From NCBI GenBank assembly GCA_016207165.1, contig JACQQD010000008.1, positions 14,602-78,601 on the forward strand: a DNA stretch of 64,000 bases, read 5' to 3'. The first letter of the stretch is position 1. Every line of letters starts with the position of its first letter. The translations under genes were made by a program, and so were the position numbers. The notes under the pieces are model-generated. The model saw only the letters and a list, made by a program, of their open reading frames with translations, ran no database searches and was not told the DNA's origin. The stretch comes from Candidatus Micrarchaeota archaeon (lineage in GTDB: Archaea > Micrarchaeota > Micrarchaeia > Norongarragalinales > Norongarragalinaceae). Of this stretch, positions 1 through 64,000 are shown one piece after another.

Positions 1-631
1 CGGTGAGGTATTTCTTGAAGTTGTCCTTGGCGAATCCGGGTCCGGCCACCACGATTTTTTCCTTTCCTTCCAGGGTTTTCGCGATTTCAGCGAAGAAGGT
101 TTTCGTGGCTTCTTCAAACGCTTTGGGGTCTTTCTTGGAACCGCGGAAACTCATTTCTCCGAGAAACGTTAGTCCCTGCAACTGAAGTTCCGCTGGAATG
201 GCTTGGTGCTCGTCCATGACGATGAGAAATGCTTTGACGTGCTTGGATTTCTTCTTGGCTTCTTGAAGCAGAGCCCAGTGATAGGCGGAGAGTTTTTTGT
301 GGATTTTGACGCGTTCGTGTAGATCCACGTCAAGGGTGTGGTGGGATCCAATGGAAACGAATTCTTCGGGGGTCCCGCTTTCGATGACTCCGGTCACGCG
401 GAGTTTAAGCGCGCTTTGAGCGAACTCGATTTGCTCGGCGCGGATTTTCAGGTGGACTTTCTTTTTCTCTCCGGAATCCTTTTCCACGCCTTCGACTTTG
501 AAGCGTCGGAAAGATGTGCCTTCCACTCCGTCGCCGGGCTCCACGATTTTCTGCAAGTACCACAAGTCTTCCACGCACTGGGGCTCGACTTTCAGCCAGC
601 CTTCTTCTGGGTTTTGGGAAATGACTTTCAT
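1..631 (-). CDS. pelA: Pelota/Dom34 mRNA surveillance protein (3' end runs off the window)
   Basis: Not in the ORF track because there is no stop in the window. Manual translation from ATG 631 gives MKVISQNPEEGWLKVEPQCVEDLWYLQKIVEPGD...LRVTGVI...GSHHTLDV...IVVAGPGFAKDNFKKYL, which are pelota motifs. Confidence 0.93.
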   Translation of the reverse strand, partial: MKVISQNPEEGWLKVEPQCVEDLWYLQKIVEPGDGVEGTSFRRFKVEGVEKDSGEKKKVHLKIRAEQIEFAQSALKLRVTGVIESGTPEEFVSIGSHHTLDVDLHERVKIHKKLSAYHWALLQEAKKKSKHVKAFLIVMDEHQAIPAELQLQGLTFLGEMSFRGSKKDPKAFEEATKTFFAEIAKTLEGKEKIVVAGPGFAKDNFKKYLT

Positions 632-697
632 GGTTTTCAGTCAACCGGTGCTTTTTATTGTGGCGACGCCAGCTTTAATTTGCGTGTTTTTGACGTT

Positions 698-1597
698 ATG
701 GACATCGAAGATTTTGTGGCCACGCCGGACGTCTCCGAACTGGTCCAGCGGTTTTCACGAACCGGGTTCCAGGCTTCCCACTTGGCCGACGCCGTGGCCG
801 TGATGCGTGAAATCAAGAAAGACAAGGACCAAACCGTGTTTTTGGCGTTTACCGCCAACTTGGTCGCTTCGGGCCTGCGTGGCGTGATTGCGGAAGTCAT
901 TCGCCAGGGCTGGATTGACGCCGTCGTCACGTCGGGCGGCAGCATTGACCATGACCTCATCAAGTCCAAACACGCCTATGCGTTGGGCGGCTTTGATGCG
1001 GACGACAAAAAGTTGCATGCCCAGGACACCAACCGGATTGGAAACGTGTACGTGGAAAACGATTGCTATGTTTGGTTGGAGAAAACCGTGCAACCCGTTT
1101 TCAAGGAGTGCTTGAAGGAGAAAAAGATTTGGAACCCGCAAGAACTCATTGCCAAACTCTCTGAAATCCCGACCGACCCGCACTCGTTTCTTAAGGCGTG
1201 CCGAGAAAAAAGCGTGCCCGTCTTTTCTCCGGCGTTCATCGACTCGGCTTTGGGCTTGCAGCTGCATTTCTTCAAGCAGGATCATCCGGAGTTTGTCTTG
1301 GATGCGTTGGGCGACATGAAGTCCCTTTCCCATTTGGTTCTTTCCGCGAAAAAAACGTCGGCCATCGTGTTGGGGGGCGGCTCGTCCAAGCACTTCACCA
1401 TCGGCTCCAACCTGCTTCGAGGCGGTTTGGATGCGGCGGTATACTTCACCACGGCCCAGGAATACGACGGGTCGCTTTCCGGCGCGCCTCCAAGAGAAGC
1501 CGTGTCGTGGGGCAAACTCAAGGAAAAAGGGAACGCGGTGACCGTATACGGCGATGCGACGATGACGTTCCCGTTGGCGGTTTCCGCCTTACATTGA
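698..1597 (+). CDS. dys: Deoxyhypusine synthase
   Basis: GFQASHL, FTANLVASGLR, NRIGNV, DGSLSGA and EAVSWGK (catalytic Lys) motifs. Start moved to ATG 698 because the upstream ORF extension is antisense to pelota. Confidence 0.95.
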   Translation: MDIEDFVATPDVSELVQRFSRTGFQASHLADAVAVMREIKKDKDQTVFLAFTANLVASGLRGVIAEVIRQGWIDAVVTSGGSIDHDLIKSKHAYALGGFDADDKKLHAQDTNRIGNVYVENDCYVWLEKTVQPVFKECLKEKKIWNPQELIAKLSEIPTDPHSFLKACREKSVPVFSPAFIDSALGLQLHFFKQDHPEFVLDALGDMKSLSHLVLSAKKTSAIVLGGGSSKHFTIGSNLLRGGLDAAVYFTTAQEYDGSLSGAPPREAVSWGKLKEKGNAVTVYGDATMTFPLAVSALH

Positions 1598-2518
1598 CCG
1601 CAAAATCTTGATTCTTTCTTCAATGGGCGGGTGGGTGGCGAACAGGCCGTCGAGGTTGGACTTGACGGGGTCGTCGAAGAACAAGTGGCTTTCGGCTTCC
1701 GAGACGTTCATGTCGCCCTTGTTTTTGGACTTGAGTTTCTCCAATGCCGAGGCCAGGCCTTCGGGGTTGCGCGTCAGGCGGGCGCCGGAGGCGTCGGCGA
1801 GGTACTCGCGTTTTCTTGAAACCGCTGCTTGGGCGAAGCGCACGGCGATGGGTGCGACAATGGCCAGGATGATGCCGACGATGATCAAAAGCCCGATGTT
1901 GCCTTTTCGGTCCGAACCCCCGCCTCCGGAAAACCAGAGGCCCCGCAAAAACATGTGGCTCAAGATGGCGACCAGTCCCACCATGACGGCGACGATCAAG
2001 GCGAAGCGGATGTCGTAGTTTTGGATGTGCGAGATTTCGTGCGCGATGACGCCTTCCAGTTCCGAGCGGTCCAATGCATTCAAGAGGCCGGTGGTCACCG
2101 CAATGGAGGCGTGTTGTGGGTCGCGGCCGGTGGCAAAGGCGTTGAGTTCCGTGGATTCAATGACGTAGACGTCCGGGGTTTTTGGGAGTCGGGCGGCGAA
2201 GGCCAGGTTTTCGACGAGGTTTTTCAGGTACAGTTCTTTGGGGGTTTTGCCTTCGACTTTTTTGGCGCCGGTGGTCTTCAAAACGATTTGGTCGCCAAAG
2301 TAGTAGGACGTCAGCACGTACCCGCCGGCGACGATGAGGCCCAAAGCCAAAAAGAGGATGGATCCGGTGCCGGTGTAGACTTCCGCGATGATGTAAATCA
2401 TGGCGAACAAGAAAAAGAAGACGAGGATGGAGATCAGGTAGCTTTTGATTTTGTTGCCGGAGATTTCTTGTTCAAACGACGTGCGTTCCACGGGCGCGAA
2501 GGGCGCGGATTGGGGCAT
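1589..2518 (-). CDS. htpX: HtpX M48 membrane zinc protease
   Basis: NAFATGRDP, HEISH zinc motif, SRKREYLAD, FATHPPIEERI. Confidence 0.95.
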   Translation of the reverse strand: MPQSAPFAPVERTSFEQEISGNKIKSYLISILVFFFLFAMIYIIAEVYTGTGSILFLALGLIVAGGYVLTSYYFGDQIVLKTTGAKKVEGKTPKELYLKNLVENLAFAARLPKTPDVYVIESTELNAFATGRDPQHASIAVTTGLLNALDRSELEGVIAHEISHIQNYDIRFALIVAVMVGLVAILSHMFLRGLWFSGGGGSDRKGNIGLLIIVGIILAIVAPIAVRFAQAAVSRKREYLADASGARLTRNPEGLASALEKLKSKNKGDMNVSEAESHLFFDDPVKSNLDGLFATHPPIEERIKILRSM

Positions 2519-2532
2519 TTCTTTTTACCGTT

Positions 2533-3102
2533 TCAGTCGTTGAGGAGTTTTTCGGCGTCGATGCCTTTGCGCGCTTTCTCGTCGGCTTTGAAGTAGGGCC
2601 ACTTGTTTTTGGCGAAACCGAACATGCCGGCGAACCACGCGCCGGGAATGGTGGTGGTTGAGTTGATGTATTGCTGGACGGTGTAGCCGTAGCGTTGGCG
2701 GCCGTACTTGATTTTGTCTTCGATTCCCGATAGGCTTTCCATGGCCATTTGCATGGTTTCGTTGGAGCGCATCTGGGGGTAGGCCTCGGCGCGCGCGTAA
2801 AATCCGGAGATGAGGGCTCCGATTTGTTCGTGGGCCGCGACTTTTTCTCCGATGTTTTTGGCTTTCATGGCGCCTTCGCGGGCTTTGGCAAGGCCGGTGA
2901 ACAAGTCGGTTTCTTGTTTCATGATGCGTTTGGCCATGGCGATGAGGTTGGGGATGGTGTCCAACCGCTGTTGGAGGAGCGGGTCGATTAGGTTCCAGTC
3001 GGCTTCGGCTTGGTTGTTCAGCGTCGTCAACTTGTTGAAGTAATACCAAATCAATACGAGTACCAGTAAGACGAGGCCGCCGATGACCCATGCAAGAACC
3101 AT
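2533..3102 (-). CDS. lemA: LemA family protein
   Basis: N-terminal TM helix, LQQRLDTIPNL, EAYPQMRSN; usual lemA-htpX pairing. Confidence 0.92.
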   Translation of the reverse strand: MVLAWVIGGLVLLVLVLIWYYFNKLTTLNNQAEADWNLIDPLLQQRLDTIPNLIAMAKRIMKQETDLFTGLAKAREGAMKAKNIGEKVAAHEQIGALISGFYARAEAYPQMRSNETMQMAMESLSGIEDKIKYGRQRYGYTVQQYINSTTTIPGAWFAGMFGFAKNKWPYFKADEKARKGIDAEKLLND

Positions 3103-3195
3103 GCTTTTTTCCACCCACCGTTGATTTGAGTTTGTGAAGCAATTACGTTGAACTTGCTTTTAAGGAAATGGTTTGATTCTCGTGCATGGGCGTTT

Positions 3196-3222
3196 TATAG
3201 CAATCCCGGACTTTTTTTGTCG
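3196..3222 (+). repeat. Copy of dispersed TATAGCAAwCCCGGA repeat
   Basis: TATAGCAATCCCGGACTTTTTTTGTCG; matches 19895-19909 and the reverse complement of 61866-61891. Confidence 0.6.
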
Positions 3223-3329
3223 GGAAACTTTCGTGGTTTACTGTATGGGTGGCCGGGTTTTGTTTGTTCGTATCATGCAATGCGTGTTGTCGGGTTTGAC
3301 TTGAATTCGGGGCGTGTGTCCGTTTCGTC

Positions 3330-4655
3330 TTATTCGGCCAGGACGTTGGAGACCAGCCAAGCGGCGTCGAAGGGTTTGAGGTCGCCGTATTCTTGGCCGA
3401 CGCCGACCAGTACGATGGGTACGCCGACTTCGTGGGCTACGCTAAACGAGGTGCCGCCTTTGGCGTCGCAGTCGACTTTGGTGAGAATCACGCCATCCAA
3501 TTTCAGGGATACGTGGAATGCTTTGGCTTGTTCCACCAGGGCGTGGCCGGCCACGGCTTCGCCGACGAAGAGTTTGAGGTCGGGGTTTACCACTCGGTTG
3601 ATTTTCTCCATTTCTTTTAAGAGGTTGTAGTTGGTTTCCTGGCGTCCGGCGGTGTCAATGAGGACGGCGTCGAGTTTCTTGGCTTGGGCGTGGGCGATGG
3701 CGTCAAAGGCTACTGCCGAAGGATCGGAGCCGTATTGGTGGGCGATGACGTTCACGCCGATTTTTTCTCCGTGGTGTTGGAGTTGCTCGATGGCGGCGGC
3801 GCGGAACGTGTCGGCGGCCGCTAAAACGCAGGACGCGCCGTTTTGTCTCAAGTAAAACGCGGTTTTGGCGATGGTAGTGGTTTTTCCCGCCCCGTTGGGG
3901 CCCAGGAAGAGGATTTTGACGGGTTTTTCGTGGGTTTGGATGTAGGCGACCAGATCCAGGGGTTGTTGGTTGACGAGTTGGCTTAGGGTGGCGTGGACGG
4001 CGTTTTTGATTTCTTCTTGGACGCGTTGTTTCTCGACTTTTTTGCCGGCGAGTTGTTCTTTGAGGGTGGTCGTGATGTGGTCGGCGGTGTCAAGGGTCAC
4101 GTCGCTTTCCAAAAGCGCGAGTTGGAGTTCTTCCAGCATGGGTTCCAATTCGCTTTCCTGGATTTGGATTTCTTTGACGAAGAAGCTTTTGACTTGGCTG
4201 AACAAGCCGAGTTTGGCTTCCAGTTTGCGTTCTTTTTTGGGTTCGGGTTGGGCGGAGGGTTCCGGTTTGTCTTGCGGTGCGGATGGTTTGGCGATGGGTT
4301 GGATTGCGGAGGAGTTTTGTGTTTCGGAGGGGTTGACCGCTTTTTGGTTTTCCAATCGGGGTTTCGGTGCAGGTGGCGTAATGGTTTCCCGAATGGATCT
4401 AACGGGTTCTGGGGGTTTTGTAGGCGTTGGGGCCGAAGTCGTTGACTGGTTTCGTGGTTCATCCGGCGGCGTGGGCGTTGGCTTGGTTTGGAATTCGGGT
4501 TGGCGGGGGATCGCTGGATTTTCTTGGGGTTCCGGCGGCTGGAGGGGTTGAGGCTGTGGGGCGTGCAACGGTTGTTCGGGTTCGCCTTTTTGTTCTTCTT
4601 TTTGGGTGAGTTGGTCGATGAAGGACGAAATTTTTTTCTTGAGTAGCCCGAACAT
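3330..4655 (-). CDS. ftsY: Signal recognition particle receptor FtsY
   Basis: MFGLLKKK start, Pro/Glu-rich linker, GPNGAGKTTT, DTFRAAA, DTAGR, TKVDCDAKGG. Confidence 0.97.
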   Translation of the reverse strand: MFGLLKKKISSFIDQLTQKEEQKGEPEQPLHAPQPQPLQPPEPQENPAIPRQPEFQTKPTPTPPDEPRNQSTTSAPTPTKPPEPVRSIRETITPPAPKPRLENQKAVNPSETQNSSAIQPIAKPSAPQDKPEPSAQPEPKKERKLEAKLGLFSQVKSFFVKEIQIQESELEPMLEELQLALLESDVTLDTADHITTTLKEQLAGKKVEKQRVQEEIKNAVHATLSQLVNQQPLDLVAYIQTHEKPVKILFLGPNGAGKTTTIAKTAFYLRQNGASCVLAAADTFRAAAIEQLQHHGEKIGVNVIAHQYGSDPSAVAFDAIAHAQAKKLDAVLIDTAGRQETNYNLLKEMEKINRVVNPDLKLFVGEAVAGHALVEQAKAFHVSLKLDGVILTKVDCDAKGGTSFSVAHEVGVPIVLVGVGQEYGDLKPFDAAWLVSNVLAE

Positions 4656-4666
4656 TTCGTTTCGCC

Positions 4667-5080
4667 TTAGCGGCTGGGGGTGCGGCGTTGGATGATTTCC
4701 TCGGCTTCTTGCGAGATTTTTTCGAGTTGCCCGATGACGGCGGCGTAGTTGTTCGTCACGTCTTGAGCGCTTTTTTCGATGGCGCCTTTTCGTTTTTCCA
4801 GGGTTTTTTGTGCGTCTTGGAGGCTTTGTTCGACCAGGACGCGTCCGCCGACGTCCACAAGCACTTTTTCGACTGCTTCCAGCCGTGCTTTGGCGAATAC
4901 GCCGGATCCCAGAGGGAAAAGCGAGCCGTTCTGGAGGTCTTTGTAGGAGGCCAGGGCTTTCTGGGAGGCAGAAAGTTCGCCGAGGGCCTGTTGCATGAGC
5001 TGCATTTTTTCCTGGAGTTCCGCGGCTTGGCTGCGCAGTACGTTGATTTGGTCGGCTTTTCGTTGCAGTTCGTCCGTCAT
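4667..5080 (-). CDS. pfdA: Prefoldin subunit alpha
   Basis: Coiled coils flanking LFPLGSGVF...KVLVDVGGRVLVE; operon position. Confidence 0.93.
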   Translation of the reverse strand: MTDELQRKADQINVLRSQAAELQEKMQLMQQALGELSASQKALASYKDLQNGSLFPLGSGVFAKARLEAVEKVLVDVGGRVLVEQSLQDAQKTLEKRKGAIEKSAQDVTNNYAAVIGQLEKISQEAEEIIQRRTPSR

Positions 5081-5086
5081 TTGAAT

Positions 5087-5755
5087 CTATCCTCCGCTGA
5101 GTGCTTCAAAAATGCGTTGGGTTTCCACGCCGGTCGTCAAATCGCCGACCAGTGCGCCAGCCTTGTTGGCGACTACGCCCAGTGCGTTGAAGGGCGTGCC
5201 GCTGTTGGCCGTGCCGTTGAGTCCCCGGACGTGGAACGTTTTTTCCATTTGCCGGAATTCGACTTCGGTGACTTCGTTGTACGCGAAAAGCCCTTGGTCC
5301 GTCACCACGTTGATGGCGCCCAGGGTGACCATGCCGGAGAGGGGTTGTTGGATGACTTCCACGCCCAAAACGTCGGCGATGGACGCGGCTTCTTTCTTGG
5401 GGATTTTGGGTGAAGCAAAGCAGGCGTGGTTGTTCGCCAAAAGCACGTTGCCGGGCGCCAAGCCGCTTTTGAGGGTGTGGATGCGGTAACCCGCGTTTTT
5501 CAGTAACTTTTTTTCCTCGTTTTCCGCGTCGGCGGCCAGCACGCATCCGGTTTGGTTCAGCACGCAGAACAATCCGATGAGCGGCGATTGCTTGATGAAC
5601 AAGTCGATGGCCTTTACGCCGAGGGTTTCCTCGGCGAGTTCTCGGATTTTTGCTGGCGCAGATTTGGGCACGAGCACGTGTTGGTCGTTTGCCTTCAAAA
5701 ATAGTCCGATGAACGGGTTTTTGTGGTAATGCGTTTTGGTGATCCGGAACGTCAT
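5087..5755 (-). CDS. eif6: Translation initiation factor aIF6
   Basis: NPFIGLF, GNVLLANN, GTANSG...GVVANKAGALVG..TTGVE..RI. Confidence 0.95.
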   Translation of the reverse strand: MTFRITKTHYHKNPFIGLFLKANDQHVLVPKSAPAKIRELAEETLGVKAIDLFIKQSPLIGLFCVLNQTGCVLAADAENEEKKLLKNAGYRIHTLKSGLAPGNVLLANNHACFASPKIPKKEAASIADVLGVEVIQQPLSGMVTLGAINVVTDQGLFAYNEVTEVEFRQMEKTFHVRGLNGTANSGTPFNALGVVANKAGALVGDLTTGVETQRIFEALSGG

Positions 5756-6201
5756 TTGTTTTCCGCCAATTGCGCGTACACGGTGCCGGCTTCGTCTTTT
5801 TGCAAAAGGACGTCGACGTACTTGAGCGGCTTGGCGCTTTTGCGGATGGCGTTGTTGAGGCGGACGTCGACGTGGACGGCGGCGCCTTTCATGTGCCGCT
5901 TGCAGAATTCTTGCAATAGGCTTAACGCTTTGTTTTGTTGTTTGAAGCGGGGCTTGCTGTGCGCTTTGGACAGGTTGACGGTGTACTTTCGTTCCAGGAC
6001 GAATTTTTTTTCCGCTTTTTTGGGTTCTTCGGCTTTGGACGCCTTTTCCGTCTTTTTTTCGTCCGGCGCCTTTTCAGCCGTTGCTTCTTCTTTGGCGGCT
6101 TGCGGGGCCTGGCGCTTGCCTTTCTCCAAGTCCTCTTCGCCTTTCATTTTGGCGTCGTCTTTCTTGGTTTGCGTCTTGTCTTCAAAGCGTTCTTCCGCCA
6201 T
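5752..6201 (-). CDS. rpl31e: Ribosomal protein L31e with long Lys/Glu-rich N-terminal extension
   Basis: ERKYTVNL...LQEFCKRHMK...VHVDVRLNNAI; lies between L39e and aIF6. Confidence 0.85.
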   Translation of the reverse strand: MAEERFEDKTQTKKDDAKMKGEEDLEKGKRQAPQAAKEEATAEKAPDEKKTEKASKAEEPKKAEKKFVLERKYTVNLSKAHSKPRFKQQNKALSLLQEFCKRHMKGAAVHVDVRLNNAIRKSAKPLKYVDVLLQKDEAGTVYAQLAENK

Positions 6202-6376
6202 GCTTCGTGTTCACCTTGCCTTTGGTTTTCAGTTTGCTGGTTTTCCAGTGGCGTTGCTTGACGTTGCGCGTCACGCGCCGGTTGGTCTTCGCCATGGCGA
6301 AAATGGGCACGCGGCGGTTTTGCTGCAGCGCCTTACTGAGCTTTTTTTTCACGGTTCTCGTCTTGTTTCTTGCCAT
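6182..6376 (-). CDS. rpl39e: Ribosomal protein L39e
   Basis: MARNKTRTVKKKLSKALQQNRRVPIFAMAKTNRRV..N.KQRHWKTSKLK. Confidence 0.95.
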   Translation of the reverse strand: MARNKTRTVKKKLSKALQQNRRVPIFAMAKTNRRVTRNVKQRHWKTSKLKTKGKVNTKHGGRTL

Positions 6377-6381
6377 GTACA

Positions 6382-6681
6382 TCACTTTCTCTTGAAGGTA
6401 ATCTTCGGTTCCTTTTTGACGTCTTGGACTCGGCCCAGAATCGAGAGCAGTTGGCTTTCGGTGACTTTGCCGCGGATCTGCCCGCTTTGGACGAGTTGCA
6501 CCAGCAGTCCGACGAGCTGGTCGTACAAGTCCGGGTTGGCCAAGCGCACGTTTTGTATGCGCTCGAATGCGGGCCCGTCCAGGATTTTCTGCAGGATTTG
6601 TCGTTTCTGGTTTTCCTCCACGTGCTTCCGGCGCAGCTGATCGATTTTTTCCTGCTGCGCCTTCTGCCATTCTTCGTTCAT
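6382..6681 (-). CDS. PDCD5/TFAR19-family DNA-binding protein
   Basis: QILQKILDGPAFERIQNVRLANPD...LVQLVQSGQI..KVTESQL; conserved position after S19e. Confidence 0.9.
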   Translation of the reverse strand: MNEEWQKAQQEKIDQLRRKHVEENQKRQILQKILDGPAFERIQNVRLANPDLYDQLVGLLVQLVQSGQIRGKVTESQLLSILGRVQDVKKEPKITFKRK

Positions 6682-7094
6682 GATGCCGCGGCCTTGTCCA
6701 ACAGCGACCGGCCTTTCGCCGTCAGGATGCGGCCGGTTTTCTCTTTCTTGACCAGTCCTGCTTTTTCCAGTTGTTGGAGGGCCAATCGGATGCTTTTGCC
6801 GCCGGCTTTGCGGTGGTGTTGGGGCGAGACTTTGTGCTGGGTGCGGCCGCCGTATTTGTGGCGGAGGCGTTCGACGCCAACCGGCTTTCCGCCGGCGTAA
6901 AGCGTTCGCAGGATGGCGGCGCAGCGCACGAACCAGAAGTCTTCCTGCTCCGGCACGCGTTCGTTGTGCGGGGACAGTTTGACCAATCCGGCCCAAGGCG
7001 GGGGCGTGATGCCTTCCGTGGTTTGGAGCTGTTTGGCGACTTTGTTGATCAGTTCATTGACGGGAACGTCCAGTGCGGCCAATGGATATATCAC
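6678..7094 (-). CDS. rps19e: Ribosomal protein S19e
   Basis: PPWAGLVK...ERVPEQEDFWFVRCAAILR, GVERLRHKYGG, LQQLEKAGLV. Confidence 0.97.
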   Translation of the reverse strand: MIYPLAALDVPVNELINKVAKQLQTTEGITPPPWAGLVKLSPHNERVPEQEDFWFVRCAAILRTLYAGGKPVGVERLRHKYGGRTQHKVSPQHHRKAGGKSIRLALQQLEKAGLVKKEKTGRILTAKGRSLLDKAAAS

Positions 7095-7140
7095 CTAGGA
7101 TGTTTCGCGCCGGTTTTCCTTCGGGCCAGGTTGACGGCCC

Positions 7141-7446
7141 TTAAGCATGAATTGGTTTCCGCTTGTAGGGAATGCGGCGCGTGGTATTACACTTCCGGCA
7201 GGCGTATAAAACCGTTTGGGTCCGCCGATTCTGGCGCACCAACAAGGTGTCGGAAGCAAAGGGCACGTGGCATTTCCGGCAGAAGGATTTCGCGTCCAAA
7301 TGCACGCGGTGTTTCATGGCCAGTCGCCGCGCTTTTTTGACGAGCCGAACGGCTTTTTCCGGGTCATGGGGCCAGGCGTGTTTGGCGTGTTCCAGGAGGT
7401 CTTGCGCGTCTTGAGTGACTTTGGTTTTTGGGGTTTTGGGTTTCAT
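7141..7446 (-). CDS. rnp4: RNase P protein subunit Rpp21
   Basis: ARRLAMKHRV...FCRKC...YACRKCNTTRRIP zinc ribbon; upstream of S19e. Confidence 0.9.
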   Translation of the reverse strand: MKPKTPKTKVTQDAQDLLEHAKHAWPHDPEKAVRLVKKARRLAMKHRVHLDAKSFCRKCHVPFASDTLLVRQNRRTQTVLYACRKCNTTRRIPYKRKPIHA

Positions 7447-8477
7447 AGCGGTTTTTCCTTGACGGGGTTGACCACGACGATGCGGGAACCATTGCGTCCG
7501 GTCAACTCGTTTTGGATGGCGTGCATGATGAGGACGGGGACGTGGGTTTTGGAGGGGTCGTTGAGGTGCGCGTAGGTTTCCGGCGCCGTCCACTCCAGGG
7601 TTTGCCCGAGAAATCCGTGGCGGAACTCGTGGCTGGCGATTTGGTGGAACCGCAGGCGTCTGGTTAGTTGAGGCGTCTCTTTTTCGTGGTCGGCTCCTTC
7701 TTGGCGCGAATCCGTGGCGTGGCGGCTGTATTGGGCGCGGCTGACTAAGAGAATCACGTCGCCTTGAGCTGGTTGGATGCCGCCGACGTACCCGGTTTGA
7801 GGAGTCGCGTTGGGGGAGGGTGAACGGGTTGTGGTTTCGCCGTAAATACCTCCTGGGATTTGAATGGCGCCCCGGATGATGCCTTCCGCCGCATCCTGGG
7901 GGTGGATTTGAAGGTCGGGGTGGAGCCGTCGGGCCACGGCCCACCACTCGTTGAGATCGCTTCGGCCCAGGTGGTGGCGCAGGCGGTCGGCAATGCCTTG
8001 TTTTTGGACGCGGGCGGCCAAAAGGTGTGCGGTTTTTCCTTGGAGGCGGTAGTATTCTTTGCCCATGAGGATGCCCGCGCTTTGCATGAGGTTCATCAAG
8101 CCGTATCCTTTCACGTCCCGGTGCAACACGCTGGCGTGCAGGAAAACCACGTTTCGGGGTGTCGCGTTCTCGGGTTGGACCGTCATGGTGCCCAGCGAGT
8201 AGTATCCCTTGACTTTGCCGCGGTGCTTGACGAGAATCAGGATTTTGACTCCGGTTCCAAACGCCCGTTCCGCGACTTCGTTTTCGTCCGGCAGTTTCGC
8301 GCGTTTGAATGCGGATTGCGTGGCTTGCCGAAGTTCGGACTTGATTCGTTCCTGCCGGACTTCAGGCAGGTTTCCGGGTTCGTAAATGAGTTCCAAACTG
8401 ATGTTTTTGGTTTGCCTGCCCTGGGGGTTTCCATTGGCGTCCCTTCGTTTGCAGCGCAACGGGATTTCGACTGGCAT
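7443..8477 (-). CDS. Hypothetical protein, possible GNAT-like N-terminal half
   Basis: 344-aa ORF; VVFLHASVLHRDVKGYGL resembles acetyl-CoA motif A; no family recognised. Confidence 0.6.
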   Translation of the reverse strand: MPVEIPLRCKRRDANGNPQGRQTKNISLELIYEPGNLPEVRQERIKSELRQATQSAFKRAKLPDENEVAERAFGTGVKILILVKHRGKVKGYYSLGTMTVQPENATPRNVVFLHASVLHRDVKGYGLMNLMQSAGILMGKEYYRLQGKTAHLLAARVQKQGIADRLRHHLGRSDLNEWWAVARRLHPDLQIHPQDAAEGIIRGAIQIPGGIYGETTTRSPSPNATPQTGYVGGIQPAQGDVILLVSRAQYSRHATDSRQEGADHEKETPQLTRRLRFHQIASHEFRHGFLGQTLEWTAPETYAHLNDPSKTHVPVLIMHAIQNELTGRNGSRIVVVNPVKEKPL

Positions 8478-8513
8478 GCATGGACTTGGGGGGGCCACGG
8501 AAATAAAACCTGC

Positions 8514-8900
8514 TTACGGCGGGTTTCTTTTAAGGGATTTCTTCACGCATTCCAAGAGCTGTTTTCCGGCTTCGTCCCACTGGATGTAGGCGCTGTTGGG
8601 GTTGACTTGGGAGCTGTGAGCAATTTGGCCGAAAAAACCGAGTTGAAAGCCCGTCTGGTCGGCGACGATTTCCTGCAACGTTTCCCTGTTTAGCTCTTGG
8701 CGTGTCGCGTCCAAGACGTGGTGAAGCGGGGTTCCAGGTCGCGCGCTTTGCATGATTTTTTTTCGCAGTTTTTCCAGGTCCAACCGATTTGGATGGAATT
8801 CGATTTGGACGGTGGTGTTTCCATTCCACGTGGTCTCGGAGATTTTTTGGATGTGGCCGGAGGCGTCCGTCAACCCGTACTTTTCGAGCAACTCGTGCAT
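8514..8900 (-). CDS. Hypothetical protein
   Basis: 128-aa ORF filling the gap downstream of tRNA-Ile. Confidence 0.55.
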   Translation of the reverse strand: MHELLEKYGLTDASGHIQKISETTWNGNTTVQIEFHPNRLDLEKLRKKIMQSARPGTPLHHVLDATRQELNRETLQEIVADQTGFQLGFFGQIAHSSQVNPNSAYIQWDEAGKQLLECVKKSLKRNPP

Positions 8901-8915
8901 GACGTAATCAATCGG

Positions 8916-9011
8916 ATGGGCCTGGAGGGATTTAGGAACCCGGACCGCGGGAACCCAGGTTCCCCCAGTCCTTGGTAACCCCGACCCCTCCTGTTTTCAT
9001 GTGCGAATTGT
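8916..9011 (-). repeat. Stem-loop mini-element A plus duplicated tRNA-Ile 3' end
   Basis: ATGGGCCTGGAGGGATTT at 8916-8933 is identical to 9012-9029; the intervening GC-rich hairpin is related to elements at 29420 and 61537. Confidence 0.8.
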
Positions 9012-9012
9012 A

Positions 9013-9131
9013 TGGGCCTGGAGGGATTTGAACCCTCGGCCACCAGCTTTCCTAGCCAGCGCAGAGGGCGAAACCGTCCTTTGCGGTCGTATAAGACTGG
9101 CGCTCTAAAAACCAGGCTAAGCTACAGGCCC
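9013..9131 (-). tRNA. tRNA-Ile(UAU) with 41-nt intron at position 37/38 (intron 9049-9089)
   Basis: Acceptor GGGCCTG/CAGGCCC-A; D arm GCTT/GAGC; anticodon arm CCAGT-CT-TAT-A|A-GCTGG; T arm GAGGG-TTCAAAT-CCCTC; BHB-like central helix CTTA/TAGG with AAA bulge. Confidence 0.92.
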
Positions 9132-9234
9132 GATGCGTATTTTTTGTGGGGCGCTAGGTTTTTAGTTGGGTGGCTTGGCGGGTGTTGGGCTGCAGGCCGG
9201 GACGTATATTAATTGGGCCGGTTTGGTTTTTTCC

Positions 9235-9732
9235 ATGGAGTTTGAGCGGTTGCACGCCAAGGACTTTGTGACGTTGGCGTCGGGGGCGTTGGGGTTTTTG
9301 GCGGTTTTCTTCGCGGTCTCCAGCTACTTCGTGGCGGCGTTGTTTGTGGCGTTGGCGGCGGTTTTGGACGCGTTGGATGGGCGGCTCGCGCGTTGGGAGG
9401 GTAAAGCCAACGCGTTCGGCCGGGAATTGGATTCGTTGTCGGATGCGGTGGCGTTTGGCGTGGCGCCGGCGTTTGCCGCGTTTTACTTGCAGGTCTTTTC
9501 GCCGTGGGTGTGGGTGTACGCCGCGTCGGCCGTCGTTTTTTTGGCGGCGGTGCTGGTGAGGCTGGCGCGGTTTAATTTGTATGCCGAAAAAAAAGTTTAC
9601 TTTGGGTTGCCCAGTCCCGCGGCCGCGGTTTTGCTGTTGGTGTTGGCGCCGGTGTTCGGCGCGTACTCGCCGGTGGCGTTTTTGGTGTTGGCGTACTTGA
9701 TGTTGGCGGATTTCTCGTTCAGGAAGCGCTGA
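9235..9732 (+). CDS. pssA: CDP-alcohol phosphatidyltransferase (PssA/archaetidylserine synthase-like)
   Basis: DALDGRLAR...FGRELDSLSDAVAFGVAPA motif, RLARFN, YFGLPSP. Confidence 0.88.
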   Translation: MEFERLHAKDFVTLASGALGFLAVFFAVSSYFVAALFVALAAVLDALDGRLARWEGKANAFGRELDSLSDAVAFGVAPAFAAFYLQVFSPWVWVYAASAVVFLAAVLVRLARFNLYAEKKVYFGLPSPAAAVLLLVLAPVFGAYSPVAFLVLAYLMLADFSFRKR

Positions 9733-9808
9733 AAAAAAGGAGTGCGGCGACCAGCATGCTGATGAGCATGAACATGTCCGCGCCTTGGAATCCCGGGTAA
9801 TTCAACAT
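9719..9808 (-). CDS. 29-aa membrane microprotein MLNYPGFQGADMFMLISMLVAALLFFSAS
   Basis: Manual translation; paralog of 14890-14973 with synonymous differences in the shared NYPGFQ motif. Confidence 0.7.
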   Translation of the reverse strand: MLNYPGFQGADMFMLISMLVAALLFFSAS

Positions 9809-9838
9809 GATTTTTTTTGGTTTACTTCGAAGAGTTAG

Positions 9839-10570
9839 TTAAATGTTTTGGCTGAAGGATTCCAAAAGTCCGTTGACCCACTGCACGGAAATGCCGTGGC
9901 GGGCGGCGTAGGTGGCGGAGAGGCTTTTGGGAATCATGCCTCCGGAAATGATTTGGGTGTCAATGAGTTGCTGGACTTGGGTTTTGTTCACGGTTTGAAG
10001 CACGCGTTTTCGGGTGGCGTCGGTGTAGATGCCGGGGACGTCGGAGGCCATGACGAGTTTTTGGGCGTCCAGGGCCACGGCGATTTGCGCGGCGGCGTGG
10101 TCGGCGTTGACGTTGTAGGTTTGGCTTCCGTCGTATGCGAGGCACGGCAGGATGACGGGTCCTTTTTGCAGGAAGGCGTGGATGGCGGCGTGGTTGACGT
10201 TGGTGATGGTGCCGACGAATCCGTAGTCGTAGTCGGACTCCATTTTTTTGGCGGACAAAACGCCGTCCAAATACGTGTGTTGGATGCCTTGTTGTTCGAG
10301 GAAATCGCCTAAGCGGAATCCGACGCGTCGAACCGTGTTCTGGACGACGTCAAGCGTGGCCTCGTCCGTGACGCGGATGCCGTCGTGGGTCTTGGGTTTA
10401 ATGCCGAGGCGCAGGAGTTCGGCGTCGATTTGTTTTCCGGCGCCGTGCACGTAGACGACGCGCCTGTTTTTTTGGTGGACGCACGCGATTTGTTCGGCGG
10501 TTTTTGGCAACTGTTCGTTGGACAAGAGCTTGCCGCTGAGTTTGACTACGGTTACGTCAGGAAAGTGCAT
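9839..10570 (-). CDS. argB: Acetylglutamate kinase
   Basis: VVKLSG, VHGAGKQI, GIRVTD, YNVNADHAA, SGGMIPK. Confidence 0.93.
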   Translation of the reverse strand: MHFPDVTVVKLSGKLLSNEQLPKTAEQIACVHQKNRRVVYVHGAGKQIDAELLRLGIKPKTHDGIRVTDEATLDVVQNTVRRVGFRLGDFLEQQGIQHTYLDGVLSAKKMESDYDYGFVGTITNVNHAAIHAFLQKGPVILPCLAYDGSQTYNVNADHAAAQIAVALDAQKLVMASDVPGIYTDATRKRVLQTVNKTQVQQLIDTQIISGGMIPKSLSATYAARHGISVQWVNGLLESFSQNI

Positions 10571-11495
10571 GGTGAATCAATCCGGTTTGTTCGTTGATTC
10601 CGAAGCGGCGGTTCATGTTTTGGACGGCTTGGCTGGCGGCTCCTTTGCCGAGGTTGTCGATGCTGCAAATCACGACCAGGCAGCCGCGGTCAAGCGCGAA
10701 GCCACCGAGAACGGCGTGGTGGGTGTGTTGGGTGTCGCGGAGGTTGGGCGGCTCGTCCTGGATGCGGATGAGGGGTTGGTTTTGGTAAGCGGCTTGGTAG
10801 GCGTTCTGGACGTCGGATTTTGTGACGCGGGGTTGGAGGAAGGCGTGGATGGTGCACAGCATGCCTCGGTAGACCGGTAGCACGTGGGGCGTGAAGTGGA
10901 TGGGTGCGGAAAGGAATTGCTGGATTTCGGGTTCGTGGCGGTGGCCTGTGACGTGGTAGGGCCACGCGTTGTCGCGGATTTTTTCCTGGTAGTTTTGTTC
11001 CAGGGTTTTTTTGCCGGCGCCGCTGTACCCGCTTTTGCCGTCAATGACGGCTTTCTCCAATAGTCCGGCGTCGTCCAGGGGTTTTAGGGCCAAGAGGCTG
11101 GCGGTGGCATAGCATCCGGGGTTGGCGGTGATGCGGTTTTTGGTTTTTGGGAATAGTTCGGGTAGGCCGTAATCGGCTTTTTCGGGGTGGGTGTGGGTTT
11201 GCTGGTACGTGGCTTGGTATGTTTCTTGGTTTTGGAAGCGAAAATCGGGGCCCAAGTCAATGAGGGGTGAGTCAAGCATTTTGGCCCATTGCATGCCGGT
11301 GCTGGCAGGGCCGCATAAAAAGGCCAAGTCCAGTTTTTCGTCGTTGATGGTCTGTGGCGTCCAAACGGAATTTGCGTCTCCGGTGGAATGCATGACGGTG
11401 ACTTGGACGCCGGGGTGCTGGTGGAGGATGGACAATAGTTCTTGGGCGACGATGCCGGAGGTGCCGATGACGCCGACTTTTTTCACGGCTGGCAC
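10557..11495 (-). CDS. argC: N-acetyl-gamma-glutamyl-phosphate reductase
   Basis: YGLPEL, ANPGCYAT, SGYSGAG, HRHEPEI, DNLGKGAASQAVQNMN. Confidence 0.95.
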   Translation of the reverse strand: MPAVKKVGVIGTSGIVAQELLSILHQHPGVQVTVMHSTGDANSVWTPQTINDEKLDLAFLCGPASTGMQWAKMLDSPLIDLGPDFRFQNQETYQATYQQTHTHPEKADYGLPELFPKTKNRITANPGCYATASLLALKPLDDAGLLEKAVIDGKSGYSGAGKKTLEQNYQEKIRDNAWPYHVTGHRHEPEIQQFLSAPIHFTPHVLPVYRGMLCTIHAFLQPRVTKSDVQNAYQAAYQNQPLIRIQDEPPNLRDTQHTHHAVLGGFALDRGCLVVICSIDNLGKGAASQAVQNMNRRFGINEQTGLIHHALS

Positions 11496-12580
11496 TCTCC
11501 GAGTATTTGGACGGCGTCGTCCAAGGTTTTTCCTTCGATGGTCAACGGTGGAAGCAAGCGCAGGGTTTCGTTGTGGCAGACGCTGACGAGGACGCCGCGG
11601 GCTTGGGCGTTTTGCTGGATTTTTTTGGCGTGGGGGTGGTCGGCGCCGAGCATGAGCCCCATGCCGCGCGGCTTCAGTCCGATGGATTCTAGTTTTTGTG
11701 TCAGGTTTTTGTGGGTTGCTTTTGTTCGGGCGTGCAGGTGCTGGTTTTTCATGACGTCGATGACGGCCAACGCCGCCGCACAGCTGACCGCGTTGCCGCC
11801 GAAGGTGGACCCGTGCGCGCCGGGGGAGAAGTCCAGGTCTTCGCGGTACAGGACGGCTCCAAGAGGCAGGCCGTTGGCCAGGGGTTTGGCGGTGGCCACG
11901 ACGTCGGGGGCGATGCCGAAATGCTGGAAGGCAAACCAGTTTCCGGTGCGGTACGCGGTTTGCACTTCATCGAGGACCAACAGCGCGTCGTTTTTTTCGC
12001 AGATTTCCGCGGCGTGTTTGAGGTAATCGCTGTCGGGAAGGTGGATGCCGCCTTCGCCTTGGATGGGTTCTACCACGAAGGCGGCGGTGTCTTTGGTGAC
12101 GGCGTCTTGCAGGGCGTCCGCGTCGTTGAAAGGCACGTGCGTGACGTGGGGTAAAAGCGGCTCGAATCCTTGGCGGTAGGTGGAGTGCGTCAGGGATAAG
12201 GCGCCCAGGGTTCGGCCGTGAAAGCCTTTGTGGCAGGCCACGAGGTGTTTTGATTTTTTGCGGGAGAGCTTGATGGCGGTTTCCATGCTTTCGGTGCCGG
12301 AGTTGGTTAGAAAACAGCATGACGTGCCGGATAGTTCTGTTAGGGTTTCGGCGAGTTTCAGTTGCGTGTCTTGGATGTGGACGTTGGAGGCGTTGACCAT
12401 TTGGGTGCATTGGCGTTGGATGGCTTTCGCTACGTGGGGGTTGGCGTGTCCCACGATGGCGGTTCCAATGCCTCCCGTCAAGTCGGTGAAGCGTTGGCCG
12501 TTTTCGTCCCAGAGGGTGGCGTTTTGTGCTTTGGTCATCGTCAGGCCGGTGCGGTTAAACGCGTTGGACAGAAAGCGCAT
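11483..12580 (-). CDS. argD: Acetylornithine aminotransferase
   Basis: FHGRTLG, EPIQGEGG, DEVQT, AKPLANG (PLP lysine), HGSTFGGN. Confidence 0.93.
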   Translation of the reverse strand: MRFLSNAFNRTGLTMTKAQNATLWDENGQRFTDLTGGIGTAIVGHANPHVAKAIQRQCTQMVNASNVHIQDTQLKLAETLTELSGTSCCFLTNSGTESMETAIKLSRKKSKHLVACHKGFHGRTLGALSLTHSTYRQGFEPLLPHVTHVPFNDADALQDAVTKDTAAFVVEPIQGEGGIHLPDSDYLKHAAEICEKNDALLVLDEVQTAYRTGNWFAFQHFGIAPDVVATAKPLANGLPLGAVLYREDLDFSPGAHGSTFGGNAVSCAAALAVIDVMKNQHLHARTKATHKNLTQKLESIGLKPRGMGLMLGADHPHAKKIQQNAQARGVLVSVCHNETLRLLPPLTIEGKTLDDAVQILGECQP

Positions 12581-12586
12581 GGAGCC

Positions 12587-13720
12587 TCACGTCGTGTAGG
12601 CGGTGTTGAATGCGACGTATTTGGTGGTCAGGTCGCAGCCGTAGAAGGTGGCGGTGGTGGCGCCCATGTCTAAGTCCACGTTGATGCGGACGGGGTTGGT
12701 CGGCGCGTTCCAGGCAAACGGTTGGATGGCGTGGTTGTGAAAGACCAGGGCGTCGTTGACGTGGATTTTGACGGTTTGGGGGTTAAAGTCGGTGTTCGCG
12801 GCGCCCAGGGCGGCCACCAGGCGGCCGACGTTGGGTTCGGTTCCGCAAAACGCGGTTTGAACCAGGGCGTTGTGGAGGATGGCTTTCGCCACGGCCTGGG
12901 CTTGTTGCATGTGGCAGGCGTTTTTGATGGTCAGTTCAAAGGTTTGTTGCGTTCCTTCTCCGTCGGCGACAATGGATTTCGCCAACTTCAGGCAGACTTT
13001 CTTGAGGACGTGCTGGAACGCGGTTGGGTCCACGGGTCCGGCCAGGCCGTTGGCCAACAGCATGACGGTGTCGTTGGTGCTTTGGCAGCCGTCTACGCTG
13101 ATGCGGTTGAAAGTTTCGTTGACCGCGGTTTTCAGGTGCTCGTGTGCGTCGGTGGCAGCGATTTTCGCGTCAGTGAAAACAAAGCAGAGCATGGTGGCCA
13201 TGGCGGGGTTGATCATGCCTGCGCCTTTGGCCACCGCCACGATGCGCGCCGGTCCGACGCGCGCCGAGGCGTACTTGAGGGTTTGGTCCGTGGTTTGAAT
13301 GGCGGTCGTGGCGTTGAGCCAAGCGGAAGCGGTGTTGTTCAGGCAGATGCGTTCCAACCCGGATTCAATGGCGGAGACGTCCAGGGGTTTGCCGATGATG
13401 CCGGTGCTGGCCAGGGCGACGTGGCGGGGGTTGACGTGGAATTGTTTGGCGGCGTGTTGCGCGATGCGGTGGCAGTCCGCCATTCCTTGGGAGCCGTTGG
13501 CCGCGTTGGCGTTGCCGGAGTTCACGACGACCAGTTGCGCGGTGCCTTGCAGGCGCTGGTTGTATTGGTTGGGGGGCGCGGCGAAGCGGTTGGCGGTGTT
13601 CACGCAGGCAAACGACGCGGGGGTGGTGCTGTAAAAGACGGCGAGGTCTCTGGATTTTTTTCGGAGTCCTACGTGTTCGCCGCCGCACAGGATGCCTTGG
13701 ATGGGTTGGTCTTCAAACAT
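12587..13720 (-). CDS. argJ: Ornithine acetyltransferase
   Basis: NSGNANA, STGIIG, KGAGMINPAMATML autocleavage motif, VDGCQSTND, DGEG. Confidence 0.95.
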   Translation of the reverse strand: MFEDQPIQGILCGGEHVGLRKKSRDLAVFYSTTPASFACVNTANRFAAPPNQYNQRLQGTAQLVVVNSGNANAANGSQGMADCHRIAQHAAKQFHVNPRHVALASTGIIGKPLDVSAIESGLERICLNNTASAWLNATTAIQTTDQTLKYASARVGPARIVAVAKGAGMINPAMATMLCFVFTDAKIAATDAHEHLKTAVNETFNRISVDGCQSTNDTVMLLANGLAGPVDPTAFQHVLKKVCLKLAKSIVADGEGTQQTFELTIKNACHMQQAQAVAKAILHNALVQTAFCGTEPNVGRLVAALGAANTDFNPQTVKIHVNDALVFHNHAIQPFAWNAPTNPVRINVDLDMGATTATFYGCDLTTKYVAFNTAYTT

Positions 13721-14882
13721 GGCTTTCTCCTTTTTCTTGGTGGTAGGCGTGGCGGAAGGGTGTGCCGGTTTTGACGCGTTCAAGGGACCGGTTGACGCTG
13801 TGGAGTTCGTCGGTCATGGCGGCTTTCAGTTTTTTGGGGTCAAACGCCATGTCGTGCACCCAGAGCGCCGTCATTTCGAGGCATGCGTCCATGGTGGCAA
13901 ACGCCTCCAACAGGGTGGCCTTGGTTTCCTGGAAGTCGCGGTGGTAGCCCGACGGCAGGTTTTGTGTGGTGGCGGCGACGTGGGCGTACGCGGCGGAAAG
14001 CGCGGCGGTCCTGGCGCGCACCAGTTCCATGACGTCCGGGTTTTTCTTGTGGGGCATCAGCGAACTGCCGGTGCAAAGCTGGGAGGGTTTTTGAAGGAAC
14101 CCGTATTCGGTGGTGGAGTAAAGGAGGATGTCGCAGGAAAGCTTGTTGAGCGTCAAGGCGACTTGGTGGAGTGCGGAGAGGGTAAACAACTCGATTTTGC
14201 CGCGGCTGTTCTGGCAGTACAGCGTGTTGTTTTGGACTTTGGTAAATCCCAGTTCTTGGGCTTCTTTTTGGCGGTTTAGGTCTAGGCTGGATCCGAATCC
14301 GGCGGCGGAGCCCAGCGGGCTTTGGTCGTTGAGCGTCAAGGCGGCTTGCAGAACTAAGACGTCGTCTTCTAGGCTTTCGTGGAAGGACTCCAGCCACCTC
14401 GCTGTGGAGTAGGCCATGGCTTTTTGCATGTGCGTGTAGCCGGGCATGGGGTAGTCGGTCTTGGTTTTGGCCAAAATCGTGGCTTGGAGTTGGCGGATTT
14501 GATCTTGGACTTGCTGGAGCTGGTCTTTGGCGTACAAGCGAAGCATGGTCAGCGCCTGGTCGTTGCGGGAACGGCCGGCCTGGATGCGACGGCCTGTGTC
14601 GCCGAGTTTCTCGGTGAGGAATTCCTCAATGGCGGTGTGGCTGTCCTCTTGTTTTTGGGTGATGGAAAAGGTTCCGTTCTGCACGCGTGCGGAAAGTTCG
14701 TCCAGTGCGTTTTGGACTTGAGCGTTTTCATCCGCCGTCAGAACGCCGACGTCTTTGAGCGCGTGGGCGTGCGCACGGGTGCCGGCAATGTCGTAGGGAA
14801 GCAGCGGCTGGTCCAAGAGGTGGCCGTGGCCCACGGTGAACGCCATGACTTTTTCCGATACGGGTTGGTTCGTCCAAAGCAT
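13713..14882 (-). CDS. argH: Argininosuccinate lyase (short C-terminus)
   Basis: GRSRNDQ, MPGYTHMQ, SPLGSAAG, TGSSLMPHKKNPDVMEL, GYHRDFQ. Confidence 0.95.
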   Translation of the reverse strand: MLWTNQPVSEKVMAFTVGHGHLLDQPLLPYDIAGTRAHAHALKDVGVLTADENAQVQNALDELSARVQNGTFSITQKQEDSHTAIEEFLTEKLGDTGRRIQAGRSRNDQALTMLRLYAKDQLQQVQDQIRQLQATILAKTKTDYPMPGYTHMQKAMAYSTARWLESFHESLEDDVLVLQAALTLNDQSPLGSAAGFGSSLDLNRQKEAQELGFTKVQNNTLYCQNSRGKIELFTLSALHQVALTLNKLSCDILLYSTTEYGFLQKPSQLCTGSSLMPHKKNPDVMELVRARTAALSAAYAHVAATTQNLPSGYHRDFQETKATLLEAFATMDACLEMTALWVHDMAFDPKKLKAAMTDELHSVNRSLERVKTGTPFRHAYHQEKGESHV

Positions 14883-14889
14883 GGGGAGG

Positions 14890-14973
14890 TTAACCCACCA
14901 AAAGCGCGATGGCGGCGGCAAAGGCGAACATCATGAATACGTCGACGGTTTGAAATCCGGGGTAGTTCCACAT
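14890..14973 (-). CDS. 27-aa membrane microprotein MWNYPGFQTVDVFMMFAFAAAIALLVG
   Basis: GGTGAG Shine-Dalgarno-like sequence just before ATG; overlaps the argG 3' end; paralog of 9719-9808. Confidence 0.72.
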   Translation of the reverse strand: MWNYPGFQTVDVFMMFAFAAAIALLVG

Positions 14974-16193
14974 GGTCTCACCTGGTTGGCGGTGACGGTC
15001 TGCAAGGCGTAAATCTTGCAGAAGCCCTCGCTGTGTTTCTGGTTGAAAGTGCTTTGCTGGGTGTACGTGGCCAAGGCGTGTTGGTGCAGGGAGTTCTCGG
15101 AGTGGCGCGCGATGACTTGCGCGTGGCCCTTGTATAGTTTGACGTCCACCCATCCTGAAACCGGCGTTTGCGCATCGGCGAGGTACGTTTTCAGGGAGGC
15201 CATCAAAGGCGAGAACCACTTGCCTTGGAACGTCATTTCTCCGAACGCCGCGTCGGCGTGGCGCTTGAAATCCAATTCGTCTTTGGTCAGCACCATTTTC
15301 TCCAAGTCAAAGTGCGCCTTGAGGATCACGGCGGCCGCAGGGCATTCGTAGACTTCGCGGCTTTTGAATCCCACGACGCGGTCCTCCACGTGGTCAAAGA
15401 CGCCGATGCCGTGAAGGCCAGCCAATTCGTTGAGGTGCTGGATCACGGAAAGCGTGCCGGAAACGGTTTGGGTGGCCGTCTCCAGTTCAACGGGCGTGCC
15501 GTGCTCGAAATGAAGTTTGACGGTTTCCGCTTGGTCGGGGGCCGCTTCGGCGGGGTTGACCCATTCAAAGGCATCCTGTGGCGGTGCGACGGCCGGGTTT
15601 TCCAGGGGCCCGCACTCGATGCTGCGGCCCCACAAGTTGGCGTCCACGCTGTACGTGCTTTGCTTGGATACGGCAATTCCGCGTTGGTGGGCGTATTTTT
15701 CCTCCACGTCGCGGGAAAGCTGCAAGTCGCGGATGGGCGCCAGTACCTGGAGGCTTGCGTCCAAGGAATTCACGGCCAACTCAAAGCGCAGTTGGTCGTT
15801 GCCTTTTCCCGTGGAACCGTGAGCCACCGCGTCCGCGCCCACCGCGTGCGCCACGTCCACCAGGTGCTTGGCGACCAGGGGGCGGGCCAACGCGGTGGAG
15901 TTGGGGTAATGGTTTTGGTAGGTGCCGTTGGCCCAGATGCTGTACGTGACGAATTCGTCGGCGAATTCCTGTTTGACGTCGTGCACCACGGCGTTTGTGG
16001 CCCCCAGTGCCAGCGCTTTTTGTTTGGCGGCGTCCAAGTGCTGGTCGTTGTACTCGCGGGCGCCCAAGTCGGCGGTAAACGTGCATACTTCCATGCCTTT
16101 TTCCAGGAACAATTTCAGCAGACAGCTCGTGTCCAAGCCTCCCGAGTAGGCCAAAACGACTTGGTCGGCGTCGTAGTCGGGAAGTTCAATCAT
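14931..16193 (-). CDS. argG: Argininosuccinate synthase
   Basis: VLAYSGGLDTS, HGSTGKGNDQLRFE, YSVDANLWGRSIE, KSREVYE; start could be 16217. Confidence 0.97.
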   Translation of the reverse strand: MIELPDYDADQVVLAYSGGLDTSCLLKLFLEKGMEVCTFTADLGAREYNDQHLDAAKQKALALGATNAVVHDVKQEFADEFVTYSIWANGTYQNHYPNSTALARPLVAKHLVDVAHAVGADAVAHGSTGKGNDQLRFELAVNSLDASLQVLAPIRDLQLSRDVEEKYAHQRGIAVSKQSTYSVDANLWGRSIECGPLENPAVAPPQDAFEWVNPAEAAPDQAETVKLHFEHGTPVELETATQTVSGTLSVIQHLNELAGLHGIGVFDHVEDRVVGFKSREVYECPAAAVILKAHFDLEKMVLTKDELDFKRHADAAFGEMTFQGKWFSPLMASLKTYLADAQTPVSGWVDVKLYKGHAQVIARHSENSLHQHALATYTQQSTFNQKHSEGFCKIYALQTVTANQVRPCGTTPDFKPSTYS

Positions 16194-16231
16194 AGGCGTT
16201 TCGCATCGCGTTTTCATTTAAAAACCGTTTC

Positions 16232-16276
16232 GGACAAAAAGAAACAATTTTAAACACTTTTCGTCCAATTCTGGAC
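16232..16276. promoter_or_regulatory. Divergent argG/ACT-gene promoter region with inverted repeats
   Basis: GGACAAAAAG (16232-16241) and CTTTTCGTCC (16257-16266) form a 9/10 inverted pair around TATA-like TTTTAAA; also GTCCA-ATTC-TGGAC. Confidence 0.45.
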
Positions 16277-16277
16277 T

Positions 16278-16901
16278 ATGGCATCCAGTGTGTCCAAGCG
16301 CGTCGAATCGGCGTTGGAGGAGAAACCGTTTCTGTTGGAAGCGCTCTCGCAGGGCTACGCGAACCTGTCGGCGGTGGCCCGCGTCTTGCAGAAGCAGGTG
16401 GGCGGGTCCGAGGAGGCCGTGCGCGCGGCCGTCAAGCGCTTTTCCGCGTCGCGGCTTCGGCAGCGCCGCGCGGACGAAAAGAAAGTGTTGGAGGTGCTCT
16501 CGCACAGCCGGCTGTCGCTGTCGACGAAGGTCAACGTCCTGGTCGTGGAGCGGACGCCGGAGACGGAGGCCAAGGCCGCGTCGTTTTCCGAGAAGACCCG
16601 GGCGCTGGTCAAGGAAGAAAGCGGCATGACGCTGGTGGTGGATGCGGCGTACTTTCGGGAAAGCCAGAAGCTTTTTTCGCGGTCGGAGATTTTGACGGTC
16701 AACGAGGATTTGGTGGTTTTGACGTTGATTTCTTCGCCGGTGGTTGAAGCGGTGCCCGGCGTGGTCGCCTTTCTGACGGCGCAGATGGCGCGGCACAACA
16801 TCAATTTGAAGGAATTTTGGTCGTCGTACACCGACACGTTGTTTTTCGTGGAGAAAAAAGACGCGTCCAAGGCGTACGAGGTGCTTTCGGCTTTACTGTA
16901 G
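16278..16901 (+). CDS. ACT-domain protein, putative amino-acid-responsive regulator
   Basis: N-terminal PFLLEALSQGYANLSAVAR helical domain plus C-terminal ACT-like PGVVAFLTAQMARHNINLKEFWSSYTD. Confidence 0.8.
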   Translation: MASSVSKRVESALEEKPFLLEALSQGYANLSAVARVLQKQVGGSEEAVRAAVKRFSASRLRQRRADEKKVLEVLSHSRLSLSTKVNVLVVERTPETEAKAASFSEKTRALVKEESGMTLVVDAAYFRESQKLFSRSEILTVNEDLVVLTLISSPVVEAVPGVVAFLTAQMARHNINLKEFWSSYTDTLFFVEKKDASKAYEVLSALL

Positions 16902-17432
16902 TTCGGTTCGCTCCAAGGCGGTATAGGCGGGCCCTGTGGCCTGGAGGCGGCTTTCGTAAAGCGTGACGAAGCGGACCGCAAATTCTGGGAACGTGGTTTC
17001 CGCGTTTTGGGCCAGCCACGCCTGGAGCCTTTCCTTGTTCTGTGCGCTTTTGACGCGCGCCAGAGTCACGTGCGGGTGGAAGGGCTGGTCGTTGCGGTAA
17101 CCCAGGGCGTCGGCGAGTCGTTGTTGCAGGGCGATGACGTCTTTTTTTCCTTTGTCAAATCCGGTCCAGACCACGCGGATGTGGTCGGGTTTGGGAAATG
17201 CGCCCAAGCCAAAAAGCCGTGCGTCGAAGGCTTTATGATGGACGGCGTGGAGGAGTTCGGCTTTTTCGCGGACCTCGTTGGGGTCAAGTTCGCCGAAGAA
17301 CGCGAGGGTGGCGTGCAACTGCTTCTTGGCGGGGTAGGTGGCGGAAACCCTGGTTTGCCGGATTTCCGACTGCACGTCGGCGAGTCGTTGACGGAGGGCG
17401 TCATCGATTTCCAGCGCCAGGAAACAACGCAT
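16893..17432 (-). CDS. thpR: RNA 2',3'-cyclic phosphodiesterase (2H family)
   Basis: MRCFLAL start, HATLAFFG and FHPHVTLAR HxT motifs. Confidence 0.93.
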   Translation of the reverse strand: MRCFLALEIDDALRQRLADVQSEIRQTRVSATYPAKKQLHATLAFFGELDPNEVREKAELLHAVHHKAFDARLFGLGAFPKPDHIRVVWTGFDKGKKDVIALQQRLADALGYRNDQPFHPHVTLARVKSAQNKERLQAWLAQNAETTFPEFAVRFVTLYESRLQATGPAYTALERTELQ

Positions 17433-17487
17433 GCACTGGGGCTTTGGAGGCGGGTGTTTTTTAACTGGTTCGCCCACTTTTCCTCGT

Positions 17488-18309
17488 ATGCGTTGGCTTG
17501 TTTCGTTCCTGGTTTTGGCCGGGCTTTTCGGTGCCGTGTCCGCGTTGTCCCTAACGGTCTTGGATCCCGTGTTCAAGGAAGTCACGGCGTCAAGCACGTT
17601 GGACTTGGGGACCGCCGGGCCCGGGCAGAAAATCGTGGTCATTGCCCAGCGCCCCAGTGGGGACTTGTCCAAGAACGCGGCCAAGCCCGGCGAGGCGCTT
17701 TGGGACCGCATCCTCATCGAGCGTCTTCCGGATGGCTGGACGGCGGAGGCCTCCAAGTTGTACGAAGAGCCTTTTCAGGCGTTCGTCTCCATTGCCCCCG
17801 ACGCCGCGGACGGCGAGTACACGTTTTACGTGCGGGCCATGGACGAGTACGACGGACTGCCTTCGCTTTCGTTTCCCGCGAAACTGCGCGTGTCCCGCAA
17901 CGTCTTTTCCGCTTCCCTGACCCAGTCGCGCCTGTCGGTGGGCGTAGAGCAGCCGGCGGTGTACTTCTTGCAGTTGCAGAACACGGGTAGTGCTTCGGAC
18001 GTGTTTGACGTGGCGATCAACGGCTTGCCGGCGTCTTGGTCGGAGCCGCGCCGCGTTTTCGTTCCACACAATTCCGTGGTTAACCTCGCCTTTCCCGTCA
18101 CTCCGGAAGAGGCCAACCAATACGTGTTTTCTTTCCATGCGCAGTCCCTGTCCAGCCCCCGTGTCTTTAGTGACGCGAACGCGGAACTGGTGGCGGAGAC
18201 GACGCTGTTGAACGACTTGCGTGCCAGCGCCAACGGCGTGGTCTTGTTTCCCTCTCCGGTGCAGGCCGTGTATTCGTTGCTGGCGTTCTTGGCCCGCGCC
18301 TTTTCGTGA
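17488..18309 (+). CDS. Exported beta-sandwich (COG1470/NEW3-like) protein
   Basis: Signal peptide, LQNTGSASDVFDV...GLPASW motif, hydrophobic C-terminus. Confidence 0.7.
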   Translation: MRWLVSFLVLAGLFGAVSALSLTVLDPVFKEVTASSTLDLGTAGPGQKIVVIAQRPSGDLSKNAAKPGEALWDRILIERLPDGWTAEASKLYEEPFQAFVSIAPDAADGEYTFYVRAMDEYDGLPSLSFPAKLRVSRNVFSASLTQSRLSVGVEQPAVYFLQLQNTGSASDVFDVAINGLPASWSEPRRVFVPHNSVVNLAFPVTPEEANQYVFSFHAQSLSSPRVFSDANAELVAETTLLNDLRASANGVVLFPSPVQAVYSLLAFLARAFS

Positions 18310-18315
18310 ACTTCA

Positions 18316-19899
18316 ATGCATGCGTTGCTGACGCCGCGCCAAGCGGCGTTGTTGGAACTGGTCGACGCCCTGCAGCGCGATCCGCCGGAAAAACCCGATG
18401 AACTGCTTTCCCTGAAAGCCGTGGTGGGCAAGCGTTATGGGTTGAAGGAAGTCATCCGCAACGCCGACATCCTGGACGCCCTTGGAAAGGACGCGTCCCC
18501 GGAACTTAAGTCGCTTCTTCGCACCCGGGCCGTTCGCTCGCTTTCCGGAGTGTCCGTGGTGGCGTTGATGATGCGTCCGGATTGGTGCCCGCACGGCACC
18601 TGCGTGTATTGTCCTGGCGGCCCCAACACGAATTCGCCGAAAAGCTATACGGGCTTTGAGCCGGCCGCGCGCCGCGCCAAGCAGAATGACTTTGATTCCC
18701 ATCGCCAAGTCCACACGCGCATCGCGCAACTGGAGGCCATTGGACATGACCCGCAGAAGTGCGAAGTGATTTTGATGGGGGGCACGTTCAACGCCCAGCC
18801 TCAAGACTACCAGGACGCGTTCGTGAAGGGCATGTACGAGTCCTTCAACCAAAAACCGGCGGGTTCGTGGCAAAAAGCCAAGGAACAGAATGCGTCGGCG
18901 CATTACCGCGTCATCGGCTTGACGTTTGAGACCAAGCCGGATTGGGCCACTCCGACGCACTTGGACGCGCTTTTGGAATACGGGGGCACGCGCGTTGAAC
19001 TGGGTATCCAGAGCTTGGATGAAGAAACCCTGGAGAAATCACACCGGGGCCACACCTTGAAGGACGGTTGGGAGGCGACGCAATACGCCAAGGACGCGTT
19101 TTTCAAGGTATGCCACCACGTCATGCCCGGCCTTTTTTCCACGCCAAAAAAGGATGTCGCCATGTTCAAGGAACTCTTTGAAGACCCGCGGTGGCGGCCG
19201 GACATGCTCAAGATTTACCCGTGCCTGGTCATTCCCGGAACCCAATTGTACGCGCTTTGGCGGCAGGGAAAATTCCAGCCGTTCACCGCGAAAGACGCCG
19301 CGGAGGCCATCGCGCGGGGTAAGGCGTTCGTGCCGGAGTACTGCCGCATCATGCGCGTGGACCGCGACATTCCGACGACCTTGATTGCCGCGGGAGTTGA
19401 GAAAAGCAATTTGCGCCAACTCGTGCACGACCGATGCACGGAGTTGGGCATCGCGTGCCGGTGCATCCGGTGCCGTGAGGCGGGCCTCAAGGCGAGGGAG
19501 GGGTTTTCGTTTGACTGGAGGGAGGTTCAACTCGTGCGCCGCGACTACCTGGCTTCGAAAGGCAAGGAAGTGTTTTTGAGTTTTGAAGCCGACGACGCGC
19601 TGCTTGGGTTCTTGCGCTTGCGTTTTCCGTTCCAACCGTGGCGTCCCGAAATCACGGAGGATGCCGCCGGGGTTCGGGAACTGCACGTGTACGGCGAACA
19701 GTTGCCCCTGCACTTGAAGAAAAAGGACGCGGTGCAGCACCAGTCCCTTGGGAAACGCTTGCTGAGGGAGGCTGAACGCATCGCTTTCGAGGAATGGGGC
19801 TGCAAGAAATTGTTGGTCATTTCCGGTGTGGGCGTGCGGCAATACTACCAGAAACAAGGCTACTCGTTGGAAGGCGTGTACATGGCCAAAGCGTTATAG
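18316..19899 (+). CDS. elp3: Elp3 tRNA uridine(34) modification radical SAM/KAT enzyme
   Basis: CPHGTCVYCPGG radical SAM motif, PKSYTGFEPA, LKIYP, RELHVYG, QHQSLG, ISGVGVR. Confidence 0.97.
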   Translation: MHALLTPRQAALLELVDALQRDPPEKPDELLSLKAVVGKRYGLKEVIRNADILDALGKDASPELKSLLRTRAVRSLSGVSVVALMMRPDWCPHGTCVYCPGGPNTNSPKSYTGFEPAARRAKQNDFDSHRQVHTRIAQLEAIGHDPQKCEVILMGGTFNAQPQDYQDAFVKGMYESFNQKPAGSWQKAKEQNASAHYRVIGLTFETKPDWATPTHLDALLEYGGTRVELGIQSLDEETLEKSHRGHTLKDGWEATQYAKDAFFKVCHHVMPGLFSTPKKDVAMFKELFEDPRWRPDMLKIYPCLVIPGTQLYALWRQGKFQPFTAKDAAEAIARGKAFVPEYCRIMRVDRDIPTTLIAAGVEKSNLRQLVHDRCTELGIACRCIRCREAGLKAREGFSFDWREVQLVRRDYLASKGKEVFLSFEADDALLGFLRLRFPFQPWRPEITEDAAGVRELHVYGEQLPLHLKKKDAVQHQSLGKRLLREAERIAFEEWGCKKLLVISGVGVRQYYQKQGYSLEGVYMAKAL

Positions 19900-19924
19900 C
19901 AATCCCGGAAAGCGGGATTGCTAT
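19896..19924. repeat. Perfect 12-bp inverted repeat at the elp3 stop (TATAGCAATCCCGG family)
   Basis: ATAGCAATCCCG-GAAAG-CGGGATTGCTAT; a second imperfect hairpin TAGCAAAGCCAAC..GTTGGCTTTTCTA follows. Confidence 0.7.
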
Positions 19925-20024
19925 CTAGCAAAGCCAACCTATTCGTCGTGAGATTTGTTGGCTTTTCTATAACCCAATGATTTTAAGCGACGTCGCCGTT
20001 TTTCTTGCCTGGGTTTAGCGTTTT

Positions 20025-21353
20025 ATGCCGTATTCCAGGGACGTTGAGGAGGGGCTGAAAAAAATCAAGGCTCAGCCCGGCGACCGCGTCCGCGTAAAAT
20101 CCAAGAAGCAGGTTTTCGAAGGCGTCTTGTTGCCCAAGCCGGAGTTGGGCGCGTCCGCGTCGAACTTGATTTTGAAGTTGGACAATGGCTACAACGTCGG
20201 CGTTTCCGCGAAGGGGGCTCGGCTGGAAAAGCGTGAGGGCTCCGTGGCCTTGGAAAAGTTTGCGGAGTGGGTGCCGGACGCGCGCTCGGAATTGCCGAAG
20301 CTGTCGTTGGTGGCCACCGGCGGCACGATTTCGACAAGGGTGGACTACCAGACCGGCGGCGTGTACATGTTGGGCGAGCCGAAGGAACTCTTGGCGAAAG
20401 TGCCGGAACTTTCGGACGTGGCCAACATCCACCGCATTGAAAGCCCGTTTCGCAAAGCCACGGAAGACATGGATCATTCCGACTGGCAACGGCTTGCCCA
20501 GGAAGTCGTCAAGGAACTCAACTCCGATTCGCAAGGCGTGATGGTGACGATGGGCACCGACATTTTGCATTACAGTGCGGCCGCATTGTCTTTTATGATT
20601 CAAGACCAGAACAAGCCGGTGGTGTTCACGGCCGCGCAACGCTCACCGGACCGGGGTTCGTTTGACGGTGCCATGAATCTTTTGTGTGCGGCCCAGTTCG
20701 CGAAAAGCGATTGCGCGGAAGTGTCCATCGTCATGCATGGCACCAGTTCCGATGACTATTGTCTGGCGAACGTGGGAACCAAAACCCGCAAGATGCATAC
20801 TTCCAGGAGGGACGCGTTTCGGACCGTCAATGCCCAGCCGTGGGCCAAGGCGTGGCCGGACAAGCCCCCGCATTTTTTGCGCCGCGACTACAAAAAGCGA
20901 AGCGACGGCGTGGCCAAAGCGGATGTGCGTTTTGAATCCAAGGTGGCGCACGTCAAGCCGTGGCCTGGAGCCTCCGGCGAACTCATCGACTTTTTCGTGA
21001 AGAAAAAGTACCACGGCATCGTGGTGGAGGCGTGGGCGTTGGGCCACGTGCCGGCCACGGCCAAGCATTCCTGGATTCCGTCGATTCAAAACGCGGTGGA
21101 GAAAGGCGTGACGGTGTGTTTCACCAGTCAGTCTTTGTACGGCCGCGTGCATCCCTTCGTTTACGCCAACCTCCGCAAAGCCAGTTTTGCAGGAGCCCTG
21201 TACTTGGAGGACCTGTTGCCGGAAACCGCGTTTGTCAAGCTGGGCTGCGTTTTGGGCCGCACCAAGAACCCCGCCAGAATCAGGGAACTCATGTTGGCAA
21301 ACCTGGCTCACGAATACAACGACCGGCTGCAGCAAGCCGACTTTCTGGGCTGA
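20025..21353 (+). CDS. gatD: Glu-tRNA(Gln) amidotransferase subunit D
   Basis: LKLDNGYNVG, TGGTISTRVDYQTG, GTD, AQRSPDRGS, KMHTSRRDAF. Confidence 0.97.
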   Translation: MPYSRDVEEGLKKIKAQPGDRVRVKSKKQVFEGVLLPKPELGASASNLILKLDNGYNVGVSAKGARLEKREGSVALEKFAEWVPDARSELPKLSLVATGGTISTRVDYQTGGVYMLGEPKELLAKVPELSDVANIHRIESPFRKATEDMDHSDWQRLAQEVVKELNSDSQGVMVTMGTDILHYSAAALSFMIQDQNKPVVFTAAQRSPDRGSFDGAMNLLCAAQFAKSDCAEVSIVMHGTSSDDYCLANVGTKTRKMHTSRRDAFRTVNAQPWAKAWPDKPPHFLRRDYKKRSDGVAKADVRFESKVAHVKPWPGASGELIDFFVKKKYHGIVVEAWALGHVPATAKHSWIPSIQNAVEKGVTVCFTSQSLYGRVHPFVYANLRKASFAGALYLEDLLPETAFVKLGCVLGRTKNPARIRELMLANLAHEYNDRLQQADFLG

Positions 21354-21355
21354 CC

Positions 21356-23149
21356 ATGTTGGGTTTCAAAGCCGGTTTGGAAATACACCAACGCTTGGCC
21401 ACGTCGCGCAAGCTGTTCTGTCGTTGCCCAGCGGCTGTAGGCGAAGAAGAACCGCACGGCACGCTGACGCGAAAAATCCGGGCGGTGGCGGGGGAATTGG
21501 GGCACGTTGATCCGGCGGCGGCGTTTGAGGCCGCTCGCGGCAAAACGTTTCACTACCAGCTTTTTCCCTCTTCTTCGTGTCTGGTGGAACAAGACGAGGA
21601 ACCCCCGACGGAATTGAATTCGGAGGCCTTGGAGATTGTTCTGCAAGTCTCCAAAGCGTTGGGGGCTCGGGTGCTGGATGAAGTGCACGTGATGCGAAAG
21701 ACCGTGGCGGATGGGTCCGCGGTGTCGGCGTTCCAGCGCACGGCTTTGGTGGCCGTGGACGGAAAGCTGGAAACGTCGCAGGGCTTTGTGGGTATTGCCA
21801 CGGTTTGCCTGGAGGAAGAAAGCGCGGGCATCGTGGAGAAGACCCTAGGCCAATCCACGTACCGGTTGGATCGCCTTGGCATTCCTTTAATTGAGATTGC
21901 CACCGATGCCACGCTGAAAAACGGGGCGCACGCGCGGGAAGTCGCGGAGAAAGTTGGGGGCCTGTTGCGATCCACGGGGCGGGTCCAGCGCGGCATTGGC
22001 TCCATTCGCCAGGACCTCAACGTCTCCATTGCGGGGGGCGCCCGGGTGGAAATCAAAGGGGCTCAGGAGTTAAGGGATGTGGCGGACTTGGTGGATTTTG
22101 AAGCCAAGCGGCAACAATCGCTTGTTGGTCTTCATGCCAGCGTCCGGCGGCGGGGTTTCTTGGGGTTGGCGTTTTCAAGGCCGGTGGACGTATCCAACGT
22201 GTTTGCCGGAGCAAAACCCTTTTTTTCCAAGCCGTTGCAGGAAGGCGCGGTGGCTTTGGCCGTCAAGTTCATGCATTTGGGCGGCTTGTTGGGCCAGGAA
22301 CTAATCCCTGATTTGCGGTTTGGCTCGGAGGTGTCTGATTACGCCAAAGCCAAGACCGGGGTCAAAGGCATCGTGCACTCGGACGAGGATCCGTCCAAGT
22401 ACGGTTTGACGTCCGCGGATTTTGACACGATTTCTCTGGCTTTGGACTGCGGGTCTAACGACGCGTGGGCGGCCGTGGTCGCCCCCGAAAACGTGGCCGT
22501 CCCCGCGCTCAAGGCCGCCTTTGACCGGGCGTATCTGCTGGAAGTGCCCAAGGAGACGCGGCGCGCCGAAGGCACGGGCAGCCGCTTTATGCGCCCGCTT
22601 CCGGGCGCGGCCCGCATGTACCCCGAGACGGACGTGGTGCCCGTACCCGTCGCCGGGCGAATGCTTTCCAAAATCCCGTTGCCCAAGTCGTTGGATGAAC
22701 GCAAAGCCGATTACGTGAAGCTGGGCCTCAACACGGAACTGGCCGAGAAGATGGTGCACTCGTACGATTGGCCCCTGTTTGACCAGCTCTGCCGGCAAGC
22801 GGATCCCAAGACCGTGGCCTGGGTGCTTTTGGATGTCAAGCCGCAGTTGAGGCGCCAGGGCGTCAACGTGGAAATGCCGGACTCCCGGTGGAAGGACGTG
22901 TTGGCGCTTTACGCCGCCGGAGACGTGACGCGCGCGGCCCTGCCGGACGTGGTGCAATTCGCCGTACAGAACCCGGCCGCCGCGTTGGCGGACGGGGTGC
23001 GGGAAAAAAAATTGCAGCGGGTCACGGGCAAACCATTGGAGGTTTTGGCGGCTTTCTTGAATCATGATTTTGGGCAAATCATGCGCCTCCACCGCTTGAC
23101 GGTGGACGCTTCGGAACTCAGAACCCTGTTGGCCTCCAAACGCCCATAG
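21356..23149 (+). CDS. gatE: Glu-tRNA(Gln) amidotransferase subunit E
   Basis: GLEIHQ, KLFCRCP, MRKTVADGS, YRLDRLGIPLIE, RPLPGAARMYPETD. Confidence 0.97.
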   Translation: MLGFKAGLEIHQRLATSRKLFCRCPAAVGEEEPHGTLTRKIRAVAGELGHVDPAAAFEAARGKTFHYQLFPSSSCLVEQDEEPPTELNSEALEIVLQVSKALGARVLDEVHVMRKTVADGSAVSAFQRTALVAVDGKLETSQGFVGIATVCLEEESAGIVEKTLGQSTYRLDRLGIPLIEIATDATLKNGAHAREVAEKVGGLLRSTGRVQRGIGSIRQDLNVSIAGGARVEIKGAQELRDVADLVDFEAKRQQSLVGLHASVRRRGFLGLAFSRPVDVSNVFAGAKPFFSKPLQEGAVALAVKFMHLGGLLGQELIPDLRFGSEVSDYAKAKTGVKGIVHSDEDPSKYGLTSADFDTISLALDCGSNDAWAAVVAPENVAVPALKAAFDRAYLLEVPKETRRAEGTGSRFMRPLPGAARMYPETDVVPVPVAGRMLSKIPLPKSLDERKADYVKLGLNTELAEKMVHSYDWPLFDQLCRQADPKTVAWVLLDVKPQLRRQGVNVEMPDSRWKDVLALYAAGDVTRAALPDVVQFAVQNPAAALADGVREKKLQRVTGKPLEVLAAFLNHDFGQIMRLHRLTVDASELRTLLASKRP

Positions 23150-23190
23150 ATTTATTTAATGCCGGCTTTGAACAATTCTTGAACCGCCTT

Positions 23191-24213
23191 ATGGAGGACG
23201 CGTCTGGGGAAGGCTTTTCCGACCGATTCGATTCCGTCGGGGAAGGCATCAAGCGCTTTGGCGTCGGCAAACTCGTCTTGCTTCTCGTCATTCTAGCCGC
23301 GGCGCTTTGGTTTTTCGTTTTGGCGCCCAAGCCCGGCTCGCTTTCGGTGCGCGTCGTGGAAATCGACAGCGATTTGGCGTTGGAAGGCGTGCAAGTCGAC
23401 GCGATAATGCCGGACGGCGCCCGGCGGTCCAAGTTCACCGACGACGCCGGCTCCGCCTCGTTTTCCGAAGTACCCGCCCAGGCGGACGTGGCGGTCCGCG
23501 TGCTGCCGCCATCCACGCATGCTTCGGCCAGCCAGTCCGTGACGCTTTCTTCGGGCGCGTCGGATTCGCTTCGGTTTTCTTTGGGACGCAACGTCAAACT
23601 CCAGTTGGAGTCCGACGTGACGGCGCTGTCGCTGGGTTCCGGGTGTTCGACGAACATCGAGGTGTCGGCGCGCAACAACGACGCTCAGGCCGCCGACGTG
23701 TCCCTGGTGGGTGAAGGAAAGCTGTCGGGTCTGGTCTCCTCGGAAACCGTTTTGTTGTCCGGGGGGCAAAGCCAAGTGCTCTCCGTCAAGGTCACCGCTC
23801 CCCCAGAGGAAGGCAAGGCGTCCGGCGCGTTGCGCGTGAAATTCACTAACGCGGAGGTGCCCATTTCCTTGGAGGTCACGGGTCCGGACCAGTTGGGCGT
23901 ATCGCCCAACCGCTTGTCCGAGCGCGCGGCACCCGGCGAGCAACTCAAGAAGCTGTTCACCATCACCAACGAGGGCCGAAGCGGCGAAGTGCGGGACTTG
24001 AACGCCGAAGTCACCGGGGAACTTTCCGCGTACGTGCAGCCCGTGAGTTTTTCAAGTCAACAGCCGCTCAAGCCCCGCGAGCAAACGATTCTGACGATGT
24101 TCGTTGACGTGCCGAACGTCCCGAACCAGAAGGTCGTGGGCGTGCTGTTGTTGTCGTCGGCCTGCAGCCGCTTGAGCATCCCCATCGAGCTTGAAATCCG
24201 TGAACGTTCCTGA
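23191..24213 (+). CDS. Membrane-anchored Ig-like surface protein
   Basis: One N-terminal TM helix followed by beta-rich repeated domains; upstream of the pilus ATPase. Confidence 0.7.
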   Translation: MEDASGEGFSDRFDSVGEGIKRFGVGKLVLLLVILAAALWFFVLAPKPGSLSVRVVEIDSDLALEGVQVDAIMPDGARRSKFTDDAGSASFSEVPAQADVAVRVLPPSTHASASQSVTLSSGASDSLRFSLGRNVKLQLESDVTALSLGSGCSTNIEVSARNNDAQAADVSLVGEGKLSGLVSSETVLLSGGQSQVLSVKVTAPPEEGKASGALRVKFTNAEVPISLEVTGPDQLGVSPNRLSERAAPGEQLKKLFTITNEGRSGEVRDLNAEVTGELSAYVQPVSFSSQQPLKPREQTILTMFVDVPNVPNQKVVGVLLLSSACSRLSIPIELEIRERS

Positions 24214-24472
24214 CGTGGCCGTCGGCGTGCTTTCCAGTCCCGTTTTTTGGTCCACGTTGTCCTTCACGTTGGCGTTGGCTTTCACGTGGTGGTTTCTTCA
24301 AGTTCCCCGCAAGTGGTGGGTCCTGGCCGTGGCAGGCGTCTGCGTGTTTTTGTTGTTTGATTTCGGCGGCCTCCCTTTTGGGCTGACGGGTTTTTTCGCC
24401 GGGATTGGTTTGCGGCTCTGGAAAGCCTCTCGACAGAAAAGAGCTCTTCCCAGGCCCCGCCGGCGCCCGTAA
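24191..24472 (+). CDS. Small membrane protein
   Basis: 93 aa with 2-3 hydrophobic segments; start uncertain. Confidence 0.5.
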   Translation: MKSVNVPDVAVGVLSSPVFWSTLSFTLALAFTWWFLQVPRKWWVLAVAGVCVFLLFDFGGLPFGLTGFFAGIGLRLWKASRQKRALPRPRRRP

Positions 24473-24523
24473 CGGCGCCATCGGATTGGAAGGATTTAAT
24501 ACGGGTGTTGGCGTTGTTCTGCT

Positions 24524-26044
24524 ATGTCGTACTTGGACGCCTTGATGCACCAGGCCAAGGAGCCGGTTCCTTCTGAACCGTCCAAGGAAAAGCCCTCCAA
24601 GAAGGTGTTGCTGGACGCGTACGGAGACGTCAAGATCTACCGGGAGCCGGACGAACCGCTTTTGTTGTACGAAATCCAGGTGCCCCGTTACCGCGGCGAG
24701 GAAAAGCGGCTGGTGGAGGCGTTGTTGGAAATCGCGTTGAATGTCTTGCCGGTTCAGGCCTCGGCGCTGACGGCGGAAGAAAAACGCCAGCAGTATTTCC
24801 AGAAGATTTTGGAGATCATCGACGGCACGCCGGAACTCAAAGTGCCGGTCAACGCCAAGGAATTTTTCGCGAAAGCCGTGGTGCGGGAAATGGTGGGCTA
24901 CGGCCTCATTGACGACTTGACGCGGGATGACGAATTGGAGGAAATCATGGTCATCGGCAAGCAGAAACCCGTGTACGTCTACCACCGAAAATACGAGATG
25001 ATGCGCACCAACGTGGTCTTCTATGACGACGGAGACATCCGCAACCTCGCCGACCGCATCGCCCGCGCCGTGAACCGACGCGTTGACTTGCAGGCGCCGC
25101 TGTTGGATGCGCGTTTGCCGGATGGCACGCGCGTGAATGCCACCATTCCCCCCATTTCGTTGGACGGCACCACGATTACGCTTCGAAAATTCAAGAAGGA
25201 CCCGTTGACCGTCATCGACTTGATTCGGTACGGCACCATCAATTTCGACGCCGCCGCGTTTCTGTGGCTGGCCTCCGACGGCATGGGCGCTTTTCCCGCC
25301 AACGTCGTCATCTCCGGCGGCACGGCGTCCGGCAAGACCACGACGCTGAACATGTTGTCCGCGTTCGTGCCAAACAGCGAGCGCATCGTCAGCATCGAGG
25401 ACACGGCGGAGCTGAATTTGCCGCTTCAGCACTGGATCCGTCTCGAAGTCCGTCCGCCGGGCTTGGAGGGCTCCGGTGAAGTGTCCATGGACGATTTGGT
25501 GAAAAACTCCATCCGCATGCGGCCGGACCGCATCATCGTCGGGGAAATCCGGGGCCAGGAAGGCTACACCATGTTTGCCGCCATGAACACCGGACACCGC
25601 GGCGTCATGGGCACCCTTCACGCCAACTCGGCCAAGGAGACGCTGGTCCGCCTGACGTCGCCGCCGATTAACGTGCCTCTGTCCATGCTTTCTTCGCTGA
25701 ACCTCATCATCATGCAGAACCGCATCCACGACCGACGGAAGGGAACGATTCGCCGCATCACGGAAATCGGGGAACTGGTGCCTTCAGAGGAACTGGCCAT
25801 GCCGTCGCTTCAAATCCTGTACCAGTGGGATCCCGTACAGGACGTGCTTTCGTCCACCGGCCTCTCGTCGTTTTACCTCCAACTGCTCTCCCGGTACACG
25901 GGCCTCTCCCAGGACGACTTGTTGCGGGAAGTCCAAGTGCGTGCGGGGGTCCTGGAACAGTTATCCAAACAAGGAATTCGGTCCTTAGAGGGTGTTTCCG
26001 ACGTAACCCAGAACTATCTGGCGAAGTCGCGGTTGAAGGTGTGA
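24524..26044 (+). CDS. Type IV pilus assembly ATPase (CpaF/VirB11/ArlI family)
   Basis: GGTASGKTT Walker A, IEDTAEL, RMRPDRIIVGEIRG, AMNTGH, TLHAN. Confidence 0.95.
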   Translation: MSYLDALMHQAKEPVPSEPSKEKPSKKVLLDAYGDVKIYREPDEPLLLYEIQVPRYRGEEKRLVEALLEIALNVLPVQASALTAEEKRQQYFQKILEIIDGTPELKVPVNAKEFFAKAVVREMVGYGLIDDLTRDDELEEIMVIGKQKPVYVYHRKYEMMRTNVVFYDDGDIRNLADRIARAVNRRVDLQAPLLDARLPDGTRVNATIPPISLDGTTITLRKFKKDPLTVIDLIRYGTINFDAAAFLWLASDGMGAFPANVVISGGTASGKTTTLNMLSAFVPNSERIVSIEDTAELNLPLQHWIRLEVRPPGLEGSGEVSMDDLVKNSIRMRPDRIIVGEIRGQEGYTMFAAMNTGHRGVMGTLHANSAKETLVRLTSPPINVPLSMLSSLNLIIMQNRIHDRRKGTIRRITEIGELVPSEELAMPSLQILYQWDPVQDVLSSTGLSSFYLQLLSRYTGLSQDDLLREVQVRAGVLEQLSKQGIRSLEGVSDVTQNYLAKSRLKV

Positions 26045-26054
26045 TGTTCGGCGT

Positions 26055-27110
26055 ATGGATGAGGGTCGTCTGCAACGCATCAAGGACGCTTTGGAAGAGG
26101 CGCCGGACGAGTCGGACGTGGCTTCGACGCCGGACGTGTCGGGGTTGGCGGCCCGCTTCCGCGAAGAGTCCGGTGCACCCACCGCCCCGCAAAAGCCTTT
26201 GCTTAACTTTGACCGCGTGGCTTTCCCCAAGAAAGGCGTGTTGTCGTTCTTCGGCGGAATCTACCAGCGTTTCGGCCGCTTTTTTCGGGGTCTTTCCGAA
26301 TTCTTTTCCCGCCTGCCCATTTACTCGTCGCTGAAAGAAAACTTGGCGTGCGCGGGCATGCGCATGGAGCCGGAGAATTTTCTCGTGATTTCCGTGACGG
26401 GCGCGTTCTCGTTTGGCGCCTTGGTGTTTGCCGCCGTGGCCCTTTTGGGCGTGTTTCTGCGCGACGTGCTTTTGGGCTTGGCAGCCCCCTTTCTTGGCCT
26501 GGCGGCGTTTATCGGCGTGCTGTTGATCGCGCTGTCGTACCCTTCCATGCAGGCCAACCAGCGCGCCACGCACGTGGACCGCGTGTTGCCGTTTGCCTTG
26601 CGTCAGCTGTCCACCCAAGTCAAAGCCGGCGTGTCCTTTCACCGCGCCATGCAATCCATTGCCGCGTCCGACTACGGGTTGCTCAGCGAGGAGTTCGCCA
26701 AAGTGGCCGCGGATGTCAACCGCGGCGACACCATGGAGAATGCGTTGCTGAAAATGTCGCGTCGGACCAAGTCCCGGGGCCTGCGCAGGACCGTCACGCA
26801 ACTGCTTCGATCGTTTAAAAGCGGGGGTAACCTGTCGCAGATCATTTCCGACATCGCCGACGACGTCTCCTTCGAGGTGCGCATGAGCATCCGCGACTTC
26901 ACCGAGAAGCTCAACTTCATCAACGTCATCTACATCATGGTCGGCGTCGTGGCGCCGGTGACTCTGGCCATTCTGTCGGCGATCCTCCAGATTCCCTTGT
27001 TCGCCGGCAGCATCCCGCCGTTCTTGGTGTACTTTGCCTTCGTGGGCATTTTGGGCGTCATGGTCGCGATTTTGTACGCGACCAAGCGCATGGAGCCGTC
27101 GGTATGGTAA
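26055..27110 (+). CDS. Type IV pilus membrane platform protein (TadB/C, T2SS F family)
   Basis: LPFALRQLS, YGLLSEEF, SGGNLSQII; multiple TM helices. Confidence 0.92.
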   Translation: MDEGRLQRIKDALEEAPDESDVASTPDVSGLAARFREESGAPTAPQKPLLNFDRVAFPKKGVLSFFGGIYQRFGRFFRGLSEFFSRLPIYSSLKENLACAGMRMEPENFLVISVTGAFSFGALVFAAVALLGVFLRDVLLGLAAPFLGLAAFIGVLLIALSYPSMQANQRATHVDRVLPFALRQLSTQVKAGVSFHRAMQSIAASDYGLLSEEFAKVAADVNRGDTMENALLKMSRRTKSRGLRRTVTQLLRSFKSGGNLSQIISDIADDVSFEVRMSIRDFTEKLNFINVIYIMVGVVAPVTLAILSAILQIPLFAGSIPPFLVYFAFVGILGVMVAILYATKRMEPSVW

Positions 27111-28018
27111 CTCCGTCGGAAAACCTCAAAGCCCAGTACGGCAAGCTCAAGCAGTATTATGCGGTGGCCGGTTTTCGCATGCCGTTTGAGCGCTTCGTGG
27201 CCCTTTTTTTCCTGATTTCGCTCTCCGTTTTCGTGGTTCTTTTGTTGCTCCGATTGAGCCTGGTCGTATCCGTGGTCGCGTTTTTGACGTTCATGAGTTT
27301 TGCCGTCTCCATTCCGTTGACCATCCGCAACAACCGCATCGACGCCATCGAAGCCAACCTGCCGGATGCACTCAAGCACATGGCTTTGGTGCTCAAGTCC
27401 GGGGGCACCACTGAGGCCGCGTTGCAGGAAGTCGCGCAAGCCGAGTACGGGCCCGTGAGCGACGACCTCAAAACGTCGCTGGTGCAGTTGCAGGAGGGCA
27501 AATCTTTTGAGGAAGTCTTGGAGGAGGCGGCCAAAAAATCCGGTTCGCTTCTCTTCCAGCGAACGGTCCGAATCGTTTTGGACGCCAAGCGCGCCGGCGG
27601 GGGTTTGGCTGACGTCATGTACAGCATCGCCGAAGACGCCCGCGACCTGCTTCACATCAAGCGGGAACGACGCAGCCGCACCACCATGCACGTGTTGTTC
27701 TTGTTTGTTTCTGGCGTCATATTGGCCCCCTTTATTTTCGGTTTTTCCGTGTCCATCGTCCACTACATCAATACGGGTATTTCGTCCGCGCTTCCCAACT
27801 CGAAAGCGTCGGGTCTCTGCGATTTGAACAGCGTCTTGACGCTGTTCTTGATGGCCCAGACGCTCATTGCCGCCCTGGCTATCGGCTTGATTCGCGAAGG
27901 GCGGTTCACGAAGTATCTCCTGTACGCGCCGGTCATGGTTTTGGCCGCCCTTATTATATTCGAGGCCGGTAAGTTTGTAAGCGCCCTCATCGTGGGCGGC
28001 GCCGTGATTGCATGCTGA
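27104..28018 (+). CDS. Second type IV pilus membrane platform protein (T2SS F family)
   Basis: LPDALKHMA, YGPVSDD, AGGGLADV. Confidence 0.92.
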   Translation: MVTPSENLKAQYGKLKQYYAVAGFRMPFERFVALFFLISLSVFVVLLLLRLSLVVSVVAFLTFMSFAVSIPLTIRNNRIDAIEANLPDALKHMALVLKSGGTTEAALQEVAQAEYGPVSDDLKTSLVQLQEGKSFEEVLEEAAKKSGSLLFQRTVRIVLDAKRAGGGLADVMYSIAEDARDLLHIKRERRSRTTMHVLFLFVSGVILAPFIFGFSVSIVHYINTGISSALPNSKASGLCDLNSVLTLFLMAQTLIAALAIGLIREGRFTKYLLYAPVMVLAALIIFEAGKFVSALIVGGAVIAC

Positions 28019-28140
28019 AAAAAGCCTTCCGTTCAATCCGCGGACAAACGGCGATTGAATACGTCATGATGATTAGTGCCACCGTCATGTTCATTTCACT
28101 CGTCGCTTTTTTCATCAAGACTCGAGTGATTGCGCCGTGA
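28012..28140 (+). CDS. 42-aa pilin-like protein (class III signal peptide)
   Basis: MLKKAFRSIRG|QTAIEYVMMISATVMFISLVAFFIKTRVIAP; below the ORF track cutoff. Confidence 0.8.
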   Translation: MLKKAFRSIRGQTAIEYVMMISATVMFISLVAFFIKTRVIAP

Positions 28141-28373
28141 GTTCACCGCTTCGCTCCCAGACGTCCATTGAGTACGTCATGATTTTGGGCGGCGTTTTGC
28201 TGATCGTGTCGTTGTTTGCGTATTTTCTCCTCAACACGGTCTACGCGCCGCAGACGGCCGACTTGGAGAATAAATCCAAGGAGTACAAAGACCTCAAAGG
28301 GCAACTCAACGACCAATTGGGCGACTTGGACGGTTCTGAGCAACCCGGCCCGTCGCCGTCGCCGGCTGGATGA
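28137..28373 (+). CDS. Pilin-like protein
   Basis: RS|QTSIEYVMILGGVLLIV class III signal. Confidence 0.85.
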   Translation: MSSPLRSQTSIEYVMILGGVLLIVSLFAYFLLNTVYAPQTADLENKSKEYKDLKGQLNDQLGDLDGSEQPGPSPSPAG

Positions 28374-28436
28374 CAAAGGTTTTTAAACCCCGTTCCGTTA
28401 GGCTTTCAATTGAATCTCACAAGGGGGTTTTTCAGG

Positions 28437-28766
28437 ATGAAGCGGGGTCAAGGAACCTTTGAGTACGTGTTGCTTTTGGGCGGCGTTTTGTTGATCGTGG
28501 TTTTGGCTATCGTTGTTTTGCAGCAGACGGCGCAACAGGGCTTCCAGGGCGCGGGCCAGCAACAGTGTACGGCGCGCTTGTTGACGGACATTTCCTGTCG
28601 CAACGCGCAAGGCAACTTTAACAGTTGTGGCGTCGTGACGGCCTCCACGTATCAGGGTTGCCAATTCCAGGCAGGCACGTTTACCACGGCCGCGCCGACG
28701 GGTTGCACCAACACCATTGACGCCGCCACGCAGCGGTACTGCGGCCGCGCGCCGATTGGTCCGTAA
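28437..28766 (+). CDS. Pilin (candidate major pilin) with six-Cys head
   Basis: MKRG|QGTFEYVLLLGGVLLIVV; own TATA-like TTTTTAAA upstream and long T-rich tract downstream. Confidence 0.9.
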   Translation: MKRGQGTFEYVLLLGGVLLIVVLAIVVLQQTAQQGFQGAGQQQCTARLLTDISCRNAQGNFNSCGVVTASTYQGCQFQAGTFTTAAPTGCTNTIDAATQRYCGRAPIGP

Positions 28767-28771
28767 AACGG

Positions 28772-28833
28772 TTTTTTTTCCCCGTTTTCCTTTTTTTCTT
28801 TTCGTATTCCTTTTTTTTCGTTCCTCTTTTTTC
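28772..28833 (+). terminator. Pyrimidine/T-rich archaeal-type terminator
   Basis: Several T5-T8 runs immediately after the pilin stop codon. Confidence 0.6.
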
Positions 28834-28869
28834 CTAAAGGCTTAAATTTTGTGGTTGTTTGGCTGGTTC

Positions 28870-29205
28870 ATGCGTTTGCGGCGGGGTCAAGGAACCTTTG
28901 AGTACGTGTTGCTTTTGGGCGGCGTTTTGTTGATCGTGGTTTTGGCTATCGTTGTTTTGCAGCAGACGGCTCAAGAAAGTTTTCGGGACGCCGGCTCCAA
29001 GCAGTGCGCGGCGCGCTTGCTCACGGATTTAGAGTGCCACGATGCCGACGGTTCTTGGAATGCGTGCGAGGACGTGGATGCATCGCGGTATGCGGGGTGC
29101 GTGTTTGGGTCGGAGACGTTTACCGCCGTGAGTCCGAGGGCGGGTTGCGAGGCGTTGGATGACCCCTTGACGGAGCGGTACTGCGGCAAGCCCCCGGTGT
29201 CGTAA
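28870..29205 (+). CDS. Pilin paralog with acidic six-Cys head
   Basis: MRLRRG|QGTFEYVLLLGG; 28881-28970 is identical to 28442-28531. Confidence 0.9.
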   Translation: MRLRRGQGTFEYVLLLGGVLLIVVLAIVVLQQTAQESFRDAGSKQCAARLLTDLECHDADGSWNACEDVDASRYAGCVFGSETFTAVSPRAGCEALDDPLTERYCGKPPVS

Positions 29206-29251
29206 GGGCTTTTGGTAAATGCTTTTTAACGAGGGTCACGTCGTGTCTTTC

Positions 29252-29428
29252 ATGCGGAATAAAGTTCGGGCCCAAGCCGCCATTGAATACATTTTACTGG
29301 TTTCGTTTGGCTTGTTCGTCGTCATCGTCGGCTTCACGTTGGCTTTTTACGTGAAGAGCTTCACGGATTCCGCGTTGGCCTTGGTCGCGGAGAACCGGGA
29401 TGCCATGCTGGGCTTTTTGTTGCGTTGA
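29252..29428 (+). CDS. Small pilin-like protein
   Basis: MRNKVRA|QAAIEYILLVSFGLFVVIVGF. Confidence 0.85.
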   Translation: MRNKVRAQAAIEYILLVSFGLFVVIVGFTLAFYVKSFTDSALALVAENRDAMLGFLLR

Positions 29429-29531
29429 TTTGATTCGCGTTAGCCGGGGGTTCGGGGGAACCTGGGACTATAGGGGGCGGAGCCCCCTGTGGTCCGGGCG
29501 TGAGAACCGGGATGCCATGCTGGGCTTTTTG
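29390..29531 (+). repeat. Stem-loop mini-element B flanked by 30-bp direct repeats
   Basis: GAGAACCGGGATGCCATGCTGGGCTTTTTG at 29390-29419 and 29502-29531; internal hairpin AGGGGGCGGAGCCCCCT. Confidence 0.85.
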
Positions 29532-29580
29532 CTTCGGTAGACGGAAATCCTTTTCTGTCCGTGTATCCTTTTTTCTCTGC

Positions 29581-30096
29581 ATGAAAGCGTTGCGGCGCGA
29601 GTTTGAGGATTTGCATGGGTGGAGGCTCGTTGAAGCGGATCGGGTTTTCCGGTCCAGAAAGCCTCTTGTTCCAGGTCAGCCGTTGGACGTGAGCTTTAAT
29701 TCAGGCATTCGGTTGTATGCGCCTATACTTCGATTTCAGGTTCCTTTGGATGCCGTCCTGAGGCGGAAGCGAGCCGAGGCGTTGCGCGACCGATGGAATC
29801 TGATTCAACGGCCTTCGCTGGACTCCGCAGACTCGCGGGCCAGAATTCGGTACTACCTGGATACGCATCGCTTTCAACGGGTCCGCGATTTGTTTAACGA
29901 TTCGCGATTGCATCGGGACCTCCGTGCGGAAGTGGCGGCTCCACTGCGCACGTTCTTCGGTGGGTTATTGGATTCCGGACGGTTTGACGGGGCGCGGTTT
30001 CAGCCTTACTACGTACTTCGGAAACTCGATGACGCGTCGGGAAAACCCGTTTTGGAGTTGCTTGTTTCCTTTGCGCGGATGACGCCGCAAGGGTGA
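29581..30096 (+). CDS. Hypothetical Arg-rich soluble protein
   Basis: 171-aa ORF interrupting the pilin cluster; no recognisable motif. Confidence 0.6.
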   Translation: MKALRREFEDLHGWRLVEADRVFRSRKPLVPGQPLDVSFNSGIRLYAPILRFQVPLDAVLRRKRAEALRDRWNLIQRPSLDSADSRARIRYYLDTHRFQRVRDLFNDSRLHRDLRAEVAAPLRTFFGGLLDSGRFDGARFQPYYVLRKLDDASGKPVLELLVSFARMTPQG

Positions 30097-30149
30097 GTGG
30101 ATTTTTTTTCTACCCGTGGTTTTTCTTTTCTTTTTCCCGTATTTGGTTC

Positions 30150-30560
30150 GTGTTGGCGGAAATCGTTTTCTTGCAGTACGCGTTGGGCGCGGCGGCCTGG
30201 GATGTTGCGTTGGGTAAAGTGCCGAATTTCTGGAATGGGTTGTGGGTGGCGGCCGGGTTTTCGTTGGCGGGTTTGTCGTTTCCCGTTTTGGCGGCGGGCG
30301 GGTTTGTCTTGGGCTTGTGGCGGTTGGGCGTGTGGGGTGCCGGTGACGCCAAGTTTTTTGTCGGAATGGCGTTGTTTTGCTCGGCGTGGCTTTGGCCGTG
30401 GGCTTGGTTGGCCGTGTTTCTGGCTTCCGCGGTCTTGTTGGCCGGGTGGTTGGTGTTTAATAGGCAGAATTCGAAAGGATTGCGTCCGTCCTTCGTCCCG
30501 TTTCTGGTGGCGGGGTTTGTCGTGGTGTGGGCGTTGGCGGGTTTGGGCGTGTTGATGTGA
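30150..30560 (+). CDS. Prepilin peptidase (A24 family), minimal
   Basis: Catalytic Asp pair in AAWD...VPN and WGAGDAK; ends with PSFVPFLVAG. Confidence 0.85.
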   Translation: MLAEIVFLQYALGAAAWDVALGKVPNFWNGLWVAAGFSLAGLSFPVLAAGGFVLGLWRLGVWGAGDAKFFVGMALFCSAWLWPWAWLAVFLASAVLLAGWLVFNRQNSKGLRPSFVPFLVAGFVVVWALAGLGVLM

Positions 30561-30994
30561 GTCGTGGACAATTTAGCATTGATTTTTTCCTGGTTTTGTC
30601 CATTGTCGTGGCCTTCAGCGTGCTGTTGTACAATGTGGCGTTGGGCGAAATCGGCAAGACGAAGCTCTTGGATTCCGCGGTGTTGGGCAAGCACGCATTG
30701 GATGAGTTGGCCTCCGGCGTGGACACGGCCGCCTTTTCGGGCAACCAGAGCCGCTTGCGCAAGGAATTGTTCGTTCCCGAGGACGTCAATTGCCTGTATT
30801 TTAACTCCACCGAGAACGCGTTTTACTGTTTTGTGACGTCCTCGTTTTTGGAGGGGAGGCCCAACCGGTTGGTCAGCCGGTCTTTGTTGTCGTCCACGCC
30901 GTTGGACGTGCAATGCGGGCTGGCACCGGGCTGGCATGCCGCGTCGTTTTTCAACAACGGTTCGCACGTGGTGGTTTCATGCAGCGGCGTCTGA
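30557..30994 (+). CDS. Minor pilin-like protein
   Basis: SRG|QFSIDFFLVLSIVVAF. Confidence 0.85.
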   Translation: MSRGQFSIDFFLVLSIVVAFSVLLYNVALGEIGKTKLLDSAVLGKHALDELASGVDTAAFSGNQSRLRKELFVPEDVNCLYFNSTENAFYCFVTSSFLEGRPNRLVSRSLLSSTPLDVQCGLAPGWHAASFFNNGSHVVVSCSGV

Positions 30995-31404
30995 GGCGGT
31001 TGTTTGCCTTGCGCCCATTGGGTTCGCGCGCCTGCTTTCGAGGCCAGGGAGCCGTAGAGTACTTGTTCGTCATCGTTTTCCTGGTGGGCTTCATCGTCGC
31101 CGTGCTGGTTCCGTCTGTGCGGCAAGCGGAAATCTCGGTGGCTCTTTCCTCCGCTCGGCAGGGTTTTCTGGACGCGTCGTCTCCGGACGCGCGCTTGCTT
31201 TCGCTGAATTATTCGGTGCAGGAGGATACCGTGTGGTTGGACCCTCAGGTAATCAACCGTTCCACGGGTGGGCCGTTGGCGTTGTCCGCTGTACTTTCCG
31301 CTGGAATGTTGGATGGCGTGCAAAAGTTGTCGCCGTCGCAAACCCGCAATGAATCGTGCGCGTTTACTTCGAATTTTGCGTATTGCCTGGTGGGTTCGTC
31401 GTGA
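30979..31404 (+). CDS. Minor pilin-like protein
   Basis: FRG|QGAVEYLFVIVFLVGFIV; start uncertain. Confidence 0.8.
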   Translation: MQRRLRRLFALRPLGSRACFRGQGAVEYLFVIVFLVGFIVAVLVPSVRQAEISVALSSARQGFLDASSPDARLLSLNYSVQEDTVWLDPQVINRSTGGPLALSAVLSAGMLDGVQKLSPSQTRNESCAFTSNFAYCLVGSS

Positions 31405-31868
31405 TTTGGTTCCAGTTGTTGTTGGTCTTGTTTTTGGCTTTGCCGCTTTTGTTCTCGTTTTTGCCGTGGGTGGGGGTGGCGTTGTTGTACGCCGCGTTTT
31501 TGGTCGCGGGGTTGTTCAAGGCGTTGTCGTTTTCGCCGCCGAACAAAAAGCCGGCGGTGGCGCTGTATGCCTTTTTCGCCGCGCTTTCTTTGGTTCTGTC
31601 GTTGGGGCTTCAGGCCGGCGTCGTCGTGTGGGTTTTAGCGGTTGGCGCCGTGGCGGCCTTGGGCGTTTTTTTTGTCTGGCTGTCGTTTTGGCAGCGTGAT
31701 GTGTCTTGCGAAATGCTGGGTTGGACCAACGGCTTTGCGGTGCTGCGCGTGCCGAAGTTGTTGGTGGCGTGGGTGCGTCCGGGCGTGTACGCGTTGGCGT
31801 GCCCCCAAAAGCCGAAGGCAAAGTTAGTCATCGTTCGTTTCGGTTGGAGTGGCGGAAAGATTCTGTGA
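31401..31868 (+). CDS. Membrane protein
   Basis: About four TM segments then a short beta-rich tail; GTGA overlaps on both sides. Confidence 0.7.
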   Translation: MIWFQLLLVLFLALPLLFSFLPWVGVALLYAAFLVAGLFKALSFSPPNKKPAVALYAFFAALSLVLSLGLQAGVVVWVLAVGAVAALGVFFVWLSFWQRDVSCEMLGWTNGFAVLRVPKLLVAWVRPGVYALACPQKPKAKLVIVRFGWSGGKIL

Positions 31869-32176
31869 AGAGAGTGTTTTTGGTATTGGCGCTTCTGGGT
31901 TTTGCCGTAGCCTTTTTTTTCCAGTCCTCGCCCGCGGCCACGCGCGTGTCGGCGTTGTCGGAACGTTTTGAGGGACGAAGCGTTCTGGCATGGGGCGTGG
32001 TGCAAGCCGTTTCGGGTCCGTGGATGCGGGTGTGTGATGCGGGCCGGTGCGTGTCGGTGGTGTCGTCCCGCGATTTTGACTCTCGTTTTTCCGGCCGGCG
32101 GGTGTGGGTGGACGGCGTGTACCGGCAGGACACTTTGTTCGTCAAGACGCCAAAGGACGTCGACGTGTCCGGCTAG
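31865..32176 (+). CDS. Membrane-anchored small protein, possible OB fold
   Basis: N-terminal TM, V..GVV...V.VDGVY beta pattern. Confidence 0.6.
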   Translation: MKRVFLVLALLGFAVAFFFQSSPAATRVSALSERFEGRSVLAWGVVQAVSGPWMRVCDAGRCVSVVSSRDFDSRFSGRRVWVDGVYRQDTLFVKTPKDVDVSG

Positions 32177-32757
32177 CGCTTGACGAAATTCAGGAGAAAG
32201 TGTTCGTGGAGGCGCAAGTCGCCGGAGAGTTCGGGGTGAAACGCGAGCGCCAACGCGTTTTGTTGTTCGACGCCGACCACGGTTTCGTTGAAAAAGGCCA
32301 CCGATTGCGCCGGGGCTTGGACGTTTGAGGCGCTGGGCGCGCGAATAAAGATTCCTGGGAACGGCTCTTCCAGGAACGAGACGTGGACGGGGGCTTGGAA
32401 GCTTTCGCGTTGTCGGCCAAACGCGTTGCGTTCCACGCAGAAATCCATGCGTTGCAACAGTTTTTGCCCGGTTTGCTGGACTTGGATGCCGCCGGTTTTG
32501 GCCAACAGCACCATGCCAGCGCACGTGCCAAGGATGGGCAAGTCTTCCAGGGCGTCTTTCATTTCATTTTTGTCGATGAGTTTGGAAATGGTGGTGGATT
32601 CGCCGCCGGGAAGGATGGCGGCATCGGCGTTTTCCAACGCGAGTCGGTCTTTGGCCCATGAGACGGCGCCGTGGAAATTCAGGTTTTTCATGGCTTTTTC
32701 CGTGGCGTGCACGTGTTCCAAGACGGCGCCTTGCACTCCAACGACGGCGATGTTCAT
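32173..32757 (-). CDS. pdxT: PLP synthase glutaminase subunit
   Basis: QGAVLEH, PGGESTT, GTCAG, RNAFGRQ, FIRAP, FHPEL. Confidence 0.97.
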
Positions 32758-33626
32758 TGGCTTCTCTCCTGCATGCGCACGGCGGGTTTTTCCTCGCCTT
32801 TCATGGCGGACCCCAACATTTTGGAGGCGTCCGCCACGACGTGGGGGTCGTCGAATTTCTGGGTGGCCGAGACGATGGCTTTGGCGTAGGCTTCCGGGTT
32901 GTCGGACTTGAAAATGCCGGATCCCACAAATACGCCGTCCACGCCCAACTGCATCAGGAGCGCGGCGTCGGCCGGCGTGGCGATGCCGCCGGCGGCAAAG
33001 TTGACAACAGGCAATCGGCTCATTTCCTTGGTTTGCGTGACGAGTTCCAGGGGCACGCGCATTTGCTGGGCTTTTTGTTGCAGCGCGTTTTGGCTGAGGG
33101 ACTCCAGTTCCAAAATTTCGTTTTGGATGCAGCGGGTGTGGCGGACGGCTTGGACGATGTTGCCTGTTCCGGGCTCGCCTTTGGTGCGGATCATGGCCGC
33201 GCCTTCGTCAATGCGCCGCAGCGCTTCGCCCAGGTTTTTGGCTCCGCATACAAAGGGGACGGTGAAGGCTTTTTTGTCGATGTGGCGTTCTTCGTCGGCG
33301 ACGCTCAAGACTTCGCTTTCGTCAATCATGTCCACGCCGATTTGTTGCAGGACTTGGGCTTCCGCGAAGTGGCCGATGCGGGCTTTGGCCATGATGGGGA
33401 TGGTGACGGCCTGCATGACGCGTTCGATCCGCGCCGGGTCGGCCATGCGGGCTATCCCGCCGGCGGCGCGGATGTCCGCGGGCACGCGCTCCAGCACCAT
33501 GACGGCCACGGCTCCGGCTTTTTCCGCGAGAATGGCTTGGTCTTCGTTGACTACGTCCATGATGACTCCGCCTTTCTGCATGCGGGCAAAGCCCCGCTTG
33601 ACTATCGGAGTACCGGTTTGAATCAT
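32754..33626 (-). CDS. pdxS: PLP synthase lyase subunit
   Basis: [46 protein letters not shown]. Confidence 0.98.
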
Positions 33627-33727
33627 GGTGGAACGCTGTGGCGTGCCGCGTTTTTTAAGGCCACTCTTCGCTCGGTTGATTGGAATTCTACCCAAGGCTT
33701 TTCATGGGTTTTTTCCGCTTTCCCTTC

Positions 33728-34855
33728 ATGTGGGATTTCATTTCGGGGTGGGTGTGGGGGGCGTTGGGCGTTCTGCCGTTTCTTCACACCAACCTTCTTT
33801 TGGCGTTTTTGTCGGATTCATCCAGCGCCGTTTCCGTGTGCGTGCTGGCGTTTTCGCACCTGGTTTTTGAGGCGGTGCCCGCCGTTTTCTTCGGGATTCC
33901 GGGAGCCCAGCACGGCGTCGCGGCGTTGCCGGCCCACCAGTTGGTCGCCCAAGGAAGCGGGCGTACGGCGGTTGGAGCGGTGCTCTTGGGTTTGCTTTGG
34001 GGTGTGGCCGGCGCGGTCGCCTTGTCCCCGGTCTTCTTTTTCCTGCTTCCCGTCTTGTTTGATTTCGTTCGGCCCTGGTCTGGATTGTTGTTGTCGGCGG
34101 TGGTCGTGGTTTCCCTGGCCCTGGATGGCTTGTCTTTCAAGCATGCGGCGTTCTTCCTTTTTTTCGGGGCGATGGGGTTGGCCGTTTTTTCTTTGCCTTT
34201 GGCCGAGCCTTTGTTTCCTCTTTTGTCGGGGTTGTTCGGCGTGCCAGCGCTTTGGTTGGCGTCCCAGGCATCGATGTCTTTTGGCGGCCCGGCGCCCAAG
34301 GCCCCGTTTTGGATGGGTTTGTTGGGGGCGGCGTTGGGAGGCTTCTCGGTGTTGTTGCCGGCGATGAGTCCCGCGTTTTTGTCGGCGTTTGCTTTTTTGT
34401 TTTTGGAAGCCTCGCCCGTCTCGTTTCTGGTCCTGTCTTTTGCGTTGGCGTCCAGCAAGTTGTTCTTCGACTTTTTTGGCGTTTTGTCTATTGGCAAGGC
34501 CCGTTCCGCGGCCGCCGCGTCCTGGCAGGATGCCGGCGTCTTGTTTCCCGAGGGCCTTGAAGCGTTGGCGTTTGGCGTCCTGGGGTTCTTGTTGGCGTGG
34601 GTGTTGGTGTTTGTGTTCTGGCGGCGTTTCGCCGAAATTTTGCCCGTATTTTCGTCGCGGTTTTTCGCGTGGACGCTGTTGGGTTTGGTGGTTGCCGGCG
34701 CGTTCTGGGCCAACGGGCCTTGGGGTGTTTTCGTTCTTTCCTGGGCGTCCGTGTCGTCCCTGGCGGCACTTTCCCAGCGGGTTCCCCGAAAGTACGCGTT
34801 GGGTGTTTTGCTGGTGCCCGCCATCGCCTACGCATGGGGGTGGACAGGGTTTTAA
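33728..34855 (+). CDS. TctA/DUF112-family membrane protein
   Basis: GVLPFLHTN, VPAVFFGIPG..LPAHQLV..GSG motifs; about 10-12 TM helices. Confidence 0.8.
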   Translation: MWDFISGWVWGALGVLPFLHTNLLLAFLSDSSSAVSVCVLAFSHLVFEAVPAVFFGIPGAQHGVAALPAHQLVAQGSGRTAVGAVLLGLLWGVAGAVALSPVFFFLLPVLFDFVRPWSGLLLSAVVVVSLALDGLSFKHAAFFLFFGAMGLAVFSLPLAEPLFPLLSGLFGVPALWLASQASMSFGGPAPKAPFWMGLLGAALGGFSVLLPAMSPAFLSAFAFLFLEASPVSFLVLSFALASSKLFFDFFGVLSIGKARSAAAASWQDAGVLFPEGLEALAFGVLGFLLAWVLVFVFWRRFAEILPVFSSRFFAWTLLGLVVAGAFWANGPWGVFVLSWASVSSLAALSQRVPRKYALGVLLVPAIAYAWGWTGF

Positions 34856-34877
34856 GACCCCGTCGTGTTGTCTCGTT

Positions 34878-35270
34878 ATGCGCGGCCAAGTCTCGCTGGA
34901 GATATTTTTTTCCGTGTCGCTGTTCGTCTTGTTGCTGTTTTGGTTGAATCACTTCGTCGGCGTGGCCGCGGAGGCAACGAATTCGGATCGAGCAGTTTTT
35001 GCCACGGCATTTTCCCTGGCGCATGCCGCGGATGCGGCCTGCCGGCTGAACCTCTCCGTCAACCTGCCCTCGCCGTGCCTGGCCGATGCCGGGCCATTGG
35101 TCTTGTCCGTTGGCCAGGGCACGCTGAACCTCAACGGCGTGGGCGTGTCCACGGCCTGCCAATTTCAGCCTGGTCAATTTGTGGTCCCGGGGTGCGGAAA
35201 GCGGCTGTGCGTGCAGTCTCTGGACGCTGGCGGGGCCGTACTGCGGCCGGAACCTTGCTCGGGGGATTGA
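34878..35270 (+). CDS. Minor pilin-like protein
   Basis: MRG|QVSLEIFFSVSLFVLLLF. Confidence 0.85.
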   Translation: MRGQVSLEIFFSVSLFVLLLFWLNHFVGVAAEATNSDRAVFATAFSLAHAADAACRLNLSVNLPSPCLADAGPLVLSVGQGTLNLNGVGVSTACQFQPGQFVVPGCGKRLCVQSLDAGGAVLRPEPCSGD

Positions 35271-35274
35271 TGGT

Positions 35275-35628
35275 TTGACGCGGGGGCAATTGTTCAGCAT
35301 GGATTTCTTGGTTTCCGTCCTCATTTTGACGGTCGCGCTGGGTTTGTTCATTCACGCCGCCGAGTTTCCCGCTGCCTTGTTTTCCGGGCCGGAACCGGCG
35401 TTGGCGGCGCTGTCCACCGCCATTTTGTCGAGCCAACCCAACTTGGGCCAAGGCACGCTGAACGCGGCCGCGCTTTCCGGCCCGGGTTTCTGCGTCCGCA
35501 TCTCCAATTCGTCTCACACGTGGTTTGACGGTTGCGCGGATTTTTCCTGCCCCAATCCGCGGGCCGTTGACCGGTACGCCAACTGCGACGGCGCGCTGTG
35601 CACGGTGTCGGTTCGGGGGTGTCCTTGA
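35275..35628 (+). CDS. Minor pilin-like protein
   Basis: TRG|QLFSMDFLVSVLILTVAL. Confidence 0.82.
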   Translation: MTRGQLFSMDFLVSVLILTVALGLFIHAAEFPAALFSGPEPALAALSTAILSSQPNLGQGTLNAAALSGPGFCVRISNSSHTWFDGCADFSCPNPRAVDRYANCDGALCTVSVRGCP

Positions 35629-35987
35629 TGCGGGGGTTTTTGCTGACGCTGGATGCCTTGTTTGCTTTGGCCATCCTCATTGCGGGGCTGTCCTTTTTTG
35701 CGGTGCAGTCTTTTTCCGAACCCGCGGCCGCCTCGGCGTTGTACTTGGTTGGACGCGATTTCCTGGTGTTGCCGCCGGGACTTCAACCCGAATTGGCGGA
35801 TTCTTTGGAGCCCCGGGGGTTCACGGTTTCCAGCCAACCCCCCAATTCTCGCTTCGTCGTCCAGGCCAAGGCATTCCGGTATGTTAGGGCCTGCGAGGGA
35901 GCCGTGAGCCCAGATGCGGGTTGCCTGCGGGAGACGGATGCCGCGTTTTCGTCCATTCAATCCGTGACGTGGGTGGGCGTGCGATGA
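35628..35987 (+). CDS. Minor pilin-like protein
   Basis: MRG|FLLTLDALFALAILI. Confidence 0.82.
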   Translation: MRGFLLTLDALFALAILIAGLSFFAVQSFSEPAAASALYLVGRDFLVLPPGLQPELADSLEPRGFTVSSQPPNSRFVVQAKAFRYVRACEGAVSPDAGCLRETDAAFSSIQSVTWVGVR

Positions 35988-36523
35988 AGGGTTTTTACTC
36001 GGGGTTTGCCGCGGCTTTAGTCACCTTGTCTTTGGCTGGACTTTTTTTCGCCGTGTTGGCGCTTTCCTACCAGGACGTGGCCGCGTTGGCGGAATTGGAC
36101 GCCGTTCGCACTTTTGACCGGGCCCAGGACGCCCAAGACGTTTTGCGTGAGGTGGTGGCGGACGCCGCCGTGGATTCCGCCTTTGCCGCGCACGGCTGCC
36201 AGCCGGGGCCGTCGGTGTGTGCGCCGGACGGTTTTTCGTCCCGGGTGTCCACGTATGCATCCCGTGCCGCGTCCCGGCTTTCCGACGGAATCTCCGTCCA
36301 CGTTCAAGTCCAAGACGTTTCGTGCCGAGCGTTGACTCCTTCTTTGGGCGTGGACGCGTCGTACGAGGTCAATGCGTCGCTGACGGTGGACGTAACGGGT
36401 TTCCAATCCGGTACTCCGGCTGACGTGGAGGTGTCCTATCGCGTGGATGCTTCCAACGCTCCCGGCGGCCTCATTCGCGTGGGCGCAAAACCGGAATGGG
36501 TCGTCCAATTTGAGTGCCCGTGA
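35984..36523 (+). CDS. Minor pilin-like protein
   Basis: MKG|FYSGFAAALVTLSL. Confidence 0.75.
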   Translation: MKGFYSGFAAALVTLSLAGLFFAVLALSYQDVAALAELDAVRTFDRAQDAQDVLREVVADAAVDSAFAAHGCQPGPSVCAPDGFSSRVSTYASRAASRLSDGISVHVQVQDVSCRALTPSLGVDASYEVNASLTVDVTGFQSGTPADVEVSYRVDASNAPGGLIRVGAKPEWVVQFECP

Positions 36524-36561
36524 AAAGGGCTTTAAACGCGTTTAATCCCATTAAGCGCTTG

Positions 36562-37137
36562 ATGAAGCGCGTTTTGGTCCTCTCGTTGTTCGTGCTTTTG
36601 GGCGTTGTGGCCTTCTCCTACTTGGCGTCCACAAAATCCGCCCTCACGGAAACGCAGGCCGTGGACGTGGTATTGGAGGATGTGAAGCCCTTGGAAAGCC
36701 AAGGCGTCATGGCTCGCGTCGTGGATTCGCGTTTTGAAAACGGCAAGTGGGCTGTCGACGTGCTCTTGACGCGCCGAGCGCACACGAAATGTCCATCCGT
36801 GGAAAAACGGTTCTACTCGCTGTTGCCCATTGGTTTCCGTTCCGAGTCCGTGGTGGCTTCCTGCAACCCGCCGGTGGCCATCAGTTACCGTGAGGAAGCC
36901 CTGATCCGCTCGGCCAAGGATGCCGGCGCGTTCTCGGAGGGCTACGGGTGCGCGTTTTACTGGGCGGACTTTGATGCCGCCACGTCGGCTTCTTATTGTG
37001 CTTCGCCAGAATCTTCGGCCGTCCAAGCCTTCGGATCCGGCTTGCCGCAGAACACGTGGGTCGTCTCCTGGACGTGGAACAACGCCACCGCGTTCTTCGC
37101 GTATTCCCCAAGTGACGCGTTTTTGAAGTCGTCGTGA
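36562..37137 (+). CDS. Exported hypothetical protein
   Basis: Signal/anchor MKRVLVLSLFVLLGVVAF; four Cys. Confidence 0.7.
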   Translation: MKRVLVLSLFVLLGVVAFSYLASTKSALTETQAVDVVLEDVKPLESQGVMARVVDSRFENGKWAVDVLLTRRAHTKCPSVEKRFYSLLPIGFRSESVVASCNPPVAISYREEALIRSAKDAGAFSEGYGCAFYWADFDAATSASYCASPESSAVQAFGSGLPQNTWVVSWTWNNATAFFAYSPSDAFLKSS

Positions 37138-37145
37138 AAAACGTT

Positions 37146-37664
37146 ATGGCGTCGGAAGTCAGTTACGCGGCCCTCCGCTCGTTGCAGACCCAGGAACGCC
37201 ATTCGCCCCAGCTTCTGCCTTTGGATTCGGATTTCTACCAGCGCTACGCTTCGTGGCTGTCGGAATTGGAACAGAACGTGCGCGAGCGGTTCTCGTTGGA
37301 AGCCGCCAAGGAACTGGAAAGCGCGCGCAAGATTTTGAACGACGTGTTCACCTTGCGTGCCCAGAAAATCTTTTTCAAGGCATTGCGGGATTTCCGCGCC
37401 GGGCGGGTGGATGCCGCTGGACTCTCCGAACAAGAAAAAGAGTTATATACGGGCCTGGTTACCCTTCTTTCTCGGCACCAGTTGGGCGCTTCGATTCCCT
37501 CGGTTAACGGTGAACTTCAGGTGGACATCGTCGCCGACGTGCCGGCGTTTGTGGGTTTTGATGCGCAACCGTACGGGCCTTTCAGGCCCGGCCAGCGGGT
37601 CGTGCTTCCACGCAAGCAAGCCGAGTTTCTGCAACGCAAGGGCGTTGTCAAGGTGATTTCATGA
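37146..37664 (+). CDS. GINS complex subunit (Gins51 type)
   Basis: ERHSPQLLPLDSDFY A-domain; B-domain VPAFVGFD..YGPF..G..V.LP..A..L. Confidence 0.88.
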   Translation: MASEVSYAALRSLQTQERHSPQLLPLDSDFYQRYASWLSELEQNVRERFSLEAAKELESARKILNDVFTLRAQKIFFKALRDFRAGRVDAAGLSEQEKELYTGLVTLLSRHQLGASIPSVNGELQVDIVADVPAFVGFDAQPYGPFRPGQRVVLPRKQAEFLQRKGVVKVIS

Positions 37665-37948
37665 TCGTTCCAAAGCAGACCAACGCGTTTTGCGTCAAAT
37701 GCCAAACGCATACGGCGCACAAGGTCAAGGTGTCCACGTCCAAGTACAAGCCGGGTCGCACCCTGGCGTGGGGCACGCGCAAGCACGAACGCAAACTGGC
37801 GGGCTACCACGGCAAAGTCAAAGGCAAGGCCAACGTCCGCAAGCAGGGCATCCGCAACAAACTCATGCTGGAGTGTTCGACGTGCAAAAAAAAGCACGAG
37901 CGCGTCATTTCGGGCCGCATGAAGAAGAAGGCGGAAGTCCAACGTTAG
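37661..37948 (+). CDS. rpl44e: Ribosomal protein L44e
   Basis: FCVKCQTHTAH, GYHG, LECSTCKKKH. Confidence 0.95.
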   Translation: MIVPKQTNAFCVKCQTHTAHKVKVSTSKYKPGRTLAWGTRKHERKLAGYHGKVKGKANVRKQGIRNKLMLECSTCKKKHERVISGRMKKKAEVQR

Positions 37949-37963
37949 ATGAGGGTGATTTCC

Positions 37964-38125
37964 ATGAGCAAGTTCCTCCGAATCCAATGCGACTGCGGCG
38001 CGCAGCAAACCGTGTTTGGCGCCGCCAAGTCCACGATCAACTGCCAGTCCTGCGGCAACGAATTGGTTTCGTCCACCGGCGGCCAGGCCGAAGTGCTCTG
38101 CCGCGTTTTGGAAGTGTTCGGTTAA
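37964..38125 (+). CDS. rps27e: Ribosomal protein S27e
   Basis: Manual: MSKFLRIQCDCGAQQTVFGAAKSTINCQSCGNELVSSTGGQAEV. Confidence 0.93.
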   Translation: MSKFLRIQCDCGAQQTVFGAAKSTINCQSCGNELVSSTGGQAEVLCRVLEVFG

Positions 38126-38129
38126 CGTT

Positions 38130-38900
38130 ATGCCGAATTATCCGGAACGCGGAGAATTCGTCATCGCCAAAGTCAAGAAGATCCTTCCCTTTGGAGCGAT
38201 TCTGTCCCTCGATGAGTATAGCGCCCAGGAAGCCTTCGTCCACATTTCCGAAGTTTCCTCCGGCTGGGTGCGCAACATCCGCGACCACGTCAAGGAAGGT
38301 CAACTCACAGTAGCCAAAGTCATCCGGGTCGACGAGTCCAAGCACCAAGTGGACGTCTCGCTCAAAAGCGTTTCCGAGTCGGACAAGAAACGCAAACTGC
38401 AACTGAACCAATCCGAGAAACGCGCGCGCAAAATGCTGGAAGTCGTGGCCAAAAAACTCGGAAAACCCTTGGCCGTGGCCCTCCAGGAAGCTGGAAAGCC
38501 CCTGGAAGACGCTTACGGCGACTTGTATGCCGCGTTTGAGGCCATGGCCGCCGGCCAAGAGCTCTCCGCCAAGATTCCAAAAATGTGGGCCGCGGCGTTG
38601 ACGGAACTGGCCAAAAAAGAGATCAAGCCCAAACGCGTGTTCCTCAAGGCGCACCTCACACTCAAATCGTACGCCCCGGATGGCTTGGATCAAGTCAAAG
38701 CCGTCTTGGCGAAAATCGACGCGCAATCGTTTCCGGACGCCCAAAAGACGCTGCGTTACGTTTCCGCGCCCACCTATTTGGTGGAAGTCGAGACGGACCA
38801 ATTCAAACGCGCCGAAAAAATAATGGCCCACTTGTCGGCCTTGCTGGAACGCGAGGCGTCCGCCGCCCATTTTGAAGCGGCTTTTACGGTACAACGTTAA
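38130..38900 (+). CDS. eif2a: Translation initiation factor aIF2 alpha
   Basis: YPERGEFV, LDEY, HISEVSSGWVRNIRD, YVSAPTY. Confidence 0.96.
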   Translation: MPNYPERGEFVIAKVKKILPFGAILSLDEYSAQEAFVHISEVSSGWVRNIRDHVKEGQLTVAKVIRVDESKHQVDVSLKSVSESDKKRKLQLNQSEKRARKMLEVVAKKLGKPLAVALQEAGKPLEDAYGDLYAAFEAMAAGQELSAKIPKMWAAALTELAKKEIKPKRVFLKAHLTLKSYAPDGLDQVKAVLAKIDAQSFPDAQKTLRYVSAPTYLVEVETDQFKRAEKIMAHLSALLEREASAAHFEAAFTVQR

Positions 38901-38938
38901 GCCCACCGTTTTTATACGCGGCTTTCCTCTTCCTCTTC

Positions 38939-39088
38939 ATGAAGCGCCTACGACGTTGCATGCGCCGCCACTACAGCTTGAATGAGGCCTGCCCCGCGTG
39001 CGGCGGCGAAACGTTCTCTGCGCACCCGCCCAAATACTCGCCGCACGACAAGTACGCGTCCTACCGGAGGAGGCAAACACATGGTTGA
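38939..39088 (+). CDS. nop10: H/ACA RNP protein Nop10
   Basis: Manual: MKRLRRCMRRHYSLNEACPACGGETFSAHPPKYSPHDKYASYR. Confidence 0.93.
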   Translation: MKRLRRCMRRHYSLNEACPACGGETFSAHPPKYSPHDKYASYRRRQTHG

Positions 39089-39875
39089 AGCATCCTTTTC
39101 CGAGTCCTTCATCCGCGTGAAGAAAAAGCCGCGCCTCAAGAAACCCCTGCTGATCGTGGGATTGCCCGGCATCGGTTTCGTCAGTAAACTGGCGGTGGAC
39201 CACCTCGTGCGCGAGCTTTCCGCCAAACCGTTCGCCACGCTGTACTCGCCGCATTTTCCCAACCAAGTCCTGGCCCTGAAAAACGGGCGGCTGCGCGCGT
39301 TTTGCATGAAATTGTACTACGCCAAACTCCAGGGCCGTGACCTCGTGTTGTTGCGCGGCGACCTGCAGCCCCTGACCGTGGAAGGCCAATACGAAGTCTC
39401 CGCCAAACTCCTCTCGTTTTTCCGGGATTTGGGCGGAAAAGACGTGTTGTCCATGGCTGGCTACGCCATCCAACGCCAGCAAAAGACCCCCAACATTTTC
39501 GCGTACGCCACCTCCAAGACATTGGCCCAGTCGCTGTACAAACTGGGTGCCAAGCCCACCGGCGTGATTGTGCCGGTGGTCGGCATGGCCGGCTTGTTGC
39601 CGGCACTCTCCAAGCTCTACGGCTTGCGGGGGGCTTGTTTGTTGGTGGAAACCGCGGGCCAGAACGTCGACGCCGTGGGCGCCAAACACCTCGTCGCGCT
39701 CCTGGGGCGTTTGCTTAAACGCAAGTTCGACGTGAAGGCCCTGGAGGCCCGAGCCAAAAAGTCGCAGGTCATGATCAAGCGCATCGAACAGCAGGCCCGC
39801 CAAGAAGAAGTCGCCGCCATTTCCCCCGCGCCCCTGGAACCCGGTCAGAACCCCACCTCCGCCTACATCCAGTGA
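39081..39875 (+). CDS. PAC2 family proteasome assembly chaperone
   Basis: GLPGIGFVSKLAVDHL, GDLQP, GMAGLL, CLLVET; conserved position after nop10. Confidence 0.92.
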   Translation: MVEASFSESFIRVKKKPRLKKPLLIVGLPGIGFVSKLAVDHLVRELSAKPFATLYSPHFPNQVLALKNGRLRAFCMKLYYAKLQGRDLVLLRGDLQPLTVEGQYEVSAKLLSFFRDLGGKDVLSMAGYAIQRQQKTPNIFAYATSKTLAQSLYKLGAKPTGVIVPVVGMAGLLPALSKLYGLRGACLLVETAGQNVDAVGAKHLVALLGRLLKRKFDVKALEARAKKSQVMIKRIEQQARQEEVAAISPAPLEPGQNPTSAYIQ

Positions 39876-39938
39876 TTTCGCGAGGGGTTTCCTCCTGGAA
39901 AGCCCGTGCATTTTAACCCGTTTTCCTCGTTCAACTCT

Positions 39939-40697
39939 ATGGACGACGAGGCGGACCCCCATGCCCGCGGCGTGAAATTCGTTCCCATCCAGTTCCGCGT
40001 CACCGCTGACGGCGTGGTACCCACTGAATTTCGTGCACTGCCCATTCTGGAAGCCGCCGGCTATTTATCCATCGATCCACTGCAAACCGACGCATCACCC
40101 ACGCACCCCGTGGCGTCGTGCCCGGTGCCAGCGGACGCTTTACTTGTTGACATCGTTGCGTTTGAGCCGTCCAAGCATTTGGATGACGTCGTGCGCTTTT
40201 GCGCGCGCACGGCCAACGCCCCACAATCCCTTTTTAGGCGGGAACTCTTGAAGTTGTACCACCGGCTTCCCACCGGCTTTTTCGTCGCCCTCGCAAAAGA
40301 CACGGGCCGGCCGGTTGGGTTCATCAGCATGGGTTTTCTAAAACCCAAGCCCCTGCGTTTTTTGATGGGAATCCTGGGAAGCCTGCTTCCGGCTGCCGTG
40401 GAACCGCTGGTGCGGGGCTTGGTCGCCTTGCGCGTGGTTTCGACCTTTGAAGTGGCCAACGTCATCGTCGATTTGGACTATCAACGCCAGGGCATTGGAG
40501 GCCAATTGATCGGCTTGGGCGAGCGTTTCATCGCTTCCCGATTCACCCAGTCCCGTGTCAGCCTGTACGTGCGCGAGGACAACGTGTCCGCCCTGCGTTT
40601 ATACCGCAAGCTGGGATTCAAAACATTGGACGCGTTTTTGCTGGGCGGCCGCAAGAAGCTCGTGCTTTCCAAAGCCATCTCAACCTCGCCCATTTAA
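39939..40697 (+). CDS. GNAT N-acetyltransferase
   Basis: VDLDYQRQGIGGQL, LYVREDNVSALRLYRKLGF; alternative GTG start at 40110. Confidence 0.88.
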   Translation: MDDEADPHARGVKFVPIQFRVTADGVVPTEFRALPILEAAGYLSIDPLQTDASPTHPVASCPVPADALLVDIVAFEPSKHLDDVVRFCARTANAPQSLFRRELLKLYHRLPTGFFVALAKDTGRPVGFISMGFLKPKPLRFLMGILGSLLPAAVEPLVRGLVALRVVSTFEVANVIVDLDYQRQGIGGQLIGLGERFIASRFTQSRVSLYVREDNVSALRLYRKLGFKTLDAFLLGGRKKLVLSKAISTSPI

Positions 40698-40776
40698 ACC
40701 ATTTCGCCCAACCATTTCGTGGAGTGTTTTCCACGTGCCGGTCAAGCTGTCCAAGTCGCCGCGAACCACGCACCCC

Positions 40777-41133
40777 ATGGCCTCCTGCCCGGTGCTCACC
40801 AACATTGAACTCATTGAAAGAAAATGGATGCTTCCCCTGCTTTTGGAATTCTTTTCCTCCAAAAAACGGCAATCCTTTTCCACCCTCCAGCGCGGCTTGC
40901 AACCCATCACCGCGAAAATCCTGGCCCGGCGCCTGGATGAACTGCAAGCCCACGGCTACGTCAACCGCGTCGAAAAAGGCGCCCGCGTCACGTATGCGCC
41001 CACCCGGAAAAGCTCGATGCTCCGCGGCTTGGTGGCCGTACTGAAAAAATACCGCGTGGCCTGCTCGGAGGCTGACCGCGAACGCTGCGCCACCTGCTCG
41101 CAACGCGACCGATGCGTGGCCGCATACGGCTGA
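40777..41133 (+). CDS. HxlR/DUF24 winged-helix regulator with Cys-rich tail
   Basis: SCPV..IELIERKW, FSTLQRGL.PITAKILARRLDEL..HGYV. Confidence 0.88.
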   Translation: MASCPVLTNIELIERKWMLPLLLEFFSSKKRQSFSTLQRGLQPITAKILARRLDELQAHGYVNRVEKGARVTYAPTRKSSMLRGLVAVLKKYRVACSEADRERCATCSQRDRCVAAYG

Positions 41134-41211
41134 TGAATCCTTTGGCAAACCGTTTTTTAGTTCCCCCTCGCCCAAGCAATCCATGAGGCCTCGCCCCCTC
41201 CCGGTGTTTTG

Positions 41212-42450
41212 ATGCGCCACTTTGCCGACCTCCATTTTCACTCCAAGTATTCGCGCGCCGTGTCCCCGCACATGGAACTGGACGGCTTGGCTGCTGGCGC
41301 CAAGCAAAAAGGCCTCACCATTTTGGGCACGGGCGACTTCACGCATCCGCTTTGGTTCAAGGAACTGAAAAACCGCCTGCAACCCGAAGGCAACGGATTT
41401 TATCGGTTGAACGACGCGTCGGTGCGCTTCATGCTGACGTGCGAAGTCTCCACCATCGCTTCCATGCCCAAAGGCGTCAAGCGCGTCCACCACGTGCTTC
41501 ACGCGGCAGATTTGGACGTCGTCGCGCAAGTCAACGACGTTCTTTCCAAGAAAGGCAACCTGGCGGCCGACGGGCGGCCCACCTTCGGCAAGACCACTCC
41601 CACGGAATTGGTGGAGTTGCTCATGGAGGTCTCCCGCGACATCGTCGTGGTGCCGGCCCACATCTGGACGCCGTGGTTTTCCGTCTTCGGCTCAAAAAGC
41701 GGCTTTGACTCCATTCAAGAGGCGTACCAGGACCAGGCCAAACACATTTTCGCGTTGGAGACCGGCATGTCTAGCGACCCGGCGATGAACTGGCGCGTCA
41801 GCGGGCTGGACCGCTTTACCCTCATGAGCAACTCCGACAGCCACTCCCCCCACCCGTGGCGCTTGGGTCGGGAATGCAACGCCTTTGAATTCGGCGAAGA
41901 ACAGCTCTCCTATGCCGCGTTATGGAACGCCGTCCGCGAAAAAGACCAAACCCACTTCAAGTACACCGTCGAGACGCCGCCGGCGTACGGCAAATACCAT
42001 TGGGATGGCCACCGCGCCTGCGGGTTTTCCTGTCCGCCGGAGAAAACACGACAATTGAACGGCCACTGCCCCGTATGCAACAAACCGTTGACCCTGGGCG
42101 TCCAGTACCGAGTCGAAGAACTCGCCGACCGGCCGCAAGGCGTCGTGCCCGAAAACGCGGTGCCTTTCAAGACCCTGCTTCCCCTTCACGAATTGCTCTC
42201 GGCGGTGACCGGCAAGGCGTTGACCACGCAAACCGTCCAGAAAACCGCTGATGCGCTCATTGCCAAAGCGGGAAGCGAATTGGCCGTGCTTTTGGATTTG
42301 GACCCCAACGATCTGACCGCCGTCGCCGGGGCTTTTGTGGCTCGCGCCGTCCTGGACAACCGCGCGACCGCCGTTTCGGTAGTTCCAGGCTTTGATGGCC
42401 AATACGGCAAGCCCCAGCTTTCGGACGGCCAACAACGGCTCAATGAATGA
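41212..42450 (+). CDS. Endonuclease Q family (PHP domain plus Zn finger)
   Basis: ADLHFHSKYS, GTGDFTHP, PAHIWTPW, SNSDSHS, GKYHWDGHRAC, CPVC, PGFDGQYG. Confidence 0.9.
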   Translation: MRHFADLHFHSKYSRAVSPHMELDGLAAGAKQKGLTILGTGDFTHPLWFKELKNRLQPEGNGFYRLNDASVRFMLTCEVSTIASMPKGVKRVHHVLHAADLDVVAQVNDVLSKKGNLAADGRPTFGKTTPTELVELLMEVSRDIVVVPAHIWTPWFSVFGSKSGFDSIQEAYQDQAKHIFALETGMSSDPAMNWRVSGLDRFTLMSNSDSHSPHPWRLGRECNAFEFGEEQLSYAALWNAVREKDQTHFKYTVETPPAYGKYHWDGHRACGFSCPPEKTRQLNGHCPVCNKPLTLGVQYRVEELADRPQGVVPENAVPFKTLLPLHELLSAVTGKALTTQTVQKTADALIAKAGSELAVLLDLDPNDLTAVAGAFVARAVLDNRATAVSVVPGFDGQYGKPQLSDGQQRLNE

Positions 42451-42570
42451 AGCGTTCCCCTTCCTTTCCAGGCGGTTTCCGGTTTTCCTGAAACCAATTC
42501 CAGCGGATTCGCGTTTCCCTAGACCTTCATTTGGTTTTTCGTTACGGTTTTAAACGCCGGATTCGTTGCA

Positions 42571-42873
42571 ATGAACGGGTGCGTTTTGTTGGCTTCAGAA
42601 CTAGTCATATGGGGCGGATTCGGCGTCAGTATCCTCTTCATCGGGGTGGCCTATTACGCGCTGGTCGTCGTGCGTTCGGCCCGGAAAAAACTCCGCGCCA
42701 TGGAAGACCATGTCCAATCCCTGGAAAAAGGCTTTGACGCCGTCAACGAGCAACTCCACTCCGTGCAGCGAAGCCTTTCGACGAAGGTCGGCGCTTCGCA
42801 ACTGGAAGAACAATACTCCGCGTTCTTGGCCAAGCTCTTGCGGAAGAAACTGGTGGTGAAGTCCCGTGGTTGA
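42571..42873 (+). CDS. Single-TM coiled-coil protein
   Basis: TM helix followed by heptad helix. Confidence 0.65.
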   Translation: MNGCVLLASELVIWGGFGVSILFIGVAYYALVVVRSARKKLRAMEDHVQSLEKGFDAVNEQLHSVQRSLSTKVGASQLEEQYSAFLAKLLRKKLVVKSRG

Positions 42874-43135
42874 ATTCGAAGTCATCGGTCTGGCAATCGT
42901 CATTCTCTTGGTGTTTTTGTACATGATCAAGGTGGTCTTGGACTTGCAGGCCACCATTTCCTCCAGCATCAGCCGCGTGGAATCCAAGCTGGACGGCTTG
43001 GAACAGACGGCGTCCCACGTCACTTCCGACATGGCCACGCTCAAGCGGTCCCTGAACGACAAAGTGGACCGGTCGTACGTGGAAAAACGCCTGGTCGGCC
43101 TTTCCGAATTGCTTAAGAAAGACAAAAAGCGCTGA
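42866..43135 (+). CDS. Single-TM coiled-coil protein
   Basis: Same architecture as the upstream gene; both have SLxxKV near the C-terminus. Confidence 0.7.
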   Translation: MVEFEVIGLAIVILLVFLYMIKVVLDLQATISSSISRVESKLDGLEQTASHVTSDMATLKRSLNDKVDRSYVEKRLVGLSELLKKDKKR

Positions 43136-44917
43136 ATGATTATGCGTGCCTGGGTTGCGGCGCTGGTTTTCCTTGGAACCGTATCCGCTCTCAGCGTAAC
43201 GCTTACGTCGCCATCCGACGGCCTTCTTTCTTCGTCGGCTTCCCACGTGTTTTCGTTCACGGTGGACTCCAACGTTTCCTGGTGTGCGTTGTACTCCAAC
43301 CAATCCGGTTGGGCCGCGGTGCAAAACCAATCCAGTGCAACCTCATTGAATCATTCGATGCCCGCCGATGGCTCGTACCTTTGGGGGGTTTCCTGCGCGG
43401 ACGCGAACGGCACTTCATTTTCTTCCAACCGCACCCTACGCGTTGACGCCACGGCCCCCTCCGCGGTGTCCAACCTGTCGGCGTCCGGCACCACGTCGGC
43501 CACGCTTTCCTGGAACGCGTCCTCTGACAATTCCTCCGTCACGTACACGGTCTCCCGCAACGGCACCGCGGTTTCCACCGGGCAGTCGGGGCTGGCGTTT
43601 TCCGAAGCCGTGACATCCGGTCAATCCTACAATTACTCCGTTCAGGCCGTGGATGCCGCCGGCAACGCGGGCCCCGCCCAAAACGTGGTGTTTCACGCGC
43701 CGGCCGCTTCGGTGGCCATTTCCGGCTTGAGTGTTTCAACCACGCCATCCACGGCCACGTTTACTTGGACCAATACGCCGGCGGCCAACGCGTCTGTTTC
43801 GTACGGCAACCAAACCGCGGTGCTGGGCATCGTGTCCAACCCCACCCCCGGTTCCAGCCCCTCGCTTTCCATTGCCGGACTATCTGCGGCCATGACATAC
43901 CCCTACAACGTCACGGCGTGCACCACCACGTGCACCCAAGTCTCCGGCTCGTTTGCCACTAAGCCGTCATCGTATCCTTCGCCCTCCCAAATCCAAAACA
44001 TCAACTCGACGGCAAGCCTTCCCGCACTTTTTTCCGCGTTCTGGACGGACTCCCTGAATTTGTCTCACTATGTTTTCTCCACCAACGTGTCGGGGTCCTG
44101 GGTCAACACGACGTATGCCTTCAACGGTTCCTACAGCAACCACTCCATGATTCTTCCATCCACGGCCATGACCATTGCGTGGCAGTTCTTTGCCAACAAC
44201 TCCCAGAACGCCTTCAACTTCACGCCCGTGAAAAACGTCACGGTCCAACTCCCCGCGCCTTCGGCGACTCCCACGCCCGCCGTGGCCACGCCGTTTCCCA
44301 CGATTCCACCGCAACTGGTCAAAGCCACGCCGACTCCCGAGGCGCCCGCCGCCACCCCAACACCCACGCTGGCACCCGTCGAAGAAGCATCTGCGGAAGC
44401 GTTGCCTTCGGCGCCGCCGAATTTCTCGGGACAACTCGTCGAGTTGGTGGTCAACGCCGAGGGCGCCGAGTTCGGCTTGAGTCCCGAGGGGCTCTTGGTG
44501 TCTCTGGTTGCTCCCAACGCCACCGTGTCTTTTGCATCCCAATTCAACAACACCGGATCCGGAGTCACCGTGGTCTTGCGATCCGAGTTGACGGGTGACT
44601 CCGGCGTTTTGCTCTTGGAATCCGACCCCGTCACCGTCCGGTCCGGCCAGTCCATTCACCTTGAGACTCGGCCGCAAACCGTGCCTTCCGGCGTCTACGA
44701 CGTGAAAGCCGAAGTCGTGAACCTGGAAGCCGGCACCGTCCTTTTCGCTACGACGGGTCCTCGCGTCCACATCCAGTCGACGGCAAAGGCTCAAAACGCG
44801 TTCACGGGTCTTTTTTCCGGAGGCGACGCCTCCGTGGCTTTCGGCGGACTGGCGTTGGTCTTGGGCGTCGGCGTGTTTTTGGTGCAACAGCTCGCTTCAC
44901 TCAAGAAAGAGTTCTGA
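43136..44917 (+). CDS. Surface glycoprotein with FN3/Ig-like domains
   Basis: Signal peptide, WNASSDN..YSVQAVDAAGN FN3 motif, many NxS/T sequons, Pro/Thr linker, TGLF plus C-terminal TM. Confidence 0.85.
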   Translation: MIMRAWVAALVFLGTVSALSVTLTSPSDGLLSSSASHVFSFTVDSNVSWCALYSNQSGWAAVQNQSSATSLNHSMPADGSYLWGVSCADANGTSFSSNRTLRVDATAPSAVSNLSASGTTSATLSWNASSDNSSVTYTVSRNGTAVSTGQSGLAFSEAVTSGQSYNYSVQAVDAAGNAGPAQNVVFHAPAASVAISGLSVSTTPSTATFTWTNTPAANASVSYGNQTAVLGIVSNPTPGSSPSLSIAGLSAAMTYPYNVTACTTTCTQVSGSFATKPSSYPSPSQIQNINSTASLPALFSAFWTDSLNLSHYVFSTNVSGSWVNTTYAFNGSYSNHSMILPSTAMTIAWQFFANNSQNAFNFTPVKNVTVQLPAPSATPTPAVATPFPTIPPQLVKATPTPEAPAATPTPTLAPVEEASAEALPSAPPNFSGQLVELVVNAEGAEFGLSPEGLLVSLVAPNATVSFASQFNNTGSGVTVVLRSELTGDSGVLLLESDPVTVRSGQSIHLETRPQTVPSGVYDVKAEVVNLEAGTVLFATTGPRVHIQSTAKAQNAFTGLFSGGDASVAFGGLALVLGVGVFLVQQLASLKKEF

Positions 44918-44920
44918 TTT

Positions 44921-45253
44921 TCAGCGCTTAAAATAAAAGAAAAGCAAGATCAGCGACGCGGCGCCAGCCAGCGTGATGTCGAGGTTCAACGCGAACACGG
45001 CCAACAAGATGGCGGCCAAGCCCACCATGAAGAAGGTGAGTTTGTCCATGCCGAACACCGTTCCCGTCTCCTGGTACGCGGCCGGCGCTTGGGCTTCGCC
45101 GGTGGCGGGAACGCTTCCCTGGCTTAACGGTTGAACGTTGCCGGTTTGGGGGTCGACTTGCACGGCGAAACCGCAGTTCTTGCAGTACACCACGCTGTTT
45201 TGGGGGTCGACATCCAAGTTGGGGTTGCCGCACTGGGGACAGGCCACGTCCAT
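44921..45253 (-). CDS. Zn-ribbon protein with two C-terminal TM helices
   Basis: CPQCG...YCKNCGF followed by a hydrophobic hairpin. Confidence 0.8.
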   Translation of the reverse strand: MDVACPQCGNPNLDVDPQNSVVYCKNCGFAVQVDPQTGNVQPLSQGSVPATGEAQAPAAYQETGTVFGMDKLTFFMVGLAAILLAVFALNLDITLAGAASLILLFFYFKR

Positions 45254-45343
45254 GCAAGGCTTAACGCGGACTCCGTTTAAAAGGTTTCATCCCCGTTCGC
45301 GGTGATAGCTTAAAATAGCTTTCCCGGCTAATTCGTTGCCGTT

Positions 45344-45967
45344 ATGCCCTTTCGAAAATTCATCAACTGGCTGACGAGTCTATTTGGTTCGAAGAAGTCC
45401 TTCTCTCTGGGTTTGTACGGCAACGTCAACGCCGGAAAAAGTACGCTCGCCAACCGCATTTCTAAGGATTGGACCGGCGAGGAAATGAGCCAAGTCTCGG
45501 AGATTCCCCACGAGACGCGCGAAGTCATCAAAAAAGAACGCGTTTCGTTGCAAGTGGACGGCGTGTCCATCACCATGAATTTGTTGGACATGCCCGGCAT
45601 TGCCACGAAAGTGGACTACCGGGACTTCGTCAAACGGGGGATGAAGGCCGCCGACGCGCAGAAGCGCGCCAAGGAGGCCACCAAAGGCATCATCGAAGCC
45701 ATCAAGTGGCTGGAGCACGTTGACGCGGCTCTGCTTGTCATGGATGCGTGCGAGGATCCCTACACCCAAGTCAACATCACGATTCTGGGCAATTTGGAGG
45801 CGCGCAAAATCCCGGTCATCATCGTGGCCAACAAGATCGACAAGAAAAACGCGAAACCCGACCGCATCAAAAACGCGTTCCCCCAGCACCGCCTCGTCGA
45901 AGTTTCCGCCTTGAAGGGCACCCACGTCGACAAGCTCTACAAGGCCATCGCCGAATGCGCCAAGTGA
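45344..45967 (+). CDS. oapA: Era-like small GTPase (OapA)
   Basis: GNVNAGKSTLANRI, IPHETR, DMPG, DPYTQVN..GNLEAR, ANKID, SAL. Confidence 0.9.
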   Translation: MPFRKFINWLTSLFGSKKSFSLGLYGNVNAGKSTLANRISKDWTGEEMSQVSEIPHETREVIKKERVSLQVDGVSITMNLLDMPGIATKVDYRDFVKRGMKAADAQKRAKEATKGIIEAIKWLEHVDAALLVMDACEDPYTQVNITILGNLEARKIPVIIVANKIDKKNAKPDRIKNAFPQHRLVEVSALKGTHVDKLYKAIAECAK

Positions 45968-45977
45968 TGAACCAACC

Positions 45978-46334
45978 ATGGGCATCGAACTGCAATTCAT
46001 TTCCGCCGAGGCGCTTCGTGACAAGACGCCGCCCCAGAAAGTCGAATTCATTTTGGAAGAAATCAAGAAATCCAAGGATCGAATCCTCGTGATTGAAGGC
46101 TCGCTTTCCAACGTGGAAGAGCGCGAACTGATTGCCAAGACCATGCAGTTGGTGTCCAAAAAGTTTCCCGGCATTGAAGTGGCTTCCCTGGGGGAACAGT
46201 CCTCGGACTTCAAGGCGCAGCTCATCAAGCTTCTCGGAGGAAAGCCCGCGGGGTTGACCGTCGTGGGGCCCTCGACGCTCGTCAAACAGATCAAGCGCGA
46301 CCCGAACAAGCTGAGTTTGTTGACGGGAAAGTAG
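45978..46334 (+). CDS. oapB: DUF2073 protein (OapB)
   Basis: IEGSL..EE..LI..TM...FPGIE, GLTVVGP. Confidence 0.88.
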   Translation: MGIELQFISAEALRDKTPPQKVEFILEEIKKSKDRILVIEGSLSNVEERELIAKTMQLVSKKFPGIEVASLGEQSSDFKAQLIKLLGGKPAGLTVVGPSTLVKQIKRDPNKLSLLTGK

Positions 46335-46339
46335 CGGGT

Positions 46340-46900
46340 TTACTTTTCAAACTCGTCGCCTTCAATTTCCTTCCTGAGGCGTTCCTGAATTTCAGCAATC
46401 TGGCCCAAATCGTTTTTTATCATTTTTCGAGCCGTGGATCCTGTTGGAGGAACGACGCCCGACATGATTCCTCGCATGTTTCTCTTAAATTGTTCTAGGG
46501 CGTCTCGCTCTTCGGCGGTTATGCCGGGTCGAATTCCAAGTTCTTGCAATACTTTCAAGCCAACGTCAATTGGGTGATCCGAATGCGTTCCAACGTATAT
46601 TCCTGCTGTTTTTGGGCCGTGGCTTCTTGCAGGAGCAATTGATCCGTTCGCAGCCGTTAATACTTTTTCAAGCGTTCGCCGATCCACGATTTTGACCCGG
46701 CCCAATCCGGTGTCAACGACAACCTCTTCCAGTTCACGCTCTCCATATACGTTGCCCCTTAATTGACGCAGAAACTCCTCATTGACTTGCATAGGAAGTC
46801 CGCCTAAACGCAACTGGTCGCTTTTCAATCCCAATTTTTTTTGGGCCCCTGGACTTTCCAACCCTGTTTCCGCAAACGCGCGCTGAAGAGTCTCTTTCAT
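46340..46900 (-). CDS. Hypothetical protein inserted between oapB and oapC
   Basis: 186-aa ORF, visibly more AT-rich than its neighbours. Confidence 0.65.
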   Translation of the reverse strand: MKETLQRAFAETGLESPGAQKKLGLKSDQLRLGGLPMQVNEEFLRQLRGNVYGERELEEVVVDTGLGRVKIVDRRTLEKVLTAANGSIAPARSHGPKTAGIYVGTHSDHPIDVGLKVLQELGIRPGITAEERDALEQFKRNMRGIMSGVVPPTGSTARKMIKNDLGQIAEIQERLRKEIEGDEFEK

Positions 46901-47009
46901 GACGTCCTTTCGTTAGAGGCCATAAAAACGGTTGCCTTGGCGGGTTTGCTTGTTGCATACACAAGGTTTTAAGCCACAATTCTCCAGCTTTTAATTGGTC
47001 CAGTATTTC

Positions 47010-47366
47010 ATGTCCCACAAGTGCGTGCGCTGTTCCAGCGTGTACCCCAACAATTCCCCGGAACTCATGCGGGGCTGCACCTGCGGGTCCCGCGTCTTTC
47101 TTTTTTTGCGCGAGGAATCCGACGAAATCCAACCCGGCCACGACCCGGAAGCCAAGGATTACGGCTGGCTGGAAGACGAGCTCTCCTTTTTAAGCAAGGA
47201 AAAACCCGTGTCCGTGGATGTGGACGCCGTCGAGAATTTGCGCATCCTGGAAAAAGGCGCCTACGAACTCAACTTGCATTCCCTGATGAAGGGCGAGCCC
47301 TTGGTCATCAAGTCCGACCAACACGTGTACTACGTCAAACTTCCGAACCCCAAGGAATCCAAGTAA
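47010..47366 (+). CDS. oapC: Zn-ribbon DUF2072 protein (OapC)
   Basis: MSHKCVRC..Y....LMRGC.CGSRVF, ENLRILEKGAYELNL. Confidence 0.88.
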   Translation: MSHKCVRCSSVYPNNSPELMRGCTCGSRVFLFLREESDEIQPGHDPEAKDYGWLEDELSFLSKEKPVSVDVDAVENLRILEKGAYELNLHSLMKGEPLVIKSDQHVYYVKLPNPKESK

Positions 47367-47374
47367 CTTGCTAT

Positions 47375-47560
47375 ATGGCCATTTTGATGTTCATCACTGG
47401 CGGCACCATCGACAAGGCCTACAAAGGCCCTCCGCACGCCGGCTACGAACAACAGAAAACCTTCATCCACGACATGCTTGTTCAGTGCCGCGTTGATTTG
47501 TTTTTTCGTACACGGTCGAGTACTACGTGCACGACCCCGCCAAGGAGTGAACGGCTTTGA
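47375..47560 (+). pseudogene. N-terminal fragment of an asparaginase-family gene
   Basis: ILMFITGGTIDKAY catalytic-Thr motif, then stop after 61 aa; no HGTDT motif follows. Confidence 0.65.
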
Positions 47561-49065
47561 AGTGGCTGAAAGTCGAGGAAATCAAGCCCTTTCCCCTGAG
47601 TCCCTGCGACCAAATCTATGCGCACGCCGCCTTGGTCGTCAAGGAACTCTTGGGCAAACCCATTCCCGGTTTTGCTTTCCATTACCAGGACTACGGCATC
47701 GAGTTTCTCATCGCCGACGAAGACCGCATGGACCTTGGAAGTCGCATCCTGGACCGCATCGCCGATAAACGTTTCACCGACCGCGTCGTTTTCGAAGGCT
47801 TGGCGGCCTGTGAACAACTTCTGGAATTGGCCGAACCGTTTTCCAAGTCGAACGAGTATTCCAACAATCAACTCGCCGACCGTTTTGAAAGATACCTTGG
47901 GCTCTTGGGCAAATCCATGGGCTACGGCTACCTTGGAAACCTCTTGGACTACGCCTCCGACGAGGTCGACAACGTCCTAGTCGAAAAACTGGAGAAAAAC
48001 GTGTTCTCCAAGGTGTCCGACCGGCGGCAGGCCATCGACGTCCTGTTGGCCTTGACTACGCCGGATGAAGTCACGTACCCCAACTTGGAGCACCGGGAGT
48101 TTTTGAAACTCGCGGCCGACGTTTCATCCAACCCCGCCGCCCAAAAAACGCTCCTGAAGGAAAAGCCGGAAACCCTGTCCGCCGTCTTCCAGGAAAAATT
48201 CCCGGACTTGGCCTCTGAAATTGACGCTCACCAACGAAAATGGGTGTGGCTGTCGTTTCTGTTCGTGGGCCCGGCCAAGTGGACGCATTCCTACTTTTAC
48301 GGTTTGCTTTCCACCATGGCGAAAAGCGGTGAAGACCCATCCGCCGAACTGGCACGCCTGGAAAGCCAGCCGAATCAAATCAAGGCTGCCCGGAAAAAAG
48401 CGGGAAACATGGTGCCCGACGACGCGTACTTTTACGCGGCGCGCACGCTTTCGTACCTGAAAGCCATGCGCAAAGACGCGCAAGTGCATTCCTACTATTA
48501 CCTGGATGGCTTCTACAAGCACGTCGCCAAGGTTTTCGGGTTGTCGCCGACCCAGGCGCGTTTCCACACCAGTGAAGAACTTCTGGACGTTCTCCGCGGC
48601 GGCGCCCAACCGGATGCCGCGAAAGCCAACGCGCGCTTCAAGCAATGTTTTTTCTCTACGTATCACGGAACCGTTCAAGTCGTTGACGGTAAAGACGCGG
48701 CCGACTTAGCCCAGGACGTGCGGCGGCCGGTTGCGGTTGAAGCCGACGAAGTCAAAGGCAGTTGCGCGTGCCCCGGACAGGCCGTGGGCATCGTCAAAAT
48801 CGTCAACACCGTCGAGGAGGCATCCAAAGTCAATTCCGGCGACGTGCTGGTATCGTACGCCACCAACCCGGAGCTGGTGTCCGCCATGCGAAAAGCGGGA
48901 GCCATCGTTACCGACATGGGGGGACTCACGTGCCACGCCGCCATCGTCGCCCGCGAACTGGACAAGCCGTGCGTGATCGGCACCAAGCACGCGACGCGGG
49001 TCTTTCGGGACGGTGACCGCGTGGCTGTGGATGCCGATTCAGGCATCGTGCGAAAGTTGGATTGA
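47557..49065 (+). CDS. PEP-utilizing-enzyme phospho-His (mobile) domain protein
   Basis: C-terminal TDMGGLTCHAAIVARELDKPCVIG; large helical N-terminus; no ATP-grasp seen. Confidence 0.88.
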   Translation: MKWLKVEEIKPFPLSPCDQIYAHAALVVKELLGKPIPGFAFHYQDYGIEFLIADEDRMDLGSRILDRIADKRFTDRVVFEGLAACEQLLELAEPFSKSNEYSNNQLADRFERYLGLLGKSMGYGYLGNLLDYASDEVDNVLVEKLEKNVFSKVSDRRQAIDVLLALTTPDEVTYPNLEHREFLKLAADVSSNPAAQKTLLKEKPETLSAVFQEKFPDLASEIDAHQRKWVWLSFLFVGPAKWTHSYFYGLLSTMAKSGEDPSAELARLESQPNQIKAARKKAGNMVPDDAYFYAARTLSYLKAMRKDAQVHSYYYLDGFYKHVAKVFGLSPTQARFHTSEELLDVLRGGAQPDAAKANARFKQCFFSTYHGTVQVVDGKDAADLAQDVRRPVAVEADEVKGSCACPGQAVGIVKIVNTVEEASKVNSGDVLVSYATNPELVSAMRKAGAIVTDMGGLTCHAAIVARELDKPCVIGTKHATRVFRDGDRVAVDADSGIVRKLD

Positions 49066-49074
49066 ATTTCCGGG

Positions 49075-49491
49075 TTACTCTTCGGGAACGTGTTCTTTTT
49101 CCCACCATTTCTGTACTTCTTTCAAGGTTTGGTTGGCAGGGTGTTCTTCTTGAAGGGCGACGAGGCGGTAGTTGCCGTTTCCGTCGTGCTGGATGGTGAC
49201 TCCGGTTAAATCTGTTTTCAAGCCGTTGTGTCCGTTGGAGGCCAGCAAAACATTCCGTATGTTCTCTTCTTTTCCCGGCGTTCCTTTCAAGTGAAAAACC
49301 ACTTTTCGAATCCTTCCAACGCGGACCCCCTTTTCAGGGTCAAGAGCGCCCTTTGCTTTCGAGAAGTAGTCTTTGGCTGACGCTCCCACTTCTCCAACGG
49401 TTCTCCAGCGACCCCCACGGATTGGATTGGATGGCGTGAAACCGCCGTGGCCCATCAATGCCTTCAACGTGGTTCGGATGTGTTCAGACAT
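49075..49491 (-). CDS. Hypothetical protein
   Basis: 138-aa orphan-like ORF. Confidence 0.6.
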   Translation of the reverse strand: MSEHIRTTLKALMGHGGFTPSNPIRGGRWRTVGEVGASAKDYFSKAKGALDPEKGVRVGRIRKVVFHLKGTPGKEENIRNVLLASNGHNGLKTDLTGVTIQHDGNGNYRLVALQEEHPANQTLKEVQKWWEKEHVPEE

Positions 49492-49700
49492 GCCGTTTCC
49501 CTCTTGTTCTTACTTCTTTCTGCGGGAGCTTTAACCCTTTTGCTTTTGTTGTTCCAAACGTTTTTTAACCCGGATTCCAATGTATAAAAGAAAGCAAATT
49601 GAGCGAAGCGAAGGAGGGTTGCCGTCCGACGCGACCAATTGCTCAAGCTCTTTTTTTTCCAGTCCGCTGGTTTTTTCCGAGGCTTAGGAGGAAGTGGACC

Positions 49701-50783
49701 ATGAACAAGTTCCAGGAAAAAATCGACAACGCCAAGGAAGCGCTCACGTACGACGACGTTTTGATTCGACCTGGCTATTCGGCCGTCTCGATTTCCGACG
49801 TTTCCACAAAAACGCGCATCACTCAGAACATCGAAATTGACTTGCCTATCGTCTCCTCTCCCATGGACACGGTCACGGAAAGCCAACTTGCTATAGCCAT
49901 GGCCAAGCGCGGCGGGGTTGGCGTGATCCACTACAACATCAGCGTGCCGGATCAAGTCGCCCACGTGAAAAAAGTCAAGTCGGAAGACTGGTTGGTGGGC
50001 GCGGCGGTGGGCCCGCAAGACGACGAGCGCGTCAAAAAGTTGTTGGACGCGGAAGCGGATTTTTTGGTTATTGACACGGCGCACGGCTACCGAAAGTCGG
50101 TGTTGGATGCCGTCAAGCGCTACAAGAAAGAAGGCGCCCAAGTGGTCGCCGGCAACATCGTTTCCAAAACCGCCGCCGAGGGACTCGTTGCCGCTGGCGC
50201 GGACGGCTTGCGAGTGGGAGTCGGACCAGGATCTATATGCACCACAAGAGTAGTAACCGGCATTGGGGTTCCGCAACTCACAGCGGTCTCGGAAGTCGCC
50301 GACTACGCGGCATCCTATAACATCCCCGTGATTGCCGACGGCGGCATCAAGTACTCCGGTGATTTGGCCAAAGCGTTGGCCGCTGGCGCAAACGTGGGGA
50401 TGTTGGGCAACGTCTTGGCAGGCACCGACGAAGCACCCGGTGAACTCATTGAACAGGAAGGCGTCAAGTACAAGAAGTACCGCGGCATGGGGTCTGTTGA
50501 ATCCCTGAAAGCGAATTGGGCGAACCGATACGACGCGTTCAAGAAAAGCCTGGTTCCGGAAGGCGTTTCAGGTTTGACCAAGTACCGCGGCTCCGTGGAA
50601 CAAGTCCTCACCCAGTTTGAAGGCGGGTTGAAGAAGGCCATGGTGTACGTGGGCGCGAAAAACTTGGAGGAATTCAAGGAGAAAGCAGTGTTCGTGCGCA
50701 TCACGTCATCGGGGTTCTTGGAAAGCCACCCGCACTCGTTGCTGGGCATCGAGGACACCAGCAATTACGAGGGCAAGAAATGA
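49701..50783 (+). CDS. guaB: IMP dehydrogenase (no CBS domains)
   Basis: [43 protein letters not shown]. Confidence 0.96.
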
Positions 50784-52276
50784 TTGCCGTCCTGGATTTC
50801 GGGGGCCAGTACACGCACTTGATTGCCCGGCGTTTCCGGGATCTGCGCGTGGCCGTCCGCATTTTTCCCCACGCGGTTTCGCCCTCGGATCTAACGGACG
50901 CCTCCGGCATCGTTTTTTCGGGCGGGCCGTCCAGCGTCTACGCTCAAAACGCGCCCCTTCCGGACCCGAAGATTTTTGACTTGGGAAAACCGATTCTGGG
51001 GTTGTGCTTCGGCCATCAATTCATGGCCAAGCATTTCGGCGGCGACGTGAAGCGTTCTTCCCGCGAGTACGGCGCGCGCACCATTGACGTGGTGAAAAAA
51101 CAAGGCGTGCTCAAAGGCCTCAACCGTCGGGAAACCGTGTGGTTCTCGCACGGCGACACCGTGTTGAGCGTACCGCAAGGCTTCGAGGTCCTCGCCCAAA
51201 GCGGGGACGCCATCGCCGCTTATCAAAAGGGTAACTGGTTCGGCTTGCAGTTCCACCCGGAAGTCCACCACACGCCCTGCGGGCAAAAAGTGCTGGAAAA
51301 CTTCGCTTTTGCCGTGTGCGGCGAGAAAAAGTTGACGTCTACGTTCTCCGTGGAACTGTTGCAGCAAGACGCCAAGGCCCGCGTCGGCGAGAAAAACGTC
51401 GTCATGGGCGTGTCCGGCGGCGTGGACTCCACCGTCGCCGCGTTTCTACTCAAAAAGCCGTTGGGCAAGAAGCTGTACCCGATTTTCGTGGACACGGGTT
51501 TGATGCGGAACGGCGAAGTCGCCGAAATCAAGGCGTTTTTCAAGGATTTCCCGAATTTCGTGGCCGTGGATGCCTCCCAACGATTTCTCTCGCAACTCGA
51601 AGGCGTCTCGGACCCAGAACAAAAAAGAAAAATCATCGGCCACTTGTTCGTGGACGTGTTCGAGCAAGCCGCCCAAAAGGTTGCGGACGTCGGGTTTCTC
51701 GCTCAAGGGACGATTTTTTCGGACCGCGTGGAATCCGCGGCCACCAGTTCCGTTTCCTCGAAAATCAAGTCCCACCACAACCTCACTTTGCCGGAAAAAA
51801 TGAAGTGGACTGTCTTGGAGCCGTTGGCGGAACTCTACAAGGACGAAGTGCGGGCTTTGGGCGCAACGCTGGGTGTTCCGGCGGAAATCATCGGCCGCCA
51901 CCCGTTTCCGGGCCCGGGTTTGGCCATTAACATCGTCGGCGAAGTCACGCCGGAAAAACTGGGCATCGTCCGCCAGGCCGACTTCATTTTCATCGAGGAA
52001 CTCAAGAAATCGGGTTGGTACGACAAGGTGTTTGAAGCGTTTGCCGCGGTTCTGCCTTGCAAGACGGTGGGTGTCAAAGGCGACGAGCGCTCCTATGAAT
52101 ACCCCGTGGTTCTGCGTTGCGTCCACTCCAGAGACGTCATGACGGCCGACTGGGTCAAGTTGCCCCACGACCTTCTCCAGACCGTCTCCAGCCGCATTCT
52201 CAATGAAGTGGAAGGCGTGAACCGTGTGTTCTACGATGTTTCGCAAAAGCCGCCTTCGACCATTCGATACGAATGA
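50780..52276 (+). CDS. guaA: GMP synthase (fused glutaminase and synthetase)
   Basis: LDFGGQY, GLCFGHQ, QFHPEV, SGGVDS, KSHHN, RHPFPGPG, KPPSTI. Confidence 0.97.
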   Translation: MIAVLDFGGQYTHLIARRFRDLRVAVRIFPHAVSPSDLTDASGIVFSGGPSSVYAQNAPLPDPKIFDLGKPILGLCFGHQFMAKHFGGDVKRSSREYGARTIDVVKKQGVLKGLNRRETVWFSHGDTVLSVPQGFEVLAQSGDAIAAYQKGNWFGLQFHPEVHHTPCGQKVLENFAFAVCGEKKLTSTFSVELLQQDAKARVGEKNVVMGVSGGVDSTVAAFLLKKPLGKKLYPIFVDTGLMRNGEVAEIKAFFKDFPNFVAVDASQRFLSQLEGVSDPEQKRKIIGHLFVDVFEQAAQKVADVGFLAQGTIFSDRVESAATSSVSSKIKSHHNLTLPEKMKWTVLEPLAELYKDEVRALGATLGVPAEIIGRHPFPGPGLAINIVGEVTPEKLGIVRQADFIFIEELKKSGWYDKVFEAFAAVLPCKTVGVKGDERSYEYPVVLRCVHSRDVMTADWVKLPHDLLQTVSSRILNEVEGVNRVFYDVSQKPPSTIRYE

Positions 52277-52320
52277 TTTATATATCATTTGATGCATTTT
52301 TGATGCATTGGTGATGCATT
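52272..52320 (+). promoter_or_regulatory. TA promoter with three tandem TGATGCATT boxes (candidate operator)
   Basis: TATA-like TTTATATA inside AATGAT..ATCATT palindrome; TGATGCATT at 52290, 52301 and 52312 (11-bp period). Confidence 0.65.
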
Positions 52321-52568
52321 TGCGTACGACGGTGGCGTTGGAAGGCGCCGTGGAATTGATTCTGGAAAAAGCCGTCAAGCTGGGCTTGGCGCGATCCAAG
52401 ACGGACGCCTTGCGGATGGGCGTTTTTGCCTTGAACAAGGAATACCATCTGGTCAAAGACTTGGAGTTGGAAATGGTTGGACGCAAAATTGAGGCTCAAA
52501 AAGCGGAAATGAAGCGCAAAGGCCGCCGGTATCTTTCCGAAGAAGAAGCGTTGGGAAAATACCGGTGA
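52314..52568 (+). CDS. Putative antitoxin (ribbon-helix-helix-like)
   Basis: RTTVAL strand, GLARSKTDALR helix, YLSEEEAL tail; upstream of toxin. Confidence 0.75.
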   Translation: MHLRTTVALEGAVELILEKAVKLGLARSKTDALRMGVFALNKEYHLVKDLELEMVGRKIEAQKAEMKRKGRRYLSEEEALGKYR

Positions 52569-52574
52569 TTTTTC

Positions 52575-52844
52575 TTGGATTTGTCGGAATGGCGCATCGA
52601 GTTTGAGCCGAATTGGGATCACCATTTCAGGAAATTCGATCGGAACACGCAACTTAAAATCATCAAGAAAATCGATCACATGAAGCAACCCCTCGTGGGC
52701 CGCGGACTTCATGGTTCTCCGTACATGGTTGAGGAAGTCGGCCAATACCGGATTGCCTTTGAACAAGACGAAAAAACGCGTACCAAAACCGTTCACTTTG
52801 TTGGCAATCACAAGCAATACGAGGCGTGGTATCGTTCGTTGTAA
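52575..52844 (+). CDS. RelE/ParE-family toxin
   Basis: WRIEF...FRKFD..TQ.KI.KKI, VGQYRIAF, FVGNHKQY. Confidence 0.8.
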   Translation: MDLSEWRIEFEPNWDHHFRKFDRNTQLKIIKKIDHMKQPLVGRGLHGSPYMVEEVGQYRIAFEQDEKTRTKTVHFVGNHKQYEAWYRSL

Positions 52845-52860
52845 GCGGATTTTGGGCGTT

Positions 52861-53328
52861 CTATTTAAGGTAGCCTTGGATGCGGGCTTTGCCGTTGGAC
52901 TTCTGGATTTTCAAGTCAAACGCTTGGTTCAGCGTGCGTTCGCCGAATCCTCTGGCGCGGATGAGGTCGTCTTCCGCGAAACGCCCTTTTCCAAGAAACG
53001 ACAATGCGCCGTACAATTTGGCGAAAAACGTGTTTTTCTCCACTTGCGCCCCCCTTTTTTTGAGTAGGGCCGTTCCATCGTCTCCGGACGCGTTCTTGAT
53101 GCCAAACACCGACACTTTTTTTCCGGTCCACTCGCGTTTTTCGACGTAGTCGTTTAGCGAAAACGTTTTTCCTTGCTTGCCGCCCAAAAAAACGAAGTCA
53201 ACGCCTTGAGGGTCCGGGTTTTTGGAAACGGATTGAAGCACGGCTTGGTGCCCGATTTCCTTGACGCCTTCGGCCACGGCTTCCGCCAGTTTTTGCACGG
53301 CGTCGTCAAAAACGATCAAGACGTTCAT
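52861..53328 (-). CDS. Flavodoxin-like protein
   Basis: KLAEAVAEGV, DFVFLG, GKKVSVFG, ARGFGE. Confidence 0.7.
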   Translation of the reverse strand: MNVLIVFDDAVQKLAEAVAEGVKEIGHQAVLQSVSKNPDPQGVDFVFLGGKQGKTFSLNDYVEKREWTGKKVSVFGIKNASGDDGTALLKKRGAQVEKNTFFAKLYGALSFLGKGRFAEDDLIRARGFGERTLNQAFDLKIQKSNGKARIQGYLK

Positions 53329-53420
53329 GGAGACAACTCAACGGCGTTCAAGCATAAATGCTTTGCAGTAAGCCCAGGCCTATTCGTCGTGAAATTTACG
53401 GGTCTTACGCTGTCCGTGGT

Positions 53421-54209
53421 TCAGAAATACGCGGAAAGCGGGGCGGCATTGATTTTCCTTCCCACCGCGTCCGGCAACCCGAACACGCGGCGCTCCCCGT
53501 TCTGCTGCAAAAACAAGACGGGTCCCTTCCACCCCGTCACCGTGCCTTGAAGCGTGGGCGTGGGCCGCGCGTCCAACGAATCGGGGTAATGGCGTTGAAG
53601 GCTTTGCACGGGCTTTTCCACGGAATTCTCCGGAAACGCGTCGCGCACGCGCCGGATGTGGGGTTGCTCCAACTCGTCTTTCAGAAGCGTCCCATCGGGC
53701 TTGGGTAGTTTCATCTTGTCTCCCAGCACGATGCGGGCCGCCAAACCGGTTCGAAACAAGGCGGATTCAATGACGCGCGCTTTCTGCCCGTTCAACCCCG
53801 AAAACGCTTCCAAGGCAAAGTCGGCGCCTTGCTCGACCCACCGCTTTTCCAGTCGGCTCGTCTTGGAGATGCCGGCTTTCACGGTTTGCCCAAACGACGC
53901 CAAATACACGGAGTACTCTTTTCCAAAACAATCGTCCTTGAGTTGGGAATTAAACTGGAGGCACGTAGCCCCGTCGCACCGCAAACAGACCAGGAAATCG
54001 TCTTCTTTGGCGCATGACGAGCACTGCTTGCGCCCAATACGCGTTTCAGGACAAACATGGCGTTGCCCGCTTCGGGAGTATCCCAGGCAATGCACTTCGG
54101 GATGCAGAGCCAAGTCGACGGCGGAGCCTTTTTCCAATAGCTGGGTTTTTTCGCCGATGTGCAGCTGCGGCACCCATTCGTCGGAATACGAAACGCGTTC
54201 GATGAGCAT
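53421..54209 (-). CDS. DUF2797-type Cys-rich protein
   Basis: CLGY..CP..QCSSC, CLRCDG..C, VYLASFG..KAGIS...RWVEQGA. Confidence 0.8.
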   Translation of the reverse strand: MLIERVSYSDEWVPQLHIGEKTQLLEKGSAVDLALHPEVHCLGYSRSGQRHVCPETRIGRKQCSSCAKEDDFLVCLRCDGATCLQFNSQLKDDCFGKEYSVYLASFGQTVKAGISKTSRLEKRWVEQGADFALEAFSGLNGQKARVIESALFRTGLAARIVLGDKMKLPKPDGTLLKDELEQPHIRRVRDAFPENSVEKPVQSLQRHYPDSLDARPTPTLQGTVTGWKGPVLFLQQNGERRVFGLPDAVGRKINAAPLSAYF

Positions 54210-54287
54210 GTACGGTTTTTCTTTTGTGGTCAAGCCGTTTTTAACGTGGGGGCGGCCTGGCCGGTGAAGAGGCCTTAAAAAGTCGGC

Positions 54288-55811
54288 ATGCGCTTTTTCA
54301 GTCATATGCGAAAACCTCTTGCCTCGCGCGTGCTGGACCGAATGCATGGCGTTGATTCCGCCGTCCGAGAGGATCCTCGTGTCAAGCCGTTCATCAAGAA
54401 TGCCATTCGGCTGGCTTCGGATCGCGTCAGGGACCCCCGGGGAATTCTGCGTGATTTGGTGCGAAATCGCGATCTCGTGGAACGACTTTCCTCGGCGGTT
54501 TCAAATAAAAAAGCCATTCGCGGCATGCTCCACACACTGCTGGTCCGCCATCCTGAATCGGCTGTGGACGCGTACTCGGCGGTGCTTGAACATGATTTCC
54601 GAAGGACGCATCATGTGTCACTTTCTGAAGCGGAGTCCTCCAGGGAGGAAAAGCTCGCGTCCGCGGCGGCGCTTACGCGTGAGCGGTTGTCTCTAGTTCG
54701 AACGCAGCTAGTTGATGCGGTCAAAGGGTACACGCATGCTTTTTCAGGAGGGGGCATTGCGCCGACCCCGTATGCGCTGATTGAAGAAACAAGGCCCGAA
54801 CTCCATCTTCTCCCCGGAAAAGGCGGCTTCGCCTATGAGGATAAGCTCAACGTGAAGGAACTTTGCGAAGCCGCCAACCGCCAGGGCGTTGACCCCAACG
54901 TCTTGTTGGATCACTTCAGCGAAATACCGCCTCGAATGTTGCTGGAATTGGACATGGATCCAGCTGGGCGAGTGCATCCCGCGTTGGACGTGTTGCTGTT
55001 TCGGGAACCCGATCCCGTCTTTCCTGGTTTTCTTCCGTATGCGCATCGCATCCTCGAAACCGCACGCCGGGAAAATCCAGGACTTCTCAAAGAGTTCGGG
55101 GTAACGGATACCCGAAAAAAAGCGGAGGAGATCGCGGAGAAGGCCGAGCGAGCCACTCTGAATTACTACAAGCGCCATGAACTCCCGGTTGACCGCGCGA
55201 AAGGAGGGGAGGCCATCGCACCCCCTTTGTTTCGTCGACTTTCGTTCTGGTGGAATGGGCTGCCGATGAATTTTGCATCCAATTCCTTTGTCAACAATTT
55301 TTTTCGCATTCTCAAGGAAAAGCATCAACGGCCCCTTTTGTCAGATCGCCAAAACATTTTGATGGAGCTAAAGCCACGTCCTCGTGGTCTTTTTCCATTT
55401 TTTGGCTTCACGGACTTGCGATCGTTTGGCCGCGTGATTTCAAGGGAGAACCTGGAATTGCCTTTGGACCCTGAAGTAGACCGCGAACCCGAGGACCGTT
55501 ATGGTACGTTTTTTGATCGCGTTACGCCGGATGCGTACGGCTTGGACGTGCATTACCTGATGTTATCCGACCCATCCGTTGTCAAGCGGGCACATCGTGC
55601 GCTTTACACGGTGTATATGCGACGAAGATGGGATTACCACGTAGAGGGTCTTGTTGACCGTTTTACCACAGGCCGTTATCAGCTCCAGAAAAAACGGGAT
55701 TTAGAAATCGATGCGGCATGCGACGAAGCAGATCAAAACATCGACTGGTACCGGGAACACTTTCTGGAAGCCCGCCGCATCCGCCTGTCCAAATCCGGCC
55801 GGAACAGCTAG
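54288..55811 (+). CDS. Hypothetical Arg-rich soluble protein
   Basis: 507-aa ORF with atypical codon usage and no recognisable motif. Confidence 0.7.
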   Translation: MRFFSHMRKPLASRVLDRMHGVDSAVREDPRVKPFIKNAIRLASDRVRDPRGILRDLVRNRDLVERLSSAVSNKKAIRGMLHTLLVRHPESAVDAYSAVLEHDFRRTHHVSLSEAESSREEKLASAAALTRERLSLVRTQLVDAVKGYTHAFSGGGIAPTPYALIEETRPELHLLPGKGGFAYEDKLNVKELCEAANRQGVDPNVLLDHFSEIPPRMLLELDMDPAGRVHPALDVLLFREPDPVFPGFLPYAHRILETARRENPGLLKEFGVTDTRKKAEEIAEKAERATLNYYKRHELPVDRAKGGEAIAPPLFRRLSFWWNGLPMNFASNSFVNNFFRILKEKHQRPLLSDRQNILMELKPRPRGLFPFFGFTDLRSFGRVISRENLELPLDPEVDREPEDRYGTFFDRVTPDAYGLDVHYLMLSDPSVVKRAHRALYTVYMRRRWDYHVEGLVDRFTTGRYQLQKKRDLEIDAACDEADQNIDWYREHFLEARRIRLSKSGRNS

Positions 55812-55978
55812 CCAATCAAGTACCCGCCGTCCACCACGAGCACGTGGCCGGTGACGGCGTCGTTCTGGCAGAGAAGCAAGACGCCGTTCGCGCCTTTTTC
55901 GCCAAACGCCAAGGCGGTGGCGGAACCGATGCCGGAACTGGAGCCCGTAACCAAGACCATTTTGTCTTTGACGTCCAT
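55808..55978 (-). pseudogene. Short-chain dehydrogenase remnant with internal deletion
   Basis: MDVKDKMVLVTGSSSGIGSATALAFGEKGA fused directly to VLLLCQNDAVTGHVLVVDGGY (56 aa). Confidence 0.8.
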
Positions 55979-56004
55979 GGATGGACGTGTTGGCGGCGTG
56001 GGGG

Positions 56005-57762
56005 TTAATGGCTTGCGGGGTGGTCCGGCGTGTGGGTAGCGTGGTGTTGGACGGCGGCGGCCACAAAGGCTTTGAAAAGCGGTTGGGGGGAAAGCGGGCG
56101 GGACGTGAATTCGGGATGGAACTGGACGCCGACGAAGAAGGGGTGGTTGGGCAATTCCAGGATTTTCATGATGGGGTGCTTGGGGTCTTTGCCGGAAAAA
56201 ACGATTCCGCTTTTTTCGAATAACTCGATGTATTTGGGGTTGCACTCGTATCGGTGCCGAAAGCGTTCGCGAATCGACGTGGCGCCGTAGTATTTTTCGG
56301 CCAGGGTGTCCTTGACGATGTGGATGTTTTGTCCGCCCAGCCGCATGTTGCCGCCCAGCCCCTCTTTCTCTTTTTGTTCCGGCAGAATGTCGACGACGTC
56401 TTCCTTTGTCTCGGGATCGATTTCCGTGGTGTTCGCGTTTTTCAGGCCCAAGACGTTGCGGGCAAATTCCACCAGAGCCATCTGGAAGCCGTAGCACAAG
56501 CCAAAGTAAGGGAGTTTTTGTTCGCGGGCGTGCTGGATGCACAGGATTTTGCCTTCCGCGCCGCGCGCGCCAAAGCCTCCGGGCACGATGACGCCGTCAA
56601 CGCCTTCCAGTGTTTTCGCGGCGTCCTCCCGTGACTTGATTTTCGTTGTTTCCACCCACTCCACAATGACGTGGGCGTCATTGGCCGCTCCGGCATGTTC
56701 CAAGGCGTTCAGGATGGAGGCGTACGCGTCGTGCAGGCCCGTGTATTTTCCGGTGATGGCGATTTTGATTTCGGTTTTCGGGGACTTGATTTTTTCTTCG
56801 AATTCCTGCCAGCGCGCCAACGCCTTTTCCTGGGTCTTGAGTTTCGCTTTCAGCTGCAGGATATCGGTGACGGCCGCGTCGGCGCCGGCTTGCTTGATGG
56901 CCAGGGGCACGGCGTAAATGCTTTCCGCGTCCGGCAAACTGATGACTCGGTCCAGCGGCACGTTGGAGAAAATCGAGAGTTTCTCGCGGATTTTTTCGGG
57001 GATGGGTTCGTGCGACCGGCAGACCACCAAATGGGGTTGGATGCCCATGCTCATCAACTGGCGGATGCCCAGTTGCGCGGCCTTGGACTTGTGTTCGCCC
57101 AAGGAATCGGGTTTGAGGATGTACGTGACGTTAACGAAGCAGGAATTGCCGGGGCCCTCCTCGTACGCCATTTCGCGAAGCGCTTCAATGGCGTAGCTGT
57201 TTTCGATGTCCCCCACGGTTCCGCCCACTTCGATGAGCACCACGTCGGCTTGCGTCTGTACCGCCAGGGTGCGGATGAAGGACTTGATTTCCCCGGTGAC
57301 GTGCGGAATGAATTGCACGTCGCGGCCGAGGTATTTGCCGTCGCGTTCGCGTTGAATGATTCCGGAGAACAGTTTTCCGGCGGTCAAGTAATTTTGTTTC
57401 GAAAGCTCTTGGTCCAGGAAGCGTTCGTACGTGCCGAGGTCCATGTCGCATTCCGTGCCGTCGTCCAGGACAAAAACTTCTCCGTGGCGGTAGGGGTTCA
57501 AGGTGCCGGCGTCCACGTTCAAGTAGCCGTCGAACTTCATGGCCTCGACTTTCAGCCCCTGGTCCTTGAGGAGTTTGGCAAGCGACGCGGAAAAAATGCC
57601 TTTGCCGACTCCTGAAATCACGGAGCCGGTGACGATGACGTACTTGGTCTTCCCGAATTCGTAGTTTTTGGGGATGGGGGTGTAGAATTCGTGTTCGTCG
57701 GTTTTCTTTGCGAGGCTCTTGATGAGCTGTTCCTGTTCGGTTTGCTCTTTTTTGGCGATCAT
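56005..57762 (-). CDS. pyrG: CTP synthase with N-terminal extension
   Basis: SGVGKG, YLNVDAGTLNP..HGEVFV, GGTVGDIE, GLCYGFQ, ERFRHRYE, QFHPEF. Confidence 0.97.
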   Translation of the reverse strand: MIAKKEQTEQEQLIKSLAKKTDEHEFYTPIPKNYEFGKTKYVIVTGSVISGVGKGIFSASLAKLLKDQGLKVEAMKFDGYLNVDAGTLNPYRHGEVFVLDDGTECDMDLGTYERFLDQELSKQNYLTAGKLFSGIIQRERDGKYLGRDVQFIPHVTGEIKSFIRTLAVQTQADVVLIEVGGTVGDIENSYAIEALREMAYEEGPGNSCFVNVTYILKPDSLGEHKSKAAQLGIRQLMSMGIQPHLVVCRSHEPIPEKIREKLSIFSNVPLDRVISLPDAESIYAVPLAIKQAGADAAVTDILQLKAKLKTQEKALARWQEFEEKIKSPKTEIKIAITGKYTGLHDAYASILNALEHAGAANDAHVIVEWVETTKIKSREDAAKTLEGVDGVIVPGGFGARGAEGKILCIQHAREQKLPYFGLCYGFQMALVEFARNVLGLKNANTTEIDPETKEDVVDILPEQKEKEGLGGNMRLGGQNIHIVKDTLAEKYYGATSIRERFRHRYECNPKYIELFEKSGIVFSGKDPKHPIMKILELPNHPFFVGVQFHPEFTSRPLSPQPLFKAFVAAAVQHHATHTPDHPASH

Positions 57763-57872
57763 GCACCCACGTTCCAACACAACGACTGGCGTCTAAGGCT
57801 GAAAGGGCTAAAAAATCCGTGCCTGTTATTCTTTTCGTGGCGGAAGTATTTAAGCGTTCACGTGGCCTTTTC

Positions 57873-58244
57873 TCACAAAAGCAACAGGACGATGAGCACG
57901 AAGACCAGCACGCTTTGGAGGCTGGTTCCGCCGGTCATGGCCGCCGCGGTTTCTGTCAGCGAAATGGGGCCGACCAGTCGATTGAACAGCTGCACGCCGC
58001 CAAGTCCCAATAAGACGATGATGACCCAGGGCAGGATGCCTAAGATGAATGCGATGATGCCAAAGACGATGTTGATTCCGACGATGGCTTTAAACACGTC
58101 CAGAAGCAGGCTCCAGGCGTAAAACGAGGCGCCGGTGCCGAAGCCGTTTTCGCCCAAGCCCATCAAGACGACGGTGGCGAACAGAAGCCCGTAAAACCAA
58201 AGAATCGGGCCTTCCAAGCGAAACACGGAATCCAGGATTCCCAT
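57873..58244 (-). CDS. Membrane protein
   Basis: About four hydrophobic helices; co-oriented after gatB. Confidence 0.65.
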   Translation of the reverse strand: MGILDSVFRLEGPILWFYGLLFATVVLMGLGENGFGTGASFYAWSLLLDVFKAIVGINIVFGIIAFILGILPWVIIVLLGLGGVQLFNRLVGPISLTETAAAMTGGTSLQSVLVFVLIVLLLL

Positions 58245-58265
58245 ACCACTATGCGGTGGTAACAA

Positions 58266-59645
58266 TCACTTTTTAAGGTTTTGGATGGTGGCTTTCAGTT
58301 TTTCTCGGACTTCGTTGGGTTGAAACCCTCGGTGGCGCTTGAGGAACTCGCCCAGCAAGAATTCCAGGGATTTTTCCTTGCCGGCAAGGTATTCCGAAAC
58401 GGCTTGGGGATTGGATTTCAGGACTTCCGCAACCAGTTCGTCCATCTCGCCTCCTTTCTGTGCGGAGAGAAAGTGCTGAATGGGTTTTTGATGGGTGACC
58501 ATTTCCTTGATGTATTCCTTGGCGGCGCGCTCCGTGATTTTTCCGCTGGACACGGCGGACAACAACGCATCCAGTTCCTGGACGGCCAGCGCTTTGTGCG
58601 GTTCCCAGATGCCGTGGTAGTTCATGCACTTGAGTAAATCTCCGCACACCCACTTCGCCAAAAACAGTTTGTCCGGCGTCTTCGAGGATTCAAAGTAAGG
58701 CGCGAGATTCTGGAAAACGAGCACTTCGGCGTATTGGGCGGGGACGAAATGGGAGAGGCGCCTCGTGGCGATTTCTGGGAGTTCCTTCATGGCGGAAAGC
58801 GTTTCCTCCAGGAATGCCTCGTCCAAGTACAGGGGGGGCAGGTCGGGTTCCACGATGTAGCCGTAGTCTTCTTCCTGTTCCTTGGTGCGCATCAACAGCG
58901 TGGTGTTGGTCTCTTCGGAGTAAAGCCGGGTTTGGCGTTCGACGTTCTCGCCGCTTTGCTTGGCTTTGCGCTGGCGGAAGAACTCGGCTTGGAGTGCCTT
59001 TTCCACGGCTACAAAGCTGGTGATGTTCTTGATTTCGACGCGCTCTCCGCCTGGAATGGATAGGTTCGCGTCGGTTTTCATGACGCGTTCGTTTTGTGCG
59101 TCAATGACGCCCAAATACGACAACTTCTTGAACAACGCCTCCAAGTACGCTTTGGCGTCCGCCGGACTTTTCAGGCAGGGGTCCGTCACGATTTCAGCCA
59201 GTGGCATGCCGGAGCGGTTGTAATCCAACAAACTGTACGTGCTGTTGGCCATGTTGCCGTGCGGGTACACGATTTGCGCGGGGTCCTCCTCCAAGTGCAG
59301 TCGCGTCAGCGTTACGGTAATTTTTCCGTTGACGTTCAGCGCGCCTTTTTCGGCCAAAGGCGAGTCGTATTGCGTGATTTGGTAATTCTTGGACAAGTCC
59401 GGATAATAGTACGTCTTTCGCGCGAACAAGCTTTTACGGTTCAACTGCATCCCCAAGGCGGTGGCGGCCTGGACGGCGAGTTTCACGGCTTTCTCGTTGG
59501 TTACCGGCTTTGAACCCGGCAAGCCCAAACAGATTTCGCAGGTGTGGGCGTTGGGCTCCGCGGGAGCGGTAGGGCAGCCGCAGAAAAGCTTGGTTTCCGT
59601 GTCGAGGGTGACGTGCGTCTCCAACCCGATTTTCATTTCACTCAT
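58266..59645 (-). CDS. gatB: Asp/Glu-tRNA amidotransferase subunit B
   Basis: IGLETH, KLFCGC, RKTYYYPDLSKNYQITQY, HLEED, DYNRSGMPL. Confidence 0.97.
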   Translation of the reverse strand: MSEMKIGLETHVTLDTETKLFCGCPTAPAEPNAHTCEICLGLPGSKPVTNEKAVKLAVQAATALGMQLNRKSLFARKTYYYPDLSKNYQITQYDSPLAEKGALNVNGKITVTLTRLHLEEDPAQIVYPHGNMANSTYSLLDYNRSGMPLAEIVTDPCLKSPADAKAYLEALFKKLSYLGVIDAQNERVMKTDANLSIPGGERVEIKNITSFVAVEKALQAEFFRQRKAKQSGENVERQTRLYSEETNTTLLMRTKEQEEDYGYIVEPDLPPLYLDEAFLEETLSAMKELPEIATRRLSHFVPAQYAEVLVFQNLAPYFESSKTPDKLFLAKWVCGDLLKCMNYHGIWEPHKALAVQELDALLSAVSSGKITERAAKEYIKEMVTHQKPIQHFLSAQKGGEMDELVAEVLKSNPQAVSEYLAGKEKSLEFLLGEFLKRHRGFQPNEVREKLKATIQNLKK

Positions 59646-60930
59646 GGGGTTGTTCTACCTGTCGTGCGACGTCGCTCAGTGTTTTTTCCTGGAAGTGATT
59701 TGTGATGATCTGGAGGCCGACGGGCAATCCGGAAACACGGCCGCAGGGAATGCTGGCATGCGGCAAGCCGGCGAGGTTGGGGGCGCCGGTGCAGATGTCC
59801 ATGGCGTAGTGTTCCAGGGGCGAGAGTCTTTCAATTTCCCGAAAACGCGGAGCCACGCATGGCATGGAAGGCGTGATGAGTGCATCGTATTTCTCAAAGA
59901 GTTTCTTGAATTCTCGGATGACCAAGGTTCGGACTTTCGCGGCTTTCTCGTAGTATTTTCCGCGGTAGCCGGCGGTGCGGGCAAACGAGCCCAAAATCAG
60001 GCGGCGCTTGGCTTCGGCGCCAAAACCCTGGGCGCGCACGCGGGAAAAGTATTCCGTGTACGTCTCGGATTCTTCGGGTTTCGGCTGGATGCCGTACCGC
60101 AGGCCGCAGTACTTGGCCAAGTTCGTTGACGCTTCGCTCATGGCCAACACGTAGTAGGCGTAGAGTCCGGGGTCCGCCAACGGAAACGGCGCCTCTTCCA
60201 CGGCGACGCCTTGGGCTTGCAGTTGGCCTGCGGCTTTTTGGCACTGTTTTTGGATGGATGCATCCGTCTTCTCCCAAATCGTCGTCAGCAACGCGATTTG
60301 GTTCGTGCGTTTTTTTTCCGGGAATGGTTTCGTGGTTGTCGCGTCTTTTTCGTCGGGTCCGGCCATGGCGTAAAGCAAGCGGAATGCGTCCTGGACGGTG
60401 GTGGCCATGACTCCGATTTTGTCCAACGAATTGGCGTAGTCAATCAATCCCCAGCGCGACACCCGCCCGTACGTGGGCGTCAACCCCACCACGCCGCAGA
60501 AGGCCGCCGGAGCCGTGATGCTGCCGCCGGTGGACTCCGCTACGGAGGGCATGCCGGTAAACGCCGTGAACGCGGCGGATCCCCCCGATGATCCCCCGGT
60601 GCAACGCAATGCGTCGTGCGGGTTTTTCGGGATTTTCTCGGTGTTGACGTTGAACGTCCCGAACCCGAATTCGTCCATTACGGTTTTGCCCGCCACCACG
60701 GCGCCTTGGTCGATGAGTCGTTGGACGCACGTCGCCGTAAAAGGCGGCACGTAGCCCTCCAAAATTTTCGAGCCGGCGCGCGCCGGCATGCCTTGCACGC
60801 ACAGGTTGTCCTTGACGGCGATGACCGTATTGGAAAGCGGACCCGACTTGGCGGGCCCTAGTTTTTCCGGGATGAATTGCATGCAGTCCAACTTCTTGTC
60901 GGCCTGCCGGGTTTTTTCCAAGGCGTTCAT
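59638..60930 (-). CDS. gatA: Asp/Glu-tRNA amidotransferase subunit A
   Basis: VKDN, GGSSGGSA, TGGSI..PAAFCG, PTYGRVSR, EASTNLAKYCGLRYG. Confidence 0.96.
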   Translation of the reverse strand: MNALEKTRQADKKLDCMQFIPEKLGPAKSGPLSNTVIAVKDNLCVQGMPARAGSKILEGYVPPFTATCVQRLIDQGAVVAGKTVMDEFGFGTFNVNTEKIPKNPHDALRCTGGSSGGSAAFTAFTGMPSVAESTGGSITAPAAFCGVVGLTPTYGRVSRWGLIDYANSLDKIGVMATTVQDAFRLLYAMAGPDEKDATTTKPFPEKKRTNQIALLTTIWEKTDASIQKQCQKAAGQLQAQGVAVEEAPFPLADPGLYAYYVLAMSEASTNLAKYCGLRYGIQPKPEESETYTEYFSRVRAQGFGAEAKRRLILGSFARTAGYRGKYYEKAAKVRTLVIREFKKLFEKYDALITPSMPCVAPRFREIERLSPLEHYAMDICTGAPNLAGLPHASIPCGRVSGLPVGLQIITNHFQEKTLSDVARQVEQPHE

Positions 60931-60937
60931 TCTGGGT

Positions 60938-61213
60938 TCACCGCATCATGCGGGGGCCTTTGAGGTACCCTTTCTCTTTCCGGCTATGGTTTCCGGTGGG
61001 GTTTGTGCAGGGTTTTGGTTCGTCCGGCCGCAGCCTCGGCGAAAGCGCCACGGGGTGATAAGATGGTTCAACGCCGTTGGTGTCGATTTGGTCCAACGCG
61101 TCAAAGGCTTTCAAGACATCTTGGAGTTGCTGGGAAAGAATTCGAATTTCTTTGTCGGAAAGCGCCAGGCGCTGGGCGACGGCTATGTTATTGATTTTTT
61201 CCTTTAAATCCAA
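60938..61213 (-). CDS. gatC: Asp/Glu-tRNA amidotransferase subunit C
   Basis: RLALSDKE..L..QL..VL..F..L..IDT.GVEP..HP...LRPDEP, GYLKGPR; TTG start assumed. Confidence 0.88.
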   Translation of the reverse strand: MDLKEKINNIAVAQRLALSDKEIRILSQQLQDVLKAFDALDQIDTNGVEPSYHPVALSPRLRPDEPKPCTNPTGNHSRKEKGYLKGPRMMR

Positions 61214-61350
61214 AATAATCCCCTGTAACGCCGAATTGAAGGAGTTCTCCTGTGGGCGTGTTGAAAGAAAAAGGTATTTGTTGGCCGCCGGCCACGCGGT
61301 AACGCGTGGCGGAAAAACCAAGGAGTCGACGCGGGCAATCGCATGGCACC

Positions 61351-61509
61351 ATGGCGGTGGCGGTCATGGTTTTGTTGGTGCCCGTGGTGCCGGTGGCGTA
61401 CTGGTTCACGGATCATCTCGCCCCCGTGTTTAACTGGTTTGAGGGCCCCCAGATTCTCGCGGCCACCGCCGTTTTGGCGTGGATGTTTTTCCAGAAGTTC
61501 CACTATTAA
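61351..61509 (+). CDS. Small two-helix membrane protein (tentative)
   Basis: MAVAVMVLLVPVVPVAYWF...ILAATAVLAWMFF. Confidence 0.4.
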   Translation: MAVAVMVLLVPVVPVAYWFTDHLAPVFNWFEGPQILAATAVLAWMFFQKFHY

Positions 61510-61605
61510 AAAGAGCGCCCGAGGTCAGGACTCGAAGGTCGCCCCAGGGGGCTCCGCCCCCTTGGCCCGACCTAGGCCTCGACCCCCGACTAGCTTTTTG
61601 AATCG
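61509..61605 (-). repeat. Stem-loop mini-element C plus duplicated tRNA-Asn 3' end
   Basis: 61509-61536 equals 61606-61632 except for one inserted base; shares AGGGGGCGGAGCCCCCTG with element B. Confidence 0.85.
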
Positions 61606-61612
61606 AAAAGAG

Positions 61613-61737
61613 CGCCCGAGGTCGGACTCGAACCGACGGCCTGCTGATTTCTGTGGATTCAATGAGTTTGCCGACGACCCAAAGTCGGCGGTTACGCTCT
61701 TAACAGTCAGCCGCTCTACCTGCTGAGCTACCCGGGC
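61613..61737 (-). tRNA. tRNA-Asn(GUU) with 52-nt intron at position 37/38 (intron 61649-61700)
   Basis: GCCCGGG/CTCGGGC-G acceptor; GCTGA-CT-GTT-A|A-TCAGC anticodon arm; GTCGG-TTCGAGT-CCGAC T arm; BHB central helix CTGT/ACAG. Confidence 0.95.
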
Positions 61738-61865
61738 TTTTATGCGGAATGGATTTGTCGGGCGTGTGCATTTTAAGGATTGCGTTTTGCGGCTAAATGG
61801 CCTTTGGGCGTTCAGGAAAACGGGGTTTCTTTCTGATGCGCCTACAGCAAGCCAAGAAAATAACA

Positions 61866-61891
61866 CGACAAAATAGTCCGGGTTTGCTATA
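61866..61891 (-). repeat. Copy of dispersed TATAGCAAwCCCGGA repeat
   Basis: Reverse complement TATAGCAAACCCGGACTATTTTGTCG is close to 3196-3222. Confidence 0.6.
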
Positions 61892-61917
61892 GACTGAAAA
61901 CCGATTCCAGAATGGAC

Positions 61918-61956
61918 GAAAAGAAAAAGAAAGAGGAAAAAGGGGGCTGCGCCCCC
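61918..61956 (-). terminator. GC hairpin plus T-rich tract ending the right-hand operon
   Basis: GGGGGCGCAGCCCCC followed by TTTTTCCTCTTTCTTTTTCTTTT, just after the stop at 61967. Confidence 0.65.
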
Positions 61957-61966
61957 AACGACGCGC

Positions 61967-62275
61967 CTAGTGGCCGATGATGACGGTACGCTTGGATTGA
62001 AGGGTGCGTTGCTTGCGGAACTCCTTGAGTTGGTAGAAGTACACGGCGGCCGACAAGGCCGGCACGGCCAGGACGAGGTTGACGAAGAGCAGGTAGATGC
62101 CTAAAACCGTTAGGGCCATGAAGTAAAAATTGAACCGCACGTACTCCTTCCACAACGTCAAAAAGCGCGCGATGTAGTCCCACCGCGTCGTCGCCCTCAG
62201 CATCGGTGCCTTGCTCTCGGTGACGGCCATCGAGAGCGTGACGCCGGGGTTGTGCTGGATTTCGTCGTGTGCCAT
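61967..62275 (-). CDS. Two-TM membrane protein, paralog family member
   Basis: PMLRATTRWDYIARFLTLW then TM hairpin; GGAGGTGA SD upstream. Confidence 0.8.
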   Translation of the reverse strand: MAHDEIQHNPGVTLSMAVTESKAPMLRATTRWDYIARFLTLWKEYVRFNFYFMALTVLGIYLLFVNLVLAVPALSAAVYFYQLKEFRKQRTLQSKRTVIIGH

Positions 62276-62280
62276 AATTC

Positions 62281-62403
62281 CTACTTCACCTCCAATTTAG
62301 CGAAGCGAAGGGCGGAGCGTTGCGATCGATGCAACGCATCGATCGCTTCCAACGCCGTGGCCTTCGCAAACTCTTTTTTTTCCATCTTGTTTTTTTCTTC
62401 CAT
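62281..62403 (-). CDS. Possible 40-aa ORF overlapping a long hairpin
   Basis: MEEKNKMEKKEFAKATALEAIDALHRSQRSALRFAKLEVK fills the operon gap. Confidence 0.35.
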   Translation of the reverse strand: MEEKNKMEKKEFAKATALEAIDALHRSQRSALRFAKLEVK

Positions 62404-62414
62404 GGTGTCGTTGC

Positions 62415-62879
62415 CTACTTGGCGTAGTACAGGGCCTTGCCCTTGAACCACGTCACGTTCCAGGGTGGCTCAATGAGGCGTTGCGACCAGAACAATCCGG
62501 TCAGAAACGCGAACGCCGCCGAGACGTACAAGTTGATGTTGTAGAAGAACACCATGAGGATGAACGCCACCACCGCCCAAAAGTAGAAGCGGTAGGCGGT
62601 GCCCAACCCGCCGCGAAACGAGCTGTCCAACAGTTCCGACAGGAATTTGGAACGCGTTTTGACGTGCATGGTGTGCACCGGCACTTCTTTCCCGCCTTCC
62701 TTCATGTTGCCGCCGCGTTGTCCAATGGGCACGTACATGTGGTGGAATTGCCGGGGGCCGGGTCCGTGGCCGCCTCCGCCATGCGCGTGCGGCGCGTAGT
62801 GGGCACTGCCGTGCGCCTTGACGTGGTCGCGCAAGTCCCTCGCGTTGATTCCGTGAATTTTTCCGTGTCCTTCGCTCAT
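62415..62879 (-). CDS. His/Gly-rich two-TM membrane protein
   Basis: His-rich N-terminus, HVKTRSKFLSELL, TM hairpin. Confidence 0.8.
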   Translation of the reverse strand: MSEGHGKIHGINARDLRDHVKAHGSAHYAPHAHGGGGHGPGPRQFHHMYVPIGQRGGNMKEGGKEVPVHTMHVKTRSKFLSELLDSSFRGGLGTAYRFYFWAVVAFILMVFFYNINLYVSAAFAFLTGLFWSQRLIEPPWNVTWFKGKALYYAK

Positions 62880-62880
62880 T

Positions 62881-63081
62881 TCAGCTCACACTCAACAGCC
62901 AGTAGATGACCGTGAAGACCACCACGGCATTGATGATCCAGTCCGGCAAAATCAAGCCGTGGTCAAACATGCCTGTTTTGAAGTCCGTCGGCCCGTCAAT
63001 GATTTTGACGAGGCCGAAGTCTTCCAGTAGGGACATGAGGTGGGTCTCCCACGGGGCATCCGGTTCCTCGTATTCAGCCAT
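62881..63081 (-). CDS. Small acidic protein with C-terminal TM
   Basis: 66 aa, tightly packed in the operon. Confidence 0.7.
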   Translation of the reverse strand: MAEYEEPDAPWETHLMSLLEDFGLVKIIDGPTDFKTGMFDHGLILPDWIINAVVVFTVIYWLLSVS

Positions 63082-63092
63082 TTTTTTCTACC

Positions 63093-63590
63093 TTAGTCCA
63101 CCAAGGTCAAGGTACGCGAGTACCCGAACTTTTTGGCGATGAAGTCGTACATCCAGGCCAACTCCTTGTGGCGTCCGGCCAGCATGAACATCAACAAGGC
63201 GCCGGGCGGAAACGTCTCCAACGTCAGCAACCCCAAGGCGAAAAACAAGATCGTCTGGATCTTGGACGTAATGCCCTGGCGCCACCACTCGACGTACTCC
63301 GCCAAATACTCCCAGCGCGTGAACTGCCGCAGGTTGGGCGGAAGAGTCCGCTCCACTTCCATGGGCATGTACGACACGTGCAAGTGCTCGCCGCCGCCAT
63401 GCGGCTGCCCGTCGCCGTGGCCCCCGCCGCTTTTTGGGGCGGGTTTGCCTTCGTTTTTGGCCTTGGCAGCCAAAAGCTCTTTCTCGGACTCCTCAAAGAT
63501 TTCTCCCACGTGGTGCGCGGGCGTGGCCGACTCCTCGATAGAGTGAAGCAGCGCGTCGCGCGGATCCCCGTGTCCATGGCTCACCTTCAT
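63093..63590 (-). CDS. His/Gly-rich two-TM membrane protein
   Basis: PNLRQFTRWEYLAEYVEWW then hydrophobic hairpin; GGTGA SD. Confidence 0.8.
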   Translation of the reverse strand: MKVSHGHGDPRDALLHSIEESATPAHHVGEIFEESEKELLAAKAKNEGKPAPKSGGGHGDGQPHGGGEHLHVSYMPMEVERTLPPNLRQFTRWEYLAEYVEWWRQGITSKIQTILFFALGLLTLETFPPGALLMFMLAGRHKELAWMYDFIAKKFGYSRTLTLVD

Positions 63591-63594
63591 TCAC

Positions 63595-63966
63595 CTACGT
63601 GCTTTCCAACAGGTACCGTTTCTTGTACAACTGGTTGATGTAGAAGTCCTTCTTGAGAAACTCGCCGTAACTCCAGGCCGCGCCCATGCCGGAAACCGCG
63701 GCCAACAGCGGGTTGGAGAACAAAAACAACACCGTGGCAATGCCTCCCGCTACGGACAGCGCCCGGTAGCCGTGGAATTCCCGCCAGTCCGTGATGCCTT
63801 TCGTCAAGAATTCCTGACGGCGCTGGACGTTGATGACGGGTTTGCCTTCTGTCGCCACCGGGGTGAACATGGTGGTCTGCTCAAACTCGGGATCGCTTGT
63901 TTTGCCGATAAACTTGGCTTTGTCGGCGGCCACGACCTGTTTGATGCTTTGGGCGTTGTGCGTCAT
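63595..63966 (-). CDS. Two-TM membrane protein, paralog family member
   Basis: PVINVQRRQEFLTKGITDW then TM hairpin with LFLFSNPLLA. Confidence 0.8.
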   Translation of the reverse strand: MTHNAQSIKQVVAADKAKFIGKTSDPEFEQTTMFTPVATEGKPVINVQRRQEFLTKGITDWREFHGYRALSVAGGIATVLFLFSNPLLAAVSGMGAAWSYGEFLKKDFYINQLYKKRYLLEST

Positions 63967-64000
63967 TTGAACCTGTACTACATACCTACTTCCTTATTTA

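What the first reader, a model, noticed from the sequence alone, without database searches (positions are those of the whole stretch)
9719..14973. Two paralogous NYPGFQ membrane microproteins hidden in the arginine operon
Seen: MWNYPGFQTVDVFMMFAFAAAIALLVG (14890-14973, between argG and argH, with GGTGAG SD) and MLNYPGFQGADMFMLISMLVAALLFFSAS (9719-9808, after argB). They share MxNYPGFQxxDxFM plus one TM helix. Differences in the motif are synonymous (AAC/AAT, CCC/CCG, TTT/TTC), which indicates selection on the protein. Both are below gene-caller cutoffs. Neither contains Arg, so an Arg-attenuation leader role is unlikely. Inference: an undescribed microprotein family co-transcribed with arg genes, perhaps a membrane tether for the enzymes or a transporter modulator.
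Basis: partly seen in the sequence, partly recalled or inferred. Interest (0 to 1): 0.8.

Follow-up and report, generated by a model that had tools for sequence, protein, structure and literature searches.

The report
Paired membrane microproteins in arginine operon
Two tiny genes hidden in the arginine-synthesis operon of an uncultured Micrarchaeota archaeon encode real, conserved one-helix membrane peptides, but their constant companion in related genomes is an amino-acid-sensing regulator gene, not the arginine enzymes.

Summary
Both small ORFs exist at the stated coordinates, on the minus strand: 9719-9808 (29 aa) and 14890-14973 (27 aa). They are real family members. A profile built only from relatives finds them at E 4.9e-5 and 4.9e-9 among 30,118 six-frame segments of the genome; the next best is E 1.5.

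The family is tiny and unnamed. It has about a dozen distinct 27-36-aa peptides, from one Micrarchaeota genus-level clade and groundwater-type metagenome contigs. The frame is never broken in the main (A) type. Variation in the motif sits at third codon positions (4, 3 and 9 of 10 sites at codon positions 1, 2 and 3). AlphaFold2 gives one 20-residue helix.

The arginine link is particular to this genome. None of 10 related loci had arg genes, while 9 of 10 had a divergent DUF7523(HTH-like)+ACT gene about 200 nt away. That regulator belongs to a clade whose other members sit divergently from argG.

All three genomes of the genus carry two paralogues, A then B, behind that promoter.

Function is inferred, not shown. 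I read them as amino-acid-status-controlled accessory peptides of a membrane protein. They match no Pfam or NCBIfam model.

I rate this a new variant of a known kind (small membrane proteins), of moderate interest.

The parts
14890..14973 (-). sORF2: 27-aa type-A-like microprotein MWNYPGFQTVDVFMMFAFAAAIALLVG (stop included). It overlaps the argG 3' end by 43 nt.
   Evidence: Independent family profile E 4.9e-9. Nearest to type A of relatives (BLOSUM score 76).
14977..14982 (-). GGTGAG Shine-Dalgarno-like site, 3 nt before the sORF2 ATG.
   Evidence: Read. Its function is inferred.
9719..9808 (-). sORF1: 29-aa paralogue MLNYPGFQGADMFMLISMLVAALLFFSAS (stop included). It is the last ORF of the operon, and its 3' end overlaps the convergent CDP-alcohol phosphatidyltransferase gene by 14 nt.
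   Evidence: Independent family profile E 4.9e-5. Nearest to P0011, a B-like member. The exact peptide is present, unnamed, in a public collection.
14931..16193 (-). argG (argininosuccinate synthase). The ORF runs to 16217, but the ATG at 16193 (MIELPDY...) lies about 27 nt after the TATA-like box and is the likelier start.
   Evidence: Pfam PF00764 and PF20979. Start read; the start choice is inferred.
13713..14882 (-). argH (argininosuccinate lyase). Its ATG at 14882 lies 7 nt after the sORF2 stop.
   Evidence: Pfam Lyase_1. Start read.
12587..13783 (-). argJ
   Evidence: Pfam ArgJ, E 1.7e-113.
11483..12580 (-). argD-type class-III aminotransferase
   Evidence: Pfam Aminotran_3.
10557..11495 (-). 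argC
   Evidence: Pfam semialdehyde dehydrogenase domains.
9839..10570 (-). argB
   Evidence: Pfam AA_kinase.
16205..16276 (.). Back-to-back promoter block shared with relatives. It holds a TATA-like TTTTTAAA (16217-16224, minus strand) before argG, a TTTTAAAC (about 16247-16254, plus strand) before the regulator gene, and the inverted repeat GTCCA-N4-TGGAC (16263-16276) abutting the regulator's ATG.
   Evidence: 78% identical to the block that precedes the stand-alone sORF in G001. Alignment. Sequence. Promoter and operator roles are inferred.
16278..16901 (+). Divergent DUF7523 (HTH-like N-terminus) + ACT-domain gene, the putative amino-acid-responsive regulator of the promoter block.
   Evidence: Pfam DUF7523 at residues 5-70 and ACT_7 at 141-204. 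Orthologue next to the sORF in 9 of 10 related loci. Tree.

Best explanation
The two ORFs are genuine paralogous genes for single-helix membrane microproteins.

The family is clade-restricted. Its peptides are 27-36 aa and carry an invariant interfacial motif, (W/L/F)-(N/D/E)-(H/Y)-P-(G/A)-F-x3-D, followed by a 16-19-residue hydrophobic stretch. The main type has almost no Lys or Arg.

In its usual form the family is a small transcription unit. An A-type peptide comes first (M[DE]LPLWN[HY]PGFESVD...NPxL, 34 aa), often followed by a more divergent B-type peptide. The unit is driven by a promoter placed back-to-back with that of a DUF7523(HTH-like)+ACT regulator gene.

In this genome the same promoter drives argG - sORF2 (A-like) - argHJDCB - sORF1 (second paralogue). 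The peptides are therefore made together with the arginine enzymes.

Most likely mechanism (inferred): the ACT regulator senses an amino acid and sets transcription from the shared promoter block. The peptides insert into the membrane. Their conserved N-terminal motif, at the membrane interface, binds and stabilises or modulates a larger membrane protein, most plausibly a transporter tied to amino-acid supply. This is how KdpF, MgtS and AcrZ act in bacteria and sP36 in Methanosarcina.

Shown: the ORFs, family membership, coding selection, the helix prediction, the linkage to the regulator, and the paired arrangement.

Inferred: translation, membrane insertion, regulation by the ACT protein, and the target.
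For: - ORFs and motif.
- Family membership, from an independent profile: E 4.9e-9 and 4.9e-5, next best 1.5.
- Further members:
  - G001 and G002.
  - 8 of 37 metagenome pattern hits, giving 4 distinct peptides.
  - 2 of 26 genome-collection hits, both titled Candidatus Micrarchaeota.
  - 6 of 7 hits at E<=1e-3 among 1.84 billion representatives; one of the 6 is sORF1 itself.
- Coding selection:
  - All 6 distinct A-type relatives have exactly 29 codons from W to the stop, with no frameshift or stop.
  - pN is below pS in 27 of 28 pairs.
  - In the 10 motif codons, the numbers of variable sites are 4, 3 and 9 at codon positions 1, 2 and 3.
- A conserved TATA-like box and a GAGG site 10-12 nt before the ATG lie upstream in relatives, and conservation ends after the stop.
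- AlphaFold2 on the 9-sequence alignment gives a helix at residues 11-30, mean pLDDT 91.
- Linkage: the ACT gene is divergent in 9 of 10 related loci, and arg genes are in 0 of 10.
- Regulator family:
  - ACT genes sit divergently from argG in 13 of the 16 ArgG-bearing genomes of the order.
  - Another G000 paralogue is divergent from a leuA/cimA-like gene plus an ilvE-like gene (the names come from my reading of the N-termini).
  - In the tree, the sORF-linked regulators (6 rows, support 100/99), the G000 regulator and seven regulators of a neighbouring family (six of them argG-linked) form one clade (94/94).
- Pairing: a second paralogue lies downstream on the same strand in G001 and G002. 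B-type G001 versus G002 over 28 codons: 11 differ synonymously only and 9 change the residue.
- Analogy: bacterial small membrane proteins (passages of PMC12648545) and sP36 (abstract of PMC10714827).
Against: - There is no expression or proteomic evidence of any kind.
- sORF1 has no Shine-Dalgarno-like site.
- The G000 copies lack both the M[DE]LPL head and the NPxL tail that are conserved in A-type relatives, so they may have drifted or work differently.
- The B type decays in some lineages. It is truncated to 23 aa in L104 and L105, frameshifted in L097 and L116, and not seen in L107 or L119. The pair is therefore not obligatory.
- No membrane partner is identified, and no transporter gene is conserved beside the peptides.
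- The hydrophobic stretch is short and there is no positive-inside signal, so topology and even full membrane spanning are uncertain.
- The regulator's DNA binding and ligand are untested. A divergent position is only circumstantial evidence of control.
- The family is known from about a dozen sequences of one narrow clade, so conservation spans little evolutionary depth.
Confidence: 0.55

Rival explanations
1. The peptides are membrane-active effectors rather than subunits. They could be a type-I-toxin-like or phenol-soluble-modulin/bacteriocin-like pair that perturbs a membrane, either the cell's own or that of the host archaeon on which a DPANN cell lives.
For: - The peptides are very short and hydrophobic, with no recognisable partner gene.
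- They come as two related peptides in one unit, as two-peptide bacteriocins do (recalled).
- The family is confined to one clade.
- Records carrying the same peptides are titled Candidatus Micrarchaeota, a DPANN lineage. That many DPANN live attached to hosts is recalled.
Against: - No antitoxin RNA, immunity gene, leader peptide or export gene was seen next to the unit in any of the loci mapped.
- The peptides are acidic and lack Lys and Arg, unlike most pore-forming peptides (recalled).
- Constitutive linkage to an amino-acid-type regulator, and in G000 to arginine enzymes, fits housekeeping better than attack.
Confidence: 0.12
2. The peptides are substrates or decoys of a membrane processing enzyme. 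P-G-F followed by a hydrophobic helix resembles the PGF-CTERM signal cut by archaeosortase A. G|F-x3-D/E followed by a helix resembles a prepilin (class III) signal cut by an A24 peptidase. The product would be a roughly 20-24-aa processed peptide.
For: - The P-(G/A)-F and D positions are invariant.
- G000 encodes an exosortase/archaeosortase-family protein (TIGR04178 signature, 35.6 bits against a cut-off of 23).
- G000 also encodes an A24 prepilin peptidase (43.5 bits).
Against: - No peptide matched any NCBIfam or Pfam model at E<=10. Those libraries should include the PGF-CTERM, pilin and N-methylation-site models; I did not check that they are present.
- There is no cargo domain before the PGF and no basic cluster after the helix, both of which define archaeosortase signals (recalled definition; sequences).
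- There is no Lys or Arg before the G/A, as in archaeal class III signals (recalled).
- The G000 archaeosortase fits no known subtype.
- The C-terminal helix signals I could find in the genome look different: ELPxF...RRR and TLWYV...KKK.
- G002 gave no archaeosortase hit, though that genome is only 82% complete.
Confidence: 0.08
3. In this genome the ORFs matter only as translated spacers, with the product irrelevant. They would couple translation of argG to argH or carry the operon's terminator.
For: - sORF2 is wedged between argG and argH with overlapping or abutting signals.
- The G000 copies have lost the head and tail conserved elsewhere.
Against: - The amino-acid motif is kept through synonymous changes between the two G000 copies and against relatives.
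- Related genomes keep the ORF as a stand-alone gene with nothing to couple to.
- In the neighbouring family, argG and argH abut directly without any such ORF.
Confidence: 0.1

Closest known systems
Bacterial small membrane proteins that bind larger membrane proteins: KdpF (29 aa), MgtS (31 aa), AcrZ (49 aa). Passages read in PMC12648545.
   Same: - Similar size, with a single predicted helix.
- Encoded inside or beside the operon whose physiology they serve, as kdpF is in kdpFABC.
- Expression is tied to a nutrient-sensing regulator.
   Different: - No sequence similarity to any Pfam or NCBIfam model.
- These are archaeal and clade-restricted.
- They come as a paralogous pair.
- No target gene lies next to them.
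- They have an invariant N-terminal P-(G/A)-F...D motif.
- That KdpF also lacks Lys and Arg is recalled, not checked here.
Methanosarcina mazei sP36, a 61-aa protein that mediates inhibition of the ammonium transporter AmtB1 together with GlnK1. Abstract read in PMC10714827.
   Same: An archaeal small protein that links nitrogen or amino-acid status to a membrane transporter.
   Different: - sP36 is a cytoplasmic protein that relocates to the membrane, not a hydrophobic helix.
- It is not homologous.
- Its partner is known.
PGF-CTERM / archaeosortase A sorting signal (definition recalled).
   Same: A P-G-F tripeptide directly followed by a hydrophobic helix. An archaeosortase-family gene is present in the genome.
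   Different: - Here the motif is at the N-terminus of a free-standing peptide with no cargo.
- There is no basic tail.
- No model hit.
Type IV prepilin / class III signal peptides (definition recalled).
   Same: G/A followed by F, an acidic residue at +5 and a hydrophobic helix. An A24 peptidase is present.
   Different: - There is no basic residue before the presumed cut.
- There is no domain after the helix; the mature peptide would be about 20-24 aa.
- No Pfam hit.

Membership tests
The WN[HY]P[GA]F-x3-D microprotein family defined here (no public name) | N-terminal motif (W/L/F)(N/D/E)(H/Y)P(G/A)F-x3-D followed directly by a 16-19-residue hydrophobic stretch; total length 27-36 aa. | tested here: met
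   Both window ORFs have it. The independent profile gives E 4.9e-9 and 4.9e-5.
The WN[HY]P[GA]F-x3-D microprotein family defined here (no public name) | Transcribed from the promoter divergent to a DUF7523+ACT gene. | tested here: met
   The window promoter block 16205-16276 is 78% identical to the block before the G001 sORF. Here argG lies between the promoter and sORF2. The ACT gene is next to the sORF in 9 of 10 related loci.
The WN[HY]P[GA]F-x3-D microprotein family defined here (no public name) | M[DE]LPL head and NPxL-type tail of the A type. | tested here: not met
   Both G000 copies start directly at M-(W/L)-N and end without NPxx. G002's A copy also lacks the head.
PGF-CTERM archaeosortase signal | Match to the family model. 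| tested here: not met
   No NCBIfam hit at E<=10 for 3 of 3 peptides. HMMER filters drop most matches above about E 0.1.
PGF-CTERM archaeosortase signal | C-terminal position behind a secreted cargo domain, and a basic cluster after the helix (recalled definition). | tested here: not met
   The peptides start 1-6 residues before the motif. The 8 peptides counted contain no Lys or Arg.
PGF-CTERM archaeosortase signal | Cleavage by archaeosortase A. | not testable with these tools
   An unclassified exosortase/archaeosortase-family gene is present in G000 and G001. Cleavage needs biochemistry.
Class III (prepilin-like) signal peptide proteins | Match to the pilin or N-methylation-site models. 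| tested here: not met
   No Pfam or NCBIfam hit at E<=10.
Class III (prepilin-like) signal peptide proteins | A basic residue before the G/A cut site, and a folded domain after the helix (recalled definition). | tested here: not met
   H/Y-P precedes the G/A. The peptide ends 0-4 residues after the helix.
Known bacterial small membrane protein families (KdpF, MgtS, AcrZ, CydX and others) | Sequence similarity to the family model. | tested here: not met
   No Pfam or NCBIfam hit. The language-model look-alike search gave a best score of 0.79, below the level the tool calls meaningful.
Attenuation-type leader peptide | Lies upstream of the regulated genes and is enriched in the regulating amino acid. 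| tested here: not met
   There is no Arg in either peptide. One copy is internal to the operon and the other comes last. In relatives it is a stand-alone gene.

The most novel reading that the evidence does not exclude
The A/B peptide pair is a dedicated membrane output of an arginine-type HTH-ACT regulon in Micrarchaeota. The peptides arose inside, or were recruited into, an ancestral regulator | argG-argH unit, the arrangement G000 still shows. They were then kept, with regulator and promoter, after the arg genes left that locus in sister lineages. They would couple the cell's arginine status to a membrane process such as uptake of arginine or ornithine from the environment or a host cell. 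That would be a new kind of nutrient-status effector in DPANN archaea, and a documented case of a microprotein outliving the operon it was born in.
Probability: 0.15. Interest if true: 0.7.

Novelty: new variant of a known kind. Interest (0 to 1): 0.45.

Why it matters
Small membrane proteins are systematically missed by gene callers, and very few archaeal ones have a known role. This is a cleanly supported archaeal family, with coding selection, its own promoter and ribosome site, and a conserved partner gene. It comes from a DPANN lineage for which no functionally studied microprotein is known to me (not checked in the literature searches).

The context gives a concrete, testable handle. A putative amino-acid-sensing HTH-ACT regulator has a visible inverted repeat in a 70-nt shared promoter block, and in one genome that block also drives arginine biosynthesis.

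The limits are real:
- The family is narrow.
- The organisms are uncultured.
- The function is only inferred.

The regulator family itself lies next to argG in 13 of 16 ArgG-bearing genomes of the order. It may be the more broadly useful lead.

Tried and rejected
I did not pad or resend it.
- Pfam and NCBIfam scans of three peptides gave nothing at E<=10.
- The ESM Atlas look-alike search for the G001 A peptide gave a best score of 0.79, which is uninformative.
- Complex prediction of the G001 regulator (7-row alignment) with the A peptide (9-row alignment) returned 'no answer', score 0.00. This is no evidence either way.
- The look-up of sequencing runs listed no RNA holder. It listed only 4 DNA runs from one groundwater study, so nothing can be said on expression.
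The contig or contigs holding P0009, P0010 and P0011 could therefore not be fetched.
- Chance matches discarded after inspection:
  - 4 of 7 places in the order-wide pattern search.
  - 24 of 26 genome-collection hits.
  - 29 of 37 metagenome hits.
  - The other sub-threshold profile hits in the 401-genome searches: those I inspected were fragments of long ORFs or lacked the motif, and the rest I did not inspect.
  - P0012, a 476-aa repeat protein.
  - The G085 hit, which has an in-frame TGA and no ACT or arg gene nearby.
- I first read the G000 arg operon as a recent insertion or foreign acquisition at the sORF locus, because ArgG is only about 50% identical to those of G001 and G002. I dropped this reading. 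The G000 regulator is equally distant (52-53%), and regulator | argG is the common arrangement in the order.
- No third copy lies next to the UppS block on contig C5, which flanks the sORF in relatives.
- The Rfam scan of 8500-17000 at E<=0.1 found no RNA family over either ORF.
- The literature search for the motif strings and DUF7523 returned 0 papers. A search on Micrarchaeota, small protein and arginine biosynthesis returned nothing relevant among the 10 papers listed. Supplementary files were not consulted.

Full report
**Observation**

- 9719-9808: MLNYPGFQGADMFMLISMLVAALLFFSAS, 29 aa.
- 14890-14973: MWNYPGFQTVDVFMMFAFAAAIALLVG, 27 aa.

Pfam confirms the surrounding minus-strand genes as argG, argH, argJ, a class-III aminotransferase (argD type), argC and argB. 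The layout is:
- sORF2 starts 43 nt before the argG stop and ends 7 nt before the argH ATG. GGTGAG lies 3 nt upstream of its ATG.
- sORF1 starts 30 nt after argB and has no such site.
- The 3' end of sORF1 overlaps a convergent CDP-alcohol phosphatidyltransferase gene by 14 nt.

Contigs from three other runs of the same study cover both ORFs and the argG-to-regulator junction with no differences there. The arrangement is therefore not an assembly artefact. These runs are the same population, not independent evidence.

**More than chance**

- NYPGF occurs only twice in the six-frame translation of the whole assembly, both times here.
- I built a profile from 11 relatives, leaving out the two window ORFs. 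Searched against all 30,118 six-frame segments of at least 20 aa, it gave E 4.9e-9 for sORF2 and 4.9e-5 for sORF1. The next best segment scored E 1.5.

**The family**

| Search | Scope | Result |
|---|---|---|
| Motif pattern | 68 genomes of the order | 7 places: 3 real (G000 twice, G001), 4 inside long unrelated ORFs |
| Peptide profiles | two samples of 401 genomes (phylum and class) | only the three genomes of the genus (G000, G001, G002), plus one hit in G085 |
| Motif pattern | 185,579-species genome collection | 26 stretches, 2 real |
| Motif pattern | JGI metagenome collection | 37 stretches, 8 real, 4 distinct peptides |
| Family profile | 1.84 billion representative proteins | 7 hits at E<=1e-3, 6 of them family (one is sORF1 itself) |

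Details behind the table:
- The G085 hit carries an in-frame TGA and has no regulator or arg gene nearby, so I treat it as chance.
- The two real hits in the genome collection are in records titled Candidatus Micrarchaeota archaeon. Their peptides are identical to those of G001 and G002.
- The four metagenome peptides are MDLPLWNHPGFESVDGLMVVVGVMTLALLVNPAL, MELPLWNHPGFESVDGLMLLMLVFAAAWAFNPLL, MDLPLWNYPGFESVDVTLLLVLAASALLLVNPVI and MELPLWNHPGFESVDALMLVMFVFAAAWVFSPLL.
- Several members are already in public protein collections, but none carries a name.
- No Pfam or NCBIfam model matches.
- No paper in the searchable library contains the motif strings or 'DUF7523'.

The family is real, undescribed as far as these searches reach, and very narrow.

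**Coding evidence**

- The six distinct A-type relatives all have exactly 29 codons from the W to the stop, with no frameshift or internal stop.
- The proportion of synonymous differences exceeds the non-synonymous proportion in 27 of 28 pairs. The exception is L097 against L107, at 0.33 against 0.35.
- Within the 10 motif codons, 4 first, 3 second and 9 third positions vary.
- Upstream, relatives share a TATA-like CTTTTTAAAT and a GAGG 10-12 nt before the ATG. Downstream of the stop, conservation vanishes.
- AlphaFold2 on the 9-row alignment predicts one helix, residues 11-30 of the 34-aa form, with mean pLDDT 91.
- None of the eight A-type and G000 peptides contains Lys or Arg. Each has one to three acidic residues near the N-terminus.

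**What the family is linked to**

- I tested 10 related loci with the G000 proteins. The DUF7523+ACT protein was found in 9, always divergent and about 200 nt from the sORF. The tenth locus is cut 75 nt past the sORF. No arg protein was found in any of the 10.
- The usual context is UppS, then the sORF convergent to it, then the divergent regulator.
- In G000 the UppS block lies on another contig and has no extra sORF copy beside it.
- At the DNA level, G001 is collinear with the window only from 16205 rightwards. Collinearity therefore starts at the shared promoter block.
- The other 14 ArgG loci of the order have no small hydrophobic ORF on the argG strand next to argG.
- In two genomes of the neighbouring family, argG and argH abut directly.

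**The arginine link is not empty, however**

- G001 and G002 have their own arg operon elsewhere. In G001 it reads argG, argF, argH, an M20 peptidase-type gene, argB, argD and argC. It has its own divergent DUF7523+ACT paralogue.
- Across the order, 13 of the 16 genomes with ArgG carry such a gene divergent from argG.
- G000 has four paralogues. One of them is divergent from a leuA/cimA-like gene plus an ilvE-like gene. Those two names rest on my reading of the N-terminal sequences.
- In a maximum-likelihood tree of 30 of these proteins, one clade (support 94/94) holds three groups, and their branching order within the clade is unresolved:
  - the six sORF-linked regulators (support 100/99);
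  - the G000 regulator;
  - seven regulators of family f10 (six of them argG-linked).
- The argG-linked paralogues of G001 and G002 sit elsewhere, with that of G026 (midpoint root, for drawing only).
- So the sORF-linked regulator descends from, or is sister to, arg-operon regulators. The G000 layout (regulator | argG - sORF2 - argHJDCB - sORF1) may be close to the context in which the peptides first worked. That order of events is inference.

**A second paralogue is the rule in the genus**

- With the wider profile, G001 and G002 each gave a second hit on the same strand downstream of the first.
  - G001: MAGKKSFWEHPAFRAADFGIVLAVLFALFWLLGTH, lying after an intervening peroxiredoxin gene.
  - G002: MASTAPSKTFFEHPAFHAADVGLMLAGLFALFWLIK, lying 165 nt after A.
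- Between these two B-type copies, 28 codons were compared. Eleven differ only synonymously and 9 change the residue.
- In G000, sORF2 scores nearest to type A. sORF1 scores nearest to P0011, a B-like member. All three genomes therefore read promoter, then an A-like gene, then a second paralogue.
- P0010 (A-like) and P0011 (B-like) are both reported from NCBI with the same longest-contig length of 7,252 bases. This suggests, but does not prove, another adjacent pair.
- Against an obligatory pair, the B type is not always intact:
  - truncated to 23 aa in L104 and L105;
  - frameshifted in L097 and L116;
  - not found in L107 or L119;
  - L110 and L120 end too soon to tell.

**The promoter block**

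Read, the 70-nt block holds:
- two opposed TATA-like boxes;
- an inverted repeat directly before the regulator's ATG. It reads GTCCA-N4-TGGAC at window 16263-16276, and GTCCAAATTTGGAC or a close variant of it in the relatives.

In G000 the minus-strand box is followed after about 27 nt by an ATG (16193, MIELPDY...), the likelier argG start. The N-terminus of the regulator (…GYANLSxxARxL…) looks like a helix-turn-helix. That is my reading; only DUF7523 and ACT_7 are tool calls. Its only hit in the PDB is weak, against an ACT-type hypothetical protein.

**Mechanism**

Shown:
- two conserved, coding, helix-forming microprotein genes;
- a clade-wide pairing with an HTH-like/ACT gene through a shared promoter block;
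- co-orientation with the arginine operon in this genome only.

Inferred:
- The ACT protein senses an amino acid and controls the block.
- The peptides insert in the membrane.
- The invariant interfacial motif P-(G/A)-F...D contacts a larger membrane protein, as KdpF, MgtS and AcrZ do in bacteria (passages of PMC12648545) and as sP36 does functionally in Methanosarcina (abstract of PMC10714827).

I give about 0.9 to 'real coding family'. I give about 0.3 to the specific accessory-subunit or transporter-modulator role.

**Rivals**

- Membrane-active effector or toxin-like pair.
- Substrate or decoy of the genome's unclassified archaeosortase-family protein or its A24 peptidase. Both enzymes are present. 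The peptides, however, lack the cargo, basic tail, basic pre-site residue and model matches that define those signals.
- A mere translated spacer.

The regulator-peptide complex prediction gave no verdict and is not used as evidence.

**Verdict**

This is a new family within the known kind 'small membrane proteins', with an unusual and testable regulatory context. Interest is moderate.

Noticed in passing
window 16278-16901 (+); loci L133-L139, L143, L147, L150, L154-L156: DUF7523(HTH-like)+ACT genes sit divergently from argG in 13 of the 16 ArgG-bearing genomes of the order. G000 has four paralogues. One of them (C9:123991-124659, minus strand) is divergent from a leuA/cimA-like gene plus an ilvE-like gene. 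This looks like an undescribed family of archaeal amino-acid-operon regulators.
   Followed up: partly
window 16263-16276: The inverted repeat GTCCA-N4-TGGAC directly abuts the regulator's start codon. It is conserved as GTCCAAATTTGGAC, or a close variant of it, in the relatives. It is a candidate operator.
   Followed up: partly
window 9013-9131 (-): Rfam finds a 119-nt tRNA (54 bits), long enough to hold an intron. ARAGORN reported no tRNA in the same stretch. Contigs of three runs join 9038 to 9112, two of them with 29 other letters between. These are probably related tRNA genes of other organisms.
   Followed up: no
G000 C6:14037-14795 (-) = L124:1456-2214: An exosortase/archaeosortase-family protein matches only the general signature model (TIGR04178, 35.6 bits) and no named subtype. 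Several G000 proteins end in possible sorting signals, such as DELPVF...RRRS (C11:135141-135701), PELPELF...RRPT (C12:9460-9918) and TLWYV...KKK (three genes on C9).
   Followed up: partly
window 16179-16193 (-) against the relatives' sORF start: G000 ArgG probably begins MIELPDY. The A-type peptides of relatives begin M[DE]LPLWN[HY]. The shared E-L-P could be chance. No other ArgG N-terminus examined has it: 0 of the 12 other loci examined.
   Followed up: partly
L129 (G001:C1:166000-185900): The G001 arg operon has a different make-up from that of G000. It has argF and an M20 peptidase-type (argE-like) gene and no argJ hit, and a long argB ORF of 431 aa. This suggests the linear rather than the cyclic acetyl route.
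   Followed up: no
window 14310: All four runs' contigs read T where the window has G (in argH). It is the only difference reported across 8.5 kb.
   Followed up: no
L014:9266-9748 (-) and L107 about 250-690 (-): In G001 and in metagenome locus L107 a peroxiredoxin gene follows the A peptide. In G001 it separates A from B. In G000 the argHJDCB genes separate the two paralogues. The gap after A seems to accept different cargo in different lineages.
   Followed up: partly

Follow-up and report, generated by a model that had tools for sequence, protein, structure and literature searches.

The question raised by this locus is why a short pilin-like gene ends twice, with a GC-rich hairpin between its two ends, and whether the same arrangement at two tRNA genes points to a common mechanism. 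The analysed stretch of 64,000 nucleotides (the window) belongs to the 1.27-Mb genome of a DPANN archaeon, assembled in 12 contigs (G000). G000 forms one genus with the genomes G001 and G002, and G009 represents a second genus.

Layout of the three loci in the window

At locus B the target gene is a 58-codon open reading frame (29252..29428, + strand), read from the sequence and present without the element as an orthologue in G001. Its N-terminus looks like an archaeal pilin signal, and no Pfam family is found in it at E ≤ 0.01. The gene body is joined to repeat copy 1, an exact repeat of 30 nt (29390..29419, +), which makes this the functional copy. It is completed by the element-side tail TTGCGTTGA (29420-29428, +), that is, the last three codons TTG CGT TGA. 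Then follow the left arm TTTGATTCGCGTTAGCC (29429..29445, +) and a GC-rich scaffold of 54 nt and type I (29445..29498, +; 73.3 bits with the covariance model R2). The T-run with the TTGATTCGC motif is recurrent and lies at a fixed distance upstream of type I scaffolds. The scaffold consists of a G-rich box and a 14-bp hairpin, GGACTATAGGGGGC/GCCCCCTGTGGTCC, with two G.U pairs, and its minimum free energy is −36.3 against −24.9 for the reverse complement.

The junction behind the scaffold (29498..29501, +) consists of GCG, the same three nucleotides that precede repeat copy 1, and one extra T. The orphan gene end (29502..29540, +) comprises the same exact 30 nt (29502-29531) and the native tail CTTCGGTAG (29532-29540, +), read as CTT CGG TAG. 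Both copies encode ENRDAMLGFLLR plus a stop; five of the nine final bases differ, all of them synonymously. The repeat is thus not 30 nt long, as originally predicted, but covers 39 nt of the gene end, both copies encoding LLR and a stop. The change is abrupt: 30 of 30 identical bases are followed by 4 of 9 and then by the unrelated left arm.

The arrangement at locus B is not an artefact of assembly, as a 635-nt contig from run X4 matches positions 29130-29764 without a difference. Contigs of the runs X1-X3 end inside the scaffold and lead on to other copies; all four runs, X1-X4, were produced in a single study, and the assembly itself may derive from two of them. The empty form of locus B gives 0 matches in metagenomes, and no joint across the element is found in the assembled contigs of the four runs. 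G001 carries the gene without the element; there the tail and flank (CTC AGA TAG GCGGAAAG) are similar to the orphan tail and the downstream flank of locus B and not to the gene-side tail. A paralogue at C8:47665 was rejected as the origin of the gene-side tail, as the 18-nt match is a chance one inside an unrelated gene.

Loci A and C show the same layout on the − strand. At locus A the target is an intron-containing tRNA gene (9013..9131, −, identified by Rfam), and the functional repeat copy is its 3′ end (9012-9029, −). It is followed by the left arm ACAATTCGCACATGAAAACAG (8992-9011, −), a type I scaffold (8939..8991, −; model R2, 64.4 bits) and the orphan 3′ part of the tRNA (8916..8941, −), read as GGGTTC, two extra nucleotides (CT) and AAATCCCTCCAGGCCCAT. 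At locus C the target is again an intron-containing tRNA gene (61613..61737, −, Rfam), whose anticodon we read as GTT. The functional copy is the tRNA 3′ end (61606-61623, −), the scaffold is of type II (61537..61588, −; model R1, 70.4 bits), with the stem P1 (GGTCG/CGACC) around the hairpins P2 and P3, and the orphan (61509..61536, −) consists of TTCGAGTCC, an extra T and GACCTCGGGCGCTCTTTT. Both tRNAs, which the original prediction had named as targets, are real: they score 54 and 57 bits with Rfam, and ARAGORN detects them only when introns are allowed. The common layout of the three loci was likewise predicted correctly, and the shared strings quoted for them are present.

Family, targets and the two versions of the gene end

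Motif, repeat and hairpin scans combined with inspection give about 33 GC-rich scaffolds of 50-55 nt at 29 loci of G000, the whole folded module being about 100 bases long. Two covariance models find 21 of the 33, the other 12 were recognised by eye, and diverged copies may be missed. Several subtypes are present. Model R1 (type II) detects 10, 17, 6 and 12 copies in G000, G001, G002 and G009, respectively, and matches 7 of the order's 68 genomes, of which three give a single weak match each. Model R2 (type I) detects 11, 6 and 10 copies in G000, G001 and G002, and weak matches at most elsewhere among the 26 genomes of the family. The high copy number of the scaffold is limited to two genera. 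The type II pattern also occurs on 12 metagenome contigs, where the copies readable with their flanks show the same design, and the sister genomes too carry the gene-end layout. The original prediction of a dispersed, non-autonomous family in which a conserved structured scaffold is combined with a variable gene-matching tail stands, and the family is restricted to a lineage. Among 65 pattern matches in the genome collection, 59 lie in other, mostly high-GC bacterial genomes and were collectively taken as chance, and two matches on viral contigs are spurious, caused by glycine-rich coding repeats.

A genome-wide search for copies flanked by a direct repeat, as the original prediction had proposed, finds the design at 23 of the 29 loci, where the scaffold sits between two versions of a gene end. 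The target is a tRNA 3′ end at nine loci, a tRNA 5′ end at one, a protein 3′ end including the stop codon at eight and a protein 5′ end including the ATG and some of the leader at four; one target is not assigned. This layout is far beyond chance in G000. At all 22 loci with an identified gene, for 3′ and 5′ ends alike, the copy on the 5′ side of the scaffold continues the gene and the copy after the scaffold 3′ end is the orphan; for 5′-end targets the gene lies on the strand opposite to the scaffold. That gene 5′ ends are also targets, and that the copy adjoining the scaffold is the displaced orphan, had been overlooked in the original prediction. The exact repeats measure 14-43 nt, or 39-100 nt with their diverged part, and span the gene ends; the inserts of 60-200 bp contain no open reading frame. 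The left boundaries vary and the scaffold end is constant.

The scaffold lies in or at one end of 14 of the 44 tRNA genes of G000, according to a tRNA scan and our own reading. Two inverted scaffolds, often of different types, are present at 4 of the 29 loci, and some of these pairs face outwards. At six of the 29 loci no repeat is found: these are solo copies abutting gene ends and two paired copies. A search of the flanks of six solo scaffolds for distant repeats, as would be left by a larger parent element, found none.

The two copies were originally taken for target duplications; instead, they are gene ends that differ almost only synonymously. Only synonymous differences occur at seven of the eight correctly framed loci, which amounts to 30 codons with stop-to-stop changes included (C12~63294 is left out of this count, and the tails of C3 and C9~97876 are read separately). 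The eighth locus has one amino-acid change and two extra codons. At C3 and C9~97876 the stop codon is supplied by the element's own 5′ end, (A)TAGGAGGGG. In G009 the two versions differ in amino acids too, like diverged homologues.

A type II element occupies one and the same site of a gene in G000, in G001 and on a metagenome contig. The 75-nt tails of this gene differ within each genome at 20, 19 and 11 nt with 0 amino-acid changes, and between genomes at 14-24 nt and by 1-3 amino acids. The lineage-specific residues are common to both copies of a genome, sometimes via different codons. The synonymous pattern within genomes shows that the orphan is not neutral: it is either periodically a working end or refreshed from working alleles. 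Orphan tRNA ends, for their part, follow the acceptor-stem change of G002.

The orphan usually starts in a regular way, with 2-9 matching bases, then 1-2 extra bases and then the exact stretch. At 16 of 20 loci there are 3-9 further matching nucleotides beyond the 1-2-nt irregularity; mismatched controls reach at least 3 in 9%. The orphan is longer by 1 nt at 13 of the 20 loci and by 2 nt at three; three others have equal length with a mismatch, and one shows nothing. The inserted base had been predicted to be T, which holds for only five of the nine simple 1-nt insertions (C in three, G in one). In tRNA targets the orphan begins at the T-loop GTTC, and the extra bases follow C56. We suggest that the extra base may mark the point of strand exchange.

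The element behaves as a mobile family, being present or absent at orthologous sites. Empty alleles, the presence of which in related genomes had been proposed as a check, are found for the locus B gene in G001 and for the locus C tRNA and the gene of ATP synthase subunit D in both G001 and G002. The latter (Pfam E = 4.6e-50) is one of the 5′-end targets; in G009 it has an independent insertion after another codon. In G000 it is the functional copy of this gene, not the orphan, that resembles the sister orthologues, a pattern which fits import from the sister lineage and equally a later allelic exchange. At the locus A tRNA all three genomes of the genus have elements, of different scaffold variants, and the element with a 1-2-nt T-loop insertion is found in G001 and G002 as well.

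Scaffold fold and search for the enzyme

The scaffold is a folded single strand, with one strand favoured. In type II the stem P1 encloses two hairpins, and 99.6% of the alignment cells are paired, a share that falls to 35-56% on sliding the partners; none of 500 shuffles attains the covariation score. Compensatory changes, which the original prediction had named as a check, occur here at two pairs (CG/GC/GU and GC/AU), and the stem P1 is invariant and thus uninformative either way. In type I, with 95.7% of the cells paired in its 14-bp hairpin, 7 of the 14 pairs are changed on both sides, and U.G stands at two positions in 11 and 8 of the 12 sequences; the covariation counts overstate independence, as the sequences are related. 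In 20 of 21 copies the folded sense strand is more stable than the folded complement, the mean difference being 4.4 kcal/mol. At gathering score, Rfam finds the two tRNAs alone in the window; in four type II loci at E ≤ 5 it finds the tRNAs and three chance-level matches elsewhere.

The enzyme was searched for in four element-rich genomes, metagenome bins that are 71-90% complete. Reverse transcriptase (RVT_1, PF00078) is found in none of the four, which lends no support to the originally proposed insertion by reverse transcription; the Y1 transposase (Y1_Tnp, PF01797) and Cas1 (PF01867) are likewise found in 0 of 4. The TnpB zinc ribbon (PF07282) is present in G002 and G009 and not found in G000 and G001, which likewise lends no support to the RNA-guided insertion considered originally, and IS110 is found only in G009 among the four. 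No DDE, Y1 or IS110 gene is seen beside any copy. Tyrosine recombinases are the only one of the seven breaking-joining families tested that occurs in all four genomes. G000 has three of them, Xer-like and below the XerA cut-off, and a Xer-like recombinase of about 410 amino acids is encoded in 12 of the 26 genomes of the family, scaffold-poor ones included. The original prediction had noted no transposase or integrase at the copies, which agrees with our result: none lies inside or beside an element, and 13 integrase loci contain no scaffold detectable with models R1 and R2.

Proposed mechanism and alternatives

We tentatively favour, at somewhat less than an even chance, a non-autonomous integrative element equipped with a replacement for the gene end, a miniature of the prophage e14 at icd, with the enzyme acting in trans. 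Such an element would consist of the 50-55-nt scaffold, often a left arm of about 20-25 nt starting with a T-run, and its own version of the target gene end. It would recombine with the gene in a Campbell-type reaction inside the short identical stretch directly after the scaffold 3′ end. The result is seen in the genome: the gene body is completed by the element-side end, which brings a stop codon and a T-run or a ribosome site and ATG, and the native end is displaced beyond the scaffold as the orphan. Loss of the element would re-attach the orphan, so that both ends would serve at times as working ends; this would explain that the differences between them are almost only synonymous. The enzyme would be encoded outside the element, and the scaffold, as folded DNA or as RNA, would be its recognition site.

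Several points stand against the integrative element. The contigs and metagenomes searched contain neither a circle nor an excision product nor an empty allele of this strain, and it is difficult to envisage double-stranded DNA of about 110 bp as a circle. A single site-specific recombinase would not be expected to act on more than 20 different core sequences. No physical link between scaffold and integrase is found at the 13 integrase loci, and the recombinase also occurs in genomes with few scaffolds. The six loci without a repeat and the sister-like functional copy of ATP synthase D are also against it.

It is a more doubtful possibility that the insertion is programmable. The folded scaffold, as single-stranded DNA or RNA, would present the adjoining gene-end copy to an enzyme, and strands would be exchanged where it matches, at a fixed distance of a few bases from the scaffold, with the extra base marking the exchange point. 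Retargeting would then need only a new adjoining sequence, which would explain more than 20 targets for one scaffold family in a genome without a known transposase.

In another alternative, which we regard as unlikely, the scaffold inserts alone or with its left arm, and the insertion duplicates a long target (15-100 bp) via widely staggered cuts or template switching at the hairpin; the copies would be identical at birth and diverge by patch exchange with the working alleles of the population. Young copies are consistent with this: in L108/L112 and L081 the repeats, 52-60 nt long and nearly identical, take in the trailer, the left arm and the scaffold box as well, and for L108 and L081 plain long duplication explains them as well as the integrative element does. 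The element-derived stop codons of C3 and C9~97876 make an imported tail unnecessary there, the varying left boundaries and constant scaffold end agree with such a duplication, and so does the sister-like patch in the functional copy of ATP synthase D. Junctions left by a polymerase or by end joining typically show microhomology and 1-2 extra bases, as one of the two junctions does here, which points in the same direction. However, neither decay nor exchange with empty alleles can account for the sharp switch at locus B, the extra base has target-derived sequence on both sides instead of separating element from target, and none of the transposase families searched was found. A more improbable role of the scaffold is that of a putative guide RNA, which together with the adjoining target copy would direct a nuclease or recombinase to uninterrupted alleles, so that the element homes into them; it would be comparable to bridge RNAs or to the guide RNAs of transposon ends whose transcripts extend into the flank. 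The conserved strand-specific fold with G.U pairs directly beside a variable target-matching stretch, and the outward-facing pairs of scaffolds at some loci, argue for it, and with no Rfam match the RNA would be a new one. On the other side, the searches of G000 and G001 yielded neither the TnpB zinc ribbon nor IS110 nor Cas1. The exact stretch also stands beside the natural upstream bases in the functional copy, so the guide would hit its own chromosome, and the adjoining stretch runs antisense to the gene where the target is a 5′ end or the copies stand tail to tail.

Two further explanations are less likely still. Very improbably, what lies between the repeats is cut out of the RNA or skipped in translation, like an intron or a bypassed stretch, and both ends are expressed in the same cell. 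The perfect coding capacity of the orphans, which follow lineage-specific amino-acid and tRNA stem changes, fits this. The tRNA of locus A has in G009 a T-loop intron of about 190 nt at the site where the orphans start, and relatives of this archaeal group have a splicing endonuclease of broad specificity. Yet a bulge-helix-bulge with splice sites one repeat period apart is not consistent over 20 loci on both strands, where the scan matches nothing but short palindromes within the repeats, which fall on the wrong strand no less often than on the right one. No tRNA locus passes for a canonical intron (two 3-nt bulges, 4-bp helix) beyond trivial 2-bp flanking helices, and the layout tracks the orientation of the scaffold, not the direction of transcription. 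Hardly credible, finally, is that the scaffolds are immobile RNA or terminator modules of the host at gene ends and the repeats local duplications unlinked to mobility. Their gene-end position, the T-runs at the start of the left arms and the occurrence of some copies at the same site in three genomes would suit such modules. Against this stand presence and absence at orthologous sites, the high copy number in two genera only, identical scaffolds at the unrelated genes C10~5608 and C11~80507, and the occupation of both orientations and of gene 5′ ends.

For the favoured integrative element, the closest likeness among known systems is e14 or phage 21 at icd/icdC of E. coli. According to the account in PMC13626634, the prophage e14 separates icd from a C-terminal fragment, icdC, and when it excises, icd acquires differences that are mostly synonymous. 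As that account describes it, the insert is flanked by a direct repeat of the gene end, the element-side copy completes the working gene, the native end is a fragment that excision re-attaches, and the two ends differ mostly synonymously (PMC13626634). The elements described here are different in that the insert is gene-free and measures about 60-200 bp, a genome of 1.27 Mb contains about 30 copies, whose more than 20 different targets include 5′ ends, a conserved folded scaffold abuts the orphan, the junction has a regular extra base of 1-2 nt, and no integrase is linked to the element or lies inside it. The att-like direct repeats that restore the gene end are found at 23 of the 29 loci. Integrative elements that target tRNA genes have the same gene-end replacement design.

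Other systems share parts of this organisation. Like MITEs and REP/REPIN sequences, the elements are small, non-autonomous, GC-rich hairpins with many intergenic copies and some inverted pairs. However, single copies here have no terminal inverted repeats: the scaffold forms one end, and the opposite end is a left arm or gene tail unrelated to it. Gene ends of 14-100 bp take the place of duplications of 2-10 bp, and no parent insertion sequence, long copy or Y1 transposase was found. A structured scaffold at the element end beside a variable target-matching stretch is also known from the omega RNA of IS200/IS605 TnpB/IscB and the bridge RNA of IS110. Those systems make no gene-end duplication, unlike the 23 of 29 loci here, and their enzymes were not found in G000 or G001. 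In integron attC sites and in phages that integrate as a single strand by means of host Xer recombinases, a folded single-strand site is recognised by shape, unpaired extra bases mark the strand, and the tyrosine recombinase is supplied in trans; these systems, however, use one fixed chromosomal site without gene-end copies, and nothing ties the scaffolds here to the Xer-like genes. Casposons are archaeal and insert at 3′ ends of tRNA and protein genes with longer-than-usual duplications, but they have Cas1, terminal inverted repeats and duplications of 14-15 bp, and Cas1 was not found in the four genomes searched here.

A literature search found no prior description of such elements, which is not proof of absence, and they have the appearance of a miniature mobile element of a previously undescribed kind. 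If this is correct, they would represent the smallest known gene-end-replacing integration, reduced to a recognition fold and a targeting copy, and active in ultra-small symbiotic archaea in which mobile elements are otherwise scarce. They would account for the orphan fragments of tRNAs and genes in these genomes and provide a route for swapping gene ends, promoters and terminators between lineages. They would also point to a trans-acting enzyme that accepts many targets, of interest for programmable DNA insertion. The orphans offer a testable case of silent gene fragments under coding constraint.

Introns and an intervening sequence in tRNA genes

With introns allowed, ARAGORN finds introns in 24 of the 44 tRNA genes across the whole genome that holds the window (G000), and some of these introns exceed 100 nt. 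Run without the intron option, the program reports no tRNA genes in the window. The orthologue of the intron-containing locus A tRNA gene in G009, a genome of the second genus, is located at about 6381-6680 of contig C29 (sequence L086). It carries, in addition to an anticodon-loop intron, an intervening sequence of ~190 nt in the T-loop, which is closed by a 12-bp helix. The position of this T-loop sequence is the start point of the orphan copies, the displaced gene ends that follow the scaffold, in the other genomes.

Elements at an apparently split gene region and beside a recombinase island

The region C12:63100-63700 of G000 appears, as judged from its sequence, to be a putative anaerobic ribonucleotide reductase region split into two ORFs, the second of which carries an element in its 5' end. 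Translation of the functional copy, contiguous with the gene body, begins with MQ, whereas the orphan start reads MEAQCTPH and thus retains a cysteine that is missing from the functional copy.

On contig C1 of G000 an 11.7-kb island (C1:152884-164696) lies 3' of a tRNA gene. At one side the 3' end of the tRNA gene is overlapped by an ORF of 381 codons for a tyrosine recombinase; at the other, the island ends in a 15-nt repeat of the tRNA 3' end. Immediately beyond this second repeat are two scaffolds, inverted relative to each other.

A second kind of insert and plain hairpins

A second kind of insert, ~100-115 bp long, is present outside the window in the 5' ends of two G000 tRNA genes (C6:92109-92232 and C6:95368-95514). 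These inserts are AT-rich and contain a palindrome, for example CTTTCTTTTCCGAAAAGAAAG, together with a promoter-like stretch. Repeats of the tRNA 5' end, 16-17 nt long, stand on both sides, and the native promoter stays with the orphan tRNA fragment.

Two short hairpins, GGGGGCTGCGCCCCC and GGGGGCTTGCGCCCCC, at window 61942-61956 (C8:76543) and at C8:81862, adjoin A/T-rich runs and have neither the scaffold box nor repeats. They look like plain terminators.

Variants among the metagenome contigs

Contigs of the metagenome runs X2 and X4 hold a variant of the pilin-like gene of locus B with 15 differences in 103 bases (window 29272-29374). The variant continues like the orthologue of the sister genome G001; therefore, a sister species is present in the same samples. 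In one X4 contig window 28880 is joined back to 28442 (439 nt backwards, depth 3); a variant in the population may carry a tandem duplication or a repeat here.

What the first reader, a model, noticed from the sequence alone, without database searches (positions are those of the whole stretch)
61967..63966. Operon of divergent paralogous two-helix membrane proteins with His-rich N-termini
Seen: 5-6 tightly packed minus-strand ORFs with SD sites, a TATA-like TAAATAA at the window edge and a terminator at 61918-61956. Four share a block just before a TM hairpin: PMLRATTRWDYIARFLTLW, PNLRQFTRWEYLAEYVEWW, PVINVQRRQEFLTKGITDW and HTMHVKTRSKFLSELL. Two also share LF(V/S)N(L/P)xLA at the turn. Two have long His/Gly-rich N-termini. 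I recognise no family. Inference: subunits of an undescribed hetero-oligomeric membrane complex (channel, membrane-shaping or host-contact), possibly metal- or pH-responsive.
Basis: partly seen in the sequence, partly recalled or inferred. Interest (0 to 1): 0.78.

Follow-up and report, generated by a model that had tools for sequence, protein, structure and literature searches.

The report
Orphan five-gene membrane-hairpin operon, Micrarchaeota
Five small membrane-protein genes, four of them ancient copies of one another, are kept side by side behind their own conserved promoter in one group of tiny symbiotic archaea (Micrarchaeota); they match no known protein family and probably build one membrane complex whose job is unknown.

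Summary
Window 61918-64000 (minus strand) carries a tight operon. A (123 aa), B (165), D (154) and F (102) are two-helix membrane hairpins. C (66 aa) is an unrelated tail-anchored acidic protein. A sixth ORF (E) is not conserved and is probably not a gene. Profile comparison links A-D, B-F and A-F well above reversed-profile controls, and one Arg is invariant in all 106 aligned sequences. The order A-B-C-D-F recurs in 23 of 29 related loci. B occurs in 33 of 35 sampled genomes of the window's own order and in 0 of 266 genomes of other orders of the phylum. Only 148 of 1.84 billion representative proteins match the superfamily, and every named one is a 'hypothetical protein' of Candidatus Micrarchaeota. 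Pfam, NCBIfam, PHROGs, PDB sequences and fold searches give no family. A 25-nt promoter (upstream box plus BRE/TATA), cut by the window edge, is conserved in 51 of 61 genomes of the order, mostly once per genome. All soluble parts look cytoplasmic, which argues against host contact. The His-rich tails occur in only some lineages. Best reading: a new hetero-oligomeric, cytoplasm-facing membrane complex. Its function (scaffold or channel) is only inferred, and assembly is not shown.

The parts
63994..64000 (-). 3' part of the TATA box of the operon promoter. The full element TGTTACTACC-AGTA-AGTTTATAAAT is G000:C8:78597-78621, so the upstream box and BRE lie just beyond the window edge.
   Evidence: The upstream regions of gene A line up across loci. 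The pattern TGTTACYACYNNNNAGTTTAWAWAT, with at most 1 mismatch, is found in 51 of 61 genomes of the order, 54 matches in all, against 0 for the reversed control. GTTACTACC occurs only 3 times in the window's own genome.
63595..63966 (-). Gene A, 123 aa, a two-helix hairpin subunit (A/D type). Consensus PMFLPVxTxGKxVxxVxTRQxFL, then the hairpin, then the C-terminus KKRxLLEGT.
   Evidence: Alignment A1 of 29 orthologues has invariant P36, R50, W61, G101, R117 and E121. Present in 29 of 29 loci.
63093..63590 (-). Gene B, 165 aa, a hairpin subunit (B/F type). Residues 1-~69 are a His/Gly-rich tail limited to the genus. The conserved core is residues ~70-165 and ends in FGKxRSLVLVD.
   Evidence: Invariant residues are R92, Y95, E98, G120, F155, G156 and R159. 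Found in 36 of 41 relatives' genomes.
62881..63081 (-). Gene C, 66 aa, an unrelated tail-anchored subunit with an acidic N-terminal part (LLEDxGLV, F..AMF, PD) and one C-terminal membrane helix.
   Evidence: On average about 1 residue follows the helix, and the 45 aa before it hold 6.5 Asp/Glu against 3.1 Lys/Arg. hhalign probability against A, B, D and F is <=0.2%. Present in 27 of 29 loci. Profile hits are all Ca. Micrarchaeota.
62415..62879 (-). Gene D, 154 aa, a hairpin subunit (A/D type). It has a His/Gly-rich N-terminal tail. The conserved core is MYVPM...DGKPVHxLxVxTR, then the hairpin (AxxxAxxxGxxxS in helix 2), then WFKGKALIxTK.
   Evidence: AlphaFold2 places the hairpin at H92-111 and H117-153, with pLDDT 96-97 in the core. 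Present in 28 of 29 loci.
62276..62414 (-). D-F spacer. It contains most of the doubtful ORF E (62281-62451) and a perfect 11-bp-stem palindrome at 62322-62346.
   Evidence: No E-like ORF exists in same-genus loci, where the spacer is A-rich non-coding DNA. Palindrome. In other genera D and F are 1-11 nt apart.
61967..62275 (-). Gene F, 102 aa, a hairpin subunit (B/F type). Consensus AExKxPxLxMxTRxxY...WK, then the hairpin, then the C-terminus RTVMIGH.
   Evidence: AlphaFold2 gives a hairpin at H31-65 and H67-92, with block-mean pLDDT 91-97 for residues 41-80. Present in 27 of 29 loci.
61918..61956 (-). Terminator: a 6-bp GC stem with a 3-nt loop at 61942-61956, then a T-rich run to 61918.
   Evidence: and the sequence.

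Best explanation
This is a real, vertically inherited five-gene operon (A-B-C-D-F) of one order of Candidatus Micrarchaeota (DPANN archaea).

A, B, D and F are paralogues of one previously undescribed ~95-residue module. The module runs: a short N-terminal strand or Pro segment; an invariant Arg that starts a helix running straight into membrane helix 1; a 2-4-residue outer turn (Asn in A and D, Pro in B and F); membrane helix 2, rich in small residues; and a short, family-specific, strictly conserved C-terminal tail. The module most likely arose as a two-gene pair that was duplicated in tandem (A-B giving D-F). C is an unrelated tail-anchored acidic protein.

I read the five products as obligate subunits of one hetero-oligomeric complex in the cytoplasmic membrane, with all non-membrane parts on the cytoplasmic face. 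In that reading the hairpins pack through the small-residue faces of helix 2. The Arg/aromatic collar, the C-terminal tails and acidic C tie the subunits together beneath the membrane.

The operon is driven by a near-consensus BRE/TATA promoter with an operon-specific upstream box, presumably the site of a dedicated regulator.

Shown: the genes, the paralogy, the conservation, the distribution, the promoter and the absence of any known family.

Inferred: topology, assembly and function.

My function guesses:
- an abundant membrane-organising or anchoring scaffold, about 0.35
- a pseudo-tetrameric small-solute or ion channel, about 0.2
- accessory subunits of another membrane machine, about 0.15
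For: Genes and hairpins.

Paralogy:
- hhalign scores are A-D 100, B-F 82.5 and A-F 65.7, against a best reversed-profile control of 41.2.
- One column, the Arg of the TR motif, is invariant in all 106 aligned sequences.
- B finds only F elsewhere in its own genome.
- The tree makes each family one group and splits (A,D) from (B,F) with SH-aLRT 87, which is not strong.

Fixed set:
- The window's genome has exactly four superfamily members and one C, all in this operon.
- Family HMMs find A in 29, B in 29, C in 27, D in 28 and F in 27 of 29 loci, with the order ABCDF in 23. Of the other six loci: L008 reads ABDCF, which I put down to an over-long D ORF start. L009 has an extra F-type copy. L016 has that extra copy too and the held DNA ends 388 nt after D. 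L022 and L023 stop at contig ends. L031 lacks a C hit.
- Genes are 0-11 nt apart or overlap in relatives.

Distribution:
- B is found in 36 of 41 relatives.
- B is found in 33 of 35 genomes of the own order and 0 of 266 elsewhere in the phylum sample.
- 148 of 1.84e9 representative proteins match at E<=1e-3. All are 72-235 aa with one matched stretch each.
- Named cluster members are all Ca. Micrarchaeota 'hypothetical protein'.

Vertical, core-like context: the neighbours are GatCAB, CTP synthase, RadA-, Hjc- and DnaG-like genes and an S-layer gene.

Topology:
- The 20-aa flanks on both sides of the hydrophobic block hold 2.5-4.6 Lys/Arg.
- C is tail-anchored and acidic.
- One relative has an N-terminal 4xCxxC domain.

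Promoter.
Against: - No experiment or prediction shows that the proteins touch.
- The monomer models are confident only for the hairpins. The conserved tails have pLDDT below 60.
- Topology rests on charge bias and on the absence of signal peptides as I read the sequences. No dedicated predictor was run.
- No RNA or protein evidence of expression exists.
- B-D similarity does not exceed the reversed-profile control, and A-B and D-F exceed it only slightly. The four-way homology is therefore transitive.
- The (A,D)|(B,F) split has only moderate support, and the alternative groupings were not tested to completion.
- Nothing in the data discriminates between scaffold, channel and accessory-subunit functions.
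- The genome has its own CorA (227 bits), so no obvious missing transporter is being replaced.
Confidence: 0.6

Rival explanations
1. The four hairpins form a pseudo-tetrameric channel for an ion, a metal or a small solute. This would be built like the CorA or Ctr1 two- and three-helix channels. The His-rich or Cys-rich cytoplasmic tails would act as metal sensors or collectors.
For: - Membrane helix 1 continues as a long cytoplasmic helix.
- The outer turn is very short and has a conserved Asn in A and D.
- Basic residues follow helix 2.
- Helix 2 of A and D has small-xxx-small ladders.
- His-rich tails recur in several lineages, and one relative carries a 4xCxxC domain.
- The superfamily profile hits a Ctr1 chimera, 6m97, at E 0.0014.
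Against: - The 6m97 alignment starts inside the BRIL fusion partner (TTRNAYIQKYL) and only then runs into Ctr1 helices 2-3, so part of the score is a chimeric accident.
- None of the 22 families listed for the 106 members at E<=0.1 is a CorA or Ctr family.
- There is no GMN or MxxxM motif and no conserved charged or polar residue inside the helices.
- The metal-binding tails are not conserved.
- The genome has a bona fide CorA.
Confidence: 0.2
2. The proteins are small accessory or stabilising subunits of a known membrane machine, such as the Sec translocon, the oligosaccharyltransferase, the signal peptidase or a glycosyl/lipid transferase. This would resemble the small hairpin subunits of the eukaryotic ER complexes.
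For: - Small size, hairpin shape, cytoplasmic termini and a tail-anchored partner that resembles Sec61-beta in layout.
- A housekeeping gene neighbourhood.
- A strong promoter.
Against: - No catalytic or translocon gene is linked to the operon in any of the 20 regions examined.
- C gives no Sec61_beta hit at E<=1, and none of the 22 families listed for the 106 hairpin members is a known small-subunit family.
- Universal machines would not need subunits confined to one order.
Confidence: 0.12
3. The operon encodes the membrane anchor of the S-layer, or a host-contact device.
For: - The divergent upstream neighbour is an S-layer protein (PF05124, 61.4 bits against a cut-off of 23.9).
- The same neighbour is seen in 6 of 20 regions examined.
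- The anchoring of the Micrarchaeota S-layer protein is stated to be unknown and possibly dependent on a second membrane protein (bioRxiv 10.1101/2021.04.28.441871, passages read).
Against: - The linkage holds only within the window's own family (G000, G001, G003, G006, G007, G010). Other families have Hjc-, MetAP- or other genes upstream.
- The predicted exposed surface is a turn of 2-4 residues, which is too little to hold an S-layer or touch a host.
Confidence: 0.06
4. There is no complex. The products are independent or redundant small membrane proteins, or cargo of a mobile element or virus, such as a holin or an immunity protein.
For: - Small hairpin proteins are common holins or immunity proteins.
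- An 18-nt repeat of the tRNA 3' end lies downstream.
- The complex prediction gave no support either way.
Against: - All four paralogues and C are kept single-copy in a fixed order across 10 of the 11 families sampled in the order, at only 30-45% identity.
- The flanks are housekeeping genes, with no integrase.
- There is no meaningful PHROG hit. The best is E 0.004, to families of unknown function.
- A dedicated promoter is conserved.
Confidence: 0.05

Closest known systems
Mic10 (MICOS core subunit of mitochondria); properties recalled, not fetched
   Same: A small protein made of one membrane helical hairpin. Small-residue motifs in a membrane helix drive oligomerisation. Its role is in shaping or organising a membrane rather than in catalysis.
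   Different: There is no GxGxGxG motif; A and D have AxxxAxxxGxxxS-type ladders only. No Pfam hit to it appears among the families listed for the 106 members. Here there are four distinct conserved paralogues plus a tail-anchored partner, conserved N- and C-terminal tails, and an archaeal host.
CorA-type (2-TM-GxN) divalent-cation channels, Pfam PF01544
   Same: Two C-terminal membrane helices. The first continues as a long cytoplasmic helix. The outer loop is very short and holds a conserved Asn. Basic residues follow helix 2.
   Different: No GMN motif, no large cytoplasmic alpha/beta domain, and no PF01544 among the families listed. It would be a hetero- rather than a homo-oligomer. The genome already encodes a CorA of 227 bits.
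Ctr1 copper channel (PDB 6m97, BRIL chimera)
   Same: Best PDB sequence hit of the superfamily profile (E 0.0014, 21.6 bits). It has a tight helix 2-3 hairpin with Asn at the turn and a Gly/Ala-rich last helix, and His-rich tails.
   Different: The alignment begins in the BRIL fusion partner. Ctr1 has three helices and an MxxxM motif (recalled), and its His/Met-rich tail is extracellular. None of the families listed is a Ctr family.
Lineage-specific modules of hypothetical protein families in archaea (Meheust et al. 2022, PMC9258230; passages read)
   Same: Families without Pfam or KEGG annotation that are confined to one lineage yet well conserved inside it.
   Different: In the passages I read, that study reports such modules for non-DPANN lineages and refers DPANN to another paper. 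Nothing I read describes this operon. Its supplements were not seen.
Earlier scan note e1-3840399: orphan five-gene membrane-hairpin operon of Micrarchaeota
   Same: Tandem two-helix hairpin paralogues with an R-x-D-[YF]-L motif (here TRWDY[IL]), conserved order in Micrarchaeota, and no known family.
   Different: It is in another genome, is described as five paralogues, and lies next to pilus genes. Identity of the family was not checked by sequence. It is an unchecked AI note.

Membership tests
Mic10 / MICOS (Pfam PF04418; accession recalled) | Sequence match to the family model | tested here: not met
   All 106 members were scanned against Pfam-A at E<=0.1. Only scattered sub-threshold hits to 22 unrelated membrane families appeared, and none was to this family.
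Mic10 / MICOS | GxGxGxG glycine motif in a membrane helix (feature recalled) | tested here: not met
   The consensus sequences of A, B, D and F show no such motif. A and D have small residues every fourth position instead.
Mic10 / MICOS | A single two-helix membrane hairpin | tested here: met
   Hydropathy. AlphaFold2 hairpins in F at H31-65 and H67-92, and in D at H92-111 and H117-153.
CorA (PF01544) | Match to the family model, the GMN loop motif and a large N-terminal cytoplasmic domain | tested here: not met
   No PF01544 hit for any member. The turn is xN[PL] or xPG. The N-terminal parts are 10-100 aa and unconserved. The true CorA lies elsewhere in the genome.
Ctr copper transporter (PF04145; accession recalled) | Match to the family, with three membrane helices | tested here: inconclusive
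   The PDB profile hit to 6m97 has E 0.0014, but the alignment starts in the BRIL partner. No such family appears among those listed. Only two helices are present here.
ATP-synthase proteolipid (c/K subunit, PF00137; accession recalled) | A conserved carboxylate inside helix 2 of the hairpin | tested here: not met
   The mean number of Asp/Glu per hydrophobic block is 0.0-0.5. None of the invariant or nearly invariant residues listed for A, B, D and F that fall in my hydropathy-defined helices is Asp or Glu. No PF00137 appears among the families listed.
Sec61-beta (PF03911; accession recalled), considered for C only | Match to the family model | tested here: not met
   A Pfam scan of C at E<=1 gives only RelB-like at 0.3. 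NCBIfam gives none. The PDB profile gives nothing below E 0.06. The tail-anchored layout itself is shared.
Phage holins and other viral small membrane proteins | Match to a PHROG family or a viral structure, with a mobile context | tested here: not met
   PHROGs: two hits at E 0.004-0.005 to families of unknown function, and none for C, D or F. BFVD Foldseek: best E 1.0. The neighbours are housekeeping genes.
NapE (name given by one source to cluster member P0170) | Match to a curated NapE model | tested here: not met
   P0170 gives no NCBIfam hit at E<=1. The name is an automatic label from one source.

The most novel reading that the evidence does not exclude
The operon encodes a new kind of pseudo-symmetric hetero-oligomeric pore or membrane-organising machine that was invented in one order of Micrarchaeota. 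It would consist of four diverged two-helix subunits, derived from a duplicated gene pair, clamped on the cytoplasmic side by a tail-anchored acidic subunit. It would be expressed from a dedicated, regulator-controlled strong promoter. It would serve the exchange of ions, metals or lipids, or the membrane architecture, on which these host-dependent nano-sized cells rely.
Probability: 0.2. Interest if true: 0.75.

Novelty: categorically new. Interest (0 to 1): 0.5.

Why it matters
Micrarchaeota and other DPANN archaea have tiny genomes in which most lineage-specific genes are unannotated. How their membranes are organised, and how they exchange material with hosts, is an open question.

This is a compact, strictly conserved five-gene set with no relative in any curated family or solved structure. 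It keeps four ancient paralogues in a genome of only ~1.3 Mb and has its own conserved promoter element. Retention of that kind in a reduced genome argues for an important function.

The set is small enough (five proteins of 66-165 aa) for co-expression, cryo-EM and liposome assays. It would define a new membrane-protein superfamily and a new archaeal cis-regulatory box. If it proves to be only a structural filler, the find is still a clean family definition for annotation pipelines.

Tried and rejected
- Complex prediction of the A, B, D and F cores, with F as partner: score 0.01 against a mark of 0.32, so no verdict. It is not used as evidence either way.
- Foldseek of the F model against PDB: best E 7.7.
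- VIA-align wide search with the F model: best Z 8.7. Generic helical hairpins lead the list (a designed protein, Snf7/PspA, BAR domains), and this is within the range the tool calls a common arrangement.
- Foldseek of the D model against viral structures: best E 1.0.
- ESM Atlas with A: best score 0.82, unnamed bacterial clusters, below the useful range.
- PDB sequence profile for C: nothing below E 0.06.
- CorA-replacement idea: rejected, because the genome has CorA. MgtE was not found in a genome that is 90% complete.
- Sequencing runs: four groundwater DNA holders from one study plus one small-share run.
- The search for related loci with the B alignment failed for lack of a conserved stretch. 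The single protein found two groundwater Ca. Micrarchaeota MAG contigs.
- AU tests of the alternative family groupings did not finish in time.
- Literature: searches for 'Micrarchaeota' + 'S-layer' and for 'Micrarchaeota', 'protein families', 'hypothetical', 'transmembrane' and 'lineage-specific' returned nothing on this operon in the listings and passages I read.
- ORF E as a sixth subunit: rejected.
Full report
WHAT IS THERE

The window is G000:C8:14602-78601 of a 1.27-Mb, 12-contig, ~56.5% GC genome that is 90% complete. On the minus strand between 63966 and 61967 lie ORFs A (123 aa), B (165), C (66), D (154), E (56, GTG start) and F (102).
- The gaps are 4, 11 and 1 nt for A-B, B-C and C-D. 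D and F are 139 nt apart.
- A 6-bp GC stem (61942-61956) followed by a T-rich run ends the unit.
- Hydropathy gives one ~35-43-residue hydrophobic block in A, B, D and F, and one C-terminal helix in C.
- AlphaFold2 with orthologue alignments gives a confident helical hairpin in F (H31-65, H67-92) and in D (H92-111, H117-153). The N- and C-terminal tails have low confidence.

PARALOGY

Within the window alone the signal is weak but specific. B searched against the whole genome finds only itself and F (E 2.9e-4).

I built alignments of 26-29 orthologues per family (A1-A4). hhalign then gives:

| Pair | Probability | Score |
|---|---|---|
| A-D | 98.8% | 100 |
| B-F | 98.3% | 82.5 |
| A-F | 97.2% | 65.7 |
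| A-B | 94.1% | 48.3 |
| D-F | 93.5% | 45.2 |
| B-D | 85.9% | 39.1 |

Profiles read backwards, which keep composition and hairpin symmetry, score at most 41.2. Three links are therefore solid and join all four families. B-D on its own is not above the control.

The shared plan has five parts:
- a strand or Pro segment
- TRxx[YF][LM]...W[KR]
- the hairpin, with Asn (A, D) or Pro (B, F) at the turn
- a basic residue
- a short tail that ends the protein and is specific to each family: KKRxLLEGT (A), FGKxRSLVLVD (B), WFKGKALIxTK (D), RTVMIGH (F)

A tree keeps each family as one group and splits (A,D) from (B,F), with SH-aLRT 87, which is moderate. Together with the gene order A-B-C-D-F, this fits tandem duplication of an ancestral two-gene unit. 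The alternative groupings were not tested to completion.

C matches none of the four (<=0.2%). It is acidic and tail-anchored.

ORF E has no counterpart even in the same genus, where the D-F spacer is A-rich non-coding DNA. In the window the spacer holds a perfect 11-bp palindrome. I do not count E as a gene.

CONSERVATION AND DISTRIBUTION

- B is found in 36 of 41 relatives' genomes.
- With the B profile, 33 of 35 sampled genomes of the own order match, and 0 of 266 genomes from other orders of the same phylum sample. The two non-matching genomes of the order are 83% and 89% complete.
- Family HMMs on 29 loci find A in 29, B in 29, C in 27, D in 28 and F in 27, with the order ABCDF in 23.
- The six exceptions are as follows. 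L008 reads ABDCF, which I put down to an over-long D ORF start. L009 has an extra F-type paralogue between C and D, and so does L016, whose held DNA also ends 388 nt after D. L022 and L023 are cut by contig ends. L031 lacks a C hit.
- The own genome has exactly four superfamily members and one C, all in this operon.
- Orthologues in different families of the order are only ~30-45% identical. The set is therefore old and under purifying selection.
- A full HMMER pass of the joint profile over 1.84 billion representative proteins finds 148 at E<=1e-3 (125 at <=1e-10). All are 72-235 aa with one matched stretch each, so no fused forms were seen. The weakest hits still show the TR motif, the hairpin and the tail.
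- Every member that carries a name is 'hypothetical protein [Candidatus Micrarchaeota/Micrarchaeia archaeon]' or 'Uncharacterised protein [uncultured archaeon]', apart from one automatic 'NapE' label that no model supports.
- The nearest relatives are groundwater MAGs.

NO KNOWN FAMILY

- Pfam on the five window proteins and on all 106 members gives only scattered sub-threshold membrane hits.
- NCBIfam gives only one far-sub-threshold hit, for F (E 0.021, 14.3 bits against a cut-off of 350).
- PHROGs gives only two hits at E 0.004-0.005, to families of unknown function.
- The best PDB sequence hit, a Ctr1-BRIL chimera (E 0.0014), begins inside the BRIL partner.
- Fold searches return generic helical hairpins.
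- The Atlas search gave nothing useful.

PROMOTER

Lining up the DNA upstream of gene A shows a strikingly conserved element, TGTTACYACY-N4-AGTTTAWAWAT.
- In the own genome it lies at C8:78597-78621.
- With at most one mismatch, the pattern occurs in 51 of 61 genomes of the order, 54 matches in all, against 0 for the reversed control.
- I compared by eye the 32 genomes for which both give positions. In 31 of them the motif lies 410-860 nt upstream of the B match on the same strand. G011 is the exception.
- GTTACTACC occurs 3 times in the own genome, and a full TTTATAWAT box 16 times.
- A 10-nt box kept unchanged while the proteins diverged to ~35% identity points to a dedicated DNA-binding regulator. 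The near-consensus TATA suggests strong expression. Both points are inference.

CONTEXT

- Downstream lie an intron-containing tRNA, GatC, GatA, GatB and CTP synthase.
- Upstream, outside the window, lies a divergent 984-aa S-layer protein (PF05124, 61.4 bits).
- In 20 regions from the order, the S-layer neighbour appears in 6, all in the window's own family. CTP synthase lies downstream in 9. The other neighbours are RadA-, Hjc-, DnaG-, CBS- and MetAP-like by my reading of the sequences.
- No integrase or mobile-element genes were seen.

HOW IT MOST LIKELY WORKS

Both flanks of each hairpin are Lys/Arg-rich (2.5-4.6 per 20 aa), and the turn is 2-4 uncharged residues. There are no signal peptides by my reading. 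C has ~1 residue after its helix, and one relative carries an N-terminal 4xCxxC domain. By the positive-inside rule (established knowledge), the tails and C's acidic domain face the cytoplasm.

Four non-redundant paralogues and C are kept in fixed order and dosage, with conserved chain ends. These are the marks of a defined hetero-oligomer. I propose a nine-helix (or multiple) bundle packed through the small-residue faces of helix 2 (AxxxAxxxGxxxS in D and a similar ladder in A). A cytoplasmic collar would be formed by the invariant Arg, nearby aromatics, the C-terminal tails and the conserved acidic motif of C.

Assembly is inferred, not shown. Function is open. I rank an abundant membrane-organising or anchoring scaffold first (~0.35), a channel second (~0.2), and accessory subunits of another machine third (~0.15). 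S-layer anchoring and host contact are unlikely given the topology.

The His-rich tails are real in this genome. They are found in the window's genus and a few other lineages only, so they are at most a local adaptation.

COMPARISON AND NOVELTY

In layout the module recalls Mic10, the membrane end of CorA, and helices 2-3 of Ctr1. It fails the testable defining features of each (see the membership table).

An earlier, unchecked note of this scan (e1-3840399) describes what is probably the same superfamily in another Micrarchaeota genome.

I found nothing in print on it in two literature searches and the passages read.

VERDICT

This is a real, conserved, undescribed five-gene membrane operon with its own promoter. 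The paralogy is confirmed. Complex formation is plausible but unproven, and the function is unknown.

Noticed in passing
window 61613-61737 (-): A tRNA gene of 125 nt with an intron of ~52 nt after position 37. By my reading the anticodon is GTT (Asn). ARAGORN in bacterial mode found no tRNA in the whole window. Rfam scores it 57.2 bits.
   Followed up: partly
window 61509-61526 and 61606-61623: An exact 18-nt direct repeat of the tRNA 3' end plus a T-run, 97 nt apart. It could be the scar of an integrative element's attachment site.
   Followed up: no
G000:C8:78597-78621 (just beyond window position 64000): An operon-specific upstream box, TGTTACYACY, sits 4 nt before the BRE/TATA. It is conserved in 51 of 61 genomes of the order and is presumably a transcription-factor site. 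No regulator was identified.
   Followed up: partly
G000:C6 about 53728-53750 (+): The 17-mer ATTTTGTTACTACCAGT of the operon promoter recurs once elsewhere in the genome. There it lies upstream of a TATA-like TTTTTATAG and of a gene for a protein with an N-terminal membrane helix and a long Lys/Glu-rich region that looks like a coiled coil. It may belong to the same regulon.
   Followed up: no
G000:C8:78881-81835 (+), locus L062:382-3333: A 984-aa S-layer protein (PF05124 S_layer_C, 61.4 bits) is transcribed divergently from the operon. The same neighbour is seen only in genomes of the window's own family.
   Followed up: partly
window 62322-62346: A perfect palindrome, GCGATCGATGC-GTT-GCATCGATCGC, lies in the D-F spacer inside the non-conserved ORF E. 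Same-genus relatives instead have a 180-250-nt A-rich spacer that begins with a T-run.
   Followed up: partly
L009:921-1214 (-) and L016:2182-2469 (+): Two families of the order carry an extra F-type paralogue between C and D (F HMM 70.6 and 60.0 bits), giving the order A-B-C-F'-D-F.
   Followed up: partly
protein P0168 (235 aa): A D-like hairpin protein fused to an N-terminal domain with four CxxC pairs, which looks like a zinc ribbon. It is the only domain fusion I saw among the 18 hits whose sequences I read; all 148 are 235 aa or shorter with one matched stretch each.
   Followed up: no
window 56005-61321 (-): GatC (60938-61321), GatA (59638-60930), GatB (58266-59645) and CTP synthase (56005-57780) lie in a row downstream. 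CTP synthase follows the hairpin operon in 9 of 20 regions examined.
   Followed up: partly
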